Positions 1 through 64,000 of a DNA stretch of 64,000 bases are shown here, one piece after another. The DNA comes from a phage. The notes under the pieces are model-generated. The model saw only the letters and a program-made list of their open reading frames with translations. It made no database searches and was not told where the DNA came from. A program made the position numbers and the translations under genes. Where the stretch lies: sequence record PZ386963.1; one strand, 5' to 3'. Numbering within the stretch: position 1 is the first letter of the stretch; the number at the start of each line of letters is the position of its first letter.

Positions 1-1602
1 ATGGACTTAAATGCTGTTAAGCAGAAGCGAGTGGAAGATGTTAGGAAAGTCCTAGCTGGAGAGTTGGGGCTTTCTGATGAAGTAAAAGAAATTATCAAAT
101 CATTCGGTAAAGACCCCTCTAAATTCCTTCCAACTCAAATTCTGACTTTATTAAGATACACACCAGACCAAGTTCGCCTTATCTTTAAGTTGATGACTGA
201 TAAGAACTATGTAGCCCCTCAGCCGGGTTCTCAAGAGGTCTTTTTAAACACTAATGCTGACTTGGTTCTCTATGGTGGTGCTGCTGGCGCTGGTAAGACT
301 GCTGCATTGTTAATGGACTCTTTAAGATTTATTGAAGACCCTAACTATAATGCTGTGTATTTCCGTCGAAACACAACACAGCTACAAGGTGGTTTATGGC
401 CTGCTGCAAAGAAACTATTTGGTAAGTTTGGTGGGATTCCTCACGAGCAGAAAATGACTATCACATTCCCTTCTGGGGCAACTATCAAGTTTACCTATCT
501 AGAACTTGAAAAGCACGCTGAAGGTCATCAGGGTATTGAATACTCAGCTATTTACTTTGACGAAGGTACACACTTCTCTGCTTCACAGATTTCATACCTA
601 CAAACACGTCTTCGTTCTGGTGCTGAAGGTGATTCATACATGAAGATTTCCATGAACCCAGACAGAGACCACTTTATTTACGATTGGGTAGAGCCATTCT
701 TAGATGAAGAAGGCTATCCAGACCCTGAAAAGTGTGGTCGTATTCGTTGGTATGTAATGAATGATGGTGTGATGGTTTCTGATTGGGAGAGAGACAAGAT
801 TCTTGAAATGTTCCCTCTTGAGATTCCTCAAACATACACCTTCATCTCTGGTACGATTGATGATAACCCAATTCTTGACTTCTTAGAACCTAAGTACCGT
901 GGTAAGTTGGAAAACAACACCCCTGTAAACGTTGCAAGACTTCGTTTCGGTAACTGGAAGGCTCGTGCAGAAGGTTCAAACTATTGGCAAAGACAATGGT
1001 GTGAAATTGTTGATTCACTCCCAGAGGATGTATTTGATGTTAGAGCATGGGACTTAGCAGCAACTTTACCATCTGAAATTAACCCTAATCCAGACTGGAC
1101 AGCAGGTGTTAAGATGGGTAAATCTAAAAAAGACGGTTGCTATTATATCATTGATGTAGTAAGATTTAGAGATAGACCCTCTGGAGTCGAAACACAAATT
1201 AATTTGACTGCTGAAAGTGACGGTAAGCGAACTGGTATTTTTATCCCTCAAGACCCAGGCGCTGCTGGTAAATCCTACGCAACATCCCTCATCAGGAAAC
1301 TTGCCGAGAAAGGCTATCGTGCAAGAGCTAAACCAACAAATAAAGATAAAGTTACCCGCTTTGCGGGATTTTCTGCTGCTTCTGAAGCTGGACTTGTAAA
1401 AGTTTTGAGAGGTAGTTGGAACGAAGCTTATTTCCAAGAGCTTGAAGGCTTTTGTGGTGATGGCAAAACTAAAGATGACCAAGTGGATGCTACCAGTGAT
1501 GCTTTCAACAGTCTTAACGAAGTTAAATTATTCAAGCCACCATCAATGGGTGCTCACACAGACTTAGTGAGAGGAAACCCATATGAGGGGCTTAGACGTT
1601 GA
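1..1602 (+). CDS. terminase large subunit (ATPase/nuclease); may be 5'-truncated at window edge
   Basis: 533-aa ORF; Walker A-like GGAAGAGKT near N-terminus; immediately upstream of portal gene. Confidence 0.75.
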   Translation: MDLNAVKQKRVEDVRKVLAGELGLSDEVKEIIKSFGKDPSKFLPTQILTLLRYTPDQVRLIFKLMTDKNYVAPQPGSQEVFLNTNADLVLYGGAAGAGKTAALLMDSLRFIEDPNYNAVYFRRNTTQLQGGLWPAAKKLFGKFGGIPHEQKMTITFPSGATIKFTYLELEKHAEGHQGIEYSAIYFDEGTHFSASQISYLQTRLRSGAEGDSYMKISMNPDRDHFIYDWVEPFLDEEGYPDPEKCGRIRWYVMNDGVMVSDWERDKILEMFPLEIPQTYTFISGTIDDNPILDFLEPKYRGKLENNTPVNVARLRFGNWKARAEGSNYWQRQWCEIVDSLPEDVFDVRAWDLAATLPSEINPNPDWTAGVKMGKSKKDGCYYIIDVVRFRDRPSGVETQINLTAESDGKRTGIFIPQDPGAAGKSYATSLIRKLAEKGYRARAKPTNKDKVTRFAGFSAASEAGLVKVLRGSWNEAYFQELEGFCGDGKTKDDQVDATSDAFNSLNEVKLFKPPSMGAHTDLVRGNPYEGLRR

Positions 1603-1609
1603 TAGCTAG

Positions 1610-3085
1610 GTGAGAAGAATGGCAGATATTACAGAAACACAAGAAAGCTTACCACCATTTAGAATGGGTGAAGTAGGTTCTTTGGGTCTGAAGGTTAAGA
1701 ATGGAAGAATCTATGAAGAACCTCGTCAGGCACTAAGGTTCCCTGAAAGTATTAAAACTTTCCAATTAATGATGCGTGACCCTGCTGTAGCAGCATCTGT
1801 AAATATTATTAAGATGTTTGTCAGAAAAGTCAACTGGAGATTCGTACCTCCAAAGGGAAAAGAGCAAGACCCTAAAATGCTTGAAAGAGCAGACTTCTTT
1901 AATTCTTTAATGGATGACATGGAGCATGATTGGGCAGATTTTATTAACTCTGTAATGTCATTCTGCACTTATGGATTCTGTGTTAACGAAAAAGTTTATA
2001 AGAAGCGTCAGGGTAAGAAAGGAAAGTACCAATCGAAATTCGATGATGGTTTAATTGGATGGGCTAAATTACCAATCAGAAACCAATCAACACTTGATAA
2101 GTGGTACTTTGACGAAGACTTTAGAAAAGTTACTGGTGTTAGACAGAATCTGAGAAATGTTTCACATATTGCTGGAGCAATTAATCTTGGAGAAAGACCA
2201 CTAACAAGAAAACTTCCACGAGCTAAATTCATGCTGTTTAAGTATGATGATGAATATGGAAACCCAGAAGGTCGTTCACCATTACTTAATGCCTATGTAC
2301 CGTGGAAGTATAAAGTTCAGATTGAAGAGTACGAAGCTGTTGGTGTTTCAAGAGACTTGGTAGGTATGCCAAAAATTGGTTTACCACCAGATTATCTGGA
2401 TGAAAATGCAGAACCTGAAAAGAAAGCTTTCGTACAATATTGCAAAACTGTTGTTAATGATATGATTGCAAATGACAGAGCAGGTTTAATCTGGCCTAGA
2501 TATATCGACCCAGATACTAAAGAGGATATTTTTGAGTTCTCATTAGTTTCTAGACAGGGTGCTAAAGCATACGATACAGGTTCTATTATTGACAGATATT
2601 CCAAGCAGATTATGATGGCATTTATGTCAGATGTTCTTGCTATGGGTCAGTCAAAATATGGTTCATTCTCTCTTGCAGATTCTAAGACAAGCTTACTAGC
2701 AATGTCAGTAGATATTCTGCTGAAGCAAATTAAGAACGTAATTAACCGTGATTTAGTTGCACAGACTTATGCTCTTAATATGTGGGATGATGAAGAACAT
2801 GTGCAAATCACATATGATGATATCGAAACTCCAGACCTTGAAGCAATTGGTTCTTATATTCAGAAAACTGTTGCAGTAGGTGCTTTGGAAGTTGACAAAG
2901 AGCTATCTAACAAGCTTAGAGAGCATATTGGTCTTCCTCCTGCTGATGAGTCTCAGCCAGTATCTGAAAAGCTTTCTCCAAATAGCCAAAGCCGTTCAGG
3001 AGATGGTTATAAGACCGCTGGAGAAGGTACTGCAAAGACACCTTCAGCAAAAGACCCAAGCACAGCAAATAAGGCAAATAAATAA
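1610..3085 (+). CDS. portal protein
   Basis: 491-aa ORF between terminase and protease/scaffold; synteny; size typical of portals. Confidence 0.65.
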   Translation: MRRMADITETQESLPPFRMGEVGSLGLKVKNGRIYEEPRQALRFPESIKTFQLMMRDPAVAASVNIIKMFVRKVNWRFVPPKGKEQDPKMLERADFFNSLMDDMEHDWADFINSVMSFCTYGFCVNEKVYKKRQGKKGKYQSKFDDGLIGWAKLPIRNQSTLDKWYFDEDFRKVTGVRQNLRNVSHIAGAINLGERPLTRKLPRAKFMLFKYDDEYGNPEGRSPLLNAYVPWKYKVQIEEYEAVGVSRDLVGMPKIGLPPDYLDENAEPEKKAFVQYCKTVVNDMIANDRAGLIWPRYIDPDTKEDIFEFSLVSRQGAKAYDTGSIIDRYSKQIMMAFMSDVLAMGQSKYGSFSLADSKTSLLAMSVDILLKQIKNVINRDLVAQTYALNMWDDEEHVQITYDDIETPDLEAIGSYIQKTVAVGALEVDKELSNKLREHIGLPPADESQPVSEKLSPNSQSRSGDGYKTAGEGTAKTPSAKDPSTANKANK

Positions 3086-3585
3086 TGGCTGAAGTTATCT
3101 CTATTTCAAATGCTACACGAGTGCATTCGTATAGAGGTGTTCTTATTATCACTGACAAATTATCTGTAGAGGCTGGCTCAAGGGTCAGCCTTTCAGGTTA
3201 TGTAAGCGATGGTGGAGCCTCTGACGTTTTCACTATTTGCAGGTTACTTGATGCTCCAATGAGTGGAAAACCGTTTATTTCAGGAAATTGTAGTGAAATT
3301 GTTAAAATTCCATTTGACAGTTCATGCCTTTTGGGTGTAAAGTTATATAACTGCGAGAATAAACGTATCAATGTTAATAGCATTGAAGCCGCTTTCATTA
3401 CCCTCGACACTGCATTTCAATCTCCAATGACAGTTAATAAAGAAACAAACAGGCTTGAGTACATTTTTTCACAAAATGATTACAAAGTACTTGTCAAAGG
3501 TAAAGTATATGATATGATTGTAAATGTGGTAGATGAATCTGGTAACCATTCAACAGTCCTTAAACAAAAAGTAAGGTTTAATTAA
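3085..3585 (+). CDS. hypothetical head-module protein
   Basis: 166-aa ORF, start overlaps portal stop (translational coupling). Confidence 0.3.
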   Translation: MAEVISISNATRVHSYRGVLIITDKLSVEAGSRVSLSGYVSDGGASDVFTICRLLDAPMSGKPFISGNCSEIVKIPFDSSCLLGVKLYNCENKRINVNSIEAAFITLDTAFQSPMTVNKETNRLEYIFSQNDYKVLVKGKVYDMIVNVVDESGNHSTVLKQKVRFN

Positions 3586-3917
3586 TGGGAACATTAACTA
3601 TTGATGGTAAGAATAAAATCCTCGCCACGCTAACCCCAACGACTATTATTTTACACAATGTAGACCCAACGGCAGACCCTACAGCAAATAAGGTTACTCA
3701 GCCAGTGGCTATTTATTTTTCTGAACCGGATAATGGCTTAATTGCCTCAGAAGACACAGTTAACATTACTGTCCCAGCTTCTGCAACGGTCTCACACTAT
3801 AGCTTGTGGGATGCTAACGATAAATGCGTGGCAACTGGTGCTCTTAGCAAACCTCAATTCTTTGCTGAAGAAGGTATCTATGTTATCTCTTCAGTCTCTG
3901 TAGATTTAAACAAATAG
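3585..3917 (+). CDS. hypothetical head-module protein
   Basis: 110-aa ORF in structural operon. Confidence 0.3.
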   Translation: MGTLTIDGKNKILATLTPTTIILHNVDPTADPTANKVTQPVAIYFSEPDNGLIASEDTVNITVPASATVSHYSLWDANDKCVATGALSKPQFFAEEGIYVISSVSVDLNK

Positions 3918-3928
3918 GGTGAGTAAAA

Positions 3929-5275
3929 ATGAGTTCGAATATCTTCAGACTTGCTGATAGATTATTCAACCAACCTTTACTAGCCACTGAATCATTAGCT
4001 CACTCAGCAGCAACTTATGTGAATAACAGATTGCTGGGTGATGTCCAAGCAGCAGTAAACTTTGATAAACCCAAAGGTGAAGCAAGAAGTCTTTTAAAAG
4101 TAAAAGATGACATTGCTATTATCCCTATTATGGGTGGTTTAACCCATCGTATGACATTCATTGATGCAATGTGTACAGGTGGATTAAGCTCTTATGAAGG
4201 TTTGCGTAGAGGCTTTGACGAAGCTTTAGCAGATGAGTCAATCAAGACTATTGTTCTGCACATTGATTCTGGTGGTGGTGAAGCTTCAGGTTGCTTTGAA
4301 TTAGCACGTCACATTATGGCTTCAAGAGGCCAAAAGAAAATTATTGCTTATGTAGATGAGTTCGCTTGTTCCGCTGCATACGCTCTTGCATCTTCTGCTG
4401 AAGAAATTATTGCATCACCAGATGCAGATGTTGGTTCTATTGGTGTAATTATGGTTCATCAGGAATTAACTAAAGCATTTGAAAAGAATGGCGTGACAAT
4501 TAACGTCATCAAAGCTGGTGAGTTTAAAGGTATGGGTTCACCATTCCAAGCACTTTCAGAAGAAAGCAAAGAAAGACTTCAAAAGAGAATTAATGATACC
4601 TACGCAACCTTTACAGGTTTTGTAGCCGAATCTCGTAATCTCTCTGAAGAAGCTGTAAAGAATACTGAGGCGAATGTTTATTCTGCTCAGGAAGCTCTTG
4701 AACTTGGTTTAATTAACTCAATCATGTCTCAAGATGATTTCTTAAATTACTTACAAGGTTCTGAAGAGGCTCCTGTAAGTTTAAACGTTAACAATTCAGG
4801 TGAAGAAATGACTGAACAAGAAAAGCAAGAACTAGAAGCTTTGCGTCTTCAGGTTGCTCAAATGAAAGCTAAAGAACAGGAAGCTGCTTTGTCAGATTTG
4901 ACTAATAAGATTTCTGCTTCTGCTGAAGCTTTTGGGTTTGATGCAAAAGAAGCTGCAACGACTATTTTAGGTGCTGGTCTTGATAACCCTCTGAGTGTTC
5001 TGTTTATGAATGCTATGGAAGGTGCTAACCAGAAACTTAATGAAACTATCGCGTCCCACGCTTCTGCAATGGAAGAAAAAGAATCAGAAATCGCCAAGCT
5101 GAAAGAAACTGCTGGTGCTGTTCTTGAACATTCCAACGCTATGGAAGAAGTGGGTAATGACGGCGAAGCTGATTTGGTTGAAGAAGAAAAAGAACCAGCT
5201 AAAAATGCTTCCGAAGACACCGCTGAACAACGCAAACTGGCTCTCCAGAATGCTCTAAAATCTCTTATCAAATAA
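3929..5275 (+). CDS. prohead protease (S49/SppA-like fold) fused to coiled-coil scaffold domain
   Basis: N-terminal half has IAIIPIMGG..VLHIDSGGGEASG..CSAAYALASSAEEI pattern typical of S49 peptidases; C-terminal half is E/K/A-rich helical; position before capsid gene. Confidence 0.6.
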   Translation: MSSNIFRLADRLFNQPLLATESLAHSAATYVNNRLLGDVQAAVNFDKPKGEARSLLKVKDDIAIIPIMGGLTHRMTFIDAMCTGGLSSYEGLRRGFDEALADESIKTIVLHIDSGGGEASGCFELARHIMASRGQKKIIAYVDEFACSAAYALASSAEEIIASPDADVGSIGVIMVHQELTKAFEKNGVTINVIKAGEFKGMGSPFQALSEESKERLQKRINDTYATFTGFVAESRNLSEEAVKNTEANVYSAQEALELGLINSIMSQDDFLNYLQGSEEAPVSLNVNNSGEEMTEQEKQELEALRLQVAQMKAKEQEAALSDLTNKISASAEAFGFDAKEAATTILGAGLDNPLSVLFMNAMEGANQKLNETIASHASAMEEKESEIAKLKETAGAVLEHSNAMEEVGNDGEADLVEEEKEPAKNASEDTAEQRKLALQNALKSLIK

Positions 5276-5286
5276 GGAACACAATA

Positions 5287-5664
5287 ATGGCATATCAAGG
5301 TTTTACTAAGTTAGGTAACAGAGAACCTCTGAATGATATCATTCTTTGGGAACAGATTACCCCAACAGGCCACTCTCGTAAAGAGTACACTCCGGTTGCT
5401 TCAACAGAATACCGTGTAGGTGAAGTTCTGAAAGCAGACGGTACTAAGGTTACAGCAGGGCAAGAAGCTCAGGCTGATTCGGTATGTATCGTTAATTTCT
5501 ACGCAGACCTGCAACTGTCTTACCACGGTCAGTTGAAAGTTGTTGGTATCCACCGTGATGCAGAACTAAAAGACCTGCTAATTCTTGAATCAAGCGTTGA
5601 TGCTGATGAAGTCAAGAAAGCTCTGGCTGCTAAAGGTATTGATTTCGTACCAACTGGCCTGTAA
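5287..5664 (+). CDS. putative head decoration / head-associated protein
   Basis: 125-aa ORF directly upstream of major capsid gene. Confidence 0.3.
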   Translation: MAYQGFTKLGNREPLNDIILWEQITPTGHSRKEYTPVASTEYRVGEVLKADGTKVTAGQEAQADSVCIVNFYADLQLSYHGQLKVVGIHRDAELKDLLILESSVDADEVKKALAAKGIDFVPTGL

Positions 5665-5697
5665 TAACAATAATAAGACATTCTGGAGAATTTTACA

Positions 5698-6804
5698 ATG
5701 TTGACTAATTCTGAAAAAAGCAGATTTTTCCTTGCTGACCTGACTGGTGAAGTCCAGTCTATCCCAAATACTTATGGGTATATTTCCAACTTAGGTCTGT
5801 TCCGTTCAGCACCAATCACCCAAACTACTTTCCTTATGGACTTGACTGATTGGGATGTTAGCTTGCTTGATGCGGTAGACCGTGATAGCCGTAAAGCAGA
5901 GACTAGCGCACCTGAGCGTGTTCGTCAAATCAGCTTCCCAATGATGTACTTCAAAGAAGTTGAAAGCATTACTCCTGATGAGATTCAGGGTGTACGTCAG
6001 CCAGGCACTGCAAATGAACTGACTACTGAAGCTGTAGTACGTGCTAAGAAGCTGATGAAGATTCGTACCAAGTTCGATATTACTCGTGAGTTCCTGTTTA
6101 TGCAAGCTCTGAAGGGTAAAGTTGTTGATGCTCGTGGTACTCTGTACGCTGACCTGTACAAGCAGTTCGACGTTGAGAAGAAGACTGTTTACTTCGACCT
6201 TGACAATCCTAATGCTGACATCGACGCTTCTATTGAAGAACTGCGCATGCACATGGAAGACGAAGCTAAGACTGGCACTGTAATCAACGGTGAAGAAATT
6301 CACGTAGTTGTTGACCGTGTATTCTTCAGCAAACTGGTTAAGCATCCTAAGATTCGTGACGCTTATCTTGCACAGCAGACTCCACTGGCTTGGCAACAGA
6401 TTACTGGTTCTCTGAGAACTGGTGGTACTGACGGCGTTCAGGCTCATATGAACACCTTCTACTACGGTGGTGTTAAGTTTGTCCAGTACAACGGTAAGTT
6501 CAAAGACAAGCGTGGTAAGGTTCACACTCTGGTGAGCATTGATAGTGTAGCAGCAACTGTTGGTGTTGGTCATGCCTTCCCTAACGTATCTATGCTGGGC
6601 GAAGCTAACAACATCTTCGAAGTGGCATATGGCCCATGTCCTAAGATGGGTTATGCAAATACACTTGGTCAGGAACTGTACGTATTCGAATACGAAAAAG
6701 ACCGTGACGAAGGTATTGACTTCGAAGCTCACTCTTACATGCTGCCATACTGCACTCGTCCTCAGTTGCTGGTAGATGTTCGCGCTGACGCTAAAGGTGG
6801 CTAA
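5698..6804 (+). CDS. major capsid protein
   Basis: 368-aa ORF following protease/scaffold; good RBS (GGAGAA); synteny. Confidence 0.6.
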   Translation: MLTNSEKSRFFLADLTGEVQSIPNTYGYISNLGLFRSAPITQTTFLMDLTDWDVSLLDAVDRDSRKAETSAPERVRQISFPMMYFKEVESITPDEIQGVRQPGTANELTTEAVVRAKKLMKIRTKFDITREFLFMQALKGKVVDARGTLYADLYKQFDVEKKTVYFDLDNPNADIDASIEELRMHMEDEAKTGTVINGEEIHVVVDRVFFSKLVKHPKIRDAYLAQQTPLAWQQITGSLRTGGTDGVQAHMNTFYYGGVKFVQYNGKFKDKRGKVHTLVSIDSVAATVGVGHAFPNVSMLGEANNIFEVAYGPCPKMGYANTLGQELYVFEYEKDRDEGIDFEAHSYMLPYCTRPQLLVDVRADAKGG

Positions 6805-6824
6805 TAAACTTAGGAGGGTTATGA

Positions 6825-7274
6825 ATGTGTTATACAGGCGACCCAGCCAATAACCCTCTTGATAGAGTAAGAATCCTCTGCACAGACACTAATAATGATG
6901 AAATTCTTATTGAGCAGTCTGTGCTAGAGTGGTTCTATCTAGAATCTGGAAAGGATGAAAAGAAAGCAGCCATCAAAGCTCTTAAATATTTACTCTTTCA
7001 AGTAGCCAAGATGGGAGATGAGAAGGTTGGTGGTGTTTATTTACGTAACTCTTCCAGATTCAAGTCTCTGAAAGCTGTTTATGATGACCTTGTTAAAAGC
7101 TCTGTTTCAGGACTACCCTATGCAGGTGGTATTAATCAGTGTGATATTGACATGCGTCGTCAGAATCCTTGCTCTGTCAAGAAATACACAGAATATGGTG
7201 ATGCTGCCAGATACGAAGGCAGAGATTACTGCAACCGTGTTAATGGCGTATTTATTATCGAGCGAGATGAATAA
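6825..7274 (+). CDS. head completion / connector protein (hypothetical)
   Basis: 149-aa ORF after capsid gene. Confidence 0.3.
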   Translation: MCYTGDPANNPLDRVRILCTDTNNDEILIEQSVLEWFYLESGKDEKKAAIKALKYLLFQVAKMGDEKVGGVYLRNSSRFKSLKAVYDDLVKSSVSGLPYAGGINQCDIDMRRQNPCSVKKYTEYGDAARYEGRDYCNRVNGVFIIERDE

Positions 7275-7756
7275 TGGTTAAAAGGGTTATTCACCCCGCT
7301 AGAGCAAAATTAGTCGGGGCTATGAAGAACTTGCAAACGGCTAATGCTCAAGTTGGGTATTTTCAAGAACAAGGTCAACATAGCTCTGGTTTTTCTTATC
7401 CTGCTTTAATGTATTTACAAGAAGTTATTGGGGTTCCTTCAGCTTCTGGTAAAGTATATCGTAGGTTGTTTGAAATCACTATGATGCTAAACAAACAGAC
7501 CTTGTTAGAGCAGACTAAGAAGAATCTATATAAGCAACTTAGCAGTCTCAACACAGACCCTTCAGATACCTTAGAAGCATTTGCAAAGAATGCTCAAAAG
7601 GCAATTAAAAGAGGTTTTGGTAACTCTGCTATCCTCCCTCCTAACGCACCTTCCACAGTCAAGAAAAAAGGCTTTAACGCACCTCTTGTTGAGACAGGTG
7701 ACTTAAGAGATAACCTTGCTTATAAAATTTCTACTAAGAAGGGTATTAAAAAATGA
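7274..7756 (+). CDS. head-tail joining protein (hypothetical)
   Basis: 160-aa ORF, overlapping start/stop with neighbours. Confidence 0.3.
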   Translation: MVKRVIHPARAKLVGAMKNLQTANAQVGYFQEQGQHSSGFSYPALMYLQEVIGVPSASGKVYRRLFEITMMLNKQTLLEQTKKNLYKQLSSLNTDPSDTLEAFAKNAQKAIKRGFGNSAILPPNAPSTVKKKGFNAPLVETGDLRDNLAYKISTKKGIKK

Positions 7757-8154
7757 GACTCTTAAAAAGACACAGCTTTGTAGTAAAGCGTAAAGTCTCT
7801 GAAGACGGTTATTATAATGATGATGGTGATTGGGTAGCTTCACAAGATATTGTAGAGGTTAACTGTAAAGGTAATATCCAGCCATATATCAAAGGCTCTG
7901 TAAAGAATGGTACACAGATTGCTTTACCGGAAGGTATCAGGCTTACCGATACAAGAATCCTGTATACTACCTATAAACTTAGAACTTCAGATGATGTAGA
8001 GTGGAATGAGTCTGATATTGTTATGATTGACGGTCATGAGTATGAAGTGTTTATGACTATGGATTGGTCACAGCAATTAGCCCATACGTCCCATTATGAA
8101 TATATCATTATTAGAAGGGATAAAATGAATGCAGTTAGAAACAGCAGAACTTGA
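7753..8154 (+). CDS. head-tail joining protein (hypothetical)
   Basis: 133-aa ORF in structural operon. Confidence 0.3.
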   Translation: MRLLKRHSFVVKRKVSEDGYYNDDGDWVASQDIVEVNCKGNIQPYIKGSVKNGTQIALPEGIRLTDTRILYTTYKLRTSDDVEWNESDIVMIDGHEYEVFMTMDWSQQLAHTSHYEYIIIRRDKMNAVRNSRT

Positions 8155-8728
8155 AAAAGGTCTAGTTAGAACCTTAGTGGATGTTATTGGTCACAGATTA
8201 GCTCGTGATAAAAATAATAGGCCAAACGTAATTAGAGCTTACCCTTCTGATAACTCAAATGACAAAGGTTTAAAACCTGACCAGCCATTTATCACCGTAT
8301 ATTGTCAAGATGCTGCAACACCTTATGGTTGGGTTCTTGATAAGTTTGTTGAGGATGATGTAGTTTGCTACAGAATTGCTTTTCAGATTCCTGTATTGAT
8401 TACGGTAAATGGTAAAGGTGCTCACAGTATTATGCTTGAGCTTAAACAACGATTAGAGATGAGTTCAGTCAGAGATTTAATCCTTGAAGAAACAGGAGCT
8501 ACAGTATTAGACACTGGAGCTATCCCGAATGACTATACTTATCTCAATACAGATTTCGAAAATTCTGCACCTCTTGTTGTAACTCTTGTAAAAAACTCAG
8601 TCCTGAAGGATGAACGTGGAAGTATTATTGAGCGTGTCATTGTTGATGGTGAGTTGGTTTATGAAGAAGGACAAGAGCCACCAGAATATACTATCCATCT
8701 AGATGTAGACTCCAAAGGGGTAAAATAA
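8129..8728 (+). CDS. tail completion / neck protein (hypothetical)
   Basis: 199-aa ORF upstream of putative sheath. Confidence 0.3.
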   Translation: MQLETAELEKGLVRTLVDVIGHRLARDKNNRPNVIRAYPSDNSNDKGLKPDQPFITVYCQDAATPYGWVLDKFVEDDVVCYRIAFQIPVLITVNGKGAHSIMLELKQRLEMSSVRDLILEETGATVLDTGAIPNDYTYLNTDFENSAPLVVTLVKNSVLKDERGSIIERVIVDGELVYEEGQEPPEYTIHLDVDSKGVK

Positions 8729-10081
8729 ATGTGGAATCCAATTGTTAATGTAGATATTACATTGAACACCGCAGGAACTACAAGAGAAGGTTTTGGTTTG
8801 CCACTATTCTTAGCTTCAACAGATAACTTTGAAGAAAGAGTGCGTGGTTACACTTCCTTAACTGAAGTTGCTGAAGATTTCGATGAGAATACTGCTGCAT
8901 ATAAGGCTGCTAAACAACTTTGGAGTCAGACTCCTAAAGTAACTCAGCTTTATATCGGTAGACGCGCTATGCAGTACACTGTATCAATTCCTGATACCGT
9001 TACCGAAAGTACAGACTACTCAATTACTGTAGCTGCTGGCGGTGGAATTTCTCAACCATTCCAGTATACAGCACAAAGCTCAGACACTGCTGAGGTAGTG
9101 TTGCAACAGTTTAAAACACAGATTGAAGCTGACCCAACAATCAAAGATAAGGTTTCTGTGAACGTAACTGGTAGTGCTGGTTCTGCCACAATGATTATTA
9201 CCAAAGCTGGTGATAATGACTTTGTGAAAGTAACAACCACAGCACAGACTGTATATATTGCAAGTACAACTGCCGATACAGCAGCAACTGCTCTGGCAGC
9301 TATCGAAGCTTATTCTACCGACTGGTATTTCATTGCAGCAGAAGACAGGACTCAACAGTTTGTCTTAGCAATGGCTTCTGAGATTCAGGCTCGCAAGAAA
9401 ATCTTCTTTACAGCTAACTCTGATGTAACAGCTCTGCAAGGGACAGAATTAGCCAGTGCAAATGATGTTCCAGCACAGCTTGCTAAGAATATGTACACTC
9501 GTACAGTTTGTTTGTGGCATCACGCAGCAGCAGAAGATTACCCAGAGATGGCATACATTGCTTATGGTGCTCCATATGATGCAGGTTCAATTGCTTGGGG
9601 TAATGCTCAGCTAACTGGTGTAGCAGCTTCTCTACAACCATCTAATCAGAGACCTCTGACAAGTATTCAGAAGTCTGCTTTAGATGCACGTCACTGTAAC
9701 TTTATTGACCTCGATGGTGGTGTTCCAGTGGTTCGTAGAGGGATTACTTCTGGTGGGGAATGGATTGATATCGTCCGTGGTGTTGACTGGTTAGAATCAG
9801 ACCTGAAAACTTCTCTGAGAGACTTGCTAATTAACCAGAAGGGTGGTAAGATTACTTATGATGATACTGGTATTACCCGTATTCGTCAAGTCATTGAAAC
9901 CTCTCTGCAAAGAGCAGTCAACAGAAACTTCCTGTCATCTTACACAGTTAATGTTCCTAAAGCCTCTCAAGTTGCTTTAGCAGACAAGAAAGCTCGTATC
10001 CTGAAAGATGTTACCTTCGCAGGTATCTTAGCAGGGGCTATCTTGGATGTTGACTTGAAAGGTACAGTGGCTTACGAATAA
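8729..10081 (+). CDS. putative tail sheath protein
   Basis: 450-aa ORF followed by a ~150-aa tube-like ORF, chaperones and tape measure (myovirus order). Confidence 0.5.
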   Translation: MWNPIVNVDITLNTAGTTREGFGLPLFLASTDNFEERVRGYTSLTEVAEDFDENTAAYKAAKQLWSQTPKVTQLYIGRRAMQYTVSIPDTVTESTDYSITVAAGGGISQPFQYTAQSSDTAEVVLQQFKTQIEADPTIKDKVSVNVTGSAGSATMIITKAGDNDFVKVTTTAQTVYIASTTADTAATALAAIEAYSTDWYFIAAEDRTQQFVLAMASEIQARKKIFFTANSDVTALQGTELASANDVPAQLAKNMYTRTVCLWHHAAAEDYPEMAYIAYGAPYDAGSIAWGNAQLTGVAASLQPSNQRPLTSIQKSALDARHCNFIDLDGGVPVVRRGITSGGEWIDIVRGVDWLESDLKTSLRDLLINQKGGKITYDDTGITRIRQVIETSLQRAVNRNFLSSYTVNVPKASQVALADKKARILKDVTFAGILAGAILDVDLKGTVAYE

Positions 10082-10096
10082 TAGAGGTAAATTGGA

Positions 10097-10543
10097 ATGG
10101 CTATGTATCAGCAATATTCCCCTAAAGACGTTGTATGTAGCTGGAACGGCATTGCTATTGAAGGCTTTGCCCCAGACTCATTCTTGCGTCTACAGAGAAC
10201 ATCACCACTTGTGACACCAGTTGTTGGTGCAGGTGGTCAGGTTGCTCTGACACGAAATGCAGACAAGACAGGTACTATTGAGATTGAGCTAATGCAGACT
10301 TCTCTCTCTAACCAGATGCTTTCTGCAATTCAAGCTAAACAAGACAATATGGAACTTGAAGAAGATATCTCTTCTAACTTCGTAATCTACGACCCATCAG
10401 GCTCTGTTCTGGCAACTGGTATTAACGCTTGGTTGCAGGAGTTACCACAGATTGAACTTGGTCGTGACCAGAACTCTAAAACTTGGATTTTTGGTTGTGA
10501 GAAGTTAGACTACACTTCTACAATTCCAGCGTCAAGTGTTTAA
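10097..10543 (+). CDS. putative tail tube protein
   Basis: 148-aa ORF between sheath-like gene and chaperone pair; terminator hairpin follows. Confidence 0.5.
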   Translation: MAMYQQYSPKDVVCSWNGIAIEGFAPDSFLRLQRTSPLVTPVVGAGGQVALTRNADKTGTIEIELMQTSLSNQMLSAIQAKQDNMELEEDISSNFVIYDPSGSVLATGINAWLQELPQIELGRDQNSKTWIFGCEKLDYTSTIPASSV

Positions 10544-10616
10544 TAAATCCTATAAGGGGGAGACTTTAAAAGGTCTTCCCCTTTTTTGTTTCTTTTAAAA
10601 GTATTAAGGAATCGCA

Positions 10617-11015
10617 ATGAAAACAGAATTTAGAGTAATTAATGGTAAGAAAGTAAATATCGTTCTGCTTGGGGCAAGAGATGGTATTAAGATGTCTATG
10701 AAGTTGGGTAAAATTGTTGTTCCAACCTTTGCACAGATGCTATCAAGTCTGACTGACAAGGGTAAGAAGGAAGCTCCAATGGTTCCATTTAAAGAACTTG
10801 TTGAAGCTTGTTTTGACAGAATTGAAGAAATTAACCTTGAAGAAATGGCAACTCTGTTATTTCAAGGGGCAACTGTTGATGACTTCCCACTTAATATTGA
10901 TACGTACTTCCAAGCAAACTACGGTGAATTTATTGATTACTTAGCATTTGCGCTGGAGGCAAACTTCGGAAGTTTTTTCGAAGCAAGCATTTTCAAAAGC
11001 CTAACTTCTCAGTAA
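10617..11015 (+). CDS. tail assembly chaperone (G-like)
   Basis: 132-aa ORF immediately upstream of tape measure; contains slippery T_TTT_TTC near 3' end. Confidence 0.5.
   Translation: MKTEFRVINGKKVNIVLLGARDGIKMSMKLGKIVVPTFAQMLSSLTDKGKKEAPMVPFKELVEACFDRIEEINLEEMATLLFQGATVDDFPLNIDTYFQANYGEFIDYLAFALEANFGSFFEASIFKSLTSQ
10973..10979 (+). other. candidate -1 programmed ribosomal frameshift slippery heptamer T_TTT_TTC
   Basis: Heptamer in zero frame of chaperone ORF; -1 frame open through 11257. Confidence 0.45.
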
Positions 11016-11017
11016 AC

Positions 11018-11256
11018 ATGGGTAATACTCTACAGACACCACTGACTGATGCTGCTGTAGAGGCAACCTATGAAGAAGCAGACGAGATGAAATTTGTGCT
11101 TGCTATTTATGGTATGGAAGGGTGTAAAGAAACACTTGACCAACTCTTTGCTATGACATTCTCTGATTTATTATCATTGAGACAATTTCTTGAGATTCAG
11201 AGGTCGTATAAAGAGGAAATTGCTTACAACGAACTTAGAAGAGCAGGAAAAATGTA

Positions 11257-11257
<1 letters not shown>
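11018..11257 (+). CDS. tail assembly chaperone -1 frame extension (GT-like; probably made as frameshift fusion)
   Basis: 79-aa ORF in the -1 frame relative to 10617..11015; that frame is open from 10937. Confidence 0.45.
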
Positions 11258-19261
<8,004 letters not shown>

Positions 19262-19263
19262 TA

Positions 19264-20430
19264 ATGGCAGTAGGTGAAATTCAAATTAGTGCCTTGCCTC
19301 AAGCAGCCTTACCAATTGACCTTAGTGATATCTTCCATCTTAAACAGGGTATTGAGGATAAGAGATGTACTCTTGAGCAATTACTTGCTCCACACTCAAG
19401 CCTAAGAAATAACCCCCACGGTGTTACTAAAACACAAATTGGTTTAGATAACGTTATCAATGCTCTTCAGTTAGTTGCTGCAAATAATTTATCAGACATT
19501 ACTAATGTTGATGAGGCAAGAGCAAATCTACAGATTATGTCTTCAGAAGAGGTTAATAGCCTTGTCCAACAGCATATTAATGATAAGAGTAATCCACACA
19601 ATACAACTAAAGCACAGGTTGGTTTAAGTAATGTTCAGAACTGGACAACATCCAACCTTTATAATGAGGATGCAGATAAGTATGCTACAGCAAGAGCAGT
19701 AAATAACTTGTACAAGGCTGTTCAGGCTTCTTATCCAGTAGGTACTATCCATCTCTCTATGAATCCTGCAAACCCTTCTACATATTTAATTTGTGGAGGT
19801 ACTTGGGAGTTAGTTTCAAAAGGAAGAGCACTTGTAGGTTATGATAGTGCTTCTAGGCCAGTTGGTAGTAACTTTGGCTCAAGTAGTGTTAGCTTATCTA
19901 GTAACAATCTACCATCACATAGCCATTCAATCTACCTAACTGGTGGTGGACATACTCATGGTGCTGCTATTACTATCGATGGCTTTGATTACGGCAATAA
20001 GAGCACAAACAGTTTCGATTATGGAACAAAGACCACTAATAGCACTGGTGCTCACACCCACTCAGTGAGCGGTTCAACAAATACCACAGGTAATCACACA
20101 CATACTGTAGGTGGTCGTTACGGGGGTGACTCTATTGGTGGTAAACAACGTGTTCAGGTCTCAGGGACTGCTCAGGTTTCCAGTGTAGCGGGTGACCACT
20201 CACACACTATTAGCGGTTCAACAAATACCACAGGCAATCACCAACACACTGTTGCAATTGGTGCTCACACGCATACTGTTGCAATTGGTGCTCATACCCA
20301 TAAAGGCACAGTAACTTTGCAGTCATCTGAGCATACTCACTCAGGTACTACAGGTACTACAGGTGCTGGTCAAGCATTTAGCGTTGAACAACCATCCTTT
20401 GTGGTTTATGTATGGCAAAGAACCGCTTAA
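19264..20430 (+). CDS. tail fiber protein with His-rich HxH-repeat C-terminal domain
   Basis: 388 aa; two NPHxxTKxQxGLxNV fiber-repeat motifs; C-terminus has repeated AHTHSV/GNHTHTV HxH motifs. Confidence 0.65.
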   Translation: MAVGEIQISALPQAALPIDLSDIFHLKQGIEDKRCTLEQLLAPHSSLRNNPHGVTKTQIGLDNVINALQLVAANNLSDITNVDEARANLQIMSSEEVNSLVQQHINDKSNPHNTTKAQVGLSNVQNWTTSNLYNEDADKYATARAVNNLYKAVQASYPVGTIHLSMNPANPSTYLICGGTWELVSKGRALVGYDSASRPVGSNFGSSSVSLSSNNLPSHSHSIYLTGGGHTHGAAITIDGFDYGNKSTNSFDYGTKTTNSTGAHTHSVSGSTNTTGNHTHTVGGRYGGDSIGGKQRVQVSGTAQVSSVAGDHSHTISGSTNTTGNHQHTVAIGAHTHTVAIGAHTHKGTVTLQSSEHTHSGTTGTTGAGQAFSVEQPSFVVYVWQRTA

Positions 20431-20480
20431 AAATTCTTTTACAGGGGGCTGCACAGCCCTCTTTCTAGAGGACAAAAATA

Positions 20481-22826
20481 ATGGCAGATTACAAGTTGAG
20501 TGAATTAAACTCAATCGATACAATCCGTTCAGACGACCTTCTTCATGTCAGGGTTAAAAAGAGACCTGAAATGCTGGGTGATGAAGACCGTCGAATGACC
20601 TATCAAGACTTCTTAGCATCTTTTAAGCTTGAAAGATTTGTTCAGATTGCTGGTAGTACTATGACTGGTGACTTAGGGATTGTTAAGTTACTTTATGGTG
20701 GTAAGGTAGTCTTTGACCCTACAGGCTCTTCCGAGATTACTATGGGGGATGTTTTAAAGACTTTTAAAATTAATGCAAATGGTCTTAAACTAACTATTGC
20801 AGATGCTTCAAGGTCTGCAACTGTTTATCATACTCTTAATAAGCCAAGTCCTAATGAGCTTGGGATGAGAACTAATGAAGAGAATGACGCAAGATATGCA
20901 AGGCTTGCTGTCACAAACACATTCTCTGGGACTCAGAACATTCAAGGTGATGTTAACTTACTTCGCCTTAGAAACCAAAATGCAAATAATGCACAATATA
21001 TTGAAGGTGTAGACCTAGATGGCTCGGCTAGATGGTTGGTTGGTATTAGTAAAAATGGTTCTGATGCAGTGCAGTTGTACAATAATAAATATGACTCAGC
21101 TTTGACTATTGCAAGTAATATCTCTGTTAATAAGTCTTTAGCAATTACTGGTCAAGTCCAACCTTCGGATTTCTCTAACTTAGATGCAAGATACTTTACT
21201 CAGACGGCAGCTAATCAGAGGTTTGCACAGTTAGCTGGTAATAACACATTTAGTGGTTCTAATACTTTCACTAATTTTGTTATTAAGAAGAATGCTAATG
21301 CTATTACTATTCAAAATGTAGATACAACTACGGCTTTGTATATCCAAGCAAGGAAATCAGATGGAACTAATAAGTGGTACATTGGTAATGACGGTGATGA
21401 GAACATTGTAAACATCTATAACTATTTAGCAAAAACACAAATCTCACTAGGTAACACCATTACCATGAGTAAAACAGTCCAAATTGGTGGTCAAGTTCAA
21501 CCTTCTGATTGGACTAACATTGACTCTAGATATATTCCGGCAGCAACATTAAGTACGATTGCAAGAACTAATGCACAAAATACTTTTAATGGTGCGCAAA
21601 CAGTTGTTAGTGATGGCGAAGGTTTAGTTATTAAAAACTCTACTCAGAATAGGCCATTGTATATTCGTGGTAAGGACGCTGCCAATGTATCAAGATGGTG
21701 GTTAGGTGTTGGTGACCCAAATTCTACTGATGTAGCCTTAAACAACAGCTTCTCTGGCACTCAGTTAATTTTAGGTAACTCATCTGCAAGTATCAATAAG
21801 ACATTAACCCTAGCAGGGCAGATTCAACCCTCAGATTTCTCTAACTTAGATGCTAGATATTTTACCCAATCAGCAGCTAATCAGAGATTTATGTATGCAG
21901 GCTCTACAGGAACAGCTAGTGAAGTAGGGGATAGCAAAGGGGTTGCTTGGAATGCTAAAACTGGTCTATATAATGTTATGAGGTCTAGTGGAGACTCAAC
22001 ACTACTTGTTTTTCAAATGTATCAAGGTTCAAGCTCTACTCCTTCTGCTCAATTGAGATTCGACTACCGGAATGGAGGATTTTGGTATAGGTCATCAAGG
22101 GACAGATTTGGTTTTGAAGAGGACTTCACACAAATTTATACAGAAAAGTATAAACCAACTCCTTCAGCTATCGGTGCATACACTAAAGCTGAAACTGACC
22201 AGAAGATTGCACAGGCAGTAAGTGATTCAACAGACCTTAATAAAATCTACCCTGTTGGTATTGTAACTTGGTTTAACAGTAACGTTAACCCTAATACCGC
22301 ACTTCCTGGATTAACTTGGACGTACTTGAACAATGGTGTAGGTAGAACAATCAGGGTTGCAGCAGCTAATGGTTCAGATGTTGCTACAACTGGAGGTTCA
22401 GATTCTGTTACGTTAGCAGTTGGAAACTTACCTTCACACACTCATAGTTTCTCTGCGACTACTTCATCATTTGACTATGGTACTAAAACCACTAACACTA
22501 CTGGTGCTCACACCCACTCAGTGAGTGGTTCTACTAACAACACTGGTGCTCATACACATACAGTTGGTGGTCGTTATGGTGGTGACTCTATCGGTGGTAA
22601 ACAACGTGTTCAGGTATCTGGTACAGAACAGGTATCTAGCTCTGCTGGTGCTCACTCTCACACTGTATCTGGTACTGCTACCTCTAACGGAAACCATGCT
22701 CACACTGTTGGTATTGGTGCTCACAGTCATACAGTTAGTGGTAACACTGGTGGTACAGGTTCTGGTTCAGCATTTAGTGTTACTAACCAGTTCTATAAGC
22801 TGATGGCTTGGGTGAGAACTGCTTAA
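20481..22826 (+). CDS. long tail fiber protein with internal repeats and HxH C-terminal domain
   Basis: 781 aa; three copies of GQVQPSDFSNLDARYFTQ-like repeat; C-terminal ~100 aa near-identical to that of 19264..20430. Confidence 0.65.
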   Translation: MADYKLSELNSIDTIRSDDLLHVRVKKRPEMLGDEDRRMTYQDFLASFKLERFVQIAGSTMTGDLGIVKLLYGGKVVFDPTGSSEITMGDVLKTFKINANGLKLTIADASRSATVYHTLNKPSPNELGMRTNEENDARYARLAVTNTFSGTQNIQGDVNLLRLRNQNANNAQYIEGVDLDGSARWLVGISKNGSDAVQLYNNKYDSALTIASNISVNKSLAITGQVQPSDFSNLDARYFTQTAANQRFAQLAGNNTFSGSNTFTNFVIKKNANAITIQNVDTTTALYIQARKSDGTNKWYIGNDGDENIVNIYNYLAKTQISLGNTITMSKTVQIGGQVQPSDWTNIDSRYIPAATLSTIARTNAQNTFNGAQTVVSDGEGLVIKNSTQNRPLYIRGKDAANVSRWWLGVGDPNSTDVALNNSFSGTQLILGNSSASINKTLTLAGQIQPSDFSNLDARYFTQSAANQRFMYAGSTGTASEVGDSKGVAWNAKTGLYNVMRSSGDSTLLVFQMYQGSSSTPSAQLRFDYRNGGFWYRSSRDRFGFEEDFTQIYTEKYKPTPSAIGAYTKAETDQKIAQAVSDSTDLNKIYPVGIVTWFNSNVNPNTALPGLTWTYLNNGVGRTIRVAAANGSDVATTGGSDSVTLAVGNLPSHTHSFSATTSSFDYGTKTTNTTGAHTHSVSGSTNNTGAHTHTVGGRYGGDSIGGKQRVQVSGTEQVSSSAGAHSHTVSGTATSNGNHAHTVGIGAHSHTVSGNTGGTGSGSAFSVTNQFYKLMAWVRTA

Positions 22827-22832
22827 TCCCTT

Positions 22833-22861
22833 ATTGACTGATTGTTAAGATGGTGTTAATA
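22833..22861 (+). promoter_or_regulatory. sigma70-like promoter TTGACT-17-TAATAT, overlapped by 9-bp inverted repeat (22847-22855 / 22879-22887)
   Basis: Hexamers and spacing read directly; upstream of 22906 gene. Confidence 0.4.
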
Positions 22862-22905
22862 TTCTTTATGGGTATTCTCACCATCTTGGCTGATGAGGTG
22901 ATTAA

Positions 22906-23100
22906 ATGCCTACAATCCTAGCAATTCTTCTAAAAAATCTAGGTAGTTTCTTCTGGAAACTCATTTTATCCCTTCTAAGTGAATACATGATTGAGAAAGT
23001 GTTCTTTAAGCTTGCAAGATACCTTGCGAGTAAAACAGACACACCTATTGATGATGAGTTCGTAGATAACTTAGAAAAAGCTTTTAAGGGGGAGAAATAA
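22906..23100 (+). CDS. small membrane protein (holin/antiholin candidate)
   Basis: 64 aa with hydrophobic N-terminal segment; after fiber genes. Confidence 0.3.
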   Translation: MPTILAILLKNLGSFFWKLILSLLSEYMIEKVFFKLARYLASKTDTPIDDEFVDNLEKAFKGEK

Positions 23101-23472
23101 ATGAAGTGGCTAGAGGAAGCTTTTAAAAATAATATTGGTGCAATTGTAGTTGGTATTTTTAGTGTTATTGGGATGTATACCACGATGCAAGTTTCAAGTG
23201 GTAAGCAAGAAGTGTCTGTCACAACAAAGTTACAGCAGCTAGATAATTATTCCAAAAGTAACTATTCAGCTATTCGTGATTTACAGTCTGACATGAGATT
23301 GATTCAGCTAGGGATGGAGAACCAGAAAGTTCAGTTAGAGAATGTTAAGGGTGAAAACGCAAAACTTACCAAAACTCTTGATAAATTCTCTGACAGTGTA
23401 AATAATCTGGCTCAATCAGTATCAGCCTTGCAAGCTATTACTGAAAAGAACACAAAGAATACTGAAAAATAA
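23101..23472 (+). CDS. single-pass membrane protein with coiled-coil ectodomain (holin-like candidate)
   Basis: 123 aa; N-terminal TM (IGAIVVGIFSVIGMY), Q/L/N-rich helical C-terminus. Confidence 0.3.
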   Translation: MKWLEEAFKNNIGAIVVGIFSVIGMYTTMQVSSGKQEVSVTTKLQQLDNYSKSNYSAIRDLQSDMRLIQLGMENQKVQLENVKGENAKLTKTLDKFSDSVNNLAQSVSALQAITEKNTKNTEK

Positions 23473-23478
23473 AATTTT

Positions 23479-23510
23479 AAGGCTCCTTTTTACGGGAGCC
23501 TTTTTTGTTT
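23479..23510. terminator. bidirectional rho-independent terminator between convergent operons
   Basis: AAGGCTCC-loop-GGAGCCTT hairpin flanked by A-run and T-run. Confidence 0.6.
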
Positions 23511-24410
23511 CTACTTACCTACTGACAAAGGTGCTTCAATCTTTCCTGCATGTTGGTAATTGTAAATGCCACCAATAAAATCACTTGCAGTGAGATGTTT
23601 TAAGTCACTTAAAGTGTTAAGTGGGATACCAATCTCAAAAGTTGGTGCATGGAACTCTTCATTGTTCATCAGTTCATAAACCTGCTTCATATGATTCTGA
23701 TAAATCTGAGTATCTCCAAAGACACCTATCAAGTACCGTGGAGTGTATCCAGTCATCTTACAAAGAACTTCCAGAATAAAACCATAAGATGCAATATTAA
23801 ACGGGAGTCCTAAAAAGGTGTCTACTGAACGCTGATACCATTGTAAGTCAACTTCACCCTCGTTAGTGATATAAATCTGAAACAGAACATGACAAGGTGC
23901 TAAAGCCATCGAGTTGGATGCAATATCTGCTGCATTCCAAGCATTAACAAGCATGTAGCGGTCTGTAATATCACCCTTCATCTTCGTTACTAAGGTCTCT
24001 AACTGGTCTACAACACAACCATTATGACCTTCAAAGTTTCTCCACTGAACCCCGTAGATTCTCCCACCTGCGTCATCTAACCAGTCTTGTTCAGAAGAAT
24101 AATTAGAGCTTAACCAGCGTTTAAAATCATCTGACCAGATAGTCCAGCGTTCTCCATCATTTTCATCCCAAGTGCGGTAACGGAGTTCACCCAGTTTATT
24201 CTCACCATTCAGGAACCATAAAGCTTCCCCAATAACTTGCCGTGTAAACACCTGTTTAGATGTTAAGAGCGGGAAACCAGTTCGCATATCAAAACGAAAC
24301 TGAGGTGGAGCAAATGCAGAGATAACATCTCCAGTTCGTGTAGTACGCAGTTCACCAACGGATAAAACATGGTTCAGGATATTTTTGTAACTTGAATCTG
24401 CTTGTGACAT
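23511..24410 (-). CDS. thyA: thymidylate synthase (ThyA family)
   Basis: LAPCHVLFQIY catalytic Cys motif and YQRSVDTFLGLPFNIASY motif closely match ThyA. Confidence 0.8.
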   Translation of the reverse strand: MSQADSSYKNILNHVLSVGELRTTRTGDVISAFAPPQFRFDMRTGFPLLTSKQVFTRQVIGEALWFLNGENKLGELRYRTWDENDGERWTIWSDDFKRWLSSNYSSEQDWLDDAGGRIYGVQWRNFEGHNGCVVDQLETLVTKMKGDITDRYMLVNAWNAADIASNSMALAPCHVLFQIYITNEGEVDLQWYQRSVDTFLGLPFNIASYGFILEVLCKMTGYTPRYLIGVFGDTQIYQNHMKQVYELMNNEEFHAPTFEIGIPLNTLSDLKHLTASDFIGGIYNYQHAGKIEAPLSVGK

Positions 24411-24411
24411 A

Positions 24412-24957
24412 TCAAAAGTGTCCTTTTACTTGTGGAACATAAATTTCAAAGGTTGCTTTACCATCTACTGATGGTTTTGACTGAATCTTAGCGAAAATTT
24501 GACGGTCATGCAACTTATCAAAGAAATTCTCAAAAGGTAGATGCACAGTTGCCTCTTCAGTCACTTCATGAAAAACTGTATGGAGCACTACATCAGCATA
24601 CGGTAAAGCACTGACAAGAATACCTACACCACCAATTACATAAACATCTTCTTCAATATTACTATCAAGATACTTTAAAAATGCTCCAAAAGAATCTTGA
24701 TGAGCCTTAGCAAACATAACATCATCTTTGGTGAAGTCCATACCATAATAAGGCACAGAATTTGTTAAGATGAGGTTTGTACGTTCTGGTAAAGGTTTAC
24801 TGCCCAGAGTCTTAAAAGTCTCGTTACCCATAACTACTAAGTTGTCTTTAGTAAGTCTCTTAAACTCTTGCATATCCTGTTTATGTCGAGGCCACGGCAT
24901 ACCAGTTGGAGTACCAAACTCCCCATTTTCACCACTTGCAAAGATTAATTTAATCAT
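24412..24957 (-). CDS. frd: dihydrofolate reductase
   Basis: N-terminal IFASGENGEFG..MPW pattern and overall DHFR-like layout; adjacent to thyA. Confidence 0.7.
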   Translation of the reverse strand: MIKLIFASGENGEFGTPTGMPWPRHKQDMQEFKRLTKDNLVVMGNETFKTLGSKPLPERTNLILTNSVPYYGMDFTKDDVMFAKAHQDSFGAFLKYLDSNIEEDVYVIGGVGILVSALPYADVVLHTVFHEVTEEATVHLPFENFFDKLHDRQIFAKIQSKPSVDGKATFEIYVPQVKGHF

Positions 24958-25214
24958 TTTGTAAACCCTTTCTTAATGAACCAGTTGATAACATTCTTCA
25001 CAACTTTACTACGATGGTGGATAAAATGTGGAGATGGTTGGTATGAACCATAAGCCCAGAAAGCGATAATTTCATTACACCCTGTGCATCGGGTACTTTC
25101 TTCAGCAATATGACCGTTGACTATTTCACTTACCTCACCTTGTAAGTCTGTACACCCACAATGTGGACATCGGATAGGTGTTCCATCAGACTCATAGCAG
25201 TGTTCAATTTTCAT
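24954..25214 (-). CDS. small zinc-ribbon protein
   Basis: CPHCGC ... CTGC cysteine pairs. Confidence 0.35.
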   Translation of the reverse strand: MKIEHCYESDGTPIRCPHCGCTDLQGEVSEIVNGHIAEESTRCTGCNEIIAFWAYGSYQPSPHFIHHRSKVVKNVINWFIKKGFTK

Positions 25215-25730
25215 TTATTTAACCTCAAAAACTGGCTCAAGAACCAATATAAAGTCTACACAGTCATCTTCTTCATCCAGAATACCATCAAAGTTCTTAG
25301 GAACGAAGTCGAAGAGGCTCATAACAAAACAGTCAGAAGTGACCCTGATAGTACCTCCAATGTTCTCTACAGTCAACACTGTACGACTTTCTTTTACCTC
25401 CCTCAGAAGATTACTCACAAAGTCATCTAAGAAGTACTTCATCAGTGACTTAAAACCTTTAGGGTAATCTGTACCAGAGTATGTTTCAATCTGAGGCACA
25501 AGCTTAACATTTATACTAGTCTTTGTTAAGAACGTGTTAGAGAACATACTATCAGGTAGCTTACAAACAGTCTTTCCAGTACCTTCATGTTCAATCTCAA
25601 CAAAACCAGCTTCATCGCCACATGTAACTATTTTAAAAGATGCTTCATTCTCATACTGTGAAGCCATAAACTTTTTAAGCATCTCTTTAAGGAAGTCTGC
25701 ATGAGTATCTTGTAAGTAGATATCAATCAT
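25215..25730 (-). CDS. hypothetical protein
   Basis: 171-aa ORF, compact operon spacing. Confidence 0.3.
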   Translation of the reverse strand: MIDIYLQDTHADFLKEMLKKFMASQYENEASFKIVTCGDEAGFVEIEHEGTGKTVCKLPDSMFSNTFLTKTSINVKLVPQIETYSGTDYPKGFKSLMKYFLDDFVSNLLREVKESRTVLTVENIGGTIRVTSDCFVMSLFDFVPKNFDGILDEEDDCVDFILVLEPVFEVK

Positions 25731-25743
25731 AGTTAATCACCTA

Positions 25744-26103
25744 TTATGGGAACAGACACTTGATGTCATCGTTTTTAAAAACAAAACTTGTGTAGTTGTG
25801 ACCATCAACATCCAGCCAAACAGCCTGAACATCTACACCATCAAGATTGTGGTAAAGCTCTTTGATGAAGTGGTCTTTCACAATCTGACTACTAGTTGTT
25901 TCCAACTTAATGTTCGAGATTGCTGAACCTACAGCCATATAACCCATGACACGTTTCTTCTCAGTATGCTTAATTTTACCATCTTTGTAAGCCATAATGA
26001 GATTGGAAAGAATCTTCACACCATAATACTTCTCAAGGTGAGTAGGTACGCCATAAAAACCTAATGCGAAGTTTTCAAAGTGGATAATGTTTTCACGTTT
26101 CAT
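25744..26103 (-). CDS. hypothetical protein
   Basis: 119-aa ORF. Confidence 0.3.
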   Translation of the reverse strand: MKRENIIHFENFALGFYGVPTHLEKYYGVKILSNLIMAYKDGKIKHTEKKRVMGYMAVGSAISNIKLETTSSQIVKDHFIKELYHNLDGVDVQAVWLDVDGHNYTSFVFKNDDIKCLFP

Positions 26104-26104
26104 A

Positions 26105-26434
26105 TTAATCTGCCAACCTTAAATTGAGATTAACACCAAATTTTTCACACACTCCCAACATATACTCAAGGGAAACATTCCCAGTGAGGTGGATTATGTT
26201 GGATACACGAGCCTGAGAGATACCACAAATTTTAGCAACTTGTTCTTGAGAAAGACCTCTGGATTTAATCTCTCTCTTAAAACGATGTGCAACGAAGTCC
26301 CTCATTTCGTCTACATCCATTGGACAAATATAACTCTCCATTTCAGCCTCTCTATCAGCCTCCCAATCATCTTGTGGAGCATAAGGGTCAAAAGCTTCAT
26401 TCATCTTTCTTCTTCCGTTTGCGTGAAGTGTCAA
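26105..26434 (-). CDS. helix-turn-helix DNA-binding protein (XRE-like)
   Basis: LSQEQVAKICGISQARVSNIIH resembles XRE-type HTH. Confidence 0.5.
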   Translation of the reverse strand: MTLHANGRRKMNEAFDPYAPQDDWEADREAEMESYICPMDVDEMRDFVAHRFKREIKSRGLSQEQVAKICGISQARVSNIIHLTGNVSLEYMLGVCEKFGVNLNLRLAD

Positions 26435-26609
26435 TCAATGAATCTATGTTTGTAGCCCTAACCTTTTCACGTTCATCGTTAAGATAATCATCAAGAGCCT
26501 TTTCAATCTGTGAATCATCTTGACAGATAACTGTAAAGACTGTAAAGCCGTCTGTATCGTCAATTATCTTACCATAACCGCTTCTGGGATGTAACTTTTT
26601 AAGAGCCAT
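26397..26609 (-). CDS. hypothetical small protein
   Basis: 70-aa ORF overlapping neighbours at both ends. Confidence 0.25.
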   Translation of the reverse strand: MALKKLHPRSGYGKIIDDTDGFTVFTVICQDDSQIEKALDDYLNDEREKVRATNIDSLIDTSRKRKKKDE

Positions 26610-26610
26610 A

Positions 26611-26994
26611 TCAAATACCTGTGCAGCTTCTGTTTTCTAAGAAATACTCAACACCATACATAGCTTTTTGCATCAAATCTTCTTTAAACTGGATACGATG
26701 GTTGAGCATAGCCTGCACATCAATATCATCATGGTGCTTCTCTTTAATATTTGCAGATTGCAGGAAATACTCTGCAAGAACACGATACTGGTAGTCAGTC
26801 ACCTTATCGGTCATCTCTGTCAAAGACTCTTCAGAGATGGGTTTAAGTAACTCACCATTAGCTAGAGCAACACCTTTTACAATCTGGCAAGTGTCTTCTG
26901 GAACACCTGATAAGTCCACATTTGGAAGTTCTGTTGCATTGACTGGTAAGTTCATTGCCATAACCATTGCAGCAGCTAATAAAATCTTTTTCAT
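26611..26994 (-). CDS. secreted / periplasmic protein (signal peptide)
   Basis: N-terminus MKKILLAAAMVMAMNLPVNA is a typical Sec signal peptide. Confidence 0.45.
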   Translation of the reverse strand: MKKILLAAAMVMAMNLPVNATELPNVDLSGVPEDTCQIVKGVALANGELLKPISEESLTEMTDKVTDYQYRVLAEYFLQSANIKEKHHDDIDVQAMLNHRIQFKEDLMQKAMYGVEYFLENRSCTGI

Positions 26995-27039
26995 AATGAC
27001 CTCAAAGTTATATTAAATTTTGTATTACATTGAGTATAA

Positions 27040-27086
27040 AAATAAGCTATAACACCTGACTTGTCAACAGATTTTATAGCTTATTT
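27040..27086. promoter_or_regulatory. 13-bp perfect inverted repeat (AAATAAGCTATAA / TTATAGCTTATTT) flanking a TTGACA-containing 21-nt spacer
   Basis: Read directly; lies about 50 bp upstream of the - strand operon starting at 26994. Confidence 0.4.
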
Positions 27087-27110
27087 GGCAGATTTTTTAT
27101 AAGGCTACTG

Positions 27111-27176
27111 CCATCCTTCCATACCTTACCTTACCACACCTAACCATACCTAACCAAACTACACCATACAATACCT
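27111..27176. repeat. strand-asymmetric CA-rich low-complexity block (ACCTTACC/ACCTAACC-like units)
   Basis: Read directly; almost no G on + strand. Confidence 0.6.
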
Positions 27177-27244
27177 TGTTAAAAGACCCTCTTTAAAGAC
27201 CTTTTAAAAAGGTGAGTCTCATTTTAATGTAGCTGAGACTAACT

Positions 27245-27322
27245 ACCCTCACCAAACCAGACCCAACCCAGCCCAGCCATACCAGACCATACCAAACCCA
27301 ACCGAACCGAACCCTACCGAAC
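27245..27322. repeat. second CA-rich low-complexity block (CCCAACC/CCAGACC/CCGAACC units)
   Basis: Read directly; complementary strand has several GGG runs. Confidence 0.6.
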
Positions 27323-27414
27323 ATCACTTAAAAACCCTCTTAGAAGACTCTTAAGTGATGCTGGTGAGTACCCGTTGGTTTATGCTGCTCAGTATACTCA
27401 CCAAATTTTCTATG

Positions 27415-27603
27415 TCAACAACTTTCTAATAAAGTTTTATGAAGATTTTGCTTAACGACCCGCCTAACATGCCTATGTTCTTTCTTAATAAAGAGTGACC
27501 TCTTCTTGATAGAGCGCCTATTCTTGTAAGTGTTGCTAGGATACTTATCATGAACCGGACAACAACTCCCCGGTTTTACAAACTTGATAATCTCTCTTTT
27601 CAC
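27415..27603 (-). CDS. small basic protein
   Basis: 62-aa K/R-rich ORF coupled to ligase gene stop. Confidence 0.3.
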   Translation of the reverse strand: MKREIIKFVKPGSCCPVHDKYPSNTYKNRRSIKKRSLFIKKEHRHVRRVVKQNLHKTLLESC

Positions 27604-28703
27604 TATTCATAATCCCTAATAACGAGACCAACAGGGAACTGTAAAGAACCCTTACGAGTCATCTTCTGGAACTGAACCGTTAAAGGCTTCCCGATAAACT
27701 CTTCAGGGTGTTCAGCAAGATACTGTTTCTTCTCGTGTGTAGTTTTCCATGAGACATCTACAAAGACGTTAGGAAGAGTCTCTACAACGAACTTGCCATG
27801 ACCACGTTTATCGGTCTTTACACCAGTCACTTTAAACTCTTCAGTGTGCATCTTCTTGTGCTTAATCAAGAAGTATGAACGGTGACAACACTCATAGAAG
27901 GAGTCTTCAGAGATTGAACGGTACATTGCACCTTCAAACTTAGCTTCAACCCACTTATCATGAGCTTCATCAAACTCTTCCCAAGAATTTACACGGATAG
28001 TTTGTACAGGAACCACTCTACAGGTATCCCCAAGCTCAACAATAGGTGAACTATCAATAACTTCACGACGCTCAGGCCAAGATTTTGAATTGTCACAGAT
28101 ATCATACCAGTAGAATTTAAGAAGGTGACGGTCTGGATTGTCAGCATTCTTAATCATGGATACAATATCTTCTAAGTCCCAACCATGAGCATAAATCTCT
28201 CCATCAAAGTCTTCAACTTGTGGATGTAATTTAAGCAACAAAAGCAAATCTGGAATTAGTTCTGCTGGAACGTTGTAAACAGTATTCTCACGAGAATAAG
28301 CCGTGAAGCTAACTGAATCATCATCTCTTGAAATTCTACAACGGACACCATCAAGTTTTGGTTGAGCATCAGCAGGGAACTTCAGATACTTTGCATGGCT
28401 AACCTTTGCAGCATCATGAGCAAGCTGTACACCTACCTTCTCAGTATTCTGTGCAGACTCTTTTGTGTAAGCATAACCTTTGCGGTCAACTTGTTTCTTG
28501 TACTTAGCAGAAACTTCAAAGAGAGCTTGCTGTTCAGCGTTACGCTCATTCTTTTTACCGATGTTTTTAGGCTCTGCTGTGTACTCTTCAAACATCATCT
28601 TGCCATTTTCTTTACCATAGGTTGTAATAACTTTGTCACCTACAGCAACACATGACCAGACGTTGAAAGAGCCATCTTTATTTTGTTTGTACAGTATTGT
28701 CAT
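27603..28703 (-). CDS. ATP-dependent DNA ligase
   Basis: Motif I KLDGVR (adenylation lysine); 366 aa. Confidence 0.75.
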   Translation of the reverse strand: MTILYKQNKDGSFNVWSCVAVGDKVITTYGKENGKMMFEEYTAEPKNIGKKNERNAEQQALFEVSAKYKKQVDRKGYAYTKESAQNTEKVGVQLAHDAAKVSHAKYLKFPADAQPKLDGVRCRISRDDDSVSFTAYSRENTVYNVPAELIPDLLLLLKLHPQVEDFDGEIYAHGWDLEDIVSMIKNADNPDRHLLKFYWYDICDNSKSWPERREVIDSSPIVELGDTCRVVPVQTIRVNSWEEFDEAHDKWVEAKFEGAMYRSISEDSFYECCHRSYFLIKHKKMHTEEFKVTGVKTDKRGHGKFVVETLPNVFVDVSWKTTHEKKQYLAEHPEEFIGKPLTVQFQKMTRKGSLQFPVGLVIRDYE

Positions 28704-28704
28704 T

Positions 28705-28896
28705 TTATTCCTCTGAGTGATACCAAGTATTGCAAGCGTTACATGCGTAAAGCTCTAAGTCATTTTTATCCGGTTTATGAAAGCAGTTTGCTCCGCAGTG
28801 ACAACGGAATGGCTTTCCACCAACTGTCAGGGTGAATGATTGAACCTTCCCATCAGGAGTTCGTACAGCATTTTTATGCTTGTCTTCTTTGTTCAT
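28705..28896 (-). CDS. small zinc-finger protein
   Basis: CHCGANC ... CNAC cysteine/histidine cluster. Confidence 0.3.
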   Translation of the reverse strand: MNKEDKHKNAVRTPDGKVQSFTLTVGGKPFRCHCGANCFHKPDKNDLELYACNACNTWYHSEE

Positions 28897-29099
28897 TTTC
28901 TCTTACCACCAATCTCTACGTCGATAACTTGAACATCACCAGCAACATCAAACTTATGAATGATGCTTTCCACAGTGTAAGTCCAACCCTCGATTCTAAC
29001 CAACTCACCTTCTCGTGGGACGATTGGATTACGTTGAGCTACCGTTGTAGTGGAGTGAACAACATCATAACGGTAGATATAGTTTACTAAGACTTGCAT
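28893..29099 (-). CDS. hypothetical small protein
   Basis: 68-aa ORF. Confidence 0.25.
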   Translation of the reverse strand: MQVLVNYIYRYDVVHSTTTVAQRNPIVPREGELVRIEGWTYTVESIIHKFDVAGDVQVIDVEIGGKRK

Positions 29100-29108
29100 A
29101 GTTTCCCC

Positions 29109-29342
29109 TTAAAGATGTAAGTCAACATTAATACGTTCACCCTTAAGGACTCCTGTACGGTCTCTTGCAATCTTACCGTCAACGATAAGGATATGCGCAG
29201 CCCTTAAAGCCTCACGATTAAAACCTTTTAAGAACTTACTAGGCATCACTACAATGGACATCTCCTGAATCAACTCTGGAGTATAGCAATTGTCGTGAAG
29301 TTGCTGAATAACGTCTGCAAGTGTCATTTTTGATGTCTCCAA
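29109..29342 (-). CDS. hypothetical small protein
   Basis: 77-aa ORF. Confidence 0.25.
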   Translation of the reverse strand: METSKMTLADVIQQLHDNCYTPELIQEMSIVVMPSKFLKGFNREALRAAHILIVDGKIARDRTGVLKGERINVDLHL

Positions 29343-29533
29343 TACTCAATGTCAATAAGTTCTTGTGCAATGCTTTTCAGATTACCTTTCAAGAAAACCT
29401 TCTCAGAACCTGAAAGAGATGAATTGTCAATTAACCTGTTCATTCTCTCAAACAACTTCTGCTTACGGTTCTTGATAGTTTCCTTTGAAGCACCTTTCAT
29501 CATCGCTGCATGGGTTCTTCCACGGTGGCTCAT
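29324..29533 (-). CDS. hypothetical small basic protein
   Basis: 69-aa ORF. Confidence 0.25.
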   Translation of the reverse strand: MSHRGRTHAAMMKGASKETIKNRKQKLFERMNRLIDNSSLSGSEKVFLKGNLKSIAQELIDIEYWRHQK

Positions 29534-29584
29534 AAGCCCTCCTATACAAGATATAGTATAAGGTACTCTTCCCTGAGCACCTTG

Positions 29585-30151
29585 TCAACTTAGTTTTGCA
29601 AACTCTCCGTGGAGTTTTATAGCAGCTTCACAGTAAGCTTTATGGGCTTCTTCTGGTGTGTCATAGTAGCCTAATGACATCTTTTTACCTTTATAGCTTA
29701 TTTGTGCAACCCACCTACCAGACTTCTTCTTCAGGCTTACACCCTTATAGCCTGACTTATTGGTGGATAGTTTGCTTTTATTCCAAGCACTTTGGTAGTC
29801 ATCTGCTTCTCTTAAGTTTGCAATCCTGTTATCAAGGGAGTCCCCATTAATATGGTCAATAACACCTTTCGGTAACCTACCATACACATACAGCCATGCG
29901 AGTCTGTGCGCTTTATGTGCTTTCTTGTCAAAATAGATAGTAATCTGTTTATGACCAGTTGAGTCAATCTGGATGCTCCCCGCTACCTGTCCTGCGTACT
30001 GAGTATTAAAAACTTTAACAGCCTTTGAGTCGCCCTCTCTACGAAGCCAAGTAAAGACCCCTGTTTCGGGGTCATAGTGTAGTAGTTCCTTTAAACGTTC
30101 TTGTGTAATCATTTTGTCACCATTAATGCACTTCCAACCACGACTTACCAA
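29585..30151 (-). mobile_element. free-standing HNH homing endonuclease with AP2 DNA-binding domain
   Basis: HRLAWLYVYG..IDHINGDSLDNRIANLR HNH_3-type motif plus C-terminal GYKGVS..RWVAQI AP2-like segment; directly downstream of pol. Confidence 0.65.
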
Positions 30152-32852
30152 CCTTACCAGTACCAGTTACCAGTGTTTCACTCTTTAGCCCTAAGTTCTT
30201 AGAGGCTTGTCCGTAATACCAATCAGTGACAGCCTTCACCTCTGCCGTCATACTTTCTGGACATTCCCAACTTGTCTCGTCGTGATAGGAGCACAATAAA
30301 CGAGCACCTATGGCTGGTTTACGACCGTTCAACTTCATCAAACCTTCGTCAATCATACGACGGCAAGCAAGGTTAATTGCCTCGTTCTGAATCTGACTTT
30401 CCGAACCCATGAGCAAATAATTCAATAACTTATGTGGAGATTTACACCACAACCAAGCTCCAGCAACCTTTACAAAACCCCCTTTAGAGATTGCAGCAGT
30501 CTTACCAAACACCTCTTCAAGTGCCTTTTTAGTTGCTTTGTAGTCAGCTTCCAAGTCATCTAACAGCTTCTTAATTTTAGGCAAACGAATAAAGTAAGTC
30601 TGTTTAGTCAGCGCACCTTCCTGAGTAGTTGCAGCTTTAATCGTCTTAGCAAACTTCTCATCACCTGCACCGAACAGCAGTGCATAGATACCATTCTTAG
30701 CTTTCTTACGACCTTTGCTAATCTCATGGAGAAGATTCTCATCCTGAGTAGCTCGACAAGTCAAGATGTCCTGCTCATCGTTCAAACTAAAGTAGATACT
30801 GTTCAGTGTATGCGCATCAGTCCCTGAATAGACAACGTACAGGTCATTCTCAGAGTCATAGCGAAGGTACTTATCAATCTCTGGGTTGAGGTACTCATCA
30901 AAGTGTTTGCAGTAATAGCGTCCATCTTCTTGACGAATGAACTCAATCTCTTCTTTACCTTGCGTTACCGCTTTGGTGAAGTCTTTGTCACCCATAAAGT
31001 TACAAAGAAGAACTAGCTGGGCTGAGTTCATATCGACAGAGACAACGTTAGTACCTTCCTCACAAATCCACACTGCCCTCATCGGTTCTCCATAGACAGC
31101 AGCACCAGATGGTACGTTTACAATACCATATTGTGTCATACGTCCAGTTGAAGTACCAAACACCATTGCACCAGCACTAAGGCGACCATCAGGACGAATC
31201 TGGTTCAACCAACCTTTTTCATCATCCTTTGAGTTCTCAATAGTTCTGCGTCGGTGCATCAAAGTATAGTACTTAGCAATCTTCTGTCCAAGTTCACCTT
31301 CAATCGTATCATAAGATGATTCAGTAAGTTTTGGTGAAGTACGGATTAAGCAAGGCTCAAGCAAGTCTGTGTATTTCTTCACAGACCAGTTATGCTCAAT
31401 GTACTGTACACCTTCATGCTCAACATAGCTCAAACCACACCGCTCAACCATTTCCTGCCACTTAGGATGCTTTGTAATCATCTTTTTATTGTCTTTGAAA
31501 CGACAAACTTTGACAGGGCGACCATCTGAGTCTTTCTTGTAGTTCCAGTCATCTGGAATCCAACCAACTGATTTCAAGTAGTCTTTAACAACTGCTACCT
31601 GAGTCATACGAGAAACTTCAAACTCAATTGGCGTATATGGTGCATCAATCAAACCTGTGTAGCGACTCGACTCAAGCTCAAAGTGGTTAACAACGTGACT
31701 GTTATAGTACTTCACAGTTTTAACTGTTTTTACTGGCTTCCAGTCTTTGCATTTCTTACCAATCTTTGCGTTCAACTCATTGCAAATTGCACGAGCATCC
31801 TTCATTGCTACAAACCCTTCCTTGTATTCTTCACCAGTTACAGTGTTGGTTGGTGTATAGCAATTCCTTTTTTCAATGTTAAAAATCTTTGTAGTTGGCT
31901 TACCAAATGGCTTGATTTCATATGTTTGCATCTCACCATTACGTACCTGCTGACGATACTTTGTCTTAGGGTACTTGGTAATTCTTTTCAGTCCATCTGC
32001 ATGACCAAATGTTTCAACATACTCATTCCAAGCTTTTGCAAACTCTTCTCCAGTGACTTTACCTTTGGTCTTAATAGTTGGAGGAAGATGTGGTTCAACC
32101 TCTGAAGCAAGCTCATTAGTCAATTTGTCAAGTTCCTTCACATGGAACTCCATAAGCTCTTTATCAGCTTTCCAGCCATTAATAGCTTGTTGACTCATCC
32201 AGAAAGATGTCTCTTTAGCTCGCATGTAAGTCTCATAAGTGTCTATACCACACTTCTTAAGCTTGAGATACTCGTTATCAAGTGCCCGTTTAGTTTTGGC
32301 GTTAATACGGATATCTTCTACAACACGAGTGAAGATTTCTGCATTCCACACACCCCAATGTTCAATCTCTGGTTTACGGACACCAACACGAGCACCCCAT
32401 GCAGCCAAACCATGAGCACCTTTATAACCCTTTGGAGTTGGTCTATCCATCCACTGAACACGAGACTGGATAAGAGAATCCTGAAAGAAATTACTCCACG
32501 GCTTACATTTTGGATTATCAAAGTTCCATAAATCAGGTGCAATGTGATTGAAAACCCACCAGTCATAGCCGAGACCATTATGGATGCAAAGACGTTTTGC
32601 CTTTAACGCAAATTCAACACCTTCACGTAAGCCGCCCTTGATGTACTTGGTATACTTGTGACCGAGGATAGGCTCATCTGTAAAGACCCATACAGGAGGC
32701 TCTTCATCATCAGATTTATAGTCTGCAAAAGCCATTACGTGAACTTTAGTGAACTCAAGGAGTAAACCATCAGTCTCTGTATCACCAACTAAATGTAAGT
32801 TTTTAAAATCTACGTTTTCCATTTTTACTCCCTCTAAAATCATTAACCTCAT
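30123..32852 (-). CDS. family A DNA polymerase with 3'-5' exonuclease domain
   Basis: N-terminal DTETDGL exo motif; motif B-like RKKAKNGIYALLFG; motif C YHDE near C-terminus; 909 aa. Confidence 0.8.
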   Translation of the reverse strand: MRLMILEGVKMENVDFKNLHLVGDTETDGLLLEFTKVHVMAFADYKSDDEEPPVWVFTDEPILGHKYTKYIKGGLREGVEFALKAKRLCIHNGLGYDWWVFNHIAPDLWNFDNPKCKPWSNFFQDSLIQSRVQWMDRPTPKGYKGAHGLAAWGARVGVRKPEIEHWGVWNAEIFTRVVEDIRINAKTKRALDNEYLKLKKCGIDTYETYMRAKETSFWMSQQAINGWKADKELMEFHVKELDKLTNELASEVEPHLPPTIKTKGKVTGEEFAKAWNEYVETFGHADGLKRITKYPKTKYRQQVRNGEMQTYEIKPFGKPTTKIFNIEKRNCYTPTNTVTGEEYKEGFVAMKDARAICNELNAKIGKKCKDWKPVKTVKTVKYYNSHVVNHFELESSRYTGLIDAPYTPIEFEVSRMTQVAVVKDYLKSVGWIPDDWNYKKDSDGRPVKVCRFKDNKKMITKHPKWQEMVERCGLSYVEHEGVQYIEHNWSVKKYTDLLEPCLIRTSPKLTESSYDTIEGELGQKIAKYYTLMHRRRTIENSKDDEKGWLNQIRPDGRLSAGAMVFGTSTGRMTQYGIVNVPSGAAVYGEPMRAVWICEEGTNVVSVDMNSAQLVLLCNFMGDKDFTKAVTQGKEEIEFIRQEDGRYYCKHFDEYLNPEIDKYLRYDSENDLYVVYSGTDAHTLNSIYFSLNDEQDILTCRATQDENLLHEISKGRKKAKNGIYALLFGAGDEKFAKTIKAATTQEGALTKQTYFIRLPKIKKLLDDLEADYKATKKALEEVFGKTAAISKGGFVKVAGAWLWCKSPHKLLNYLLMGSESQIQNEAINLACRRMIDEGLMKLNGRKPAIGARLLCSYHDETSWECPESMTAEVKAVTDWYYGQASKNLGLKSETLVTGTGKVGKSWLEVH

Positions 32853-33017
32853 ACATTACTGCAAAAAATTATAAAAAGCAAGTTGACAATGCACTTGACA
32901 AGGTGTTAATCTTTGCGAAGTGGGTTTTTACTTAAAAGGTTACTTAACAGTTTAACTATACAGATACTTTAAAACTCTTAAAAGATTATTTAATAGCTTT
33001 TAAAAAGCTTTAAAGTA

Positions 33018-33036
33018 TAACGTATAGAATACGTTA
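33018..33036. promoter_or_regulatory. palindromic site TAACGTAT-AGA-ATACGTTA overlapping a TAGAAT -10-like hexamer
   Basis: Read directly in divergent AT-rich intergenic region, about 45 bp upstream of first early gene. Confidence 0.35.
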
Positions 33037-33079
33037 AGATAAAAGATTAAAACTTAATAGTTACTTAAAAGAGGCTTAC

Positions 33080-33502
33080 ATGCAGAAAATGTTTGTTCAC
33101 CCAGACATAGCTGACTTTGTTAGAGCTTTGCAGAAGTTGGAAGAACTTGACATTGCTGCTCAACGGGAATATGCTCACCATCACAGGAGAATGGTTGATA
33201 TACAACATGAAATAGAGTTATCTGAAAACTATGAAGATGACTTAAAATGCTCTGTGTTTGAGCATATGAAAGATGTTGCTACAGCGAGACGTAAAGCTAA
33301 AGACACAGTTGCTTTACTAGATTCTCTTAAAAAGAGGTTGCAAAGTGGTACAGACCTGTGTAATCTAGCGTCACTGATTAACGATGTTGAAACTTCTTGG
33401 GATAGGCACTATTATCCACGTTCTGAAAAGACACTTGACTTTTCTTCATCCGAAAACTTAAAATGTTCTAGAAAGAAGCTTAACCAACTGAGAGAGAAAT
33501 AA
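33080..33502 (+). CDS. early protein (hypothetical)
   Basis: 140-aa ORF, first gene after divergent promoter region. Confidence 0.35.
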   Translation: MQKMFVHPDIADFVRALQKLEELDIAAQREYAHHHRRMVDIQHEIELSENYEDDLKCSVFEHMKDVATARRKAKDTVALLDSLKKRLQSGTDLCNLASLINDVETSWDRHYYPRSEKTLDFSSSENLKCSRKKLNQLREK

Positions 33503-33503
33503 T

Positions 33504-34304
33504 ATGAATATCGATGTAGAAAAGATGCTTGAAGAAAAAGGTATTGACGAAGCGTTCTTAATCAATGCCGTAGAAAGCATGGCTATGATTCTTCGTGGCA
33601 ACAACTACACAGAACAGTTTATGCCTGCAAGTTATAACTTGCCTGAAGACAAGTCTGATAACGGTGCTTTTGCAGAACAGGTCAACATGATGCTTTGCGA
33701 CAAAACACTCGCTTTAGCATCTATCGTTGTAGGTGTTGATGCTCTTGCAGAGTTCATTTTTTATGAGATGCAGAAAAATGACTATATTGCCATGACCACT
33801 GAAGAAAAAGACTTGCTACTACTCGCAGGTAATGATGAACTAATTGACCTGTTAATTTCATCAACAAGTGCTGTTATGGCTGCTCTTGAGAAGCGTATGG
33901 AAGAGAAACTTTCACGATATGAAAAACTTGATTGGGGCGTAGAAGAACTAAACCCACGAATCAAGGAGATTATCCAGCAAACTAAAGAGTCTTTGGAAGA
34001 AGCTGTTGAAAATGACTCTGTAGCTGATATAGAACCACTTCAGGTGAAAGTTGCACTGATGATTCCAGCTATCTCTACGATGATGAATATCGTTGCACTA
34101 ATCCAGCTTTCACAGATGATGGGTGTGAGTATTGAGTTCATTGAGGAGATGACTGGCGGTGTTAGTATGCAAGCAATCAATGATGTTTTGGTGAACATTG
34201 GTGCTTCAATCATTGAAGAGAAACTACGCATTAACTTCGGTGATGATTTTGTGAAGCAACTCTCAGCTATGGCTGAAAAAGAGTCTGCTGAGCAACTGCA
34301 CTAA
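33504..34304 (+). CDS. acidic early protein (hypothetical)
   Basis: 266 aa; by eye about 49 Asp+Glu vs about 20 Lys+Arg. Confidence 0.35.
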   Translation: MNIDVEKMLEEKGIDEAFLINAVESMAMILRGNNYTEQFMPASYNLPEDKSDNGAFAEQVNMMLCDKTLALASIVVGVDALAEFIFYEMQKNDYIAMTTEEKDLLLLAGNDELIDLLISSTSAVMAALEKRMEEKLSRYEKLDWGVEELNPRIKEIIQQTKESLEEAVENDSVADIEPLQVKVALMIPAISTMMNIVALIQLSQMMGVSIEFIEEMTGGVSMQAINDVLVNIGASIIEEKLRINFGDDFVKQLSAMAEKESAEQLH

Positions 34305-34321
34305 ATCTTTATAAATCTTAC

Positions 34322-34346
34322 AAGCCTCCTTAGTTGGGGGCTTTTT
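34322..34346 (+). terminator. rho-independent terminator
   Basis: AGCCTCC-loop-GGGGGCT hairpin followed by TTTTT. Confidence 0.5.
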
Positions 34347-34365
34347 AGTAATTAAGGGAGATAAA

Positions 34366-35109
34366 ATGAGTAATATTATCGCATTTACTGGAAAGGCACG
34401 TTCTGGAAAAGACACCTCATGTTCTATTGTGAAGAACATCTTAGAGGATGAGTACGGCTACAATGTTGCAGTAATGGCCTATGCAGACAACCTTAAGCTA
34501 TCTGCATCAAAGATATTTGACCTGACTTGGAATGACCTGTATGGTGAAACTAAAGAGATTCCACAGGTTTTTGACTTATCATATCCTGAACTGATGTCAA
34601 AAGTTACAGAAGCTATGGAGTTTACCTTCAGAGATGAAGGTTACCATATGGACTTCAAGCTTATGTCAGAGTTAACCGGACGATTGATTATGGAGCTTAA
34701 GAAGGTCGCTAAACCAACTCTATTGACACGTCTGGGATTTAGCAAGAAGTATAAATTCTCATCAAGACAAATTCAACAGATTTGGGGTACTGAAGTTATC
34801 CGTAAAGTTATGGGTGACAAATTCTGGGCTAAAGACCTTGAAAAAAGAATGGTTAGATTCTATGAAATGTGCTCACTTAGAAATCAATATGGTTTTGTCT
34901 TAATCAGTGATTTAAGATTTGACTCTGAAGCTGAATGGCTGAGTAGATTTGCACACCAAACTATTGAAGTAAAAAGAGACAATGTGGACAAAGTTTCATC
35001 ACATGTTTCAGAAAATGGGATTTCTACAAAATATGAGCGTGACATTATTCATAATAATGGTACTCTTGCAGACCTTGAGAACAAGCTAAGAGCCATCATT
35101 AAAGTTTAA
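34366..35109 (+). CDS. deoxynucleoside monophosphate kinase (T4 gp1-like)
   Basis: P-loop IIAFTGKARSGKDT recalled as close to the T4 gp1 N-terminus; similar later motifs. Confidence 0.7.
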   Translation: MSNIIAFTGKARSGKDTSCSIVKNILEDEYGYNVAVMAYADNLKLSASKIFDLTWNDLYGETKEIPQVFDLSYPELMSKVTEAMEFTFRDEGYHMDFKLMSELTGRLIMELKKVAKPTLLTRLGFSKKYKFSSRQIQQIWGTEVIRKVMGDKFWAKDLEKRMVRFYEMCSLRNQYGFVLISDLRFDSEAEWLSRFAHQTIEVKRDNVDKVSSHVSENGISTKYERDIIHNNGTLADLENKLRAIIKV

Positions 35110-35117
35110 AAGAGAGA

Positions 35118-35318
35118 ATGAAGATGAGAGTAAAAGACAATTTTAAAGTTATTGACCACCGTTTAGTGGAACTCTCATCTCTTTCCAATGAGGTAATGAT
35201 TGAACGTCTTAAGAGAGTTGAATCACGAAGGAAAGAGATTGCAGATGAAATTCATGAACTGGACAAGATTGAAAATGGATTAAAAGCAGAACTACAACGA
35301 AGAGGTGCTAATGTCTAA
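35118..35318 (+). CDS. small coiled-coil protein
   Basis: 66-aa ORF. Confidence 0.25.
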   Translation: MKMRVKDNFKVIDHRLVELSSLSNEVMIERLKRVESRRKEIADEIHELDKIENGLKAELQRRGANV

Positions 35319-37296
35319 AGGTCGTAAATTGAAAGAGGCTGGTCAGTTTATTGGTCATTGTGCATGTCCACGTTGTGGTTCATCAGATGCTGGTTCAATC
35401 TATCATCATGACGATGATTCTTATTCGATGACTTGCTTTAGCTGTAACAAAGGTTTCCCAGAGTGGGATTTTGATAAAGGACAAATCGTGAGCACTTATT
35501 CTACTGGTTCAGACAATAAAAACCGTACTTTCCGTGGAATGGATTTAGTCGATGTAAAAGAAAACCTTGAAGCAATGGACTTGAAAGACAGGAAGATTCC
35601 TGCAAAAGTTCTTGAGCGTTTGGGTATTAAGGTTGACATTGACAGTGATGGTGAAATTGATGCGCATTTCTATCCAACTTACAAACGTAATGAAGATGGT
35701 AAGCTAGAGCACGTCGGTTACCGTGTACGTCATCGTTATCCAGAAGACCATCCAAAAGAACACCTACGAGGTAAGCTAAAAGACTTTTCAGGTGGTGTTG
35801 GAGACATTAAAGGTGAACTGGCAATGTTCGGTTCATGGATTGCTCCAGAAGGTGGTAACCGTCTATTCATCTGGGAAGGTGAGATGGAATGTGCGACAGC
35901 AATTTATATGACTTCTCTTGCGATTAAGGACAAGTCTCGTCGTAAGAATTACTGTCACGTATCTGTTCCATCAGGTGCAAACATTAAGTCTATCAAAGAC
36001 AACTATCAGTACATTACATCATTTGATGAGATTTACTTGTGCTTTGATAACGATGAAGCAGGTGCTAAAGCTACCAAAGAGGCTGCTGGCATTCTCCCTA
36101 TCGAGAAGGTTCGTTTATTCCAGTATCCAGAAGGCGTAAAAGACCTTAACGAATGGTGGACAAAGTTCTATAAAGAGAAAGATACAGTTCTGGAAGGATT
36201 TAAGCAGCGTATCTACAATGCACCTCGTTACTGTCCTGCTGGTATCAAGAACTTCGCAGATGGTTTTGAGGCAATGAAGAATCGTGGTCAGATTCCATTG
36301 ATTCCTTTCCCAGAATCATTCGGAGATTTGAACAGACTGACTTATGGTGGTTATGGACTAGGTGAGATTACAACTCTGGCAGCACCATCTTCAGTGGGTA
36401 AATCAGCATACACTCGTGAAATGATTTACACAGCTTGGAAAGAAACCGATTACAATATTGGTGTAATTCCTGTAGAAGATACCTATGAAGAGTTGATGGA
36501 GATGCTCTGTGCAATCCACCTGAGCAAGCAGATTTCTGAGATTCCTTATGACGAACGTGATTGGGATGAATTGAAGGGAGCGCACGCAGAACTATCTAAA
36601 GGTCGTCGTATCCACATCGTAGACCATCAAGGGGCAATTGACCAAGATAACTTACTGGAGTTTGTTGACTATCTTGTTAATAGCTTAGACTGTAAGATTA
36701 TTATTCTTGACCCTATTACGTTGGCTCTGTCACGTTCAGATACGGATGAAGAGGAAGTTTTGTCTGAGCTATTGCGTCGTTGCAAACGCTACCAGTATGC
36801 ACAAGTGAACGTCTGTCACGTTCGTAAGAGTGCAGGTGGTCAGAAGGCTAACTCTGAAGGTGGGGATATCTCTGAAGAGGATATTAAAGGCTCTGGTGCG
36901 TATTTCCAGATTTCTATGAACAACATTCTGTTAATGCGTAACAAGGTTGACCCAGACCCTGTTAAGAAAAACTTGACAAAAATCAAGCTAACTAAATGTC
37001 GTCGTCACGGTAAGTCAACGGGTATTGCTGGTCATACTTGGTACAATCCAGATACAGGACGCCTCATCAAAGCATCTGGTTGCGGAGTTGACATTGATGG
37101 TGCAGCAGAAAATATTCGCCAACAGTTTGGTATTGGTGAAGCTGAAGACCATTACGATGACTCTTTGCCACATTATGAGGATGAAGTGTTTGACCGTGAG
37201 ACTGGTGAAGTCTATACTGAAGAGCAGCGCCAAAGCTCAACGATTCCACCTGTATTAAGTGAGGATGCAGATGACTGCCCATTCGAAACTGAGTGA
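35305..37296 (+). CDS. bifunctional DNA primase-helicase (T7 gp4-like)
   Basis: N-terminal zinc-binding CPRCGSS..CFSC; TOPRIM-like EGE/DND motifs; helicase Walker A SSVGKS and Walker B IIILDP. Confidence 0.75.
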   Translation: MLMSKGRKLKEAGQFIGHCACPRCGSSDAGSIYHHDDDSYSMTCFSCNKGFPEWDFDKGQIVSTYSTGSDNKNRTFRGMDLVDVKENLEAMDLKDRKIPAKVLERLGIKVDIDSDGEIDAHFYPTYKRNEDGKLEHVGYRVRHRYPEDHPKEHLRGKLKDFSGGVGDIKGELAMFGSWIAPEGGNRLFIWEGEMECATAIYMTSLAIKDKSRRKNYCHVSVPSGANIKSIKDNYQYITSFDEIYLCFDNDEAGAKATKEAAGILPIEKVRLFQYPEGVKDLNEWWTKFYKEKDTVLEGFKQRIYNAPRYCPAGIKNFADGFEAMKNRGQIPLIPFPESFGDLNRLTYGGYGLGEITTLAAPSSVGKSAYTREMIYTAWKETDYNIGVIPVEDTYEELMEMLCAIHLSKQISEIPYDERDWDELKGAHAELSKGRRIHIVDHQGAIDQDNLLEFVDYLVNSLDCKIIILDPITLALSRSDTDEEEVLSELLRRCKRYQYAQVNVCHVRKSAGGQKANSEGGDISEEDIKGSGAYFQISMNNILLMRNKVDPDPVKKNLTKIKLTKCRRHGKSTGIAGHTWYNPDTGRLIKASGCGVDIDGAAENIRQQFGIGEAEDHYDDSLPHYEDEVFDRETGEVYTEEQRQSSTIPPVLSEDADDCPFETE

Positions 37297-37548
37297 TAGT
37301 TATAAAAGAGAGGGGTTCACACCCTTCTTTGAAGAAAAAAGTTTAAATAAATTTCAGGAAGAGTGTTTGACAAAGATTGATAGGTTCTATAGAATGCTCC
37401 TTATGAAATGCGATGGGGAAGTTGAGATAAAAGAAGATTTCCACCAAAGCATGATTACAGTCATCATTGCGCTGCCTCAGCATAATATTAGCTGGCTGTT
37501 TATAATTAAAGAAAATGTGTTTGAATATCAAGTATATCGGAGAATATC

Positions 37549-37698
37549 ATGAAACACTCTAAAGCATTTGAAAAAGTTTTTGGGGATTCCTTAAAAGCCA
37601 CTGCTGGAAAACCAGCAAAATACTATGAAGAGAAACGTGTAAGAACTGGAAAAACTGCACGTAAAGCAGCTTCTAAAGATAAGCACAACTTCCAGTAA
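37549..37698 (+). CDS. small Lys-rich protein (not in ORF track, 49 aa)
   Basis: ATG overlaps upstream stop (ATGA); K-rich. Confidence 0.25.
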   Translation: MKHSKAFEKVFGDSLKATAGKPAKYYEEKRVRTGKTARKAASKDKHNFQ

Positions 37699-37705
37699 TT
37701 AGTAT

Positions 37706-37734
37706 TTGACAATAGAGTATCAACAAATTAGAAT
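37706..37734 (+). promoter_or_regulatory. sigma70-like promoter TTGACA-17-TAGAAT
   Basis: Read directly, about 35 bp upstream of SSB gene. Confidence 0.45.
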
Positions 37735-37770
37735 TGGTACTCTTCATAAATTGAGATAGAGGTTTAAATA

Positions 37771-38628
37771 ATGTCTAAAGTTGTTAAAATGAAAGCTCCG
37801 GTAGAGAAGTACAACGGTACTGAACGTCAAACTCTGCGTTACCTGCTGAAAGATGTCTGGTTTTATTACCTGAACACTTCACCACGTCCGGGGAAAGGTA
37901 AGTCTATTGATAAAAAATTCCCAGGAAAAGATTGTAACTACAGCGTATCAATTCTGGCAGAGGACGGTAACAAACTGTTTAAAGAGTTTACTAAGTCTAA
38001 GAAAAATCCAGAAGGCTGGGATAAAGTTACTACTGAAGCAGTTGATGCAGATGACTTCGAAGAGAAGTTTGGTTGTAAACCACCTTTTGAAGCAGATACT
38101 TACTACATCTTGAAAGTAAGTCGTGCAGCAGCTTATAAAGATGGTGCTGTATGGACAGCTAAACAGTCATTCCCTGTAATGCTGATTGAAGAAGTAAATG
38201 GTAAGCGTGTAGCTGTTAAGCAGCCGATGAAGAAAATCAAAGCTCAAGCATCTGATAAACATGAAGATGACAAGAACTATGACGTAATTCATCCAGATAT
38301 CGCAGTTGGTAACGGTTCTTTTGGTAGTGTGATTCTTTCTACTCACTTCTACACTTTTGAGAACAATGTTCTGACAAAACCTATTCAGGAACAGTTTATC
38401 ATTGATACTCTTGTACCTTACACTGGTGGCAACGGTGCTAACGGTGAGCCTGAACTGGATGAAGATGAACTGGCTATGCTTGGTCTTGATGGTGTTGAAG
38501 ATAACGGTGAAATCACTGAAGAAGACGCAACAGACCATAAATCTTCGAATGCTTCTGATGATGGTGATGATGAAGATTTGCCAGACCCAGATGACGAAGA
38601 AGATGAAGACTTCGATACAGAAGACTAA
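37771..38628 (+). CDS. single-stranded DNA-binding protein (T7 gp2.5-like) with acidic C-terminal tail
   Basis: 285 aa; C-terminus DEDLPDPDDEEDEDFDTED; position in replication block. Confidence 0.55.
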   Translation: MSKVVKMKAPVEKYNGTERQTLRYLLKDVWFYYLNTSPRPGKGKSIDKKFPGKDCNYSVSILAEDGNKLFKEFTKSKKNPEGWDKVTTEAVDADDFEEKFGCKPPFEADTYYILKVSRAAAYKDGAVWTAKQSFPVMLIEEVNGKRVAVKQPMKKIKAQASDKHEDDKNYDVIHPDIAVGNGSFGSVILSTHFYTFENNVLTKPIQEQFIIDTLVPYTGGNGANGEPELDEDELAMLGLDGVEDNGEITEEDATDHKSSNASDDGDDEDLPDPDDEEDEDFDTED

Positions 38629-38646
38629 TCTCTAAAAGTTACTTTA

Positions 38647-38674
38647 AAGCCCTGTACTTAGTATGGGGCTTTTT
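38647..38674 (+). terminator. rho-independent terminator-like hairpin
   Basis: AAGCCC-loop-GGGCTT then TTT. Confidence 0.4.
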
Positions 38675-38690
38675 CATATGGAGAGCCATA

Positions 38691-39731
38691 ATGGAGAAGT
38701 ACACATTAACAAAACTTCCCGATTCAGTTACACATGTTTTTATTGACTCTGACAGCATTGCCTATAAAGGTGCTTGTGTAGTTGAGAAAGCAAAATATAA
38801 ATATGTCAATAAACTCACAGCAGAAGAATCTGATTCGTTTGATAATGCAAAAGATGCTGCAAGATGGTTAGCAGACCAGAGAATCCTTGTGGAAGAGCTT
38901 GGTCTGACATTTGATGAAGATGAATGGGAAAGACAGACTTGGAAAGAAGCTAAGAGTGAAAAAGAAGCTATCATGGCTACTCAACAGGTGCTTCAGGAAT
39001 GGCTTAAGGTTGTTGGTAAAAAAAGAACTTGGGTAGGTTATTTAACAGAGAAAGGTGTGCATAAACATAAAGACGTTAAAGGTCTTGAGCACCAATATCA
39101 AGGCAACCGTAAAGATGCTGTCACACCAACACACCTAGTTGCTTGTCGTGAGTATCTTCTGTCAAGACCAGAGTTCAAACTCTTAAAGGGTGGCTTCGAA
39201 GCTGATTCAATCGTAATTGCTAAAGCTGAAAAGATGGGTAAGAAAGCCGCTCTTATGAGTATTGACAAAGACCTTCGACAAGCTGAAGGGACTTATTGTA
39301 TTGATATGACTTATGAAAAATCACCACTAATTTTTATTGCTGACAATAATGTTGGTGATATCTGGGATTGTCCTATCAAATCAAAACCAAAAGCTGCAAA
39401 AACAGTTGGTGTAGGTTTTAAATTCTTGTGTTATCAGGCTGTTGCTGGAGATAATGCAGACAACTACTTCGGCCTTAAGGGTGCTGGTAAAGTAGCTGTG
39501 ATGAATGCTTTAGATGGTAAAGAGACCTATAAAGAGTGTCTTGACGCTATCTATGAACTCTATGCTAAAAAAGACTCTTATACCTATGTGTCATGGGATG
39601 GACAGACTGTTACAAAGACACCGTTAGAGTTAATGGAACAGCATTTCTGGATAGCATATCAAGAGAGAAATCCAAAAGATAATTTCTCTTTCAAGAAATA
39701 TAATTGGGAGCCGTGTATGAATGAAGATTAA
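38691..39731 (+). CDS. 5'-3' exonuclease / flap endonuclease
   Basis: FEADSIVIA..SIDKDL (EADD..DKD-like) and H3TH-like GLKGAGKVAV motifs. Confidence 0.55.
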   Translation: MEKYTLTKLPDSVTHVFIDSDSIAYKGACVVEKAKYKYVNKLTAEESDSFDNAKDAARWLADQRILVEELGLTFDEDEWERQTWKEAKSEKEAIMATQQVLQEWLKVVGKKRTWVGYLTEKGVHKHKDVKGLEHQYQGNRKDAVTPTHLVACREYLLSRPEFKLLKGGFEADSIVIAKAEKMGKKAALMSIDKDLRQAEGTYCIDMTYEKSPLIFIADNNVGDIWDCPIKSKPKAAKTVGVGFKFLCYQAVAGDNADNYFGLKGAGKVAVMNALDGKETYKECLDAIYELYAKKDSYTYVSWDGQTVTKTPLELMEQHFWIAYQERNPKDNFSFKKYNWEPCMNED

Positions 39732-40218
39732 AGGATTTGGCAATTGTCCCACCTACGGTCATTGGGTATCTTTATGTGGGGAAGTTGACCCCACTAAACA
39801 TTTTGGCTTTGTCTATTTAGTACACTGTAAGAAGACTGGACAATATTATATCGGAAAGAAACAGCTTAACAGTGTGACCAAAAGAAAAGTTGCTGGGAAG
39901 ACTCGGAAGAAGGTAGTCACTAAGGAAAGTGATTGGATGACTTACGAGACTTCTTCTGAGTATATTAAAAAAGATATTGAGAGCTTTGGAAAAGAATTTT
40001 TTGACTTTTACATTATCCAAACCTACTACACAAAAGGTGGCCTAGTTTATGGTGAAGCAAACCTTCAACATAAGTTCGATGTAATGACAAAAAGGATTGA
40101 CTCGAAGCTCAGACTCTTCTACAATGCCAATATTGCAGCAATTAAGTTTATTACTAAAGAAACTTATGAAGATGCTGAAAAAAGAATCCATAAGGTAATG
40201 AAAGCAAATTGTGCTTGA
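39721..40218 (+). CDS. GIY-YIG family nuclease
   Basis: GFVYLVHCKKTGQYYIGK matches GIY-x10-YIG spacing. Confidence 0.5.
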   Translation: MKIKGFGNCPTYGHWVSLCGEVDPTKHFGFVYLVHCKKTGQYYIGKKQLNSVTKRKVAGKTRKKVVTKESDWMTYETSSEYIKKDIESFGKEFFDFYIIQTYYTKGGLVYGEANLQHKFDVMTKRIDSKLRLFYNANIAAIKFITKETYEDAEKRIHKVMKANCA

Positions 40219-40224
40219 TAACTA

Positions 40225-40488
40225 TTGAGAGAGAATAAAATGTTTAACAAAAGTAAAGCTGTAAGTCATGTAGCAAAAGTTGACAGCAAGATTGAAGAAC
40301 TTGAGCGCATTCTTGCAAATGCTAAAGAGTCAATCATTAAAGAAGTTGAAGCTGTTGAATCTCAAATGCAGCACCTGATGCTTAAACGTCAAGAGCTACG
40401 TGAGCACCTAGAATATATTGAAACACGAGAGCTAAAGGTTAACAAATATTTTAAGGAGTCCGAATGTTTAACTCAAGAGAATCAGTAA
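40225..40488 (+). CDS. small coiled-coil protein
   Basis: 87-aa helical ORF. Confidence 0.25.
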   Translation: MRENKMFNKSKAVSHVAKVDSKIEELERILANAKESIIKEVEAVESQMQHLMLKRQELREHLEYIETRELKVNKYFKESECLTQENQ

Positions 40489-41219
40489 AAAACTGGAACC
40501 TTCGTTGTGGGAACACTCAAAAGCAACCTTACAGCAATGAGTATTGGGAATCTTTAAAATCTCAATCTCTGTGTATGCTTGAAGAAGCAAAAGAGCTTGT
40601 AAAAGCAATTGAAGAGAAAGACCCCATTGAGACACTGGATGCTCAGGCAGATTTGCAATATGTTCTTGATGGCTTGATTTATCTGTCACAACATGACCAT
40701 AACGGTGCTATGAAAGCTGTTTGCCATAATAATGACCTGAAGTACACAGATGACTATGAAGAAGCTTTAAAACGTCTTGCAGACATTGAAAAGCGTACTG
40801 GTCAAGAGTGTATTATCAGAATGTCAGTAGTTGATGGTAAAGAGTGGTATGCGATTGTTCGTGCAGCCGATGGGAAGATTATGAAGCAATCAAATATCCC
40901 TAAAGTACAGCTTGGTGAATACATTGTAGAACTTGAAAGCCAAGAACTTTTTGTGGTAGTATCTGAGACATGCGTTATCTGCAAAGGTATTGTAGGTAGC
41001 TTAAAGGATTTGGGTGTAGATGGTTTTGTAGAAGTTAATCCAATTACCTCTAAAGCAGATAAAGATTTCTGTAAAGAGAACGGACTATGGATTGCAGATA
41101 TTGTCTACTATGATGGTGAGCAGTTCCATGTAACCTCATACCCGAAACTGAATTATGATGCTAATAACCTGAAGTGCTGGTTAAAAGGGGTTGGTTATAA
41201 TGGCTTCACAGAACATTAA
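40464..41219 (+). CDS. hypothetical protein with possible MazG-like NTP pyrophosphohydrolase N-terminal domain
   Basis: LEEAKELVKAIEE..DAQADLQYVLDGL resembles the MazG EExxE..D pattern; weak. Confidence 0.3.
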   Translation: MFNSRESVKNWNLRCGNTQKQPYSNEYWESLKSQSLCMLEEAKELVKAIEEKDPIETLDAQADLQYVLDGLIYLSQHDHNGAMKAVCHNNDLKYTDDYEEALKRLADIEKRTGQECIIRMSVVDGKEWYAIVRAADGKIMKQSNIPKVQLGEYIVELESQELFVVVSETCVICKGIVGSLKDLGVDGFVEVNPITSKADKDFCKENGLWIADIVYYDGEQFHVTSYPKLNYDANNLKCWLKGVGYNGFTEH

Positions 41220-41523
41220 TAAAGAGGGTGTGGCTCAGAAGAGCCACTTCTCAAACTACAATATTTCTATGACGGTGTTTATGAATGACCCGTTACTTGA
41301 AAAGTATGGTGAGACTCCAGATACACTTCTGGATAATGAACAAGTTTTAAAAGCAGTCCTGTACAAATATGGGATTGATATTGAGAAAGAGTATTCCTTT
41401 GAAATCTGCCAACACAGGAACACTTTCGGTAAAGTTGTGATGGCTCCACTCTTTATGGGTGTAGAAAGGACTGACTATGGTTGGTTGTATCTAAAAAGAA
41501 ACTTGGAGAAATACCGTGTCTAA
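41191..41523 (+). CDS. hypothetical protein (true start probably internal)
   Basis: 110-aa ORF overlapping upstream gene. Confidence 0.25.
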   Translation: MVIMASQNINKEGVAQKSHFSNYNISMTVFMNDPLLEKYGETPDTLLDNEQVLKAVLYKYGIDIEKEYSFEICQHRNTFGKVVMAPLFMGVERTDYGWLYLKRNLEKYRV

Positions 41524-41851
41524 AGCAAAAAAGCTATCTTATGATGACATCATCTCAGGTGCTAAGTTAGGTGTTGACAGTATCGGACAAGATATCAAGC
41601 ACGGAGACACAGTTATGTACTGTGATGACCGAAGAGGCAGAAGTGCAATCTTGTTTGGAAGAATTGTTTGCAAGATGAGAGGTAATTACGTTGTTGCAGA
41701 CATGGATGTGAACGTTACACAAAAACTTGAAACAATTATGGATGCTAGCGCACCATCATGGTTCCTAAATTGTATGCACACTTCTTCAGTCACAAAAGTA
41801 AGTGATAAGTTTTACGATATGTGGCAGAATGAGCAAATTTTCAAGATTTAA
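41516..41851 (+). CDS. hypothetical protein
   Basis: 111-aa ORF. Confidence 0.3.
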   Translation: MSKAKKLSYDDIISGAKLGVDSIGQDIKHGDTVMYCDDRRGRSAILFGRIVCKMRGNYVVADMDVNVTQKLETIMDASAPSWFLNCMHTSSVTKVSDKFYDMWQNEQIFKI

Positions 41852-41856
41852 ACTAT

Positions 41857-41879
41857 GGAGCCTCTTCGGAGGCTCTTTT
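41857..41879 (+). terminator. rho-independent terminator with TTCG tetraloop
   Basis: GGAGCCTC-TTCG-GAGGCTC then TTTT. Confidence 0.6.
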
Positions 41880-41897
41880 CATCTGTAGGATTCAAAA

Positions 41898-44132
41898 ATG
41901 ATTAAGACAATTAAAAAATCAAACGGTACAGTAGTAAGCTTTGACCCAGAAAGACTGAACAAGTGGGCATCATGGGCAGATAAGCGTGGAATTATCTGGT
42001 CAGAAGTCACTATGGAAGCTATGAAACGTGTCTATGAAGGATGCACTACAAAAGAGATGCACCAAGCCATGATTGATGTTTGTGTTGATAAACAAACTCA
42101 AGAGTACTCAGACATGGCTGGACGGCTACTTTTGGGTATTATCTACAAAGAAGCCTTTGGAGGCTTTACTAAGGTTCCTACACTGATTACCTTCGTTAAA
42201 AATATGGAGAGAGCAGGACTTTGGGAGAAGATGGACTATTCACAGGAAGAGCTTGAATACCTGCAAGGTTACATCGTACACTCAAAAGATATCTCTTACG
42301 GTTATGCAGTCTTGAAACAGTTCAGAGACAAGTACGGTATCCGTGATATTAAAACTGGAAGACTTTTTGAGTCACCACAGTTTATGTTTATGGGTATGGC
42401 TATGAAAGCCTTTGAGAAGCAACCAAAGCACCGTAGACTGCAAGATGTTATCAAGCTGTACACTTACCTGTCTGACCTGAAGATTAATGCTCCTACACCT
42501 TATTTAAACGGTTTAAGAGCCACCAAGTCAGGCTATGCGTCATGCTGTTTGATTAAGGCAAATGATACTGCTGAGTCTCTCGGTATTGCTGCAAAGGTTG
42601 CTTATGATATGACCACAAAGCAAGCTGGTATTGGTATGCTGATGGAGACTCGCACTATTGGTGATGGTATCCGTCAAAATACGATTGAGCACATGGGTAA
42701 ACTACCTTATTACAAGCTTGTACGTTCATCTGTAGAGGCAAACAAACAGAAGAGCCGTGGTGGTTCAGCTAATAACTTTTACACTGCTCTAGACCCGCAG
42801 ATTGAAGATTTACTGCGTTTGAAGCACCCTACAACGGTTCCTTCTAAACGTATTAATGAGATGGACTACTCATTCGGCACAAACGATTATTTCTGGCAGT
42901 GTGTTCAGTATGACACAGATTGGTTGCTATTCTCTTACAAAGATGCACCAAAACTCTATGACATGTTCTACACAGCATCTGCTGATGAGTTTGCTATGGC
43001 AGTTGGTCACGCAGTACATTCAGGGGTTAAGCACAGACGAGTCAAGGCTCGTGAAATTGCTAAGCTGTTTATTCAGCAGCGTTATGCTACAGGTCGTGTG
43101 TATCCATTCTTCACTAACAATGCAAACACACATACACCATTTAAAGAGCCTTTGAAGATGTCAAATCTTTGTATGGAAATTGTGTTGCCAGTGTATGGTT
43201 TTGAGAAAGAGACAGACCTTTACAGAGACGATGCTGTGAAAGAGGATGGTGAGGTGGCTCTTTGCTTCCTAGCTAGTTTGGTTGCAGGGAGAATTTCAGA
43301 AGATGAATACGCTGACGTTGCTTATTATGCTCTTGCAATGGTTGACTCCGTTATTGACCTTATGGATTATCCGTATCCGTCGATGCGTAACCATGTTCAG
43401 AAGCGTCGTTCTGTTGGGATTGGCCTTACAAATGTGGCTCATTACCTTGCGAAGAACTACGTGAACTACTCTTCACGAGCAGGTAAAACGAAACTTCATG
43501 AACTTGCAGAGATGCACTCTTACTATCTGCATGAAGCTTCTCTGAGACTTGCTAAAGAGCGTGGCGTTCCAGAGTACATGAAGTTCACTAAGTATCCTGA
43601 AGGCTGGGTTCCCCCAAAGACAGCTAACAAGAAGATTGATGAAAAGCATGATGCAAAACTACGGTATGATTGGGATGACTTAGCACAACGTATCAAAGAA
43701 AATGGTGGAATCCGAAACTCTGTATTAGAAGCTTACATGCCTAATGAGAGTTCCTCACTAGCAACTAATACGACAAATGGCTTGTACCCAATTCGTGACT
43801 TTATTTTAACTAAAAAGTCTGCAACTGGTAACGTACTGTTTATTGTTCCAGATTACGAAGAGTTGAAGTATGTCTATGAGATTGCTTGGGATATTGACAC
43901 CTTTGATATGATTGATTGTTATGCAATTGTTCAAAAGTTCACTGGTCAAGCTATCTCTTCAGACTTCTATGTTGACTATGCAAAGTCTAAGAAGGTATCA
44001 TTGGCTCAAGCTCTGAAGTACATGATTTATGCCAACTCGGTAGGTATGAAAACAATGTACTACCTTAACAGTCGCATTGGTGTAGGTAAATCTGCACTGC
44101 AAGATGCTTATTGCGAGGGTTGTGGTGTTTAG
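41898..44132 (+). CDS. nrdA: ribonucleotide reductase class Ia large subunit
   Basis: 744 aa; N-terminal ATP-cone-like segment; NLCMEI motif; followed by nrdB. Confidence 0.8.
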   Translation: MIKTIKKSNGTVVSFDPERLNKWASWADKRGIIWSEVTMEAMKRVYEGCTTKEMHQAMIDVCVDKQTQEYSDMAGRLLLGIIYKEAFGGFTKVPTLITFVKNMERAGLWEKMDYSQEELEYLQGYIVHSKDISYGYAVLKQFRDKYGIRDIKTGRLFESPQFMFMGMAMKAFEKQPKHRRLQDVIKLYTYLSDLKINAPTPYLNGLRATKSGYASCCLIKANDTAESLGIAAKVAYDMTTKQAGIGMLMETRTIGDGIRQNTIEHMGKLPYYKLVRSSVEANKQKSRGGSANNFYTALDPQIEDLLRLKHPTTVPSKRINEMDYSFGTNDYFWQCVQYDTDWLLFSYKDAPKLYDMFYTASADEFAMAVGHAVHSGVKHRRVKAREIAKLFIQQRYATGRVYPFFTNNANTHTPFKEPLKMSNLCMEIVLPVYGFEKETDLYRDDAVKEDGEVALCFLASLVAGRISEDEYADVAYYALAMVDSVIDLMDYPYPSMRNHVQKRRSVGIGLTNVAHYLAKNYVNYSSRAGKTKLHELAEMHSYYLHEASLRLAKERGVPEYMKFTKYPEGWVPPKTANKKIDEKHDAKLRYDWDDLAQRIKENGGIRNSVLEAYMPNESSSLATNTTNGLYPIRDFILTKKSATGNVLFIVPDYEELKYVYEIAWDIDTFDMIDCYAIVQKFTGQAISSDFYVDYAKSKKVSLAQALKYMIYANSVGMKTMYYLNSRIGVGKSALQDAYCEGCGV

Positions 44133-44445
44133 TTTTAACAACTATGAGGGTCGTAAAAGACCCTCTAAAAATAACTTTGGAGAGACCATGAAAGATTTAA
44201 TAGAAAAACATGAGCGACCTATATACTTGCTCCACAAGCCTCGGAAAACGATGTACTATGTGAGTAGCACAGACATGATGATAAAACAAAATGATGACTC
44301 ATGGGTTGCTGGTATCTCTTACATCTCTACAGCAGATGGTAAAATCTATGCAAGACCTTATGAGATGTTTAACAAAGAAAATTGGGAAGTTTTAGACAGA
44401 AAACAAGCCTTAGAAATGATAAAGAAAGGAGAAATCACGCTATGA
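44104..44445 (+). CDS. small protein between nrdA and nrdB (start likely internal, near 44188)
   Basis: ORF overlaps nrdA end. Confidence 0.25.
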   Translation: MLIARVVVFSFNNYEGRKRPSKNNFGETMKDLIEKHERPIYLLHKPRKTMYYVSSTDMMIKQNDDSWVAGISYISTADGKIYARPYEMFNKENWEVLDRKQALEMIKKGEITL

Positions 44446-45515
44446 TTAACCAGCACCCAATCTTTTTAGGTGGTGAGAGAAAAACTTTTGACTCACTTAA
44501 CAAGCACTACCCAAAAATCTTTGAACTTTATAAACAACAAAAAGCACAAGACTGGTCAGAAGATGAGTTCCCTTTTGAACAATCACGTCTTGATTTTGAG
44601 AGTGTCCCAGCATCAATGTCAGGTGTAATGCTTGAGATTCTTAAGTGGCAATGGGAAGCAGACACTCAAGTTGCTAAGAGTTTGGCATTTGCCTTTGCAC
44701 CCTTTATCTCTGACGACATCTATGCAACTGCAATTATGAAGCAGTCTGAGATTGAAAACCTACATGCTCTTACTTACTCAGAGATTGTAAGACAATGTAT
44801 TAAAAACCCTGAAACAATCTTAGACGAGATTAACCAGAATGTTGCTGTGCAAGACCGATTAAAAACGGTGAATCGTGTTCTTGAAGAATTACTGGATGAA
44901 GGTATAAACTATCGACTGAGTTATGTGCGTGACTCACTTCTGGACAAAGACCCTTTACACTTCCATAAAGTGATTCTGAAAGGTCTATTTGCAGTGACTG
45001 CACTGGAAGGTATATCTTTTATGGCATCCTTTGCATGTACTTTTGCACTTGATGCTCAAGATAAATTTCAGGGTATTGCTCAAGCTGTGCAGAAGATTAT
45101 GCTTGATGAAATCCTTCACACTAAAATTGATATTGAAGTTTTAAAAGAAACTTTAAGGGATGATGAGTGGCAGAAAGCTTTTCAACAAATTCTTCCAGAG
45201 ATTAAAGTAATCTTAGATGAAGTAGTTGAAAGTGAAGAGAAATGGTCGTATTATATCTTCTCCGAAGGACGTGCTGTAGTTGGCTTAAATACAAAGCTTC
45301 TTCATGAGTGGGTTTATTATAATGCTGCCCCACTGTATGATATGTTTGGCATTCCCAGAGATTTTGTAGCTCCTAAAGAACCACCTTTGAAGTACATGAT
45401 TAAGAAGATGGAAATTGATAAAGAGCAGAATGCTAATCAGGAGCAACAGAACGGTGCGTACCTATTGAATACTGTTGTAGACGATTTGAATAGTGGATTT
45501 TTAGAGGTTCCTTAA
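44442..45515 (+). CDS. nrdB: ribonucleotide reductase class Ia small subunit
   Basis: Ferritin-like helical protein after nrdA; start set at ATG 44442 (AAGGAG RBS 7 nt upstream) rather than ORF-track start 44382. Confidence 0.7.
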   Translation: MINQHPIFLGGERKTFDSLNKHYPKIFELYKQQKAQDWSEDEFPFEQSRLDFESVPASMSGVMLEILKWQWEADTQVAKSLAFAFAPFISDDIYATAIMKQSEIENLHALTYSEIVRQCIKNPETILDEINQNVAVQDRLKTVNRVLEELLDEGINYRLSYVRDSLLDKDPLHFHKVILKGLFAVTALEGISFMASFACTFALDAQDKFQGIAQAVQKIMLDEILHTKIDIEVLKETLRDDEWQKAFQQILPEIKVILDEVVESEEKWSYYIFSEGRAVVGLNTKLLHEWVYYNAAPLYDMFGIPRDFVAPKEPPLKYMIKKMEIDKEQNANQEQQNGAYLLNTVVDDLNSGFLEVP

Positions 45516-45757
45516 TGACTTATGTAATTTACTCCAAAACTGGATGCCCTCAGTGTGAGACTGCAAAGAATTTCGCAAAAGTTCGTGGTATTGACCATGT
45601 TGTGAGAATGTTAGGGCAGGACTATGAACTATCAGACCTGATGGATATTGCACAGATGCCAGTTCGTCAGATGCCATTCATCATGAAAACTGATGGACAA
45701 AACCTAAAACCTGTTGGGACGCTACAGAATTTTATGGCAGAGGTGAATAATGCTTAA
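45515..45757 (+). CDS. glutaredoxin/NrdH-like redoxin
   Basis: 80 aa with CPQC active-site motif near N-terminus; adjacent to nrdB. Confidence 0.6.
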   Translation: MTYVIYSKTGCPQCETAKNFAKVRGIDHVVRMLGQDYELSDLMDIAQMPVRQMPFIMKTDGQNLKPVGTLQNFMAEVNNA

Positions 45758-45956
45758 ACGCATTTGGGAAGGTTTGGTTGTTGATGCACCAGCTATTGTG
45801 ATTGGTATGCTTATTGTTAACCTATTTACTGACTTTGAACAAGGTTCATTGTTTGGAGCCATGTTACTATGGGTTATCTTCGAGATATTAGAGATACAGT
45901 TAGGTATCACTGAAAAACTAAGAGAACTCTTTTCGAAGTTTTCTAAAAAGATTTAA
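45750..45956 (+). CDS. small membrane protein
   Basis: 68 aa with two hydrophobic segments. Confidence 0.3.
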   Translation: MLKRIWEGLVVDAPAIVIGMLIVNLFTDFEQGSLFGAMLLWVIFEILEIQLGITEKLRELFSKFSKKI

Positions 45957-45963
45957 AATGAAA

Positions 45964-45985
45964 GGGTCTCTTCGGAGACCTTTTT
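45964..45985 (+). terminator. rho-independent terminator with TTCG tetraloop
   Basis: GGTCTC-TTCG-GAGACC then TTTTT. Confidence 0.6.
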
Positions 45986-46004
45986 AGCATGTAAAGGGGC
46001 AATA

Positions 46005-48149
46005 ATGAACAAAGTACAGATTATTAAAAAGAATGGCTCACTCGAAGAACCTGATATCAAAAAAGTTTTAGCAGCAGTCACAAAGTCAGCTAATAGGGTT
46101 GGGTATAAAGAACTTCCACCAGATGTTACCCAAGCTCTTGAGTCAGCATTTATGAGGATTCTGGTAAAATCCACTAAGCAGAATAATTTACTCATTTCAG
46201 TAAATGATATTCACAGTATTGTTGAGGGTGCTTTGGCAGAAGTCAATCACGAGATTTATGAGTCTTACTCAACATATAGAAATTACCGTAAAGAAGTTGC
46301 TCAAAATTGGGATGAACTCTACCAGAAGACCAAAGATACACTCTTCTTAGGTGACAGAGAGAATGCTAACTTTGACAGCAGTTTAATTTCTACAAAAGGC
46401 TCAATTATTCGTGGTTACCTGACTAAAGAAATCTTTAAGCAGTACCATTTAACACCAGAGGAACTTGAAGCCATTGAAAAAGGGTTTATCTATATCCATG
46501 ATTTAAGAGACCTGATTTTTGGTGGTATCAACTGTTGCCTGTTTGACATTGGTAAAGTGCTGAAAGGTGGCTTTGAAATGTCTGGCATTGAATACTGTGA
46601 ACCAAAGTCTGTACTGTCAGCCTTACAGGTTATTGGTGATGTAGTTCTTTCAGCAACTGCACAGCAATTTGGTGGCTTTACTTTAGCAGAGATTGATAAG
46701 GTACTTGTACCGTATGCTAAGAAGTCTCTATGTTACCATGCTGAAAAAGCAACAGCTTATGGTATTCCTAAAGAACATTACCACAACTATGTCATGGAGC
46801 AGCTACAGATTGAATTAACTCAAGGTTTTCAGTCTCTTGAAATGAAGCTCAATACTGTGCCTTGTAGCCGTGGTGATTTTGCATTCACAACTTTGACATT
46901 CGGGTTACTTGACTCAGATATGTCTAATGAAGATAACCGACTGCAATACATGATTGCGAGCACTCTCCTAGATGTTCGTATGAATGGACAAGGTAAGAGT
47001 AAGAAGCCTGTTGTATTCCCTAAACTGGTTTATATTTATGACCAGAAGAGACACAATGAGAATATCTGTCAAGGCCACCTGTACAGTAAAGCTATTGAGT
47101 GTTGCTCTAAAGCTATGTATCCAGATTTCTTAAGTGTATCTGGACATGGTGCTGTAGCAGAGGCTTTTGAGCGTTCTGGTAAGGTAATTTCACCGATGGG
47201 TTGCAGAGCCTTCTTATCTCCATATTTTAACGAGAATGGGGAAGAGTTCTACGTTGGTCGTGCTAACATTGGTGCTGTATCTTTGAACTTACCAATGATT
47301 TACCAGTATTCTAAAGAGAATGGCTTAGATTTCTGGAAAGAGCTTGATAAGTACCTAGAAATGATTCGCAGCTTCCACAAGAAACGTTACGAAATGATTG
47401 CTAATATGCCAGCAAGTTCTAACCCTCTTGCATTCACACAAGGTGGTCTGTACAAAGGGAATAAGAAACCTACTGACAAGGTTGGCTGGGATATTGTGAA
47501 GTCCTTCACAGCTTCTTTTGGGGTTACTGCGCTTGATGAGTTATCTGTTCTTGCTGAAGGTAAACGACTTCATGAAGTTGGAAGCTGTAGTTTTGCATAT
47601 GATGTTCTGGAATATATCAACATGAAGACTGAAGAGTTTAAAAATGAAGATGGATTCTTATATGCAGTCTATGGCACTCCAGCAGAATCACTTTGTGGAA
47701 CTCAGCTAAAACAGTTCAGAGATATGTTTGGCGTTATCAAAGGCGTTTCTGACAAGGAATACTTTACAAACAGTTTCCATATGAATGTTGCAGCAGACAT
47801 TACACCATTTGAGAAGCAGGACTTAGAAGAACCCTTCTTCCATATCTGTAGAGGCGGCAGAATCCAGTATGTAAGAGTGGCTAATCCAGAAAACTTATCA
47901 GCACTTAAGAGTTGTATTACAAGAGGGATGTTGAAAGGTTTCTATCAGGGACTTAACTTTGACTTAGCAATCTGTGAACATTGTGGTAACAGACCAAAGG
48001 CTGATGTTGAAGAATGTGAGGTTTGCCATTCACATGATATCTCTGTGATTAACAGGGTATGTGGGTATCTCGGATGGACTAAGATTAAAGGTGAATCCCG
48101 AATGAATGATGCAAAAATCGCTGAGATTCGTGACAGGATTTCTATGTAA
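46005..48149 (+). CDS. nrdD: anaerobic ribonucleotide reductase (class III)
   Basis: 714 aa; C-terminal CEHCG..CEVC zinc ribbon and glycyl-radical RVCGYLG motif. Confidence 0.8.
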   Translation: MNKVQIIKKNGSLEEPDIKKVLAAVTKSANRVGYKELPPDVTQALESAFMRILVKSTKQNNLLISVNDIHSIVEGALAEVNHEIYESYSTYRNYRKEVAQNWDELYQKTKDTLFLGDRENANFDSSLISTKGSIIRGYLTKEIFKQYHLTPEELEAIEKGFIYIHDLRDLIFGGINCCLFDIGKVLKGGFEMSGIEYCEPKSVLSALQVIGDVVLSATAQQFGGFTLAEIDKVLVPYAKKSLCYHAEKATAYGIPKEHYHNYVMEQLQIELTQGFQSLEMKLNTVPCSRGDFAFTTLTFGLLDSDMSNEDNRLQYMIASTLLDVRMNGQGKSKKPVVFPKLVYIYDQKRHNENICQGHLYSKAIECCSKAMYPDFLSVSGHGAVAEAFERSGKVISPMGCRAFLSPYFNENGEEFYVGRANIGAVSLNLPMIYQYSKENGLDFWKELDKYLEMIRSFHKKRYEMIANMPASSNPLAFTQGGLYKGNKKPTDKVGWDIVKSFTASFGVTALDELSVLAEGKRLHEVGSCSFAYDVLEYINMKTEEFKNEDGFLYAVYGTPAESLCGTQLKQFRDMFGVIKGVSDKEYFTNSFHMNVAADITPFEKQDLEEPFFHICRGGRIQYVRVANPENLSALKSCITRGMLKGFYQGLNFDLAICEHCGNRPKADVEECEVCHSHDISVINRVCGYLGWTKIKGESRMNDAKIAEIRDRISM

Positions 48150-48159
48150 AACTTGACAA

Positions 48160-48200
48160 GGTGATGTGGGTCTTGATAGGCTTACATCACCTTTTTATTT
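48160..48200 (+). terminator. rho-independent terminator after nrdD
   Basis: GGTGATGT / ACATCACC 8-bp stem followed by TTTTTATTT. Confidence 0.5.
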
Positions 48201-48211
48201 GGAGTTACACT

Positions 48212-48547
48212 ATGGACTTGTGGCTTTATGTAGCAGTTTGTGGGATTGTATGTCTGATAATCTTATTTATTCTTGGAGTAATGCGATTTAGAGACATCAT
48301 ACAGTCAGATTTTTTGCCTGAGTTTGCCATGATAGTTGGGGTTATTACCCTTTGTGTCTTGGCAGTGTTCTATTCATACAAAACTGTGATATGGATGGAG
48401 GCAAACAATTGTGTAAAAACTCATCAGCATCGTGAGGTTACTCATTTTGTGAGTGTACTTAGTGGTAGCACCACTATACTTGTCCCACAAACTTCTGTAG
48501 AGTATCTTTACACATGTGATAATGGTAAAACTATATGGTGGAATTAA
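48212..48547 (+). CDS. membrane protein
   Basis: Multiple hydrophobic helices; start moved to ATG 48212 (GGAG RBS) because ORF-track start 48161 lies inside the terminator hairpin. Confidence 0.35.
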   Translation: MDLWLYVAVCGIVCLIILFILGVMRFRDIIQSDFLPEFAMIVGVITLCVLAVFYSYKTVIWMEANNCVKTHQHREVTHFVSVLSGSTTILVPQTSVEYLYTCDNGKTIWWN

Positions 48548-48750
48548 CAATGACAACACTCTTAAAAGTATTGATACCCATACTACATATAGCAGTCTTC
48601 TTCTTTGGTGTTAGTGTTATGGTATGGGGATTTTCAGACCCACAATGGAGTTTCTCATATCATGGTCAGATGGACTTATGGTCATGCTTCAAACCATTTT
48701 TAGGGTTAGCTATAGCATTCAGTGCATTACCAACTAAGGTGAAATTATGA
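48535..48750 (+). CDS. small membrane protein
   Basis: 71 aa, two hydrophobic segments. Confidence 0.3.
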   Translation: MVELTMTTLLKVLIPILHIAVFFFGVSVMVWGFSDPQWSFSYHGQMDLWSCFKPFLGLAIAFSALPTKVKL

Positions 48751-49142
48751 TTAAGTTGAGCCAAAAACAGTTAGAGTGGATTAAAGATTATGCCTCAGAG
48801 TGTGGCTCTTGCGAAAAGAATCACGTAAGATACTCAACATTCCACACGGTCTTCACATTGTATATTGGTGACAATGTTCTAAGTGATTCTGTAGAAGATA
48901 GTGTAGCATTACCTAATGAATTACTTGATAAACTAGCTGTAGTCTCTGGAACTTGGTCTGAAGAAGATGGTCACAAACTATCTGACGATGTTGTCTTCTA
49001 CACCCTTGAAAACATCATGAATCCAGAGTACATTATGCTAATGACTTGCGCACAAGATTGTGTACCATTACAAAACTTTATTAAAGAGCACTGTGAAGAG
49101 TTTATTACTAAACAGGTTCCTTGTCAGGTGGTGTTTGAATGA
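48747..49142 (+). CDS. hypothetical Cys-rich protein
   Basis: 131-aa ORF. Confidence 0.3.
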   Translation: MIKLSQKQLEWIKDYASECGSCEKNHVRYSTFHTVFTLYIGDNVLSDSVEDSVALPNELLDKLAVVSGTWSEEDGHKLSDDVVFYTLENIMNPEYIMLMTCAQDCVPLQNFIKEHCEEFITKQVPCQVVFE

Positions 49143-49438
49143 GTAAAACAATTCGAAGAAAAGGTTTAAAGAACGTTCATGGGCTTTATGAGTGGAGAAA
49201 TGAGGTACGTAACAGAGAAAACGCTTCAGATGTCTACTTCCATTCTGATATGATGTCCAGAAAAGGTGGCTCTTATGACTTTACAAGCCAACCTTGTAGA
49301 GAGATTAAGAAGGCTACTAAACGTCTTACAAGAACACAAATAAGGCAGCTTTCTAAGACATCTTTCTTAGATGAAGACTTTGACATTGATAGTAAGTCCC
49401 CAAAGAAAGCTGCTAAGAATACTTATATGTATTGGTGA
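49139..49438 (+). CDS. hypothetical basic protein
   Basis: 99-aa ORF. Confidence 0.3.
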   Translation: MSKTIRRKGLKNVHGLYEWRNEVRNRENASDVYFHSDMMSRKGGSYDFTSQPCREIKKATKRLTRTQIRQLSKTSFLDEDFDIDSKSPKKAAKNTYMYW

Positions 49439-49447
49439 GGTAACTAG

Positions 49448-49933
49448 ATGAATTACATGGAGATTAGACCATTTGACACAGCTAATGGTGAAGGGGTTCG
49501 TGTAAGCCTCTTCGTAGCTGGTTGTAAGCATCACTGTGAAGGCTGCTTTAACAGGGAGTCTTGGAAGTTTAATGCTGGTAAAGTGTTCACTTATGCAAAC
49601 CTATATGGAATCATCCAGTTAATGGGTGATGATGCTGTCAGTGGGTTGTCAATACTTGGTGGAGAACCTCTGGATGATAGAAATATTCAAGAGGTTACCG
49701 ACATATGCAAACGTGTTAAAACTATTTATCCAGAGAAGTCTATATGGCTTTGGACAGGTTTTCAACTACACGAAAAAATTCACCTAGATGTAATGAAATA
49801 TGTTGACGTGGTGATTGATGGTAAGTATGATTCATCTAAACCAACAGTTAAACCATATCGTGGTTCTGATAACCAAAACCTCTGGAGAAAAGAGTATGGA
49901 TGGCAAGGCGATTGTCAATGGCGAGCAGAGTGA
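49448..49933 (+). CDS. nrdG: anaerobic RNR activating enzyme (radical SAM)
   Basis: CKHHCEGC = CxxxCxxC radical-SAM motif; 161 aa; near nrdD. Confidence 0.75.
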   Translation: MNYMEIRPFDTANGEGVRVSLFVAGCKHHCEGCFNRESWKFNAGKVFTYANLYGIIQLMGDDAVSGLSILGGEPLDDRNIQEVTDICKRVKTIYPEKSIWLWTGFQLHEKIHLDVMKYVDVVIDGKYDSSKPTVKPYRGSDNQNLWRKEYGWQGDCQWRAE

Positions 49934-50171
49934 TTATTCTGGCAAATGGACTTACGACATCAACAAGTTAGATGCTTGGATGATTTATACGAGAGAAAAA
50001 TTTGGTGCAAGTTCATTATGTGCTCTTGCAACGATGGTGAAGAACGTTACCTTTGACATTCATGACTCAGATAAGTTTGGAGACTTCTACAGGATTCAAA
50101 ACATCAGAGAAGGTATGACTCCAATTGGTATCACTGAAGAAGAACTTCATAAGTTCTGTATTAAACTTTAA
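49896..50171 (+). CDS. hypothetical protein
   Basis: Start set at ATG 49896 (GGAG RBS) within ORF-track ORF 49815..50171. Confidence 0.3.
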   Translation: MDGKAIVNGEQSDYSGKWTYDINKLDAWMIYTREKFGASSLCALATMVKNVTFDIHDSDKFGDFYRIQNIREGMTPIGITEEELHKFCIKL

Positions 50172-50186
50172 TGAGAGAGACTAAAA

Positions 50187-50453
50187 ATGGGAATTTTAGG
50201 TAATATGAAAGCTGGATTCTTGAAAGCACTGGCAAAAGCAGCAGCAATTGTTTCTATGACTGGAAAGCAGGTCGGTGTAGATGCTTCAGCGGTTGCACAG
50301 ATTCTTACAAGCCAAATTGAACAGCAGCCTTACATCTATGTAGGACGTGGTAAAGGTGGTAAGAAACAAGCCCACAGCCAGTCTGGTGCAGCAGCTATTA
50401 AACGAGCAGCTAAGAAAGCTCGTAACCGTAAACGTAACAAGAAGGCTAAATAA
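50187..50453 (+). CDS. small protein with highly basic Lys/Arg-rich C-terminus
   Basis: 88 aa; C-terminal KRAAKKARNRKRNKKAK. Confidence 0.3.
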   Translation: MGILGNMKAGFLKALAKAAAIVSMTGKQVGVDASAVAQILTSQIEQQPYIYVGRGKGGKKQAHSQSGAAAIKRAAKKARNRKRNKKAK

Positions 50454-50455
50454 CC

Positions 50456-50776
50456 ATGAGCAAAGTTTATAACACTCGCAAATTACAGATTTTCGTACTG
50501 TGCCAGTTTATGGCTAAAGAATATAACTTCTACTATTGTGGTACAGGTTTTATCAGCGATGATGATGGCTCATACCTCCCATTCAAAGAAGCTGTAAAGC
50601 TCTTTAATGAAGAGGAAAGCTCTAAGAAAGATATTGAAAAGGTTAAGCTAACCTACAGCAAGAAAGATAAGAAGATTATCTGCCTAGATAACTTTGTAAA
50701 AGTTACTGGAGAAGCAAAAGAGTTTATGGATGAGAGTGAGATTTCATTCACAAGCATCTTGAAAGTAGCTCAGTAA
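50456..50776 (+). CDS. hypothetical protein
   Basis: 106-aa ORF. Confidence 0.3.
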   Translation: MSKVYNTRKLQIFVLCQFMAKEYNFYYCGTGFISDDDGSYLPFKEAVKLFNEEESSKKDIEKVKLTYSKKDKKIICLDNFVKVTGEAKEFMDESEISFTSILKVAQ

Positions 50777-50788
50777 ACAGATACTATA

Positions 50789-50819
50789 AGGGAACTGTAA
50801 AGGTTCCCTTTTTTATTTT
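50789..50819 (+). terminator. rho-independent terminator
   Basis: AGGGAAC-loop-GTTCCCT then TTTTTTATTTT. Confidence 0.6.
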
Positions 50820-50828
50820 GGAGATAAA

Positions 50829-51344
50829 ATGTATCTGTCAAACCTGAAACGTTCGGCTGCAATGTCAGTTCTAAGACTCAGCTTTGAGGAACGTCAAGAG
50901 TTCATTGACTCCCACCAATACGACCCTTCTAACTCGAATCACATGGTTCTTTGGAATCGTGATAACTTCCGTGAAAGAGCACTTGTCCGTTATTACCCAC
51001 ACTACACAATAGATAACCTGTATGAATGGTGCGTTGTGAAGAACACTATTGCAACACTGAACAATCTTTGCAGGTATACAGGTAAGCAAGCATTTACATT
51101 AGGCCACCACAAACCTGTTACAAAGGGTGGTGAGCATCACTGCGCAAACTGGTTTATCCAGACTAAACTTGATAACCAGAAGCAAGGGGATAATCTTCTA
51201 AGCACACCTAAGATGACCTATGAAGAGCAAGAGAAATATATCAAAAATAATATGCCAGATGTGCTTGACAACAACTATACAGATTTGGCAATATCTCTCC
51301 TGTTGAAGTTCGAGACAGTTTATAGGGCAACTTACAATGGCTAA
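50829..51344 (+). CDS. putative HNH endonuclease
   Basis: GHHKPVTKGGEHHCANW..N resembles the HNH His/Asn core; 171 aa. Confidence 0.4.
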   Translation: MYLSNLKRSAAMSVLRLSFEERQEFIDSHQYDPSNSNHMVLWNRDNFRERALVRYYPHYTIDNLYEWCVVKNTIATLNNLCRYTGKQAFTLGHHKPVTKGGEHHCANWFIQTKLDNQKQGDNLLSTPKMTYEEQEKYIKNNMPDVLDNNYTDLAISLLLKFETVYRATYNG

Positions 51345-51615
51345 AGAGAAGTGGGAGATTTTACCATTAGTCAGTGAAGGTGGTAATGGTTGTGAAATGT
51401 ACATGATACGTGGTCATGTTCCAGAACCAATTGCACTTGAGATGGTAAACAACTTTACAGATGGTTCTTACAAAGACTTAGGAGAGCCAACTATAAAGCA
51501 GCAATGGGTAAAGCCTGTACCAGACAGCACAGGTAACTGTAGTGTACTTTATCACGTTGTAGACCCTGCAAAATGCAAATCTGCAATGGCAGTAACAAAC
51601 GTAACTTTTGATTGA
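51337..51615 (+). CDS. hypothetical protein
   Basis: 92-aa ORF. Confidence 0.3.
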   Translation: MAKEKWEILPLVSEGGNGCEMYMIRGHVPEPIALEMVNNFTDGSYKDLGEPTIKQQWVKPVPDSTGNCSVLYHVVDPAKCKSAMAVTNVTFD

Positions 51616-52508
51616 GAGAGAAAACTATGAAAACTGTTATTGAAGCCGTCGTCACCGCACAAGAGAAATTCTTCCACACAGAAAAATTTAATATCATTCA
51701 ATTCCCATCTGGAGAAATTGGTGGAAACTTCTCTGAAGATTTTGTTAAGTTTACTGAGCGTAATGCTGGTAAGATTGACAATGTTATACTTACTGTACAG
51801 GGATATGACAAAGATACACTGTTTGCATTAGCTTTGGCTAAGGATGCCGTTGACAGTCTTGTTCCCCAGAAATCAGCGATGAAAACCGTTGTTTTCGGGT
51901 TCTTACCAAATGCTCGATATGACCGCCACATGTTCAAAGGTGATGCAGCAGCACTGAAAGTCTTTGCCAACCTAGTTAATGCAATGGGCTTTGATGCAGT
52001 ATGTGCTCTTGACCCTCACAGCAATGTTGCAGAAAACTTATTTAAGTGCTTTCAGAGCATGAAGCAAAAAGATGTGGCAGTACACTTTGCAAGTGACCCA
52101 CGCATTGATTTCTTGGTAGCCCCAGATGCAGGTGCAGCTAAGAAGACTGAAGATGCCGCTAAAGAGGTGGATAAACCATATATCACAATGGCTAAGGTGC
52201 GAAACCTTAAGACTGGAGAAATCACTGGTATGCGAATCCTTGACGATGTTGATTTGACCGATAAAACTGTCATGATTCTTGATGATATCTGTGATGGTGG
52301 TCGAACATTCGTAGAGGCAGCTAAACACCTACGTGAAGCAGGTGCAAAACGTGTGGAACTCTATGTAACTCATGGTATTTTCTCTAAAGGTGTTGAAAAC
52401 TTACTTGACAATGGTATTGACCATATCTACACTACAAACACTTTAGGTGAAGCTAAAGACCGTGGCTTAACACATTACGGCCAAGTTACTGTAGCAACCA
52501 TTGATTGA
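51612..52508 (+). CDS. ribose-phosphate pyrophosphokinase-like enzyme (Prs family; could be ADPR-pyrophosphate synthetase)
   Basis: Collinear with E. coli Prs; PRPP-binding loop VMILDDICDGGRT; C-terminus GAKRVELYVTHGIFS. Confidence 0.7.
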   Translation: MREKTMKTVIEAVVTAQEKFFHTEKFNIIQFPSGEIGGNFSEDFVKFTERNAGKIDNVILTVQGYDKDTLFALALAKDAVDSLVPQKSAMKTVVFGFLPNARYDRHMFKGDAAALKVFANLVNAMGFDAVCALDPHSNVAENLFKCFQSMKQKDVAVHFASDPRIDFLVAPDAGAAKKTEDAAKEVDKPYITMAKVRNLKTGEITGMRILDDVDLTDKTVMILDDICDGGRTFVEAAKHLREAGAKRVELYVTHGIFSKGVENLLDNGIDHIYTTNTLGEAKDRGLTHYGQVTVATID

Positions 52509-52517
52509 AACTTTATA

Positions 52518-52538
52518 GGGGCTTGAAAGCCCCATTTT
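52518..52538 (+). terminator. weak terminator-like hairpin
   Basis: GGGGC-TTGAAA-GCCCC then ATTTT. Confidence 0.35.
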
Positions 52539-52553
52539 GAGAGAGATTAAAAG

Positions 52554-54335
52554 ATGACTAAATCACTTTATGCAGTACCAGCAGGTTTAAACGCAGATGC
52601 TTACAAATCTGGTCATGTTTACCAGTATCCTAGTGCAACAGAGTACTTGATGTTCAACCTGACACCACGTAGCGACAAATGGTTTAACAGCCCTTTAGCA
52701 ATTGATGGTGTAGTGGCTTTTGGTATTCAACGTTTTGTTAAAGATTACTTGATAGACCACTGGAACGCCACTTTCTTTGAACGTGATAAAAAAGAAGCAA
52801 TTGACGAAATCTTAGAAGTCATGAATGGTGTTCTGGGTAAAGATACTATCGGTCGAGAGCATTGGGAAGCACTTCACGACTTAGGTTATCTGCCAGTTGA
52901 AGTATACGCTGTAGAAGAAGGCACAGTTGTCCCGATGCGTGTCCCAATGATTGTCTTCCAGAACACTGTTTCAGGTTTCCATTGGGTAGCAGGTTATCTG
53001 GAAGATGCTTTCTCTGCTGAGATTTGGAAGGCTTGCACCATTGCAACTATCGCATTGCACTACAAACGTATCTGTAAGAAGTGGGCTGACCTTACTTGCG
53101 ACAACGACTTACATTTACCTTATCAGTGCCATGACTTTGCTATGCGTGGTATGTCCGGCTTTACTGATGACGCATTTAACGCTGTAGGCCACTTAACCAG
53201 CTTTAAAGGAACTGATAGCTTCCCTGCTGTATACACGGCTAAACGCATCTATGGACAGTCTTACCCAATCTGTGATATTGGTAGCTCTGTACCAGCCACT
53301 GAACACTCTGTAATGTGTGCAAACATTGCTTGGGGAGGTGGTAATGAACTGATTGAAGAAGAAAGACGCTTTAAAGGTGAGTTACAAACCTTCCGTCGTT
53401 TCTTAACAGAAACTTACCCAACTGGTATTGCAAGTATTGTTTCAGATACTTATAACTTCTGGAGAACTGTGTCAGAAATCTTACCAGCACTCCGTAAAGA
53501 AATTATGGAACGTGATGGCAAACTGGTAATTCGTCCTGACTCTGGAGACCCTGTACATATTGTCACAGGTTATAAAGCAATCCACTTAGAGTGTGCTAAG
53601 AAGGCTTATTATGAGCACCTAAGCAAGCTGGAAGCCAGTGACACAATGTTGAATGCTGTTCTGAACATGAAGCTTGAAAACATCAGCTATGGTATTGCTG
53701 GATGGCTACTGTCAGAAGGCTACGAAATGGTTGTTGACAGAGAAGACTTTGAAGCTGCTGATACAGTGATGTTGAAAAATGCTTATATGGTTGGTTCTGC
53801 AAACGTTGTAACACGCCCTGTAGCTGAGATTGATGGAGCTATTAAGACACTGTACAACATCTTTGGGGGAACTATTAACTCTAAAGGGTTTAAGGTACTG
53901 GATGAGCACATCGGCCTTATCTATGGTGACTCTATCACGCTGGAACGTGCAAACGAAATCCTGAAGCGTCTGTATGAAATGGGTTTTGCAAGCTCTAACG
54001 TAGTGTTTGGTGTAGGTTCTTACACTTACCAGTACATGACTCGTGACACCTTTGCATTTGCTGTCAAAGCAACTCTTGCAAGCATTGGTGGTAAAGAGAT
54101 TATGCTTGCAAAAGACCCTAAAACAGATAGTGGTGTTAAGAAATCTGCCTTTGGTGGTGTAGCACCTATGTGGGATGGGGATAAGCTGAAAGCTGTAGAT
54201 GGCTATGGATTCCAGAGTTTTGCAGATGCACTTGACCACCCAGCTTGTGCTTTACGTTTAGTCTTTAGCGACTCTGAGCAGTTCGGTTACACAACTCTTG
54301 GTGATATTCGAAATAATATTGACAAGCAGCTTTAA
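52554..54335 (+). CDS. nadV: nicotinamide phosphoribosyltransferase-like enzyme (Nampt/NadV family; could be Namat)
   Basis: Shares ADAYKSGH, HDFAMRG, FKGTDS, PATEHS, VSDTYNFW, IRPDSGDP motifs with Nampt; 593 aa with an apparent insertion. Confidence 0.75.
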   Translation: MTKSLYAVPAGLNADAYKSGHVYQYPSATEYLMFNLTPRSDKWFNSPLAIDGVVAFGIQRFVKDYLIDHWNATFFERDKKEAIDEILEVMNGVLGKDTIGREHWEALHDLGYLPVEVYAVEEGTVVPMRVPMIVFQNTVSGFHWVAGYLEDAFSAEIWKACTIATIALHYKRICKKWADLTCDNDLHLPYQCHDFAMRGMSGFTDDAFNAVGHLTSFKGTDSFPAVYTAKRIYGQSYPICDIGSSVPATEHSVMCANIAWGGGNELIEEERRFKGELQTFRRFLTETYPTGIASIVSDTYNFWRTVSEILPALRKEIMERDGKLVIRPDSGDPVHIVTGYKAIHLECAKKAYYEHLSKLEASDTMLNAVLNMKLENISYGIAGWLLSEGYEMVVDREDFEAADTVMLKNAYMVGSANVVTRPVAEIDGAIKTLYNIFGGTINSKGFKVLDEHIGLIYGDSITLERANEILKRLYEMGFASSNVVFGVGSYTYQYMTRDTFAFAVKATLASIGGKEIMLAKDPKTDSGVKKSAFGGVAPMWDGDKLKAVDGYGFQSFADALDHPACALRLVFSDSEQFGYTTLGDIRNNIDKQL

Positions 54336-54349
54336 AAGTATATGATAAG

Positions 54350-54372
54350 AGGCTCCTACGGGAGCCTTTTTA
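54350..54372 (+). terminator. rho-independent terminator
   Basis: AGGCTCC-TACG-GGAGCCT then TTTTT. Confidence 0.6.
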
Positions 54373-54388
54373 ATTTCTGGAGAAAGAT

Positions 54389-54724
54389 ATGAAAATCAAA
54401 GAGATGAACATTAACGTTGTCCTAGAAGAACGTTGGGAAAACATTAAGAAACCTGAAGATGGTAAAAAGTTCCTTAACAAAATTTTAGTAGCAGCTAAAG
54501 AAGAACTGACTGGCAAGATTGCAGCAGCAATCACAATAAAAGTCTGTGTAAAAGGTCTTCCACAACATCACCAATTTGCACTTGACGAGTTTAAAGAAAG
54601 CTTCTACAATCCAAACAAACAGATACTTGAAAGTAACTTTGCAGTGTCTACAAGTATCGTCCATGACAGAAGCTTTATCCTTTACAAAAACATGAGAGGT
54701 GAGTCATGCAAGCATATTGGATAG
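54389..54724 (+). CDS. hypothetical protein
   Basis: 111-aa ORF with good RBS. Confidence 0.3.
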   Translation: MKIKEMNINVVLEERWENIKKPEDGKKFLNKILVAAKEELTGKIAAAITIKVCVKGLPQHHQFALDEFKESFYNPNKQILESNFAVSTSIVHDRSFILYKNMRGESCKHIG

Positions 54725-54882
54725 AAATTTTACTGTCACTTGGTAGTGTAGCAGTATTTGTTTACCTTCTTTGCAAGTACTATGCAGAGCACAAGAAGTG
54801 TGACTACTGTAACGGAGAAGGGTACACAAGAGCAGGCTGTTGCCCTATGTGTGGTGGTTCTGGTAAAATGTTTAATAAGTAA
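54706..54882 (+). CDS. small membrane-anchored DnaJ-type zinc-finger protein (58 aa, not in ORF track)
   Basis: N-terminal hydrophobic helix, then CDYCNGEG..CCPMCGGSG (CxxCxGxG x2). Confidence 0.35.
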   Translation: MQAYWIEILLSLGSVAVFVYLLCKYYAEHKKCDYCNGEGYTRAGCCPMCGGSGKMFNK

Positions 54883-54910
54883 TTTAACAGTAAACTAAGA
54901 GGAAAGTATT

Positions 54911-57277
54911 ATGCGCATGGTAAATGACCACGCAGAAGTGATTAAGAGTTCAACTTCTTTGGAGACATCTCAAGCACAGATTACAATGACACCTGAAATG
55001 TTCAGCCTTCTGAGTTCTGGTGTATACACATTCAAAGAAAGGGCAGTGATTCGTGAACTGTCATGTAATGCAGTAGATGCTCAGAAAGAAGCTGGAAAAG
55101 AGAACATCCCATTCCATGTGCATTTACCTACTCGATTTGAGCCTTACTTTGAAGTCCGTGACTTTGGAACTGGTTTAACCCATGACAAAGTAATGAGTTT
55201 GTACCTGAACTACGGGGCTTCTACGAAGAATGACTCTAATGATTACATTGGTGCAATGGGTATCGGCTCAAAATCACCATTTGCAATTGCTCAGTCATTC
55301 ACAGTGTCTAGCTATGTTGATGGTGTTGTTAATAAGTACTCTGTTTACCTTGAGAATGGTATCCCTCAAGTAACTAAGCTTACTACTAACCCAACAAATG
55401 AACCTAATGGCTTAGCTGTACGTGTGGCAGTTGCTGACCACCGTATTTCAAAGTTCTTTGAAGAGGCTGGTCACGTATACTCATACTTTGCTGTAAAACC
55501 AGAAAGTAACATTGTATATGATGATGTGTTAGCAGATATGAACGTCATTGCTCGTGAAGAAGGTGTTTATGATGCCATGATTCATAAGCAAAGCTGGCGT
55601 TCTAGTGGTAACAGGACAGAGTTTAATGTGGTGATGGGTAATATTGCCTATCCAGTGAACATGGAAGCATTACTTGGTGATGATTTCTTCAAAGTCTTGC
55701 CAGAGTTTTTCCGTAGGAGCGTAGACCTTGTAAACATTTACATGCCTATTGGTTCAGTCGCTATTGCAGCTTCTCGTGAAGCATTGCAGATGAATGATAC
55801 GACAAAAAATGTTATCATTGAGGCTACTAAAAAGATAACTGAAGCAATTACAAAGGATGTTATCAAGAAAGTTAATAGCCAACCTACACTCATGGATGCT
55901 GCACAGGCTTATGCAGAGTTACGTTTGAACTCACGAGAAATGTTTAATGCTGTGTGTCCAAAGCTAGAGTGGGGAGGTGTTAAGCTTGATTCTCTGGAAG
56001 AAGAATTGCTAAACATTCGTCGTGGGATTATCTACGCAGAAGACGGCTCAGTCATTTATGAACGTGACGGTAAAGGTAATATCAAGGTTGATAGGAACGG
56101 GAACAATATCCCTAAAGTGGATTATCTTTATAATCCAGTTGCTTATGTCAAGTTCAACTCTTTAGAGAGTAAGATTCGTGCAACAGCACTTTCCTACACT
56201 CAAGAGGCAAGTATGTTCAATATCTTTGGTGCAATGCGTAAAAGCCAAATTGAACAGTTTTTGTTCGTGATAAATGACCGTCGTAATAAAAATGGCACTG
56301 AGAAGACTGTAGGCCGCAATCAGATTCTGCGTGGTGCATGTCGAGATTACGCCAATGAGTCAAATCTGTTTCACAGATACAATGGTATTGTGTTTGTATT
56401 CTCGACTGAAAAAGAGTTAGATGATTTAATCAACCTGCATAAACTTGATAAAAGTTTGTTAAAGATTGTGAAAATGTCTGATAAGGAGCACCATTACCAG
56501 CGTAAAGAATCTGTCAGGGGTGTTGTAAAACTCTGGAAAGCAGTTCCGGCAGAAGGTGTAGCCTCCTACAAAGAGGTGTCAGAAGACTTAGACACAATTG
56601 AAGAACCTCAGCTTTACATTAAGGCAGTTGGTGACACAGTTGATGGCGAATGTTTTTGCTCATCTCCAGAAGATGTAGCTAAGTCAGTTGCTAATGTTAT
56701 AGGGAAGACAGTCTATGTTTTCCGAAAAGCAAATTGGAAAAAGATACCAGAAGACTGGATTGAAGTAGATGAGAAGCTTTTGAACGACAGCTTAACTGAT
56801 GTTCATTGGATTAATCATAACAGGTATATGACACGCATCTACATGAATGGTGTTCTTGACCTTACAAGCAGTTGGATTATTGCCAGAAACTTTACATTCA
56901 ATAACAGGAAGATTTCTCGTGGCTATTGCTATTCACGAGATACTAGCAAAACTATCTTCCTAGAAGGTAATGAAGAGGCTGTAGAGGCTATGTTCGGTAA
57001 AATCCAGTATGTTGCTGCACCGTTTGCATACACTTACACTATTAGTAGATTGCAAACTTTGAAAGAATGCCTTGACAATGATACAAAACTGTACAAGAAA
57101 ATTAAGAAAGCTGGTGACCGCATGGTCATTAAGGTGACAAACTACCTTTCAAAAAGAAAACAAGAGAACTTCTTGCTTTCTCATTTAGATTGGAATAAAG
57201 TGTCACCCATCGAAGTGAGTAAGTTCTTAGGCTTTGATGTGAAGTGTGTTCCAGAAGGGACTACAATTTACGATTAA
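54911..57277 (+). CDS. rIIA: rIIA-like protein with N-terminal GHKL (Bergerat-fold) ATPase domain
   Basis: N-box-like ELSCNAVDA, G1-like VRDFGTGL, G2-like GAMGIGSKS in first ~120 aa; 788 aa; followed by a ~376-aa partner. Confidence 0.5.
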   Translation: MRMVNDHAEVIKSSTSLETSQAQITMTPEMFSLLSSGVYTFKERAVIRELSCNAVDAQKEAGKENIPFHVHLPTRFEPYFEVRDFGTGLTHDKVMSLYLNYGASTKNDSNDYIGAMGIGSKSPFAIAQSFTVSSYVDGVVNKYSVYLENGIPQVTKLTTNPTNEPNGLAVRVAVADHRISKFFEEAGHVYSYFAVKPESNIVYDDVLADMNVIAREEGVYDAMIHKQSWRSSGNRTEFNVVMGNIAYPVNMEALLGDDFFKVLPEFFRRSVDLVNIYMPIGSVAIAASREALQMNDTTKNVIIEATKKITEAITKDVIKKVNSQPTLMDAAQAYAELRLNSREMFNAVCPKLEWGGVKLDSLEEELLNIRRGIIYAEDGSVIYERDGKGNIKVDRNGNNIPKVDYLYNPVAYVKFNSLESKIRATALSYTQEASMFNIFGAMRKSQIEQFLFVINDRRNKNGTEKTVGRNQILRGACRDYANESNLFHRYNGIVFVFSTEKELDDLINLHKLDKSLLKIVKMSDKEHHYQRKESVRGVVKLWKAVPAEGVASYKEVSEDLDTIEEPQLYIKAVGDTVDGECFCSSPEDVAKSVANVIGKTVYVFRKANWKKIPEDWIEVDEKLLNDSLTDVHWINHNRYMTRIYMNGVLDLTSSWIIARNFTFNNRKISRGYCYSRDTSKTIFLEGNEEAVEAMFGKIQYVAAPFAYTYTISRLQTLKECLDNDTKLYKKIKKAGDRMVIKVTNYLSKRKQENFLLSHLDWNKVSPIEVSKFLGFDVKCVPEGTTIYD

Positions 57278-57282
57278 AGTGT

Positions 57283-57312
57283 TTGACAAGGGGCTTCAAA
57301 GCCCCTTAGAAT
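57283..57312 (+). promoter_or_regulatory. promoter-like TTGACA-18-TAGAAT with GGGGCTTCAAAGCCCC hairpin in the spacer
   Basis: Read directly between rIIA-like and rIIB-like genes. Confidence 0.35.
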
Positions 57313-57356
57313 AGCCTTACAAAATGGTTTATTAACTAACAAGAGAGAGTAATAAG

Positions 57357-58487
57357 ATGACTACTAAAACTAAAGCACAGATTGACGCAGAAATTTACAA
57401 ACTGGTTAAAGAAGGTAAGCTGACTAAAACAGCTATTGCACAGAAATTTAATACTTCAACCCGTTCAGTTGGTCGTGCTGTAGAGCGTCATGAAGCAACC
57501 TTAAAAGGTAATAAGAAGGCGACTTCTACACCAGCTACGAAGACTTTGAAACAAGTTGCTAAGACTTTGAAACAAGTTGCTAAGACTTTTAAAAAGAAAT
57601 CTGGCAAACAAGTTGAAAAGGTCGTTAAAGATGCTGTACAGAAAGCTCCAGTAAATAAACTGCATGAAGCTATGCAGAAAGATGACAAAATTGAGTACAT
57701 GATTACTGGTGACTCTGTAATTATGACTTACGGTTCAGAGTCTGAAATTGTTGAATCTACTCATCCGAACTATCAAGAGATTGTAGTTCATGTTGTGAAA
57801 GGTGAGTTCAAGAAAGCCTTTGAACTGATGAACATTCGTAAGTCTATCGAAAACTTCACTCAGGGTGCTATCACAATCAAAGGTGACAAGTTATTCTACG
57901 GTGCTGTTGAGATGCGCTCTACTCTGGTTGACCGTATTCTTCACATGATGAAGACTGGAGATAAAGGTTTTGAACGCCTTGTGATGTTCTTCGAAAAACT
58001 GATGGAAAACCCATCTAAAGACTCTGTAGAACAACTTTGGGGCTTTGTATCTCACCTTGATGTTGAAATTGATGAAGAAGGCTACATCATTGGTTGGAAG
58101 AAAGTCTCTACTCGTGAAGGTAAGCTGGTTGACTCCCACACCTACAGAGTACCTAATGATTTGGGTAACATTGTAGAGATGCCACGTTGGATGGTTGATA
58201 ATAACCGTAACGTAACTTGCTCTCAAGGTCTTCATGTTGGTGCTTGGGATTATGTTCGTTGCTTCTCAGGTGATACAATCCTGAAGGTTCGTGTCCATCC
58301 ACGAGATGTTGTATCTGTTCCAACTGATTACAATGATATGAAGATGCGCTCGTCTCGTTATGAAGTTGCAGCAATCGTTGATAGTCAACGTAAAGTGCTG
58401 AAAGCATGGGATGGCAAGACTGACGCTTTACATGTCATCGTCGGTACTGCTGGAGAACTTATCTCCCAACGTAAACGTGAAATCTAA
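57357..58487 (+). CDS. rIIB: rIIB-like protein (tentative)
   Basis: 376-aa ORF directly after the rIIA-like gene; N-terminal HTH-like segment; contains in-frame 21-bp tandem repeat. Confidence 0.35.
   Translation: MTTKTKAQIDAEIYKLVKEGKLTKTAIAQKFNTSTRSVGRAVERHEATLKGNKKATSTPATKTLKQVAKTLKQVAKTFKKKSGKQVEKVVKDAVQKAPVNKLHEAMQKDDKIEYMITGDSVIMTYGSESEIVESTHPNYQEIVVHVVKGEFKKAFELMNIRKSIENFTQGAITIKGDKLFYGAVEMRSTLVDRILHMMKTGDKGFERLVMFFEKLMENPSKDSVEQLWGFVSHLDVEIDEEGYIIGWKKVSTREGKLVDSHTYRVPNDLGNIVEMPRWMVDNNRNVTCSQGLHVGAWDYVRCFSGDTILKVRVHPRDVVSVPTDYNDMKMRSSRYEVAAIVDSQRKVLKAWDGKTDALHVIVGTAGELISQRKREI
57540..57589 (+). repeat. 21-bp tandem repeat (AAGACTTTGAAACAAGTTGCT, about 2.4 copies) inside coding sequence
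   Basis: Read directly; encodes KTLKQVA-KTLKQVA. Confidence 0.8.
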
Positions 58488-58502
58488 TAAGTAATTTCTT
58501 AA

Positions 58503-58530
58503 AAGGCTGCTTCGGCGGCCTTTTTTATTT
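58503..58530 (+). terminator. rho-independent terminator with TTCG tetraloop
   Basis: AAGGCTGC-TTCG-GCGGCCTT (one G-U pair) then TTTTTTATTT. Confidence 0.6.
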
Positions 58531-58556
58531 GTATTTTGTGCAGAGTGCTGTATAAT
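58528..58556 (+). promoter_or_regulatory. promoter-like element with consensus TATAAT -10 and weak -35
   Basis: TATAAT at 58551-58556; TTGTAT/TTTGTA 16-17 nt upstream. Confidence 0.3.
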
Positions 58557-58587
58557 TGTTGTCACGATAAACTAAACAGGAGAACCA

Positions 58588-59136
58588 ATGAAGAAATTGA
58601 TTCTAGGTTTGTGCTTAATGTTTACAGCACACTTATCTTATGCAGTTGACTGCCCAGAGCTATCAATTAGCCAAAAAGTAAACATGTTAAAAGCTTACCA
58701 GTATGGTGAGAATAACATGGGTAAAGGTTGGGGTATCACTCTAGCTGCTATAGCCTTACAAGAGTCAGAGTTAGGTCTGAAGGTAGAGAATAAAAAGACA
58801 CATGATTATGGTATTTTCCAGAATCACTTGAAGACTGTTGTAAAGCGTAACAAAATTAGCCCTAATGTGGCTAAAAAGAAACTCTTAAAAGACTTTGACT
58901 ATGCTGCGAAGGAAACACACAAAGAACTTGAGTTTTGGACAAAGGTGCATGGTCAGCCAAAGTCAAAGAAGACTTTACAAAAAGTTTTAGCATCATATAA
59001 TGCTGGGTATTCGTACAGAATCCCTAAAGCTAAGAAATATTCTCAAGATGTCTATAACAATATGAAAGTAATCGCTCAATGTGAATTTGCAACAAACATT
59101 TCTAAGGTAAACCATGAAAAAATTAAGAAAGTCTGA
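58588..59136 (+). CDS. signal-peptide lytic transglycosylase (endolysin candidate)
   Basis: Signal peptide MKKLILGLCLMFTAHLSYA; SLT-like motifs ALQESELG, YGIFQ, ASYNAG. Confidence 0.5.
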   Translation: MKKLILGLCLMFTAHLSYAVDCPELSISQKVNMLKAYQYGENNMGKGWGITLAAIALQESELGLKVENKKTHDYGIFQNHLKTVVKRNKISPNVAKKKLLKDFDYAAKETHKELEFWTKVHGQPKSKKTLQKVLASYNAGYSYRIPKAKKYSQDVYNNMKVIAQCEFATNISKVNHEKIKKV

Positions 59137-59809
59137 TGAAGTATTGTGCCATGCTTATGACTTGCACCCTCATGAGTTAGGTCTTGATTCCTGTGTATGG
59201 ACTCCAGAACAGTGCAGGGATTTTGAAGACACCGCAAGAGAAGTTGTATGTTCACTTGAAGAGTTCCACACATCAGAACCAATTGTGAACGTTGTGGACA
59301 AAAAGACTGGACAAGCTATAGGTGTAAGTCGTGATAGCTTAGTCATAGTCAATAAAGACCTTGTAGAAAAAGGGAATCTCATCTTAGCAGATATTGATGG
59401 TGTTCTTACAAATTTTAATCACGAAGATTGTTCAACGGAATTGACTGACGGTTCATTCTCGCAGTATACCAATCTTCTTGATTCTGTAAGAGCAAAGCCG
59501 ACGTATGTTTTCAATATCATTGATGCAATTGCTAATCATGCTGCTGTTGGACTCTTGACAGCGAGAGGCGAATCTCAGAGAATACCTACTGAGATGTTTT
59601 TAAGGCATAACACAGAGCATGACTACATGCTTTTTATGCGTGGTTTTGGGACTAACTCTATAAGTGCAGAAAGTTTGAAAGTGAGGATGATTCAGTCTTG
59701 CATTCTGCCTTACTTTAATATAGTATGTTTTATAGAAGACACAGAGAAGAATGTGCAGAAGGTGAACAGAATCCTTCCACACATCAAAACCATGTTAGTT
59801 AAACATTGA
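59114..59809 (+). CDS. HAD-superfamily hydrolase (phosphatase/nucleotidase-like)
   Basis: HAD motif I ILADIDGVLT; downstream GLLTAR and EDTEKN consistent with motifs II and IV. Confidence 0.4.
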   Translation: MKKLRKSDEVLCHAYDLHPHELGLDSCVWTPEQCRDFEDTAREVVCSLEEFHTSEPIVNVVDKKTGQAIGVSRDSLVIVNKDLVEKGNLILADIDGVLTNFNHEDCSTELTDGSFSQYTNLLDSVRAKPTYVFNIIDAIANHAAVGLLTARGESQRIPTEMFLRHNTEHDYMLFMRGFGTNSISAESLKVRMIQSCILPYFNIVCFIEDTEKNVQKVNRILPHIKTMLVKH

Positions 59810-59819
59810 GAGAAAACTT

Positions 59820-60284
59820 ATGAACAATATCATTACGGTAGCACTGGACGTTACGGCAAACAAATCTGAAGTAGTTCGTAACATTATCAAGAGTAACTTT
59901 GAGGGTAAAATCTTCCGTGCTGTCAATGTAAAAGCAGACGGTAACATCCGAGAGTATCGTGCTCTTTTGAATGTTAAGAAACACGTAAAGGGTTCTGGCT
60001 CAACGACAGCACACAAAGAAAACCTGATGACTATCTATGATATGGGTATGGCTTCAGAATTAGGTGCTGAAGGTATCGTTAAAGAAGGTGCTCCGTATCG
60101 CTCTTTCAATCTGGAAACTGCTCTTATGCTTTCCTTTACAAGTGGTTCTAAAACAACTACTTATCTCTTTACTGATGCTGCAACGGTATCTGCTATCAAG
60201 GATAGCACTGTCAAAGCTGGGGTAGCTGCTGCTGCAAAAGCTTCTTCGATGGCTGCAAATGTCCTTGCTAAAGTCCTCGGTTAA
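59820..60284 (+). CDS. hypothetical protein
   Basis: 154-aa ORF, Ala-rich C-terminus. Confidence 0.3.
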   Translation: MNNIITVALDVTANKSEVVRNIIKSNFEGKIFRAVNVKADGNIREYRALLNVKKHVKGSGSTTAHKENLMTIYDMGMASELGAEGIVKEGAPYRSFNLETALMLSFTSGSKTTTYLFTDAATVSAIKDSTVKAGVAAAAKASSMAANVLAKVLG

Positions 60285-60296
60285 GGTTAAGATACA

Positions 60297-60318
60297 GGCT
60301 CCTTCGGGAGCCTTTTTC
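60297..60318 (+). terminator. rho-independent terminator with TTCG tetraloop
   Basis: GGCTCC-TTCG-GGAGCC then TTTTTC. Confidence 0.6.
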
Positions 60319-60336
60319 ATTTTAGGAGATTGTTAA

Positions 60337-60684
60337 ATGACATTTAAAGAGTTCTGTCAAGCTACTTTCATAATTGTTTTCTTAGTTGGTGCAGGTGTCT
60401 GGGGAGGATACTCTTACAGAGACTATCAAGTTGCTGAAACTGAGCTAAACAATCAAAAGCTCATAAGTGTTGCTAAAGATGCTTATCAGGAAGGATTAGT
60501 CACACTGAGCACCAATTACAAAAATGATTTGAAAGATGTACTTGCTAAGAATAAGCATACAAAAGAGGTACTAACATATGAAAAAACTAAGCCAGAGTTT
60601 TATAATGTTTGTGTTACTGATAACTATGTCAGGGTGTTCAACGAACAAAGTGAACAGTACATTCAAAAACTCCCAAGTAAGTGA
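60337..60684 (+). CDS. i-spanin (Rz-like inner-membrane spanin)
   Basis: N-terminal TM helix then helical periplasmic domain; contains start of lipoprotein ORF in another frame. Confidence 0.45.
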   Translation: MTFKEFCQATFIIVFLVGAGVWGGYSYRDYQVAETELNNQKLISVAKDAYQEGLVTLSTNYKNDLKDVLAKNKHTKEVLTYEKTKPEFYNVCVTDNYVRVFNEQSEQYIQKLPSK

Positions 60685-60847
60685 GAGCGATAAGTACACT
60701 CAAGAAGAGTCACGGTATATCATCAAAGGTAACACAGGCAGTGATGTAGCAGCAGCCCTTGAGTTCTATCGTGACGGCTTTTACCAGTGTACAATCAAAG
60801 CTAATAACCTTATTGACATGATTTTATTAGGGAATAAGCAGCAATGA
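60578..60847 (+). CDS. o-spanin (Rz1-like outer-membrane lipoprotein), overlapped architecture
   Basis: Signal peptide with lipobox-like ITMSGC; starts inside i-spanin gene in +1 frame and extends past it. Confidence 0.45.
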   Translation: MKKLSQSFIMFVLLITMSGCSTNKVNSTFKNSQVSESDKYTQEESRYIIKGNTGSDVAAALEFYRDGFYQCTIKANNLIDMILLGNKQQ

Positions 60848-61113
60848 CAGAGAATCAAGATACTTTCTATGTAGAAGGTTACTTACTGTTACCACGACCA
60901 AAAGAAACTTATATGCGAATTGATTTCTCACCAACCATCATGGATAATGTGATGTGCCATATCTTTATGCAAGGTGTCACAGCACAACTTAAGCATGTTG
61001 GCAAAGAGTGCAAAATAAAGGTTGACACTCATCCAGAAATCAAAGAGAATCACTACACATGGTTCTTACCAGACTCTAAAGAAATCTTAGCAGTTCTTAA
61101 AACGAGGAAATGA
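60844..61113 (+). CDS. hypothetical protein
   Basis: 89-aa ORF. Confidence 0.3.
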   Translation: MTENQDTFYVEGYLLLPRPKETYMRIDFSPTIMDNVMCHIFMQGVTAQLKHVGKECKIKVDTHPEIKENHYTWFLPDSKEILAVLKTRK

Positions 61114-61424
61114 TTATGCAATTCCAGCCAACAAATCGTGGATTTTCTTATGCAGAATTTAAAGATGCTAAAGGGGAAATTTGTACTTTACAAGAGAGTT
61201 CATCATACGAACCATGTATCTGGTTAGGTGCTAAAGAGGTCTCTGTTCAGTACCTAGATAATGGCTGGAAAACACTTGATATCCCAGCATTAGTGGGCAA
61301 AGATTTTGTAGGTAACCAAAGAATGAAGCTCAATCAAGAACAGGTAAAAGAGTTGTTGCCGTACCTCCAATACTTTGCTGAAAATGGTGAATTACCAACA
61401 GAGGAACTTACAAATGCAGATTAA
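61110..61424 (+). CDS. hypothetical protein
   Basis: 104-aa ORF. Confidence 0.3.
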   Translation: MIMQFQPTNRGFSYAEFKDAKGEICTLQESSSYEPCIWLGAKEVSVQYLDNGWKTLDIPALVGKDFVGNQRMKLNQEQVKELLPYLQYFAENGELPTEELTNAD

Positions 61425-61740
61425 TGGAAGAGACTTTGTAGCCGTTTACTACGAGAAAGGCAAAGAGGTTGGTGTAGCACAAGTAACTTATGGCAATGGT
61501 AAGTGGCTATATGGGACAATCGCAGTAGTAGGAACAAGAAGTGATACAAAAACTTTTAAAGATTGTGTTGACCTTCTTGAAGAATCCATCCAGAATCATT
61601 GGTGTCTGATATGGATGACTGATAACGAAGTGATGGAGCGTTTCAAAAAGATTGATATCAACATTGACAGTATTGAGCATGTTGATTTATATGAGCTAAC
61701 TGAGAAGGTAAACTATGAAAGTAATACTAGCCAGAGATAA
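61414..61740 (+). CDS. hypothetical protein
   Basis: Start taken at ATG 61414 within ORF-track ORF 61375..61740. Confidence 0.3.
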   Translation: MQINGRDFVAVYYEKGKEVGVAQVTYGNGKWLYGTIAVVGTRSDTKTFKDCVDLLEESIQNHWCLIWMTDNEVMERFKKIDINIDSIEHVDLYELTEKVNYESNTSQR

Positions 61741-61942
61741 AAAGACACGAAAACTTATCAGGTCAGCAGTGTTCATTGGACGAAATGAGGTCATCCCATT
61801 TACAGCAAATGATGTGATAGCTTACAGGAAGAACTTAGTATTCACTGACTGCTTACGTGGCTTCATCTCTGAACCATTGGAAGACTTTAAAAGTCGTTGT
61901 GGTAAAGGTATCATCATTCAAGAGGCAATTATTCATGGCTGA
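61715..61942 (+). CDS. hypothetical small protein
   Basis: 75-aa ORF. Confidence 0.25.
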   Translation: MKVILARDKKTRKLIRSAVFIGRNEVIPFTANDVIAYRKNLVFTDCLRGFISEPLEDFKSRCGKGIIIQEAIIHG

Positions 61943-62135
61943 CTTCTGTAAAGACTGTTCTATCGAAATGTTCGGACGTGATACAGGTGACTTAAAAGGT
62001 CTTATCACTGAAGATGACTTTAAAGCTGGTTATGCAATGCCAGTAATCTGTGAAGGTTGTGGGTGCATCTGGGTAGACCATGAGGGGCAACGTGTAAAAC
62101 CTTCAGAAGATAAAGAATCTTGGGAGAGATGTTAA
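61938..62135 (+). CDS. small zinc-ribbon protein
   Basis: CKDC ... CEGCGC cysteine pairs; start taken at ATG 61938 within ORF 61857..62135; stop abuts macro-domain gene start. Confidence 0.35.
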   Translation, partial: ADFCKDCSIEMFGRDTGDLKGLITEDDFKAGYAMPVICEGCGCIWVDHEGQRVKPSEDKESWERC

Positions 62136-62921
62136 ATGGGTATTGTAAAAATCATCAATGGTGATATCTTTGCTGCATTTGATAAAGGTAAGTTTGACAT
62201 CATTGGTCATGGTTGTAACTGTATGAACCTAATGGGTGCAGGTATCGCTGATAAGATTTCTAAACTTTACCCAAAAGCATATGAGACCGATACAGAAGTT
62301 TATCTATATGCAGGTGGTATAGGCCACAAACCCTGTGAAAATTTACTGGGTAATTTCTCCGTAGCACGTTTAAAACAAGGTCGTATAGCTAACCTTTACA
62401 CTCAGCTTAAGACTGGTAAAGATGCACGATACAGTGCTTTAGAGTCATCTTTGAAACAGCTTAACAGATACTGTGAAGTTAACCAGTTGAAGAAGGTTGG
62501 TCTACCTATGATTGGTGCAGGTATCGGTGGACTTGACCCTCAAGCTGTCACAGTTATCATCAATCAGGTGATGAAGGGTGTAGATGTTTATCTGTATGTC
62601 TATGAAGGAGAGATGTACCACAAGTTACGCTCAGGTTGGAAGAACTACTGTGAACCAGAATACTTTGCAGGTGTAGCAGTGTTCACAGATAACGCAGTTA
62701 CCCTCTTCAGACGAAGAAAAGGTAAGATACATCAAAGTAACCCTCCGGTTGAAAAGATGTCTCTAAGTAATGCTCTAGTTACCCACCTGTCGAAGAGCAA
62801 TCACAGAATTGCTGTAACATTTGGTAGTGATGCAGAAGCTTATATCTATGCAAGAACTGATGAGGATATCGAGGCAATCTTCTCTTCACCAGAAGTTACC
62901 TTCTTAGACGCAAAGAACTAA
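62136..62921 (+). CDS. macro-domain (ADP-ribose binding/processing) protein with C-terminal extension
   Basis: INGDIF..DIIGHGCNCMNLMGAGIA..GLPMIGAGIGG follows the macro-domain GDIT/NAAN/GGGV/glycine-loop order; 261 aa. Confidence 0.5.
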   Translation: MGIVKIINGDIFAAFDKGKFDIIGHGCNCMNLMGAGIADKISKLYPKAYETDTEVYLYAGGIGHKPCENLLGNFSVARLKQGRIANLYTQLKTGKDARYSALESSLKQLNRYCEVNQLKKVGLPMIGAGIGGLDPQAVTVIINQVMKGVDVYLYVYEGEMYHKLRSGWKNYCEPEYFAGVAVFTDNAVTLFRRRKGKIHQSNPPVEKMSLSNALVTHLSKSNHRIAVTFGSDAEAYIYARTDEDIEAIFSSPEVTFLDAKN

Positions 62922-62990
62922 GAAACTTCGTAGTATATTCACAATAGACTAAGCCTTTCTTATCTGGTAAATTTTTCAGGTAAGGAGGGC

Positions 62991-63176
62991 TTTTTCATTT
63001 CAGATTTGTGCAGGTAAAGTTCTGTAGAGAAATCTATAGAGAAAATTTTGAACTCCAAAGAGAAAATTCATTTTCAAACTGTGCAGGTAATCTCCAAAGA
63101 GCTTTTTCATTTTCAAAACGTGCAGACCCCGCTCAGGTCGGGCAAGAAAAATCATTTTAGAATTGTGCAGGTAGGT
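62991..63176 (+). repeat. four direct repeats, consensus TCATTTTCAAANNGTGCAGGTA, plus tandem GTAGGTGGG x2
   Basis: Copies near 62991, 63064, 63103, 63147; GTGCAG core conserved. Confidence 0.7.
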
Positions 63177-63348
63177 GGGTGTAGGTGGGGCTGTCGCCAT
63201 TTCTCACAAGGCTACCACATCTGAAAATAAAAGTCAACAGAAAAATTTGTAGCGGATTGAAAAATAATTCTTGATTGTAGTTCTGTTTTGTGTTAGTCGT
63301 GCGCGCCCGTTTCATTCCATTTTTGCAAAAATATTTTTAAAATTCCTA

Positions 63349-63377
63349 TTGACTCTTTGAGTATGGTTATCTAATAT
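63349..63377 (+). promoter_or_regulatory. sigma70-like promoter TTGACT-17-TAATAT
   Basis: Read directly, about 50 bp upstream of 63428 gene; identical hexamers to 22833 element. Confidence 0.45.
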
Positions 63378-63427
63378 TTGCATCAGACGGGCAATCAAGC
63401 CCACTTCCTAAACTGGAGAATCTAAAA

Positions 63428-63634
63428 ATGCTTTACAGTCGTGAATTGATGGTTACAACTAACGTTAACACAAAGGTAAAACGTTTTTACATGCAAATTT
63501 GTGGCGTATGGTCTAGAATATCAGAGGCTGACTATTGCAACTATGTAGAAACAGCTATAAACTCTAATTGCTACCTTACAAGAAATACTAAGAATTTTAC
63601 AAGGCAAACAGCGATTTGCTATTACGATAAATAA
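63428..63634 (+). CDS. hypothetical small Cys-containing protein
   Basis: 68-aa ORF with GGAGAATCT RBS. Confidence 0.3.
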   Translation: MLYSRELMVTTNVNTKVKRFYMQICGVWSRISEADYCNYVETAINSNCYLTRNTKNFTRQTAICYYDK

Positions 63635-63721
63635 AAGTACTTTACATGGGGCTTAAAAGTCTGTAAAGTAAGCCCCAGATAAAGAGCTTTACCAACAACC
63701 TTAAACTAGGAGAATCTGAAA

Positions 63722-64000
63722 ATGGCATATCGCGCACCTAAATTCATCAACAAAGACAACTTTCGCAACGCACTGGAGAAGTCACTTGATGAGGATTTTA
63801 AAGGCAATGTTATTGTTGTCCACGCATTCAATTTTAAGTATGATATTAACGGGAACAGAATCAACCATTACACGGCAACAATGTTAGATGGCACACTTTC
63901 AAGTGAAAAAGCCATTATCAATGCACTTGCAGGACGTGGGAAAAACCTGATAAGATGCGATAAGAGACGTTATCAAGGTGGCGCATATGGTTACGATGAT
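63722..64000 (+). CDS. hypothetical protein, 3'-truncated at window end
   Basis: ATG with near-identical RBS context to 63428 gene; open to window end. Confidence 0.3.
   Translation, partial: MAYRAPKFINKDNFRNALEKSLDEDFKGNVIVVHAFNFKYDINGNRINHYTATMLDGTLSSEKAIINALAGRGKNLIRCDKRRYQGGAYGYDD

What the first reader, a model, noticed from the sequence alone, without database searches (positions are those of the whole stretch)
10937..11257. Candidate programmed -1 frameshift in tail assembly chaperone genes
The 10617..11015 ORF is in frame 0 and the 11018..11257 ORF is in the -1 frame, which is open from 10937 onward. A slippery heptamer T_TTT_TTC sits at 10973-10979 in the zero frame inside the overlap, so a -1 slip would fuse about 120 aa of the first ORF to about 93 aa of extension. 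This is the conserved G/GT-type frameshift found just upstream of tape measure genes in tailed phages.
Basis: partly seen in the sequence, partly recalled or inferred. Interest (0 to 1): 0.5.

Follow-up and report, generated by a model that had tools for sequence, protein, structure and literature searches.

The report
Felix O1-type tail chaperone -1 frameshift
This is the ordinary, already annotated programmed -1 ribosomal frameshift that lets a Felix O1-like phage make a short and a long tail assembly chaperone from one stretch of DNA just upstream of its tape measure gene.

Summary
ORF1 (10617-11015) and ORF2 (11018-11257) are in frames 0 and -1, the -1 frame is open from 10937, and T_TTT_TTC lies in the zero frame at 10973-10979. 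A slip there gives a fusion of 121 + 92 = 213 aa.

The window is a Felixounavirus (98-99% identical to Felix O1). The two ORFs lie between the sheath/tube genes and the tape measure gene. ORF1 belongs to Pfam Phage_TAC_15.

The site is not a chance match:
- It is the only in-frame T6Y heptamer in 81 genes.
- It is kept in every relative examined, down to 26-34% protein identity.
- It sits at the sharpest peak of nucleotide conservation in the locus.

ORF2 has no Shine-Dalgarno sequence, and its ATG is missing in several lineages. A Buttiauxella prophage encodes the long form as one in-frame gene and has lost the T-run.

No downstream hairpin was found. A GGAGG lies 13 nt upstream and may stimulate the slip.

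The feature is already known. RefSeq records for phages Mushroom and Moogle carry exactly this joined protein, and a 2025 paper describes the motif across the Andersonviridae. I found no experimental proof. Interest is low.

The parts
10617..11015 (+). ORF1, the short tail assembly chaperone (TAC-N, gpG-like), 132 aa, product of normal decoding
   Evidence: Pfam PF21822 Phage_TAC_15, E 1.7e-19, 71 bits against cut-off 22. phrog_1613 and phrog_3840 'tail assembly chaperone'. SD AAGGA, -6.1 kcal/mol.
10973..10979 (+). Slippery heptamer T_TTT_TTC (U_UUU_UUC) in the zero frame; proposed site of the tandem -1 slip of two tRNA-Phe
   Evidence: Sequence. Only in-frame T6Y in 81 genes. T6C or T6T is kept in all relatives. 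It lies inside the longest invariant run, 10971-10981. U_UU.U_UU.Y is a high-efficiency -1 motif class in E. coli (PMC4066793).
10937..11015 (+). Overlap in which both frame 0 and frame -1 are open
   Evidence: In relatives the -1 frame opens as little as 3 nt before the heptamer (P778, L040, L041), which confines the shift to this site.
10979..11257 (+). -1 frame extension (92 codons plus stop), the C-terminal 'T-like' domain of the long chaperone; includes the annotated ORF2 (11018-11257)
   Evidence: phrog_4963 'tail assembly chaperone', E 2.8e-55. The -1 peptide FFRSKHFQKP upstream of the ORF2 ATG is conserved. It aligns in frame with the long TAC gene of a Buttiauxella prophage.
10617..11257 (+). 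Long chaperone (TAC-NC, gpGT-like), join(10617..10979, 10979..11257), 213 aa
   Evidence: The same join, made on the Mushroom and Moogle loci, reproduces RefSeq YP_009600435.1 and YP_009145710.1 exactly; the window's own fusion differs from the Mushroom protein by one residue (G49D). Phage CL1, with T7, encodes a 98.1%-identical fusion with this exact junction as one ORF.
10955..10959 (+). Internal SD-like GGAGG, 13 nt upstream of the heptamer; possible dnaX-type stimulator (inferred)
   Evidence: Sequence. Present in Felixouna-, Susp- and Mooglevirus, L032/L033, Arno162 and L084; absent in Kolesnikvirus, P778 and L060. AGGAG or GGGAG lies 11 nt upstream in L039-41 and L043. The 6-17 nt range for SD stimulators is from PMC4066793.
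10980..11002 (+). Highly conserved block directly 3' of the heptamer (GAAGCAAGCATTTTCAAAAGCCT); dual-coding, no stable fold
   Evidence: Mean pairwise identity 0.93-0.96, against 0.6-0.7 elsewhere. It is the only blastn-detectable stretch shared with Erwinia phages. Fold of 10980-11020: -2.3 kcal/mol, z = +0.45. It diverges in Arno162 and L084.
11257..13473 (+). Tape measure protein gene (the chaperone's client)
   Evidence: Pfam TMP_3 at 60.5 bits; phrog_4036, E 0.
10097..10543 (+). Tail tube protein gene (presumed partner of the long form's C-domain)
   Evidence: Pfam PF11681 and phrog_280.
8729..10081 (+). Tail sheath gene
   Evidence: phrog_205 'tail sheath', E 2.6e-123; Pfam DUF3383.
10554..10583 (+). 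Intrinsic-terminator-like hairpin plus T-run between the tube gene and the chaperone gene
   Evidence: 13-bp stem with 6 GC pairs, followed by TTTTGTTT. Annotated 'terminator' in phages Barry and Tribble.

Best explanation
ORF1 and ORF2 are one recoded gene pair for the tail assembly chaperone of a Felix O1-like myovirus.

Most ribosomes decode 10617-11015 normally and release the 132-aa short chaperone (TAC-N, gpG-like). A minority slip. When the two tRNA-Phe sit on UUU (P site) and UUC (A site) at 10974-10979, both move back one base and re-pair on UUU UUU. Translation then continues in the -1 frame from CGA at 10979 to the stop at 11255-11257. The product is a 213-aa long chaperone (TAC-NC, gpGT-like) with the same N-domain plus a 92-aa C-terminal domain.

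By analogy with lambda G/GT (inferred, not shown here), the shared N-domain coats the tape measure protein encoded immediately downstream. The C-domain of the rare long form recruits the tube protein. This starts tube and sheath polymerisation at a fixed short:long ratio, and neither form ends up in the virion.

The slip probably relies on the intrinsically shifty U_UUU_UUC. It may be helped by an internal SD-like GGAGG 13 nt upstream. It does not rely on a downstream hairpin.
For: Shown here:
- Frames, overlap and heptamer are as stated.
- Synteny is sheath, tube, TAC, extension, TMP, and ORF1 is in a TAC family.
- This is the only in-frame T6Y in 81 genes; P about 0.0013 for the overlap.
- T6C or T6T is kept in zero-frame phasing in Felixouna-, Susp-, Moogle- and Kolesnikvirus, Yersinia P778, Arno162, Vequintavirinae (LTH01, CR3) and metagenomic relatives at 27-34% identity.
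- The three longest invariant nucleotide runs in the 641-nt locus all lie within 10971-10998. The stop/ATG junction is the least conserved part.
- The ORF2 ATG has no SD: +0.7 kcal/mol against a median of -5.8.
- That ATG is ATA in L016 and absent in Kolesnikvirus and P778. No ATG, GTG or TTG occurs within 150 nt after the slip in L041-43.
- The -1 frame is closed only 3 nt upstream of the heptamer in P778, L040 and L041.
- A Buttiauxella prophage encodes short and long forms as separate genes. Its long form aligns across the predicted junction (E 9e-13), and its short gene has lost the T-run (TCA TTC TTC).
- Phage CL1, with T7, encodes this fusion junction in a single 213-aa ORF, 98.1% identical to the window's predicted fusion.
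- The same join is deposited for Mushroom and Moogle.

From the literature:
- H_HH.U_UU.Y motifs are among the most efficient -1 sites in E. coli and are used by IS elements (PMC4066793).
- The frameshift is noted for Moogle and Mijalis (PMC4319497, PMC5543628).
- A conserved GTTTTT motif is reported at the TAC-N 3' end in 231 Andersonviridae genomes (PMC12846349).
Against: - I found no mass-spectrometric, reporter or genetic evidence for the fusion protein in any Felix O1-like phage.
- No significant downstream hairpin lies within the usual 5-9 nt spacer, so efficiency may be low.
- The upstream GGAGG is missing in three lineages.
- In this genus the ORF2 ATG sits 2 nt after the ORF1 stop (TAAACATG), so some termination-reinitiation cannot be excluded.
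- The roles of the N- and C-domains are inferred by analogy with lambda. Fold searches of the ORF1 model gave no convincing match to a solved chaperone.
Confidence: 0.88

Rival explanations
1. These are two independent genes. ORF2 is translated on its own from ATG 11018, by termination-reinitiation after the ORF1 stop 2 nt upstream, and no fusion protein is needed.
For: More than 200 GenBank records, including the Felix O1 RefSeq record, annotate two separate CDS. The stop and start are tightly juxtaposed as TAAACATG. Moogle-type phages have a GGAAGG about 12 nt before their displaced ATG.
Against: - The ATG has no SD: +0.7 kcal/mol, among the weakest 4% of 81 genes.
- The ATG is lost in a 95%-identical phage (L016, ATA). 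It is absent in Kolesnikvirus and P778, and L041-43 have no start codon of any kind.
- The stop/start junction is the least conserved part of the locus, while the -1 peptide upstream of the ATG (FFRSKHFQKP) is conserved.
- A natural in-frame long form exists.
Confidence: 0.05
2. The long form arises by transcriptional slippage. RNA polymerase adds an extra U on the T6 run, possibly helped by the weak hairpin at 10953-10969 just upstream, and the U7 mRNA is then read conventionally.
For: - A hairpin followed by a T-run was flagged as terminator-like at 10953-10979.
- Stem-loop-stimulated slippage is known in bacteria (PMC5009743).
- Distant relatives carry T7.
- The protein product would be identical, so protein data cannot separate the two mechanisms.
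- CL1 shows that T7 gives the fusion.
Against: - By general knowledge, not tested here, six Ts is well below the run length at which bacterial RNA polymerase slips efficiently (about 8-9 or more).
- The hairpin is weak (-6.5 kcal/mol, z = -0.4) and not conserved.
- The run is always phased as X_XXY_YYZ, with the required wobble T in the preceding codon. Ribosomal slippage predicts this phasing, although amino-acid conservation also contributes to it.
Confidence: 0.05
3. The two ORFs are an artefact of a homopolymer sequencing error. The true gene is a single 213-aa ORF, as in phage CL1.
For: The CL1 record (OK040806) has T7 and a single 213-aa ORF.
Against: T6 is found in 254 of 255 GenBank records that match the region. 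In IMG/VR there are 32 T6 contigs against none with T7 or T5. The same split-frame arrangement holds in lineages as distant as Vequintavirinae.
Confidence: 0.01

Closest known systems
Joined 'tail assembly chaperone' CDS of Salmonella phage Mushroom (YP_009600435.1, Felixounavirus) and Citrobacter phages Moogle and Michonne (YP_009145710.1, YP_009177317.1)
   Same: Same locus, same heptamer and same junction. Fusions built at this junction from the Mushroom and Moogle loci are residue-for-residue identical to the deposited proteins, and the window's own fusion differs from the Mushroom protein only by G49D. The Moogle and Mijalis announcements mention the frameshift.
   Different: Nothing of substance. 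Those annotations are also predictions without experimental support. Most other records of the genus, including Felix O1 itself, still list two separate genes.
TAC-N/TAC-NC -1 frameshift with a conserved GTTTTT motif in Vandenendeviridae (Pseudomonas phage Adele) and Andersonviridae (PMC12846349, 2025)
   Same: The same comparative argument and the same motif at the 3' end of TAC-N. Andersonviridae is the family that contains Felixounavirus.
   Different: That paper concentrates on Pakpunavirus. It does not give the heptamer phasing, the start-codon and SD analysis, the folding result or the split-gene Buttiauxella control obtained here.
Phage lambda gpG/gpGT (Levin 1993; Xu, Hendrix and Duda 2004, cited)
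   Same: Two overlapping ORFs lie just upstream of the tape measure gene. A -1 slip near the end of the first ORF yields a minor long form. The short form binds the tape measure protein and the long form also binds the tail tube protein (role as summarised in PMC5009743).
   Different: Lambda is a siphovirus and uses G_GGA_AAG (from memory). There is no detectable sequence similarity. Here the tail is contractile and the heptamer is U_UUU_UUC.
Phage P2 E / E+E' (Christie et al. 2002; recalled from memory, not checked here)
   Same: A contractile-tailed phage with a -1 frameshift on a T-rich heptamer (T_TTT_TTG, as I recall) in the gene pair upstream of the tape measure gene.
   Different: A different protein family. 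The P2 frameshift is experimentally demonstrated; the Felix O1-type one is not.
T4-like phages and the Buttiauxella prophage L083: separate short and long TAC genes
   Same: The same requirement for a short and a long chaperone that share an N-domain (PMC10885494 quoting Vladimirov 2022).
   Different: The two forms come from two genes with no recoding. The slippery run is absent from the short gene (TCA TTC TTC in L083).

Membership tests
G/GT-type tail assembly chaperone with programmed -1 frameshift (Xu, Hendrix and Duda 2004) | Two ORFs located between the major tail/tube gene and the tape measure gene | tested here: met
   Sheath 8729-10081, tube 10097-10543, ORF1, ORF2, TMP 11257-13473.
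G/GT-type tail assembly chaperone with programmed -1 frameshift (Xu, Hendrix and Duda 2004) | The second ORF is in the -1 frame, overlaps the 3' end of the first and lacks its own translation initiation signals | tested here: met
   The -1 frame is open from 10937. SD duplex energy is +0.7 kcal/mol against a median of -5.8. The ATG is not conserved.
G/GT-type tail assembly chaperone with programmed -1 frameshift (Xu, Hendrix and Duda 2004) | Canonical X_XXY_YYZ slippery heptamer in the zero frame within the overlap | tested here: met
   T_TTT_TTC at 10973-10979; a high-efficiency class in E. coli.
G/GT-type tail assembly chaperone with programmed -1 frameshift (Xu, Hendrix and Duda 2004) | Slip site and frame arrangement conserved among diverged relatives | tested here: met
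   Conserved in at least 9 lineages down to 26-34% identity, with a nucleotide conservation peak at the site.
G/GT-type tail assembly chaperone with programmed -1 frameshift (Xu, Hendrix and Duda 2004) | Short and long proteins are both produced, at a fixed low long:short ratio | not testable with these tools
   Needs proteomics, western blot or a reporter assay. No published data were found.
G/GT-type tail assembly chaperone with programmed -1 frameshift (Xu, Hendrix and Duda 2004) | Both forms are required for tail assembly and absent from mature virions | not testable with these tools
   Needs genetics and virion proteomics.
Pfam PF21822 Phage_TAC_15 (tail assembly chaperone) | Sequence score above the curated gathering threshold | tested here: met
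   ORF1 scores 71 bits against a cut-off of 22, E 1.7e-19, covering profile positions 1-124 of 127.
Solved tail assembly chaperone folds (for example YqbN, 3klu) | Structural similarity of the N-domain model to a solved TAC | tested here: inconclusive
   [not shown]
dnaX/IS3-type -1 PRF cassette (heptamer plus stimulators) | Stable hairpin or pseudoknot starting about 5-9 nt 3' of the heptamer | tested here: not met
   10980-11020 folds at -2.3 kcal/mol (z +0.45) and 10980-11040 at -3.4 (z +1.4). The only hairpin, 11028-11062, is 48 nt downstream and not conserved. Distant relatives L039 and L040 do have an 8-9 bp hairpin 1-5 nt after T7.
dnaX/IS3-type -1 PRF cassette (heptamer plus stimulators) | SD-like element 6-17 nt upstream of the heptamer | tested here: inconclusive
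   GGAGG at 10955-10959 with a 13-nt spacer. It is conserved in most lineages but not in Kolesnikvirus, P778 or L060. It also encodes the conserved L-E-A residues, so its function is unproven.
Programmed transcriptional slippage | Long homopolymer run (about 8-9 nt or more in bacteria), with frame-independent conservation | tested here: not met
   The run is 6 T (7 in distant relatives) and always in heptamer phasing. The length threshold is from general knowledge.

The most novel reading that the evidence does not exclude
The evidence does not exclude that these phages use an unusual stimulator architecture. The nearly invariant 25-nt block directly 3' of the heptamer (10980-11002), which forms no stable hairpin, might act as a non-canonical enhancer, for example through mRNA-rRNA or nascent-peptide contacts, together with the upstream GGAGG. 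Alternatively, part of the long form might come from hairpin-assisted transcriptional slippage on a run of only six T.
Probability: 0.08. Interest if true: 0.4.

Novelty: already known. Interest (0 to 1): 0.12.

Why it matters
The main value is for annotation. Most of the roughly 250 public Felix O1-like genomes, including the Felix O1 reference, list two separate 'tail assembly chaperone' or 'hypothetical' genes. The 79-aa ORF2 is almost certainly just the C-terminal part of a 213-aa frameshift product, so the correct annotation is join(10617..10979, 10979..11257) alongside the 132-aa short form.

Felix O1-like phages are used widely for Salmonella and E. coli typing and biocontrol, so correct gene models matter for engineering them. 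Scientifically, the site adds one more well-conserved example to a textbook recoding class, with no downstream hairpin. It opens no new question.

Tried and rejected
- **Downstream stimulatory RNA.** I folded 10980-11020, 10980-11040, 10980-11070 and 10973-11100. Nothing significant lies near the site. The 11028-11062 hairpin is too far away and not conserved.
- **Upstream hairpin 10953-10969.** It was flagged as terminator-like, but it is weak, not significant and not conserved.
- **Homology of the C-terminal extension to distant relatives.** A home-made HMM ranked the correct -1 pieces on top, but with marginal E-values of 0.0012-0.6, so I did not rely on it.
- **Structure of the fusion.** Only ORF1 was modelled, and the fold searches were uninformative.
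- **Sequence search of the PDB.** It gave nothing.
- **Protein database search with the fusion.** It returned only short-form cluster representatives, so it gave no extra depth for the C-domain.
- **phrog_3840.** It matched the fusion 16 bits better than ORF1 alone. I did not follow this up because the extension of the alignment may be spurious.
- **Literature search for experimental proof.** Searches for a demonstration in Felix O1-like phages found none. Vladimirov 2022 could not be read.
- **The in-frame A_AAA_AAG in the tape measure gene.** I checked it and dismissed it as incidental.

Full report
**What is in the sequence**

The window is a Felix O1-like myovirus. The region 10000-11600 is 98-99% identical to phages garuso, Felix O1 and more than 200 other Felixounavirus records. 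Felixounavirus belongs to Ounavirinae, family Andersonviridae.

ORF1 (10617-11015, 132 aa) and ORF2 (11018-11257, 79 aa) follow the tail sheath gene (8729-10081) and the tube gene (10097-10543). They precede the tape measure gene (11257-13473). ORF1 matches Pfam Phage_TAC_15 at 71 bits against a cut-off of 22. ORF2 matches only a PHROG named 'tail assembly chaperone'.

ORF2 is in the -1 frame relative to ORF1, and that frame is open from 10937. The zero-frame codons AGT TTT TTC place T_TTT_TTC at 10973-10979 in exact X_XXY_YYZ phasing. A tandem -1 slip gives 121 + 92 = 213 aa with junction ...NFGSFF|RSKHFQKP....

**Is it more than chance?**

In 81 genes (19,574 codons) of the window there are 68 in-frame X_XXY_YYZ heptamers, and only one of them is T6Y: this one. 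The chance of any heptamer in a 26-codon overlap is about 0.09, and of a T6Y heptamer about 0.001.

Comparative data are much stronger. I examined these relatives:
- 36 IMG/VR loci;
- GenBank representatives of Suspvirus (CHB7), Mooglevirus (Moogle), Kolesnikvirus (phiEa21-4, phiEa104), Yersinia phage P778 and Pectobacterium phage Arno162;
- Vequintavirinae (LTH01, CR3);
- metagenomic relatives at only 27-34% protein identity (L039-L043).

Every one carries T6C or T6T in the same zero-frame phasing, at the equivalent position, with an open -1 frame of about 90 codons that runs up to the tape measure gene.

In an alignment of nine sequences from six lineages, mean pairwise nucleotide identity is 0.6-0.7 over most of the locus and rises to 0.96 at 10971-10991. 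The three longest invariant runs in the whole 641 nt are 10971-10981 (AGTTTTTTCGA), 10990-10998 and 10983-10988. blastn against Erwinia phages detects nothing of the 641-nt query except 10962-11002.

In P778, L040 and L041 the -1 frame is closed by a stop only 3 nt before the heptamer. The shift therefore cannot happen upstream of it.

**Is ORF2 an independent gene?**

- The ATG at 11018 has no Shine-Dalgarno sequence. Duplex energy with the anti-SD is +0.7 kcal/mol against a median of -5.8 for 81 genes, which puts it among the weakest 4%.
- The ATG is ATA in a 95%-identical phage (L016). It is displaced in Moogle-type phages and absent in Kolesnikvirus and P778. L041-L043 have no ATG, GTG or TTG in the -1 frame within 150 nt of the slip site.
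- The phiEa21-4 record leaves the region unannotated, and phiEa104 annotates only a 37-aa stub.
- The stop/start junction (10998-11033) is the least conserved part of the locus (0.46-0.59). The -1 peptide upstream of the ATG (FFR.K.FQKP) is conserved.

Two natural 'experiments' agree with this reading. Phage CL1 has T7 instead of T6 and encodes a single 213-aa ORF with this exact junction, 98.1% identical to the window's predicted fusion. It is 1 of 255 matching GenBank records. IMG/VR has no T7 or T5 variant against 32 T6 contigs, so the CL1 T7 is a sequencing error or a rare mutant.

The second case is a prophage-like tail module in Buttiauxella noackiae (L083). It has two separate genes of this family: a 126-aa short form (47% identical to ORF1) and a 201-aa long form. 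The long form aligns with the predicted fusion straight across the junction (residues 81-208, E 9e-13; the extension alone gives E 9e-7). In the short gene the S-F-F codons are TCA TTC TTC, so the slippery run is gone where it is not needed.

**Mechanism**

The best explanation is a programmed -1 ribosomal frameshift by tandem slippage of two tRNA-Phe on U_UUU_UUC. Sharma et al. 2014 place H_HH.U_UU.Y among the most efficient -1 motifs in E. coli. They report more than 0.1% frameshifting for U_UU.U_UU.C and U_UU.U_UU.U without stimulators, and they note use of U_UU.U_UU.C in IS elements (PMC4066793).

10980-11020 folds at -2.3 kcal/mol (z +0.45) and 10980-11040 at -3.4 kcal/mol (z +1.4). The only decent hairpin (11028-11062) is 48 nt away and not conserved. 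Distant relatives L039 and L040 do have an 8-9 bp hairpin 1-5 nt after their T7.

An internal SD-like GGAGG lies at 10955-10959, 13 nt upstream of the heptamer. That is inside the 6-17 nt range used for dnaX-type SD stimulators. It is conserved in most Ounavirinae lineages but not in Kolesnikvirus, P778 or L060, so its role is only a possibility.

The conserved block 3' of the heptamer is most simply explained by dual coding, because both the EASIFK and RSKHFQKP reading frames are conserved. It diverges in Arno162 and L084.

The functional roles are inferred from lambda G/GT (summarised in PMC5009743): the N-domain binds the tape measure protein, and the C-domain of the rare long form recruits tube protein. 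They were not tested here. An AlphaFold model of ORF1 (pLDDT 77) found no convincing solved homologue.

**Rivals**

- Independent initiation of ORF2 (about 5%) is contradicted by the start-codon and SD data above.
- Transcriptional slippage on T6 (about 5%) cannot be excluded from sequence, and it would give the same protein. However, the run is short, and the upstream hairpin is weak and not conserved.
- A homopolymer sequencing artefact is excluded by the T6 counts.

**Comparison with what is known, and novelty**

This is the conserved tail assembly chaperone frameshift of Xu, Hendrix and Duda (2004), and it is already recorded for this very group.
- The RefSeq records of Salmonella phage Mushroom (Felixounavirus, 98.6% identical here) and of Citrobacter phages Moogle and Michonne carry a two-piece joined CDS.
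- Fusions built with this junction from the Mushroom and Moogle loci are exactly YP_009600435.1 and YP_009145710.1. The window's own fusion differs from the Mushroom protein by one residue and is not itself in the collection.
- The Moogle and Mijalis genome announcements mention the frameshift (PMC4319497, PMC5543628).
- A 2025 paper reports the conserved GTTTTT motif at the TAC-N 3' end in 231 Andersonviridae genomes and in Vandenendeviridae (PMC12846349).

Most other records, including Felix O1 NC_005282, still annotate two separate genes. I found no experimental demonstration.

**Verdict**

The feature is already known, and interest is low (0.12). The residual value is a corrected gene model, join(10617..10979, 10979..11257), and the note that this site works, if it works as predicted, without a downstream hairpin.

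Noticed in passing
L008 (Escherichia phage CL1, OK040806.1) 952-1000; equivalent to window 10973-10979: The CL1 record has seven Ts instead of six, so short and long chaperone are fused into a single 213-aa ORF with the predicted frameshift junction, 98.1% identical to the window's fusion. It is the only one of 255 GenBank records like this, and no IMG/VR contig has T7. It is probably a homopolymer sequencing error, or else a long-form-only mutant.
   Followed up: yes
L083 (Buttiauxella noackiae JPRU01000001.1) 4001-4986: A chromosomal, siphovirus-like tail module (TMP_3, Dit_like, Pam3_gp18 downstream) encodes the same chaperone family as two separate genes: a short form of 126 aa and a long form of 201 aa. 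No T-run remains in the short gene. The long form aligns with the window's predicted fusion across the junction.
   Followed up: partly
window 11544-11550: An in-frame A_AAA_AAG, the most slippery E. coli heptamer, lies inside the tape measure gene. A -1 slip would terminate after 5 codons (DCKGY*). The motif is present in Felixounavirus loci only, not in other genera, so it is probably incidental.
   Followed up: partly
window 10554-10591: A strong intrinsic-terminator-like hairpin (13-bp stem followed by a T-run) lies between the tube gene and the chaperone gene. It could lower transcription of the chaperone and tape measure genes relative to sheath and tube. Some related records annotate it as a terminator.
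   Followed up: no
[not shown]
   Followed up: no
GenBank GU169904.1 (Staphylococcus phage SA1) 74360-74997; WP_252560994.1 (Staphylococcus hyicus): Records labelled as Staphylococcus phage or Staphylococcus carry a chaperone locus about 96% identical to Felix O1. They are most likely mixed assemblies or contamination rather than true host range.
   Followed up: no
L039 1849-1875; L040 1861-1890: Distant metagenomic relatives (27-34% identity) use T7 and have an 8-9 bp hairpin starting 1-5 nt after it. The Felix O1 group has none. The stimulator architecture seems to differ between branches of the same chaperone family.
   Followed up: partly
window 11028-11062: A perfect 8-bp hairpin (CTCTACAG...CTGTAGAG) lies inside the ORF2 coding region, 48 nt after the slip site. 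It is not conserved in Suspvirus or Mooglevirus.
   Followed up: partly

What the first reader, a model, noticed from the sequence alone, without database searches (positions are those of the whole stretch)
27040..27360. Structured non-coding region with CA-rich strand-asymmetric blocks and perfect inverted repeats
The 420-bp gap between the ligase-side operon and the secreted-protein/HTH operon contains: a 13-bp perfect inverted repeat (27040-27052 / 27074-27086) around a TTGACA; two blocks (27111-27176, 27245-27322) of degenerate ACC-rich short repeats with almost no G on the + strand, whose complement has several GGG runs; and a 10-bp perfect inverted repeat CATCACTTAA / TTAAGTGATG (27323-27332 / 27351-27360). 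Nothing similar occurs elsewhere in the window. Possibilities include a replication origin, a regulated promoter/operator, a structured non-coding RNA or a recombination hotspot. The 13-mer TTATAGCTTATTT recurs exactly at 29691-29703 inside the HNH homing endonuclease gene, which is unlikely by chance for one pair in 64 kb and may be homing-related or coincidental.
Basis: seen in the sequence. Interest (0 to 1): 0.55.

Follow-up and report, generated by a model that had tools for sequence, protein, structure and literature searches.

The report
Orphan VIPR guide-RNA array in phage
The odd CA-rich region is a pair of VIPR guide RNA genes, a phage RNA-guided DNA-silencing system first described in 2026; their guides match an E. 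coli satellite phage, but this phage lacks the Vipr protein gene that would use them.

Summary
There the two "ACC-rich blocks" are gap-free 5-nt-register arrays (GGYNN)n of 16 and 13 units. They sit behind a near-consensus sigma-70 promoter, and each ends in a conserved pseudoknot tail.

This is the anatomy of VIPR guide RNAs (vrRNAs; two Doudna-lab preprints, April-June 2026). A Vipr protein binds one protomer per pentamer, hides GGY, and presents the NN dinucleotides, which pair with DNA while skipping every third base.

In close relatives GGY is kept and NN is hypervariable. About half of Ounavirinae phages carry vipr and vap inside this same locus.

Under the published 1-nt-skip rule, guide A matches 20/22 positions over the -10/start region of a promoter in an E. 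coli chromosomal satellite. Guide B matches 24-25/32 inside that satellite's second gene, with the skipped bases on wobble positions.

The window has no vipr or vap in its 64 kb, so the array is orphan. Bas63, a complete genome, is orphan as well. It is not a replication origin.

The kind is known. The vipr-less but undecayed arrays are a modest new observation.

The parts
27391..27418 (-). Sigma-70-type promoter P1 (TTGACA-16-TATACT, 11/12) that would drive the array. The start site is inferred to lie near 27384.
   Evidence: The sequence is identical or differs by one base in 29 related loci, vipr+ and vipr- alike, including SUSP2 and Felix O1. Transcription itself was not tested here.
27322..27360 (-). 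Leader hairpin before guide B (CATCACTTAA...TTAAGTGATG, loop containing AAGAGGGT). Its 3' arm runs into the first degenerate repeat units.
   Evidence: I2. A paralogous hairpin precedes guide A (I3). Both types recur before every tract in relatives. Its role (processing or punctuation) is inferred, not shown.
27249..27328 (-). vrRNA-B repeat tract: 16 GGYNN units. NN = (GA) TC AG TC TC TG TT AT CT AT TG TG TG CT TT GA.
   Evidence: Under the 1-nt-skip rule it matches 24-25/32 positions (24/30 without the leader unit) inside the 279-nt second gene of the satellite, with skipped bases on codon position 3.
27211..27248 (-). vrRNA-B 3' tail: H-type pseudoknot GGGTAG TT AGTCTCA G CTAC ATTAAAA TGAGACT CACC.
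   Evidence: All cells are paired across 12 distinct tails, and 3 pairs carry compensatory changes between tail subtypes.
27173..27213 (-). Inter-guide hairpin (13-bp stem, loop GTCTTTAAAGAGGGT), paralogous to the leader hairpin.
   Evidence: (I3).
27121..27175 (-). vrRNA-A repeat tract: 11 units. NN = AT AT GT TT TA AT TA GT AA AA AT.
   Evidence: The same guide occurs in the vipr+ relatives L013 and L025. It matches 20/22 positions over the -10/start region of the satellite promoter.
27087..27120 (-). vrRNA-A 3' tail: pseudoknot GGAAGG AT GGCAG TAG CCTT ATAAAAAAT CTGCC.
   Evidence: All cells are paired, with compensatory changes against the tail that precedes vipr in relatives (AAGG/CCTT versus GTGG/CCAC; GGCAG/CTGCC versus GGTAG/CTACC). 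It has 0-1 mismatch in 29 loci.
27039..27086 (-). 13/19-bp palindrome enclosing TTGACA. It holds promoter-like site P2 (TTGACA-17-TATTTT) for the downstream 127-aa / HTH / DHFR / ThyA genes, and may also terminate the array.
   Evidence: It is conserved with the VIPR locus even in SUSP2, whose downstream gene is only 34% identical. It is absent from Mordin, which has no array. Its function is inferred.

Best explanation
The region is a two-guide array of VIPR RNAs (vrRNAs) of the SUSP1 / type II clade, read on the minus strand.

A host-type promoter (27418->27391) would transcribe a leader hairpin, guide B (16 GGYNN units plus a pseudoknot tail), a second hairpin, and guide A (11 units plus a pseudoknot tail).

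The following mechanism is established for SUSP1 in the two 2026 preprints, not tested here. Vipr, a minimal RAMP protein, polymerises along the RNA with one protomer per pentamer. It buries each GGY and presents each NN. The NNs pair with a DNA strand while every third target base is flipped out. The resulting gapped R-loop/triplex blocks transcription.

Here guide A is complementary to the -10/start region of a promoter of an ~11-kb E. coli chromosomal satellite that shares a baseplate gene with this phage. Guide B is complementary to the satellite's second gene.

The array is orphan: this genome has neither vipr nor vap at the locus where relatives carry them. By itself it can therefore do nothing. 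Either it is a recent product of a vipr-vap deletion between the repeated leader/tail modules, or it works only when Vipr is supplied by a co-infecting vipr+ relative.
For: Shown here:
- The register is strictly 5 nt, found only here, against 0 expected.
- In 22 close relatives GGY is kept while the NN, the unit number and the block number vary.
- A ~195-aa protein family lies next to such arrays in 29 unrelated IMG/VR loci and in SUSP2.
- That family matches PDB 36pp, "SUSP1 Vipr protein", at E = 4e-81.
- vipr sits inside this same locus in 17 of the 32 related loci examined, the window included, and in about 118 phage records.
- The tail pseudoknots are supported by covariation.
- Target matches appear only with a 1-nt skip: A 20/22 and B 25/32. 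None of 300 unit-order shuffles reached these values.
- The hits lie at homologous positions in several satellites. A lies over the promoter -10, and B has its skipped bases on wobble positions.
- 41 of 60 unique guides from relatives reach at least 80% match on just 11 satellites.
- There is no vipr or vap in the window, and none in the complete Bas63 genome.

From the literature: the architecture, the skip rule, satellite targeting and the structure (bioRxiv 10.64898/2026.04.26.720920; 10.64898/2026.04.26.720927).
Against: - No expression data exist for this phage, so the promoter and the RNA ends are inferred.
- Guide B reaches only 78-80% match in the 11 satellites sampled, which is at the published threshold.
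- About 22 kb of the genome lies outside the window, so absence of vipr is shown only for these 64 kb and, by analogy, for Bas63.
- The guides have no evident use without Vipr.
- In Bas63 the homologue of guide A carries a (GGTTA GGTAT)x3 slippage expansion that breaks the target register. This argues that at least some orphan guides are not under selection.
Confidence: 0.92

Rival explanations
1. Present-day role: inert relic. Recombination between the repeated leader/tail modules deleted vipr-vap, and the remaining guides are transcribed junk that has not yet decayed.
For: - There is no vipr or vap.
- Orphan loci carry 1-2 guides, against 3-5 in vipr+ loci. A deletion between flanking modules would leave this pattern.
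- Bas63 has a slippage expansion.
- The Felix O1 guide finds no target, at 13/18.
- The orphan median match is 0.80, against 0.87 for vipr+ guides.
- No SUSP-type vipr DNA is found in 5,426 E. coli genomes that could serve in trans.
Against: - Promoter P1, the tail and the palindrome are as intact in orphan loci as in vipr+ loci, with 0-1 mismatch.
- GGY integrity is 81% in orphan loci against 84% in vipr+ loci.
- 8 of 15 orphan-only guides still match satellites at 80% or better.
- Orphan arrays are frequent: roughly half of the relatives examined.
Confidence: 0.45
2. Present-day role: trans-acting guides. The orphan array is loaded by Vipr made by a co-infecting vipr+ Ounavirinae phage, as the vipr-less satellites appear to do. 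The phage gains anti-satellite protection, or biases the shared Vipr pool, without carrying the protein genes.
For: - A satellite (L155, about 3689, minus strand) carries a vrRNA with a SUSP-type tail, and none of the 11 satellites encodes Vipr.
- The preprint also reports satellite-borne vrRNAs.
- Orphan arrays keep their promoter, tails and matching guides.
- Vipr is 95-100% identical across genera, so any guide with these tails should be compatible.
Against: This requires co-infection. There is no direct evidence, and some orphan guides are broken.
Confidence: 0.3
3. Present-day role: decoy. The orphan RNAs titrate Vipr made by a competing vipr+ phage, an RNA anti-VIPR analogous to RNA anti-CRISPRs.
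For: The only support is that the tract and tails needed for Vipr binding are intact and that a strong promoter is present.
Against: A decoy would have no reason to keep NN sequences that match the satellite. The same guide A is used by vipr+ relatives.
Confidence: 0.07
4. The region is not a guide array at all. Alternatives are: a replication origin (an R-loop primed by a G-rich transcript); a binding platform for a TRAP-like ring protein; a two-tetrad G-quadruplex element; or a Rho-loading site on the + strand.
For: - A promoter followed by a G-rich non-template strand resembles R-loop origins.
- A conserved triplet with a 2-nt spacer resembles TRAP sites.
- GGN3GG could form G2 quadruplexes.
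- The + strand is C-rich and G-poor.
These were my own leads before the protein family was found.
Against: - None of these explains the hypervariable NN that match satellite DNA only under the 1-nt-skip rule.
- None explains the conserved pseudoknot tails.
- None explains the tight linkage to Vipr genes in unrelated phages.
- GC skew shows no extremum at 27 kb.
Confidence: 0.03

Closest known systems
VIPR type II (SUSP1-clade) vrRNA arrays (bioRxiv 10.64898/2026.04.26.720920 and 10.64898/2026.04.26.720927)
   Same: - GGY/NN pentamer tracts of 9-16 units.
- A hypervariable NN.
- A conserved 3' pseudoknot tail.
- The same promoter, leader and tail sequences as SUSP2.
- The same genomic slot, between the ligase and the 127-aa gene.
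- The same class of target: the E. coli satellite with tape-measure and baseplate genes.
- The same 1-nt-skip pairing rule.
   Different: There is no vipr and no vap gene. Only two guides are present, against 3-5 in vipr+ relatives. The published survey started from Vipr proteins, so vipr-less phage loci such as this one, Felix O1 and Bas63 were outside its scope. The words "orphan" and "Felix" do not occur in the paper.
Orphan CRISPR arrays and phage-borne mini-arrays
   Same: These too are guide-encoding arrays found without the cognate effector genes. They are either relics or users of an effector supplied in trans.
   Different: There are no CRISPR repeats. The guide is non-contiguous (2 of every 5 RNA bases pair with 2 of every 3 DNA bases). 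The effector is a single RAMP-like protein filament.
TRAP-binding leader RNAs (11 G/UAG triplets spaced by 2-3 nt)
   Same: A conserved triplet plus a 2-nt spacer, repeated about a dozen times, with one protein subunit per 5 nt.
   Different: This is an analogy only. The spacers here carry the information, the protein forms a helical filament rather than a ring, and the output is DNA recognition rather than attenuation.

Membership tests
vrRNA (RNA component of VIPR systems) | Tandem YNNGG/GGYNN repeats (9-16 units), with GGY conserved and NN hypervariable among relatives | tested here: met
   The tracts have 16 and 11(+2) units in a gap-free 5-nt register. NN vary and GGY is kept across 22 close relatives. 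23 of 26 units are GGY.
vrRNA (RNA component of VIPR systems) | An invariant 3' tail of about 40 nt that folds into a hairpin/pseudoknot | tested here: met
   Both tails are canonical. All cells are paired, with compensatory changes between tail subtypes.
vrRNA (RNA component of VIPR systems) | The NN string finds natural DNA targets under the 1-nt-skip rule (at least 80% NN match) | tested here: met
   Guide A scores 20/22 (91%). Guide B scores 25/32 (78%), or 24/30 (80%) without the leader unit. Other skip lengths give background values, and 0 of 300 shuffles reach the observed scores. Guide B is borderline.
vrRNA (RNA component of VIPR systems) | Expressed as an RNA of about 100 nt that co-purifies with Vipr | not testable with these tools
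   Only a consensus promoter is seen. Expression was shown for SUSP1 in the preprint.
Complete VIPR system (type II) | A vipr gene (RAMP homologue) in the locus | tested here: not met
   A Vipr profile HMM and tblastn find nothing in the 64-kb window. vipr is present at this slot in 17 related loci. The locus is therefore not filed as a complete VIPR system.
Complete VIPR system (type II) | A vap accessory gene next to vipr | tested here: not met
   tblastn with the SUSP2 146-aa protein (phrog_5926) gives no hit in the window or in Bas63.
CRISPR array | Direct repeats of about 23-50 nt separated by unique spacers of similar length | tested here: not met
   The repeat unit is 5 nt. The only longer repeated modules are the leader hairpin and the tail.
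Phage replication origin | A GC-skew extremum, iterons, or an AT-rich unwinding element at the site | tested here: not met
   Cumulative skew turns at about 23 kb and 33 kb, where the coding strand switches, and not at 27 kb.
Any Rfam family | A covariance-model match | tested here: not met
   Only chance-level snoRNA or leader hits were found, all with E of 0.2 or more. vrRNAs are not in Rfam 15.

The most novel reading that the evidence does not exclude
Vipr-less phages keep vrRNA arrays because the guides work in trans. In mixed infections they load onto Vipr made by vipr+ relatives, as satellite-borne vrRNAs appear to do. Guide-only "free-rider" genomes would then be a stable strategy in the three-way conflict between Felix O1-like phages, their kin and their satellite. 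This would make about half of Felixounavirus genomes, including Felix O1 and the BASEL phage Bas63, participants in VIPR warfare without encoding the effector.
Probability: 0.25. Interest if true: 0.7.

Novelty: new member of a known kind. Interest (0 to 1): 0.45.

Why it matters
VIPR is a newly described RNA-guided system, proposed as an ancestor of CRISPR RAMPs and known so far only from two 2026 preprints. This window shows three things.

- The guide arrays can be recognised from raw sequence alone, by their strict GGYNN register and pseudoknot tail.
- They occur without the effector in many well-used phages, including the Felix O1 type phage and BASEL Bas63.
- Such orphan guides still point at the satellite's promoter.

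This gives a simple experimental handle: add vipr in trans, or co-infect. It would test whether guides are shared between genomes, how vipr-vap cassettes are gained and lost, and how Felixounaviruses interact with a satellite found in about 9% of complete E. coli genomes.

Tried and rejected
- **Coding potential.** A 44-aa ORF (27193-27327, minus strand) with an AGAGGG motif upstream lies over guide B. I rejected it because the pentamer register puts TAG/TAA/TGA in all frames in relatives, and the NN vary freely.
- **Rfam.** No family matched.
- **TRAP-like ring binding, R-loop origin, G2-quadruplex, Rho loading, Chi or primase-site clusters.** I considered these from the sequence and dropped them once the linked protein family was identified and the skip-rule targets were found.
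- **blastn of the array against 5,426 E. coli genomes.** No match. The satellite vrRNA was only found later, by pattern search.
- **blastn of SUSP2 vipr-vap DNA against E. coli genomes.** No match.
- **Self-targeting.** Neither guide matches the window itself above background. The best scores are 16/22 for guide A and 19/32 for guide B at skip 1.
- **First satellite fetched (L149).** It gave only background for the window's guides. Other satellite subtypes were needed.
- **Pfam on Vipr and neighbouring proteins.** Nothing useful.
- **AlphaFold model of Vipr.** A confident model was built (pLDDT 94.6), but I did not run a fold search because the PDB sequence match had already settled its identity.

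Full report
**What is there.** The window is a Felix O1-like myovirus (Felixounavirus). All genes around the finding are on the minus strand. DNA ligase is at 27603-28703 and a small ORF at 27415-27603. A 420-bp gap follows, then a 127-aa gene (26611-26994), an HTH regulator, DHFR and ThyA.

The 10-bp inverted repeat is one base off from the stated coordinates. The recurrence of the 13-mer at 29691 is unremarkable: shuffles of the window give about 53 identical 13-mer pairs.

The important property shows only on the minus strand. Both "CA-rich blocks" are gap-free arrays with a 5-nt period, (GGYNN)x16 at 27328->27249 and x13 at 27175->27111. GGTNN x6 with up to 2 mismatches occurs 21 times, all here, against 0.00 expected.

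A near-consensus sigma-70 promoter (TTGACA-16-TATACT) lies just upstream at 27418->27391. A weaker one (TTGACA-17-TATTTT) lies inside the 13-bp palindrome.

**Comparison with relatives.** I fetched 22 IMG/VR relatives whose flanking protein is 95-100% identical. In these the blocks persist, but the NN positions, the unit number (7-16) and the number of blocks (1-3) differ freely while GGY stays.

- Felix O1 has one block.
- SUSP2, whose flanking protein is only 34% identical, has five pentamer runs (four or five guides). Its promoter, hairpins and tails are nearly identical to the window's, and two genes are inserted between the block pairs.
- Mordin has none.

**How the identity was found.** A scan of IMG/VR for GGTNN x7 returned more than 120 contigs. 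Apart from trivial simple repeats, many unrelated contigs carry multi-block arrays with variable NN and a fixed punctuation motif.

A protein of about 195 aa ends immediately upstream of the array in many of them. Clustering put 29 such neighbours, including the first SUSP2 insert gene, into one family. The family is phrog_4652, with unknown function and no Pfam domain. It is widespread in phages and prophages.

A profile of the family hits PDB 36pp, "SUSP1 Vipr protein", at E = 4e-81. That led to two preprints on Viral Interference Programmable Repeat systems. They report the following.

- Vipr is a minimal RAMP protein.
- vrRNAs are 9-16 YNNGG repeats capped by a 3' pseudoknot tail.
- One Vipr protomer binds each repeat, buries GGY and presents NN.
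- The NNs pair with DNA while every third target base is skipped.
- Binding silences transcription.
- 18 of 20 SUSP1-clade guides with identifiable targets hit an E. coli satellite phage.

**Testing membership here.**

- **Repeat tract:** met (see above).
- **Tail:** the window's two tails (27248->27211 and 27120->27087) are canonical. Alignments of distinct tails give 100% paired cells in an H-type pseudoknot. Compensatory changes separate the tail subtypes: AGTCTCA/TGAGACT versus AATCGGA/TTCGATT; AAGG/CCTT versus GTGG/CCAC; GGCAG/CTGCC versus GGTAG/CTACC. The samples are small and the subtypes are paralogues, so this is supportive rather than decisive.
- **Targets:** I found the satellite through its baseplate gene, which is 90-94% identical in DNA to window 13473-14270. 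It is present in 474 of 5,426 complete E. coli genomes. I fetched 11 copies.

As a positive control, guides from relatives match these satellites at up to 100% of NN positions. This holds only with a 1-nt skip, and 41 of 60 unique guides reach at least 80%.

The window's guide A matches 20/22 positions at L151 3850 and L159 4749, and 18-19/22 in three more copies. The site is always 62 nt before the first gene of a satellite operon. It starts 12 nt after a TTGACA and covers the -10 (TAGTAT) and the start region.

Guide B matches 24-25/32 positions inside the adjacent 279-nt gene in four copies, with every skipped base on codon position 3. The preprint reports the same bias for natural targets.

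Unit-order shuffles reached at most 19 for guide A and 23 for guide B (0 of 300 reached the observed values). Neither guide matches the window itself.

**The orphan state.** A Vipr HMM and tblastn with SUSP2 Vipr and Vap find nothing in the 64-kb window. The complete 87.1-kb genome of Bas63 (JohannRWettstein) has a two-guide array and no vipr or vap anywhere.

Of the loci I hold, 17 are vipr+ with 2-5 guides. Thirteen, plus the window, are vipr- with 0-2 guides. Mordin has no array. In the phage collection about 118 records carry SUSP-type vipr, against 259 that carry the flanking gene.

Orphan loci are not visibly decayed.

- Promoter P1, the last tail and the palindrome have 0-1 mismatch in orphan and vipr+ loci alike.
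- GGY integrity is 81% in orphan loci against 84% in vipr+ loci.
- 8 of 15 orphan-only guides still match a satellite at 80% or better.
- Guide A is shared with two vipr+ relatives.

Other evidence points towards decay.

- The Bas63 homologue of guide A has a 30-nt slippage expansion that breaks the register.
- The Felix O1 guide finds no target.
- No SUSP-type vipr DNA exists in the E. coli genomes.

One satellite (L155) carries its own vrRNA with a SUSP-type tail. None of the 11 satellites encodes Vipr. Guide-only elements that must borrow Vipr therefore have a precedent.

**Interpretation.** The assignment as a vrRNA array is secure (about 0.92). The mechanism is taken from the preprints. 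What is shown here is the anatomy, the linkage to vipr in relatives, and the target matches. What is inferred is that the array is transcribed from P1, where the RNA ends lie, and what the two leader hairpins do.

The 13-bp palindrome belongs to the conserved right edge of the VIPR locus. It is present in SUSP2 although the downstream gene has diverged, and it is absent from Mordin. It most likely combines the promoter for the downstream operon with a terminator or operator. This was not tested.

For the present-day role of the orphan array I rank three readings: relic of a vipr-vap deletion between repeated modules (0.45), use of Vipr in trans during co-infection (0.30), and decoy (0.07).

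A replication origin is not supported. GC skew follows the coding strand and turns at about 23 kb and 33 kb.

**Novelty.** The kind has been known since April 2026, and this is the very clade that was studied. Vipr-less arrays in phage genomes lay outside that Vipr-centred survey. Their frequency, their intact state and their live targets are a modest addition, not a new category.

Noticed in passing
L126 3233-4394; L048 2217-3406; L038 (minus strand) 3396-3843; also L037, L045, L054, L058, L119, L133: Unrelated IMG/VR contigs carry very long vrRNA-like arrays, up to 13-17 pentamer tracts and more than 1 kb. Each has its own short punctuation or tail motif: GGCAGTT in L126, GGAATGGTTTAATGAATTTAATTT in L048, GGCTAATG in L038. 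A Vipr homologue usually ends just upstream. These probably correspond to other VIPR types, but I did not classify them.
   Followed up: partly
L054 11014-11511, L058 7855-8337, L087 531-1061, L126 4419-4928, L143 634-1098: A second protein family of about 165 aa (phrog_15946, unknown function) recurs next to arrays in five unrelated contigs. It may be a vap-type accessory gene.
   Followed up: no
window 13473-14270: This 265-aa baseplate gene is 90-94% identical in DNA over about 540 bp to the "phage baseplate protein" of an ~11-kb chromosomal satellite. That satellite also carries a tape-measure gene, a serine recombinase, often a Dam methylase and an HNH gene. It is present in 474 of 5,426 complete E. 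coli genomes, inserted at a DUF72 gene or between yciI and tonB. The identity implies recent exchange between phage and satellite.
   Followed up: partly
L155 about 3689-3760 (minus strand), inside the satellite of E. coli O103:H2 strain 129: The satellite itself encodes a 12-unit vrRNA with a SUSP-type tail (GGGTGGATTGTCGTAGCCACGTTAAAAATCGAC; the stem changes are compensatory), but it has no vipr.
   Followed up: partly
Bas63 MZ501086.1 27330-27424 (L160): The homologue of the window's guide A carries three extra copies of GGTTA GGTAT. This is a 10-nt slippage expansion within a guide tract, and shows how unit number changes.
   Followed up: partly
L026 (SUSP2) 900-2900 compared with window 27000-27700: The whole VIPR locus, from the ligase 3' end and promoter P1 to the palindrome, is nearly identical between SUSP2 and the window, while the next gene downstream is only 34% identical at protein level. 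Vipr is 95-100% identical across three genera. The locus therefore appears to move horizontally as a cassette.
   Followed up: partly
window 27415-27603 (minus strand): A 62-aa ORF lies between the ligase gene and promoter P1. It is conserved in DNA in SUSP2 and annotated as a 48-aa hypothetical protein in Bas63. Its function is unknown.
   Followed up: no
window 20248-20302 and 22491-22571: Tandem repeats of 27 nt and 42 nt lie in the tail-fibre genes. They are the repeats already noted in the Felix O1 genome paper for genes 76 and 77.
   Followed up: no
window 29691-29703: This is the second copy of TTATAGCTTATTT, inside the HNH endonuclease gene. Given about 53 identical 13-mer pairs in shuffles, it looks like chance.
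   Followed up: yes

Follow-up and report, generated by a model that had tools for sequence, protein, structure and literature searches.

A two-domain macrodomain protein of Felixounaviruses as a candidate counter-defence hydrolase

Introduction

What does a macrodomain protein do at the end of a gene block in a Felix O1-type phage, and what could be the role of the additional domain that it carries? The DNA analysed here, called the window, is a stretch of 64,000 nucleotides from sequence record PZ386963.1 and belongs to a Felixounavirus (Felix O1-type myovirus). A preliminary description had put forward two functional ideas, namely that the protein reverses ADP-ribosylation-based host defence or that it feeds ADP-ribose into a nearby NAD module. 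Both ideas have precedent in homologues (Tk.4/AdfM for the former, Adpp for the latter), and the analyses presented here do not decide between them.

The protein Tk.4 of phage T4 (AdfM, anti-DarT factor macrodomain) is required for resistance to DarTG2, as seen in a transposon screen and in a clean knockout, which sensitises T4 to DarTG2 (bioRxiv 10.1101/2025.11.20.689424). In vitro, PhiKZ gp104, likewise an AdfM, strips DNA of the ADP-ribose that DarT2 has added, and its residue N23 is needed for full activity (PMC13309987). Adpp, which is encoded in NARP1 operons, turns ADPR-1''-phosphate into ADPR, from which NARP1 can rebuild NAD+; purified Adpp of Vibrio phage Gary makes ADPR from ADPR-1P and is needed against the RES-domain defence aRES, the three aRES genes tested being derived from the enterobacterial hosts Escherichia, Klebsiella and Enterobacter (bioRxiv 10.64898/2026.01.28.702374). 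In the same work, NARP1-AP is defined by a macro gene located 'within two genes' of Adps-Namat (bioRxiv 10.64898/2026.01.28.702374). The NAD+-reconstitution operon NARP1 itself was found experimentally in phage Bas63 as g79-g80. Finally, a survey of phage macrodomains argues that they act mostly on soluble ADPR derivatives (PMC9503650).

Results

The locus and its predicted transcription unit

Across the 1.7 kb around the locus, identity to Salmonella phage DaR-2019a, Felix O1 and Escherichia phage JohannRWettstein (Bas63) is 94-97%, and matches to this region occur in 240 phage records. In the Bas63 annotation, bas63_0094 is listed as hypothetical and bas63_0095 as 'putative phosphatase', and both follow, on one strand, rIIA, rIIB, a PNKP-like gene and the spanins. 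The features of the window are collected in Table 1. Of the coordinates originally proposed for the gene pair, 61938-62921, the end was correct, whereas the true ATG of the zinc-ribbon gene lies 3 nt further upstream, at 61935. As had been noticed before, the stop codon of this gene (TAA, 62133-62135) stands immediately 5' of the macro ATG (62136). Both genes are preceded by Shine-Dalgarno sequences, AAGAGG at 61920-61925 for the zinc-ribbon gene and GGGAGAG at 62122-62128 for the macro gene.

A hairpin resembling an intrinsic terminator begins 30 nt past the macro gene stop. Its folding energy is -26.2 kcal/mol (z -5.06), and none of 200 shuffled sequences folded equally well (0/200). The intergenic region after the macro gene and the hairpin is 500 nt long. 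Hairpin, U-run and gap agree with the earlier placement of the macro gene at the 3' end of a gene block, and they suggest that the terminator-like hairpin closes a transcription unit whose last gene is the macro gene. An Rfam scan of positions 61000-64000 found no RNA family.

Table 1. Position of genes, protein domains and the hairpin in the window
Feature	Position	Strand	Evidence and remarks
Adps (PRPP-synthetase-like)	51612-52508	+	Pfam Pribosyltran/Pribosyl_synth, NCBIfam; Bas63 g79
Namat (Nampt-like)	52554-54335	+	Pfam NAPRTase/NAMPT_N, NCBIfam; Bas63 g80
PNKP-like gene	59114-59809		few genes upstream of the macro gene
Zinc-ribbon-like gene	61935-62135	+	ORF, 66 aa; Bas63 g94 and PHROG 2210
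Macro gene	62136-62921	+	ORF, 261 aa; Bas63 g95
Macrodomain (residues 1-157)	62136-62606	+	Pfam, PDB profile matches, AlphaFold2 model, Foldseek
C-terminal domain (residues 158-261 and stop codon)	62607-62921	+	
Intrinsic-terminator-like hairpin	62951-62992	+	17-bp stem, then U-run

Fold, motifs and residues of the macrodomain

The product of the last gene is a macrodomain protein, as had been proposed from its motifs. Pfam Macro (PF01661) matches residues 25-141 with an E-value of 9.9e-8, its 32.4 bits exceeding the gathering score of 22, and PHROG 335 matches the protein with E=1e-112. When a profile of 31 homologues was compared with the PDB, it matched TARG1 (4e-17), DarG of M. tuberculosis (5e-16), Poa1p (4e-15) and DarG of T. 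aquaticus (1e-13). The AlphaFold2 model (pLDDT 89.5, pTM 0.88), together with Foldseek, reveals the three-layer alpha/beta/alpha macro fold. The best Foldseek matches were TARG1, DarG and Poa1p (E ~5e-10, target-normalised TM 0.76-0.86), and a probability of 1.00 was obtained for these three and for viral Mac1, at target-normalised TM values of 0.7-0.86.

All motifs quoted in the preliminary description for the 261-aa protein could be located: GDIF at residues 9-12, the diphosphate-binding stretch GHGCNCMNLMGAGIA at residues 24-38 and GLPMIGAGIGG at residues 122-132. The macrodomain motifs can be written as H25-G-C-N28-C, M33-G-A-G-I-A, N86-L-Y-T-Q90 and P124-x-I-G-A-G-I-G-G132. The 31 homologues show little or no variation in the loops M33-G-A-G-I-A38 and G127-A-G-I-G-G132, and the residues invariant across homologues are H25, G26, N28, C29, M33, G36, A38, N86, L87, T89, Q90, P124, G127 and G129. 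In the Kolesnikvirus proteins of the two-domain clade described below, position 25 is occupied by Gln instead of His.

DarG (T. aquaticus 5M31/5M3E, M. tuberculosis 5M3I) resembles the protein in fold and class (Foldseek E ~5e-10, target-normalised TM ~0.8), and its architecture of an N-terminal macrodomain followed by a second, C-terminal domain is echoed here. DarG models were also the only ones matched by the protein in PADLOC and NCBIfam (6e-13 and 1.5e-12), in both cases through the macro part alone: the PADLOC model aligns over its positions 18-146 of 329, and NCBIfam NF048014 over positions 4-154 of 338, short of the C-terminal DarT-binding domain of DarG, with 47.5 bits versus a cutoff of 250. 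In contrast, the motifs of the DarG/PhiKZ type, NTVN-x-VGVMG, FPTK (with the catalytic Lys) and PPLG-x-(A/G)NGG, are all missing, and proteins of this type score 26-44 bits against the macro protein. Where TARG1 (K84), DarG (K80) and PhiKZ gp104 have their catalytic Lys, the macro protein has the invariant Gln90, and TARG1 D125 corresponds to Gly131. Since Gln90 and Gly131 replace catalytic residues of DarG and TARG1, the chemistry must differ from that of DarG. The protein thus falls into the TARG1/DarG/Poa1p class, yet by its catalytic residues it is not a DarG-type enzyme.

Human TARG1/OARD1 and yeast Poa1p are the best matches among solved structures, by profile and by fold, but neither has a C-terminal domain. 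The H-x-C-N-C motif aligns with H23-S-C-N-C of Poa1p, H25 being equivalent to H23, the residue mutated in PDB entry 6LFS, whereas Poa1p S30 and F152 are not conserved, their positions being taken by L32 and G131. Charge was considered as a clue to DNA binding and proved uninformative: the isoelectric points of the macro and C-terminal parts differ over a wide range, and the two AdfM proteins known so far both have an acidic character.

Phage relatives of known function

The top-scoring characterised phage homologue is Tk.4, with 84 bits and 35% identity over residues 3-160, compared to 54 bits (28% identity) for the NARP1-embedded, Adpp-like macro protein of Vibrio phage GRLPWR and 26 bits for PhiKZ AdfM. 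Tk.4 shares HGCNC...MG(A/S)G(I/V)A, NLYTQ and P-x-IG-x-GI-x-GG with our protein, as well as the Gln at the position of the DarG/TARG1 catalytic Lys. It differs in being a single domain of 159 aa, without the extension that brings the Felixounavirus protein to 261 aa, in its third motif (GGDW versus GGLD) and in its neighbourhood (vs - tk.4 - tk.3). NARP1 is not known from T4. PhiKZ gp104 is DarG-like (97 bits to M. tuberculosis DarG) and only remotely related to our protein, although its N23 aligns with the invariant N28.

In GRLPWR, gp178-180 are arranged as Adps-macro-Namat, orthologous to the arrangement in Vibrio phage Gary, and the macro protein has the motifs of the Tk.4 family together with the Poa1p-like H-x-C-N-C. 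With 85 bits, it is as close to Tk.4 as Tk.4 is to the protein studied here. Like our phage, GRLPWR also encodes Adps and Namat, but Adpp is a single domain of ~158 aa encoded between them, while in the window the gene lies 7.8 kb away and has the extra domain. Tk.4-type AdfM and Adpp thus form one sequence family, with the protein studied here as its third branch.

Distance from NARP1 and phylogeny

The NAD module that had been noted nearby is NARP1. It is located upstream of the macro gene on the same strand, with ~14 genes in between (Bas63 g80 versus g95), which places the macro gene (Namat end 54335, macro start 62136) outside the 'within two genes' range that defines NARP1-AP. We surveyed the gene context in 79 IMG/VR loci and in further loci. 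NARP1 genes were found 7-8 kb from the macro gene in most Felix-like loci with a sufficiently long flank, and a Namat fragment was found ~10 kb upstream of the macro gene in a Kolesnikvirus locus (L037). Single-domain relatives adjoin Namat in three loci (L065, L066 and L078). In T4-like loci, no NARP1 was detected within 10 kb of the macro gene.

The two-domain proteins (246-264 aa) group together in an NJ tree calculated without support values, in a clade of their own that comprises proteins of Felixounavirus, Mooglevirus/Suspvirus and Kolesnikvirus and two metagenomic lineages. In this tree, whose deep branches are star-like, the clade stands apart from the Tk.4 clade and the NARP1-adjacent clade and is sister to neither, so that it could be placed on neither the AdfM nor the Adpp side. 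Sequence, phylogeny and context thus do not decide between an AdfM and an Adpp role.

An orphan C-terminal domain that evolves fast

The preliminary description had mentioned a C-terminal extension of about 100 aa lacking a recognisable motif, and indeed Pfam gave no significant match past residue ~157. This domain is rich in beta structure, with six beta-strands ahead of a C-terminal helix, and may be PH-like; its conserved residues include P174, G179 and Y236. Outside its own protein family, no relatives were found among 1.84 billion representative proteins, the PDB and BFVD, and no solved structure is similar to it in sequence or fold. Kolesnikvirus macro proteins have an extension of the same length (~100 aa), but hhalign detected nothing that would make it a homologue of this domain.

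The identity of the C-terminal domain compared to that of the macrodomain is 50% versus 78% and 20% versus 43%, which means that it diverges about twice as fast. In three Felixounavirus loci (L003, L034 and L035), the macro gene has been replaced by an allele whose product is 42% identical, and 23% identical in the C-terminal domain. The flanks of this allele are 95-98% identical to the window up to position 62278, and similarity returns from ~63107 at 75-87%. Allele replacement and fast divergence suit a diversifying or arms-race pressure on the macro gene.

The zinc-ribbon neighbour

The upstream ORF (MADFCKDC...CEGCG...) has a CxxC-30-CxxC arrangement formed by C5, C8, C39 and C42, which are invariant in 8 homologues, and its product is acidic (pI 4.4). 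PHROG 2210 matches it with E=3e-41, whereas Pfam, NCBIfam and PADLOC gave no match; the best PDB match, eS27, is weak (E=0.07). A four-Cys ORF of 63 aa in the distant locus L004 was considered as a diverged homologue and discarded, with an hhalign probability of 1%.

Discussion

The results presented here point most likely, by analogy with characterised relatives, to an active counter-defence hydrolase that would act at C1'' of ADP-ribose. As to what this enzyme would act on, we tentatively prefer, with confidence that falls short of even, a reversal of DNA ADP-ribosylation of the DarT2 type, as described for Tk.4/AdfM. The macro protein would be made from the gene that ends a long transcription unit running rightward; in an infected host, a DarT2-type toxin would put ADP-ribose on thymidines of single-stranded phage DNA; and the predicted hydrolase, whose counter-defence would consist in cleaving off what is attached to C1'' of ADP-ribose, would take the ADP-ribose off the thymidines, by which replication would be restored. 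The macro fold, the family, the conserved ligand-binding loops and the orphan, rapidly diverging C-terminal domain are results of the analysis, whereas we infer that the protein is active, what it acts on and what its C-terminal domain does.

In favour of DarT2 reversal are the macro fold and motifs, the high score of Tk.4, whose knockout makes T4 sensitive to DarTG2, and the in vitro de-ADP-ribosylation of DNA by PhiKZ AdfM, whose important N23 is N28 here. The match to DarG as the sole model in PADLOC and NCBIfam, the position of the gene outside the NARP1 operon, and an allele replacement and quick divergence that fit an arms-race gene point in the same direction. Against it stand the replacement of the catalytic Lys by Gln90 and of TARG1 D125 by Gly131, yet Tk.4 has the same Gln. 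Moreover, the support from Tk.4 is genetic only, and Tk.4 is equally near to an Adpp-like protein. The two-domain clade is sister to neither group in the NJ tree without support values, and the phage carries NARP1, which is in line with an Adpp-type function.

Such an Adpp-type function is the leading alternative, though we regard it as rather unlikely. By analogy with Adpp, the protein would convert ADPR-1''-phosphate, generated by RES-domain NAD+ phosphorylases such as aRES, into ADPR, from which NARP1 would then make NAD+. A NARP1-AP pathway of this kind would be encoded in trans, and it is compatible with DarT2 reversal. Macro proteins of the same family lie between Adps and Namat in GRLPWR and beside Namat in the three loci with single-domain relatives; purified Adpp has the required activity and is needed against aRES; and the aRES genes tested were all enterobacterial. 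The family contains the Poa1p-type H-x-C-N-C with H25 at the position of H23, and NARP1 accompanies the macro gene at 7-8 kb in most Felix-like loci with sufficient flank, with the Namat fragment of L037 as a further case. However, 7.8 kb and ~14 genes separate the macro gene from NARP1, beyond the two-gene range, the similarity to the Adpp-like protein is below that to Tk.4, His25 is replaced by Gln in the two-domain proteins of Kolesnikvirus, and S30 and F152 of Poa1p are not conserved. NARP1 is in any case a possible consumer of ADPR freed by the macro enzyme, and the enzyme may well be bifunctional, also feeding ADPR to NARP1.

Enzymes of the TARG1/Poa1p class accept several substrates. 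Another ADP-ribose conjugate or metabolite as the target, such as RNA or protein ADP-ribosylated by other host systems, O-acetyl-ADPR, or the ADPR-1''P or ADPR-cyclic phosphate left over from RNA repair connected with the PNKP-like gene, nevertheless seems unlikely to us. It would be in line with the preference for soluble ADPR derivatives argued for phage macrodomains (PMC9503650), with the PNKP-like gene that precedes the macro gene by a few genes, both in the window and in the distant loci L004 and L005, and with family member P0026, in which the macrodomain is fused to a cREC_REC cyclic-phosphate-processing domain. On the other hand, the Bas63 annotation of positions 1-50,000 and 56,842-70,544 lists no Tpt1/KptA, RNA ligase or ADP-ribosyltransferase, the synteny with the PNKP-like gene may be mere inherited gene order, and this reading has no experimental precedent within the phage family.

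From the abutment of the two genes, the preliminary description had suggested that they are co-translated, and one could imagine a translationally coupled two-component system in which, for example, the ribbon targets or regulates the macro enzyme. Their adjacency is kept in all 30 loci of the Felixounavirus/Mooglevirus/Suspvirus type (30/30), and in L004 an unrelated 63-aa four-Cys ORF likewise overlaps the macro start. However, every gene of the block overlaps with or abuts on its neighbour, and the L004 ORF is not detectably homologous to the ribbon. No ribbon is present upstream of the two-domain macro gene in Kolesnikvirus and L005, and ribbon homologues with 50-56% identity precede unrelated genes in L086-L088, where there is no macro match. 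Next to the replaced macro allele, in spite of its low identity above all in the C-terminal domain, the ribbon is 100% identical, and there is therefore no co-variation. A functional coupling thus finds no support and such a system is improbable; we read the adjacency as inherited gene order, and the zinc ribbon is probably a syntenic neighbour and not a functional partner. Least probable of all is a non-catalytic ADP-ribose binder, sponge or sensor, which would suit the loss of the TARG1 catalytic Lys and Asp, but Tk.4, for which an anti-DarTG2 phenotype is known from genetics, has the same Gln, as does the Adpp-like GRLPWR gp179, the counterpart of an active enzyme in Vibrio phage Gary, and there is little or no variation at N28, at H25 and in the two glycine loops. 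In two papers on Bas63, one on essentiality (PhageMaP) and one on cryo-EM, we came across neither g94 nor g95; the silence of the cryo-EM paper on both genes means that it gives no evidence for a virion component.

Returning to the preferred reading of a hydrolase that would reverse DarT2-type modification, the C-terminal domain is presumably not needed for the chemistry, because single-domain relatives work without it, and we infer that it serves as an accessory module, binding either a substrate or a protein of the host. A bolder proposal, which we consider unlikely, is that it represents a second, non-enzymatic counter-defence module that binds and blocks a host effector such as DarT2 or a RES/aRES NADase, or tethers the enzyme to its substrate. 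If this were true, the protein would be a phage-built functional analogue of DarG, combining a macro eraser with a toxin-binding domain from an unrelated fold, and the Kolesnikvirus extension and the replaced Felixounavirus allele would be alternative specificities. The functional ideas of the preliminary description were largely right in kind, and both have since been confirmed in homologues by literature of 2025-2026; this fast-evolving orphan domain is the unexplored element of the protein.

Felix O1, Bas63 and other Felixounaviruses are workhorse phages for typing, biocontrol and therapy. Knowing which ADP-ribose- or NAD-based defences the macro enzyme neutralises would help to explain and predict their host range, and its function would tell whether phages with NARP1 can evade aRES by means of a phosphatase whose gene lies in another part of their genome. 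It also bears on the question of whether Tk.4-type AdfM and Adpp are one promiscuous type of enzyme or two specialised ones. Finally, the orphan C-terminal domain is small and tractable, and may reveal how such enzymes are targeted.

Replacement of the macro allele and the region downstream

In three Felixounaviruses (L003, L034 and L035), which are 95-98% identical to the window elsewhere, the macro allele, compared with window positions 62278-63107, is divergent, sharing only 42% identity with that of the window and 23% in the C-terminal domain. The upstream recombination boundary lies within the macro gene, past approximately codon 48, and the zinc-ribbon protein encoded 5' of the divergent allele is identical to that of the window. 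The downstream boundary falls in a repeat region 3' of the gene.

The 500-nt intergenic stretch immediately 3' of the macro terminator contains four direct repeats, spaced 39-73 nt apart, of a 28-34 nt element with the pattern (A/T)TTCATTT(T)CA(A/G)A..GTGCAG(G). With up to 3 mismatches, a 20-nt repeat consensus was found in 3 copies, versus 0.16 expected by chance, and had no match in the rest of the 64-kb window. The repeats could be iterons or regulator-binding sites. Two small reverse-strand ORFs annotated here in the close relative Bas63 may be spurious.

Further downstream, short conserved intergenic cassettes were observed in the window and in the related loci L025, L026, L034 and L035, in which a promoter-like TTGACT-17-TAATAT leads into an RBS region. 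Since numerous copies occur in related phages, each 5' of small genes downstream of the macro gene, these genes would seem to form a battery with separate promoters and a common leader.

Features of the window and of related loci
Feature	Sequence	Position	Remark
ORF with listed TTG start	window	61375-61740	true start probably ATG near 61411
Direct repeats	window	62986-63170	4 copies
Promoter-like element	window	63349-63377	
Intergenic cassette	window	63382-63430	
Intergenic cassette	window	63628-63726	
Four-Cys ORF	L004	3810-4001	63 aa, CPKC...CNEC
Kolesnikvirus macro gene	L036	8483-9265	Erwinia phage phiEa104/phiEa21-4 type
Kolesnikvirus macro gene	L037	9998-10780	Erwinia phage phiEa104/phiEa21-4 type

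For the first ORF, the internal ATG is the probable start because its PHROG 4453 match runs from residue 14 onward and the homologue in the related locus L034 starts further in (MQINGRDF...).

Other arrangements and lineages of macro proteins

The Kolesnikvirus macro proteins (260 aa) have Gln replacing His25, and no similarity was detectable between their C-terminal extension and the Felix-type one. At both loci the zinc-ribbon gene is absent, and the macro gene comes immediately after the spanin genes. A four-Cys ORF overlaps the macro start codon in L004, a distant locus with a two-domain macro protein; it is unrelated to the Felix-type zinc ribbon, and the likeness between the two arrangements may be convergence or coincidence.

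PhiKZ gp104 and T4 Tk.4, both called AdfM in the literature, fall in different macro lineages. The former is DarG-like and has the catalytic Lys, whereas the latter has Gln at this position and is no more distant from the NARP1 phosphatase Adpp (85 bits, for the Adpp-like GRLPWR gp179) than from any other protein compared. Within the macro family of the window, the metagenomic protein P0026 (339 aa) combines its macro domain with a fused cREC_REC domain (PF20274, E=5e-7), a cyclic-phosphate-processing receiver, and this fusion points to at least some family members processing ADPR-phosphate small molecules.

Follow-up and report, generated by a model that had tools for sequence, protein, structure and literature searches.

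Gene context and layout of the array

The window, i.e., the whole 64-kb stretch of phage DNA that was analyzed, belongs to a Felixounavirus (Ounavirinae): bases 62000-64000 gave matches to 254 phage records, nearly all of them from Felixounavirus, and the closest records, garuso and Barry, are ∼94-95% identical. Near its right end, a macro-domain gene is separated from the first gene of an early block by a gap for which the earlier note had given about 500 bp without coding function and which was measured as 506 bp (62922-63427). In Bas63 (JohannRWettstein, MZ501086), with which the window is roughly collinear, the same gap is located at 64.06-64.57 kb of 87.1 kb. The following features, all on the plus strand, were identified:

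62136-62921, +, open reading frame of the macro-domain protein (261 aa), left neighbor of the array
62951-62992, +, Rho-independent terminator with a 17-bp stem, T-run entering R1; annotated in Barry and wV8
62995-63016, +, repeat R1, 22-mer TCATTTCAGATTTGTGCAGGTA; core TCATTTCAGATTTGTGCA at 62995-63012
63021-63044, +, 12-bp tandem pair TCTGTAGAGAAA / TCTATAGAGAAA in the long spacer between R1 and R2
63068-63089, +, repeat R2, 22-mer TCATTTTCAAACTGTGCAGGTA; with the long-unit flank CTCCAAAGAG 63053-63085; core TCATTTTCAAACTGTGCA at 63068-63085
63107-63128, +, repeat R3, 22-mer TCATTTTCAAAACGTGCAGACC; with the long-unit flank 63092-63124; core TCATTTTCAAAACGTGCA at 63107-63124
63152-63173, +, repeat R4, 22-mer TCATTTTAGAATTGTGCAGGTA; core TCATTTTAGAATTGTGCA at 63152-63169; flank GGTCGGGCAAGAAAAA
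63171-63225, +, variable tract, here G-rich, with two copies of GTAGGTGGG
63229-63310, +, second conserved non-coding block, AAAAGTCAA.AGAAAAATTTGTAGCGGATTGAAAAATAATTCTTGA..., with long invariant runs
63326-63377, +, A/T-rich UP-like stretch and sigma-70 promoter TTGACT-17-TAATAT (hexamers 63349-63377)
63404-63634, +, conserved leader, ribosome-binding site (CTTCCTAAACTGGAGAATCTAAAAATG) and first early gene (68 aa; 63428-63634)

The macro-domain assignment is based on a Pfam Macro match in the Bas63 orthologue. In a fold search with an AF2 model of the protein only macrodomain matches were obtained, and TARG1 and the DarG macrodomain were the nearest folds. The terminator downstream of this gene is t13 of Felix O1, which at −21.8 kcal/mol is the most stable terminator in the table for that genome (PMC3185647), and its U-tract forms the T-run at the 5′ side of R1. 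The promoter is the first one of the block of small early genes, and its −35 hexamer is invariant in 29 relatives. The leader motif has already been described for phage Mordin (PMC4611695); the first early gene itself is not conserved in Kolesnikvirus.

To the left of the array lies a long plus-strand operon for replication, nucleotide metabolism, rII, spanins and the macro protein. To the right, ∼6.5 kb of small plus-strand genes, each apparently with its own promoter, are followed by a non-coding region of 1-1.9 kb that contains the terminal repeat. The order plus-strand operon, terminator, array, early block and terminal non-coding region could be found in Felix-like phages, in Kolesnikvirus M7 and in L063-type phages, L063 being a distant 88-kb metagenomic phage. 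The gene content of the early block differs between genera, and it is therefore to the inner edge of this terminal block that the shared gene order ties the array. The distance from the array to the right physical end is 7.3 kb (8.1%) in I14.1; it is 7.7 kb to the end of the record in M7 and ∼7 kb to a large TGTTA-rich non-coding region in an L063-type phage.

The four same-strand copies start at 62995, 63068, 63107 and 63152, and their start-to-start spacing of 73, 39 and 45 bp bears out the four direct repeats of about 22 bp at irregular intervals of 40-75 bp that had been proposed in the earlier note. As also proposed there, R2 and R3 have a longer unit in common, which begins with CTCCAAAGAG at 63053 and 63092. 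The conserved unit is smaller than the 22-mer: it is bipartite and 18 bp long, TCATTT-N7-GTGCA, and the trailing GGTA of the 22-mer is lineage-specific and lies outside of it. When searched with at most three mismatches, the earlier 22-mer consensus was found at 3 sites, where 0.01 are expected, and a degenerate form of the core was found at exactly the 4 array sites, where 0.17 are expected, so that chance can be excluded as the source of the repeats. The suggested search for further copies yielded 4 exact matches in the complete Bas63 genome (87.1 kb), all of them within the array, and in the 64-kb window the motif occurs outside the array only as one degenerate copy. The repeats are real, genome-unique and non-coding. 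The degenerate fifth copy is located at 58525, after the rIIB terminator.

Two candidate classes could be discarded at this level. As the earlier note had also held, the array is not a CRISPR array, since identity between its copies is no higher than 64-82% over 28-34 nt, their spacing is irregular, the “spacers” are conserved among relatives and no cas genes were found nearby. A dispersed promoter or regulatory motif was likewise rejected, since exact copies are confined to one array and only the degenerate copy at 58525 lies elsewhere.

Conservation in the Ounavirinae

A comparison with relatives showed that the array is kept across the Ounavirinae, which strongly contradicts the lack of conservation that the earlier note had named as part of what would refute its reading. 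An array of 3-6 copies was present at the syntenic place in every lineage examined, i.e., in Felixouna-, Moogle-, Susp-like and Kolesnikviruses and in two more distant metagenomic relatives; copy number and position are conserved subfamily-wide. The macro gene is kept next to the array in all lineages but L095, where 4 genes lie in between. Among 29 distinct Felixouna-, Moogle- and Susp-like sequences the spacing is 72-77/39-41/43-45 bp. Major-allele frequencies were computed on these 29 sequences:

Two half-sites (core): mean 0.98, 31 of 44 positions invariant
N7 spacer: mean 0.87, 4 of 28 positions invariant
Between-unit sequence: mean 0.88, 24 of 104 positions invariant
Tract 63171-63225 after R4: mean 0.72, the lowest in the gap
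Block 63229-63310, scored as 63226-63310: mean 0.91

Judged from these frequencies, selection acts on the two half-sites and the spacers drift. The two copies of GTAGGTGGG (63171-63179 and 63181-63189), which the earlier note had described as a tandem following the repeats, are indeed present at 63171-63189, but they belong to the least conserved stretch of the gap, and many relatives, namely wV8-like, Moogle- and Kolesnikviruses, have a C-rich tract at this place where the window is G-rich. The idea that the G-rich tract is an inverted C-rich tract was rejected, since 840 of 1000 shuffles reached the score of the inverted alignment.

Outside the Felix-like phages, the array follows the same macro gene in the Kolesnikviruses of Erwinia and Salmonella, with 4 copies spaced 37/37/39 bp apart. 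BLASTN between the Felix-like and Kolesnikvirus genera detected the array alone (match at window positions 63067-63169). R2-R4 of the Felix arrays align with R1-R3 of Erwinia phage M7, R4 and its flank being orthologous to unit 3 of M7, which means that the two arrays are offset by one unit and yet contain four copies each. L063 has 2+2 copies with a spacing of 36/148/38 after a short macro gene, and in L095, whose macro protein is at 35% identity, a 37-47-bp unit is present six times (37/41/47/47/47). When 26 units from six lineages were compared, hardly any variation was seen in T-CAT-T and GTGCA. Natural variants were also found: finno, L049, L079 and L094 have three copies and lack R2, and LF110P2 has retained the array and lost the conserved block 63229-63310, the adjacent promoter and the first gene.

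The array is absent from the more distant macro-gene neighbors L039, L040, L096 and L097. A scan of public viral contigs for a two-copy pattern returned Ounavirinae only, plus coding repeats, and the same scan of species-representative genomes yielded nothing but 21-bp tandem arrays from Bacteroidota and Ignavibacteria, which are unrelated; a similar array was absent from all Enterobacterales genomes in that set. No other non-coding element found in the early region is conserved as deeply as the array, which is also better kept than several of the flanking genes.

Felix O1-type phages, classic typing phages of Salmonella, are in wide use for biocontrol and as an engineering chassis (Bas63). 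To our knowledge, no replication origin and no early-gene control is known for them. The repeats are not described in the published descriptions of Felix O1, wV8, UAB_Phi87, Moogle/Mordin and Bas63, and a search with the sequence string was also empty. Whereas the kind of element, an iteron-like array of sites, is familiar, no description appears to exist of this family, of its motif or of its conservation throughout the subfamily. The 18-bp motif offers a precise, testable handle on the biology of these phages.

A probable protein-binding array and its possible role as origin or boundary

The array is a DNA-level, orientation-specific, multi-copy element, which is under selection and shielded from transcription. 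These features suggest, with a probability of roughly two in three, that it comprises the sites for one sequence-specific DNA-binding protein. One molecule of this protein would probably bind each 18-bp site, and with all sites in the same orientation a head-to-tail nucleoprotein complex could be formed in a stretch shielded by the very strong terminator upstream and by a next promoter that fires away from the array. The array marks the inner edge of the ∼6.5 kb of small early genes, a block that extends to the terminal repeat. Similar arrangements are known from F sopC (43-bp tandem units) and from R1-R3 of lambda cosB, where the sites of one protein recur with a ∼40-bp period, form a nucleoprotein complex and must stay untranscribed. 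In contrast to these systems, the phage studied here is virulent and has no partition genes, and its genome ends are set by cut sites 6.7-7.3 kb distant from the array.

The ligand would be a host protein or else a phage protein of very high conservation, because 11 core bases are unchanged between lineages whose proteins are at 35-65% identity. Other phage-specific signals, such as the motif in the 5′ leader, drift between lineages. Neither among 20 neighboring proteins nor among the 10-plus proteins of the replication module could an initiator, a helicase loader or another DNA-binding domain be recognized with Pfam and PHROGs. The sole helix-turn-helix protein is XRE-type and is encoded ∼38 kb from the array. 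The C-terminal domain of the macro protein was considered as a tethered binder and set aside, since L063 has the array and a macro protein that lacks this domain. [quoted passage not shown] Inspection by eye for sigma-54, sigma-E, marbox, CRP, EcoKI, Lrp, dif and Ter gave no convincing fit.

The earlier note had read the repeats as a cluster of sites for a phage or host protein, either as iterons of an origin or as a promoter/activator site. The generic part of this reading is supported by the conservation, whereas the origin part is put forward here only tentatively: by precedent and architecture, the array may serve as an iteron-type auxiliary, dispensable replication origin or as a site for replisome loading, a role that is only marginally ahead of that of a transcriptional boundary or regulator. 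In lambda, P22, SPP1, P4 and dairy phages, unique arrays of direct repeats in non-coding DNA turned out to be origins, which is the most frequent outcome for such arrays in phages. The four 18-22-bp plus-strand copies at a unique locus are asymmetric direct repeats of iteron size, and they share with the iteron origins (lambda ori with four 19-bp O-protein sites, P1 oriR, F ori2, R6K, pSC101) the number and length of the units (3-6 asymmetric direct repeats of 17-22 bp), the single orientation, the uniqueness within the replicon, the non-coding position and the freedom from read-through transcription. As in such origins, DnaA-box-like sequence is present in the units of some Ounavirinae lineages: the 3′ half-sites are 0-2 mismatches from the DnaA box in Kolesnikvirus, L063 and L095, each Kolesnikvirus unit containing one box with 1 mismatch. 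Furthermore, the copy number is held at four in the Felix and M7 arrays despite the turnover of units. The strong A/T-rich promoter is located 180 bp from the array, and the promoter together with the A/T-rich stretch would help in origin function or replisome loading.

Several observations speak against an origin. The spacing of 36-47 (73) bp is without the helical phasing of classical iteron origins, in which the units follow each other at ∼21-24 bp or multiples thereof, and no recognizable initiator gene is adjacent. In a calculation of duplex stability over the 64-kb window, no outstanding unwinding element was found next to the array: the UP region of the promoter (63311-63370) belongs to the least stable 1% of 40-bp windows but is not the extreme, as the least stable DNA is in the divergent gap between the DNA polymerase gene and gene 48 (32.8-33.1 kb). 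GC and AT skew show no inflection at the locus and track gene orientation. The Felix-like half-site is 3-4 mismatches from a DnaA box. The primase-helicase is T7 gp4-like (Toprim + DnaB_C), and replisomes of this type start at promoters or R-loops, not at iterons. An origin role also has to accommodate the three-copy natural variants and the tolerance of insertions in Bas63. The published barcode insertions in bas63_0096 (64142-64297), which covers R1-R4, have PhageMaP scores of +0.24 to +0.98 under all conditions inspected, and these match the scores of non-essential neighbors, whereas essential genes score negative, with ∼−1.3 for the DNA polymerase and ∼−1.4 to −1.8 for the DNA ligase (10.1101/2024.10.10.617714). 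These scores cover “gene 96” of Bas63, “gene 97” being without data. The neutral insertions argue against a sole essential origin.

It is also possible, if slightly less probable than an origin, that the array acts on transcription. A phage or host protein bound to the sites, together with the terminator, could insulate the operon from the early block or roadblock transcription between them, or it could switch the first early promoter or promoters on or off. The array is flanked precisely by the most stable terminator on one side and the first strong sigma-70 promoter on the other, and its place at the head of the block is kept in Felix-like, Kolesnik- and L063-type phages though the genes of the block differ. 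Dispensability in rich laboratory culture would fit a regulatory element, and the ancestral C-rich tract after R4 might suit Rho loading on read-through RNA. Multi-operator regions, such as the asymmetric P1 C1 operators and the phi29 p4 sites, are likewise clustered between a terminator and an early promoter and are dispensable in the laboratory. However, the sites described here are direct and not dyad-symmetric, no regulator gene was found nearby, and they are 180-350 bp upstream of the promoter, in a block where each early gene apparently has a promoter of its own. The strong promoter-like element that the earlier note had placed at 63349 corresponds to TTGACT-17-TAATAT at 63349-63377, but it begins ∼180 bp past R4, and it is lost together with the first gene in LF110P2, which keeps the array; in L095, no promoter was seen beside the array before the contig ends. 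Either an origin or a switch for the early block would matter for phage engineering and for the reading of knock-out screens.

Less probable roles

By analogy with phage T5, the array might be a checkpoint for DNA entry, or a polar barrier, at which a host protein bound to the array at the membrane would pause entry after the terminal ∼8% with the early genes has been transferred; this is considered unlikely. In T5, the first-step-transfer segment comprises 7.9% of the genome, and at its end lies a conserved region of repeats that contains DnaA boxes (10.1101/866236). The array of I14.1 is at 8.1% from the end, with similar distances in M7 and L063-type phages, and, like the injection stop signal in Repeat Region 3 of T5 (Davison, 10.1101/866236), it is a conserved untranslated repeat cluster ∼8% from the genome end that borders small early genes of the host-takeover type and is more conserved than the surrounding genes. 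A host ligand would fit the unchanged core across hosts, and DnaA-box-like half-sites are present in three lineages, i.e., only in part of the Ounavirinae, the Felix-like half-sites being poor DnaA boxes. Repeat Region 3 itself is different: it is 1.2 kb long, lies mostly inside a 10-kb terminal repeat and consists of inverted repeats, palindromes and paired DnaA boxes (10.1101/866236), whereas the Ounavirinae array consists of four simple direct repeats outside a terminal repeat of 0.6 kb. In addition, the early genes point toward the genome end and not away from it, a literature report that Felix O1-type phages transfer their DNA in two steps was not found, and the mechanism is unproven for T5 itself. 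If true, the array would set off the terminal ∼8% of Ounavirinae genomes as an early segment that is delivered or handled separately, and it would be a second, independent case of T5-style two-step genome transfer, with a simple four-site array to which a conserved host protein binds.

With a similarly low and slightly smaller probability, the array could be a decoy, by which the multicopy phage DNA would soak up a conserved host DNA-binding protein without any role of its own in replication or transcription. The core is unchanged in phages of Escherichia, Salmonella, Citrobacter and Erwinia, and the array is dispensable in laboratory strains. None of the enterobacterial factors compared fits, however (DnaA and IHF by scan; sigma-54, sigma-E and marbox by eye), and the species-representative genomes of Enterobacterales contain no similar array.

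It is rather improbable that the units are an evolutionary relic, i.e., functionless tandem duplications of the descending arm of the terminator and its T-tail. R1 does overlap the tail of the terminator, the flanks of the units (CCAAAGAGCTTTTTCATTT) are similar to AAGGAGGGCTTTTTCATTT in the terminator, a second terminator (60296-60323) has the same tail, TTTTTCATTTT, and the degenerate fifth copy also follows a terminator, that of rIIB. Against this, the 11 core bases and the copy number are kept at 35-65% protein identity while neighboring bases drift, and the Kolesnikvirus array is separate from the terminator.

Still less probable is an element that acts as RNA (a small RNA or a protein sponge) or as small protein-coding genes. 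A minus-strand open reading frame of 51-66 codons persists in most Felix-like genomes, and open reading frames are annotated over the array in several records (wV8 gene 13, bas63_0096/0097, Michonne gp098), but the annotated frames conflict in strand and frame between records. The variable columns are distributed as 61/58/58 over the positions modulo 3, showing no codon periodicity; frames are broken by frequent indels of 1, 2 and 4 nt, and the unit spacings of different genera differ by non-multiples of 3. At the RNA level, no promoter reading into the array was predicted and the strong terminator is upstream, folding was no better than that of shuffled sequences on either strand (z-scores of +1.0 and −0.6), and the best Rfam match, with 23 bits versus a threshold of 50 bits, fell on the terminator. 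The annotations of open reading frames across the array should be corrected. Knock-out screens at present score it as two “hypothetical genes”.

A genome terminus or a packaging site of the pac or cosB type for the terminase is largely refuted, as the two ends of the I14.1 record carry the same 581-bp sequence without mismatch, a repeat that starts 6.7 kb downstream of the array and that, when mapped in UAB_Phi87, predicts SpeI end fragments of ∼2.75 and ∼4.43 kb. Bal31-sensitive SpeI fragments of 2819 and 4322 bp and a terminal repeat of 608 bp have been reported for UAB_Phi87 (PMC4837284). What had pointed to a terminus was the resemblance of three or four repeats ∼40 bp apart to lambda cosB, the array adjoining TGTTA-type repeats like those of the terminal-repeat region in L063 and L095, and the many assemblies that break in or near the gap. 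These breaks can be attributed to the G4-prone C/G-rich tract, adapter read-through and low-quality reads, and the contig end of L063 to a 55-bp circular-assembly overlap at a repeated terminator.

The macro-domain gene and the three-copy array

Window 62136-62921, + strand: macro-domain gene, left neighbour of the array

In a fold search with the AF2 model of the macro-domain protein, the nearest structural matches were TARG1 and the DarG macrodomains, the class that takes ADP-ribose off DNA. This likeness of the predicted structure suggests that the protein may serve in counter-defence against DarT-type DNA ADP-ribosylation. The protein has an additional beta-rich C-terminal domain (about residues 175-261), to which no fold family was assigned.

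A different allele of this gene, encoding a protein of about 42% identity, accompanied the three-copy array, which lacks R2, in every case (finno, L094, L049 and L079), and the terminator was likewise different in all of these variants. The co-occurrence of the three-copy array with a different macro allele and a different terminator points to a recombination breakpoint within the array, between R1 and R3.

Other elements in the array gap and outside it

Window 63229-63310: second conserved non-coding block, long invariant runs in 29 relatives
Window 58501-58560: degenerate fifth copy of the array motif, TTATTTGTATTTTGTGCA, 1 mismatch
Window 63404-63430 and 63698-63724: conserved leader CCTAAACTGGAGAATCTAAAAATG, 5' of successive early genes
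Window 63634-63693: 57-bp repeat containing a terminator, the same repeat as reported for Felix O1

When the 29 relatives were aligned, conservation of the block was on par with that of the repeats (mean major-allele frequency 0.91, and 0.98 for the array half-sites). No promoter, terminator or RNA family was recognised in the block, and it is deleted in the variant LF110P2. The fifth copy lies directly 3' of the rIIB terminator, overlaps a promoter TTGTAT-16-TATAAT and is kept in Bas63 and in L049/L079. The leader corresponds to the 'start-associated sequence'-like repeat reported in phage Mordin (PMC4611695).

TGTTA repeats and the gap at the DNA polymerase gene

I14.1, L010 8447-9360 and L009 1-1040: TGTTA-rich region, direct repeats, many with 11-bp period
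L063-type phage, L063/L100 joined sequence 5600-5800 and 13000-13650: TGTTA repeats
Window 32853-33079: gap separating the divergent DNA polymerase gene (-) and primase-helicase operon (+)

TGTTA direct repeats were massively enriched in the non-coding region containing the I14.1 terminal repeat (29 per 1.37 kb; background 1.7/kb). In the L063-type phage, a distant relative, 10 TGTTA were found in 140 bp directly 3' of the TCATTT-N7-GTGCA array. These repeats are a second candidate family of protein sites, distinct from TCATTT-N7-GTGCA, and their architecture is similar to that of ArcA-P sites.

The divergent gap includes the least stable DNA of the entire window, as judged by duplex stability, and holds an imperfect palindrome of 27 nt; it is a candidate alternative origin or early promoter.

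Look-alike arrays, assembly breaks and record classification

Prevotellaceae and Ignavibacteriales MAG contigs (L084-L091) carry long tandem arrays of 21-bp (or 42-bp) units, e.g., TCATTTTTTCGTGGTGCAAAG, often at contig ends, which match the outline TCATTTT-N6-GTGCA. They are probably unrelated satellites or iterons whose likeness to the phage array is due to chance.

Public assemblies break repeatedly in the array gap (ends of L013, L014 and L094; L007/L008, which are KhF1, KT184313). Two IMG/VR contigs end within the C-rich tract, both at an identical base, and one of them continues into Nextera adapter. A Logan contig has adapter at its end, immediately 3' of the promoter -35 hexamer (TTGACTCTTTGAG). 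The beginning of the KhF1 record duplicates the record's end, at low quality and with Ns. The record lineage of vB_EcoM_I14.1 (PP892526.1, L009/L010) is Demerecviridae/Tequintavirus; in sequence and gene order, this phage is a Felixounavirus.
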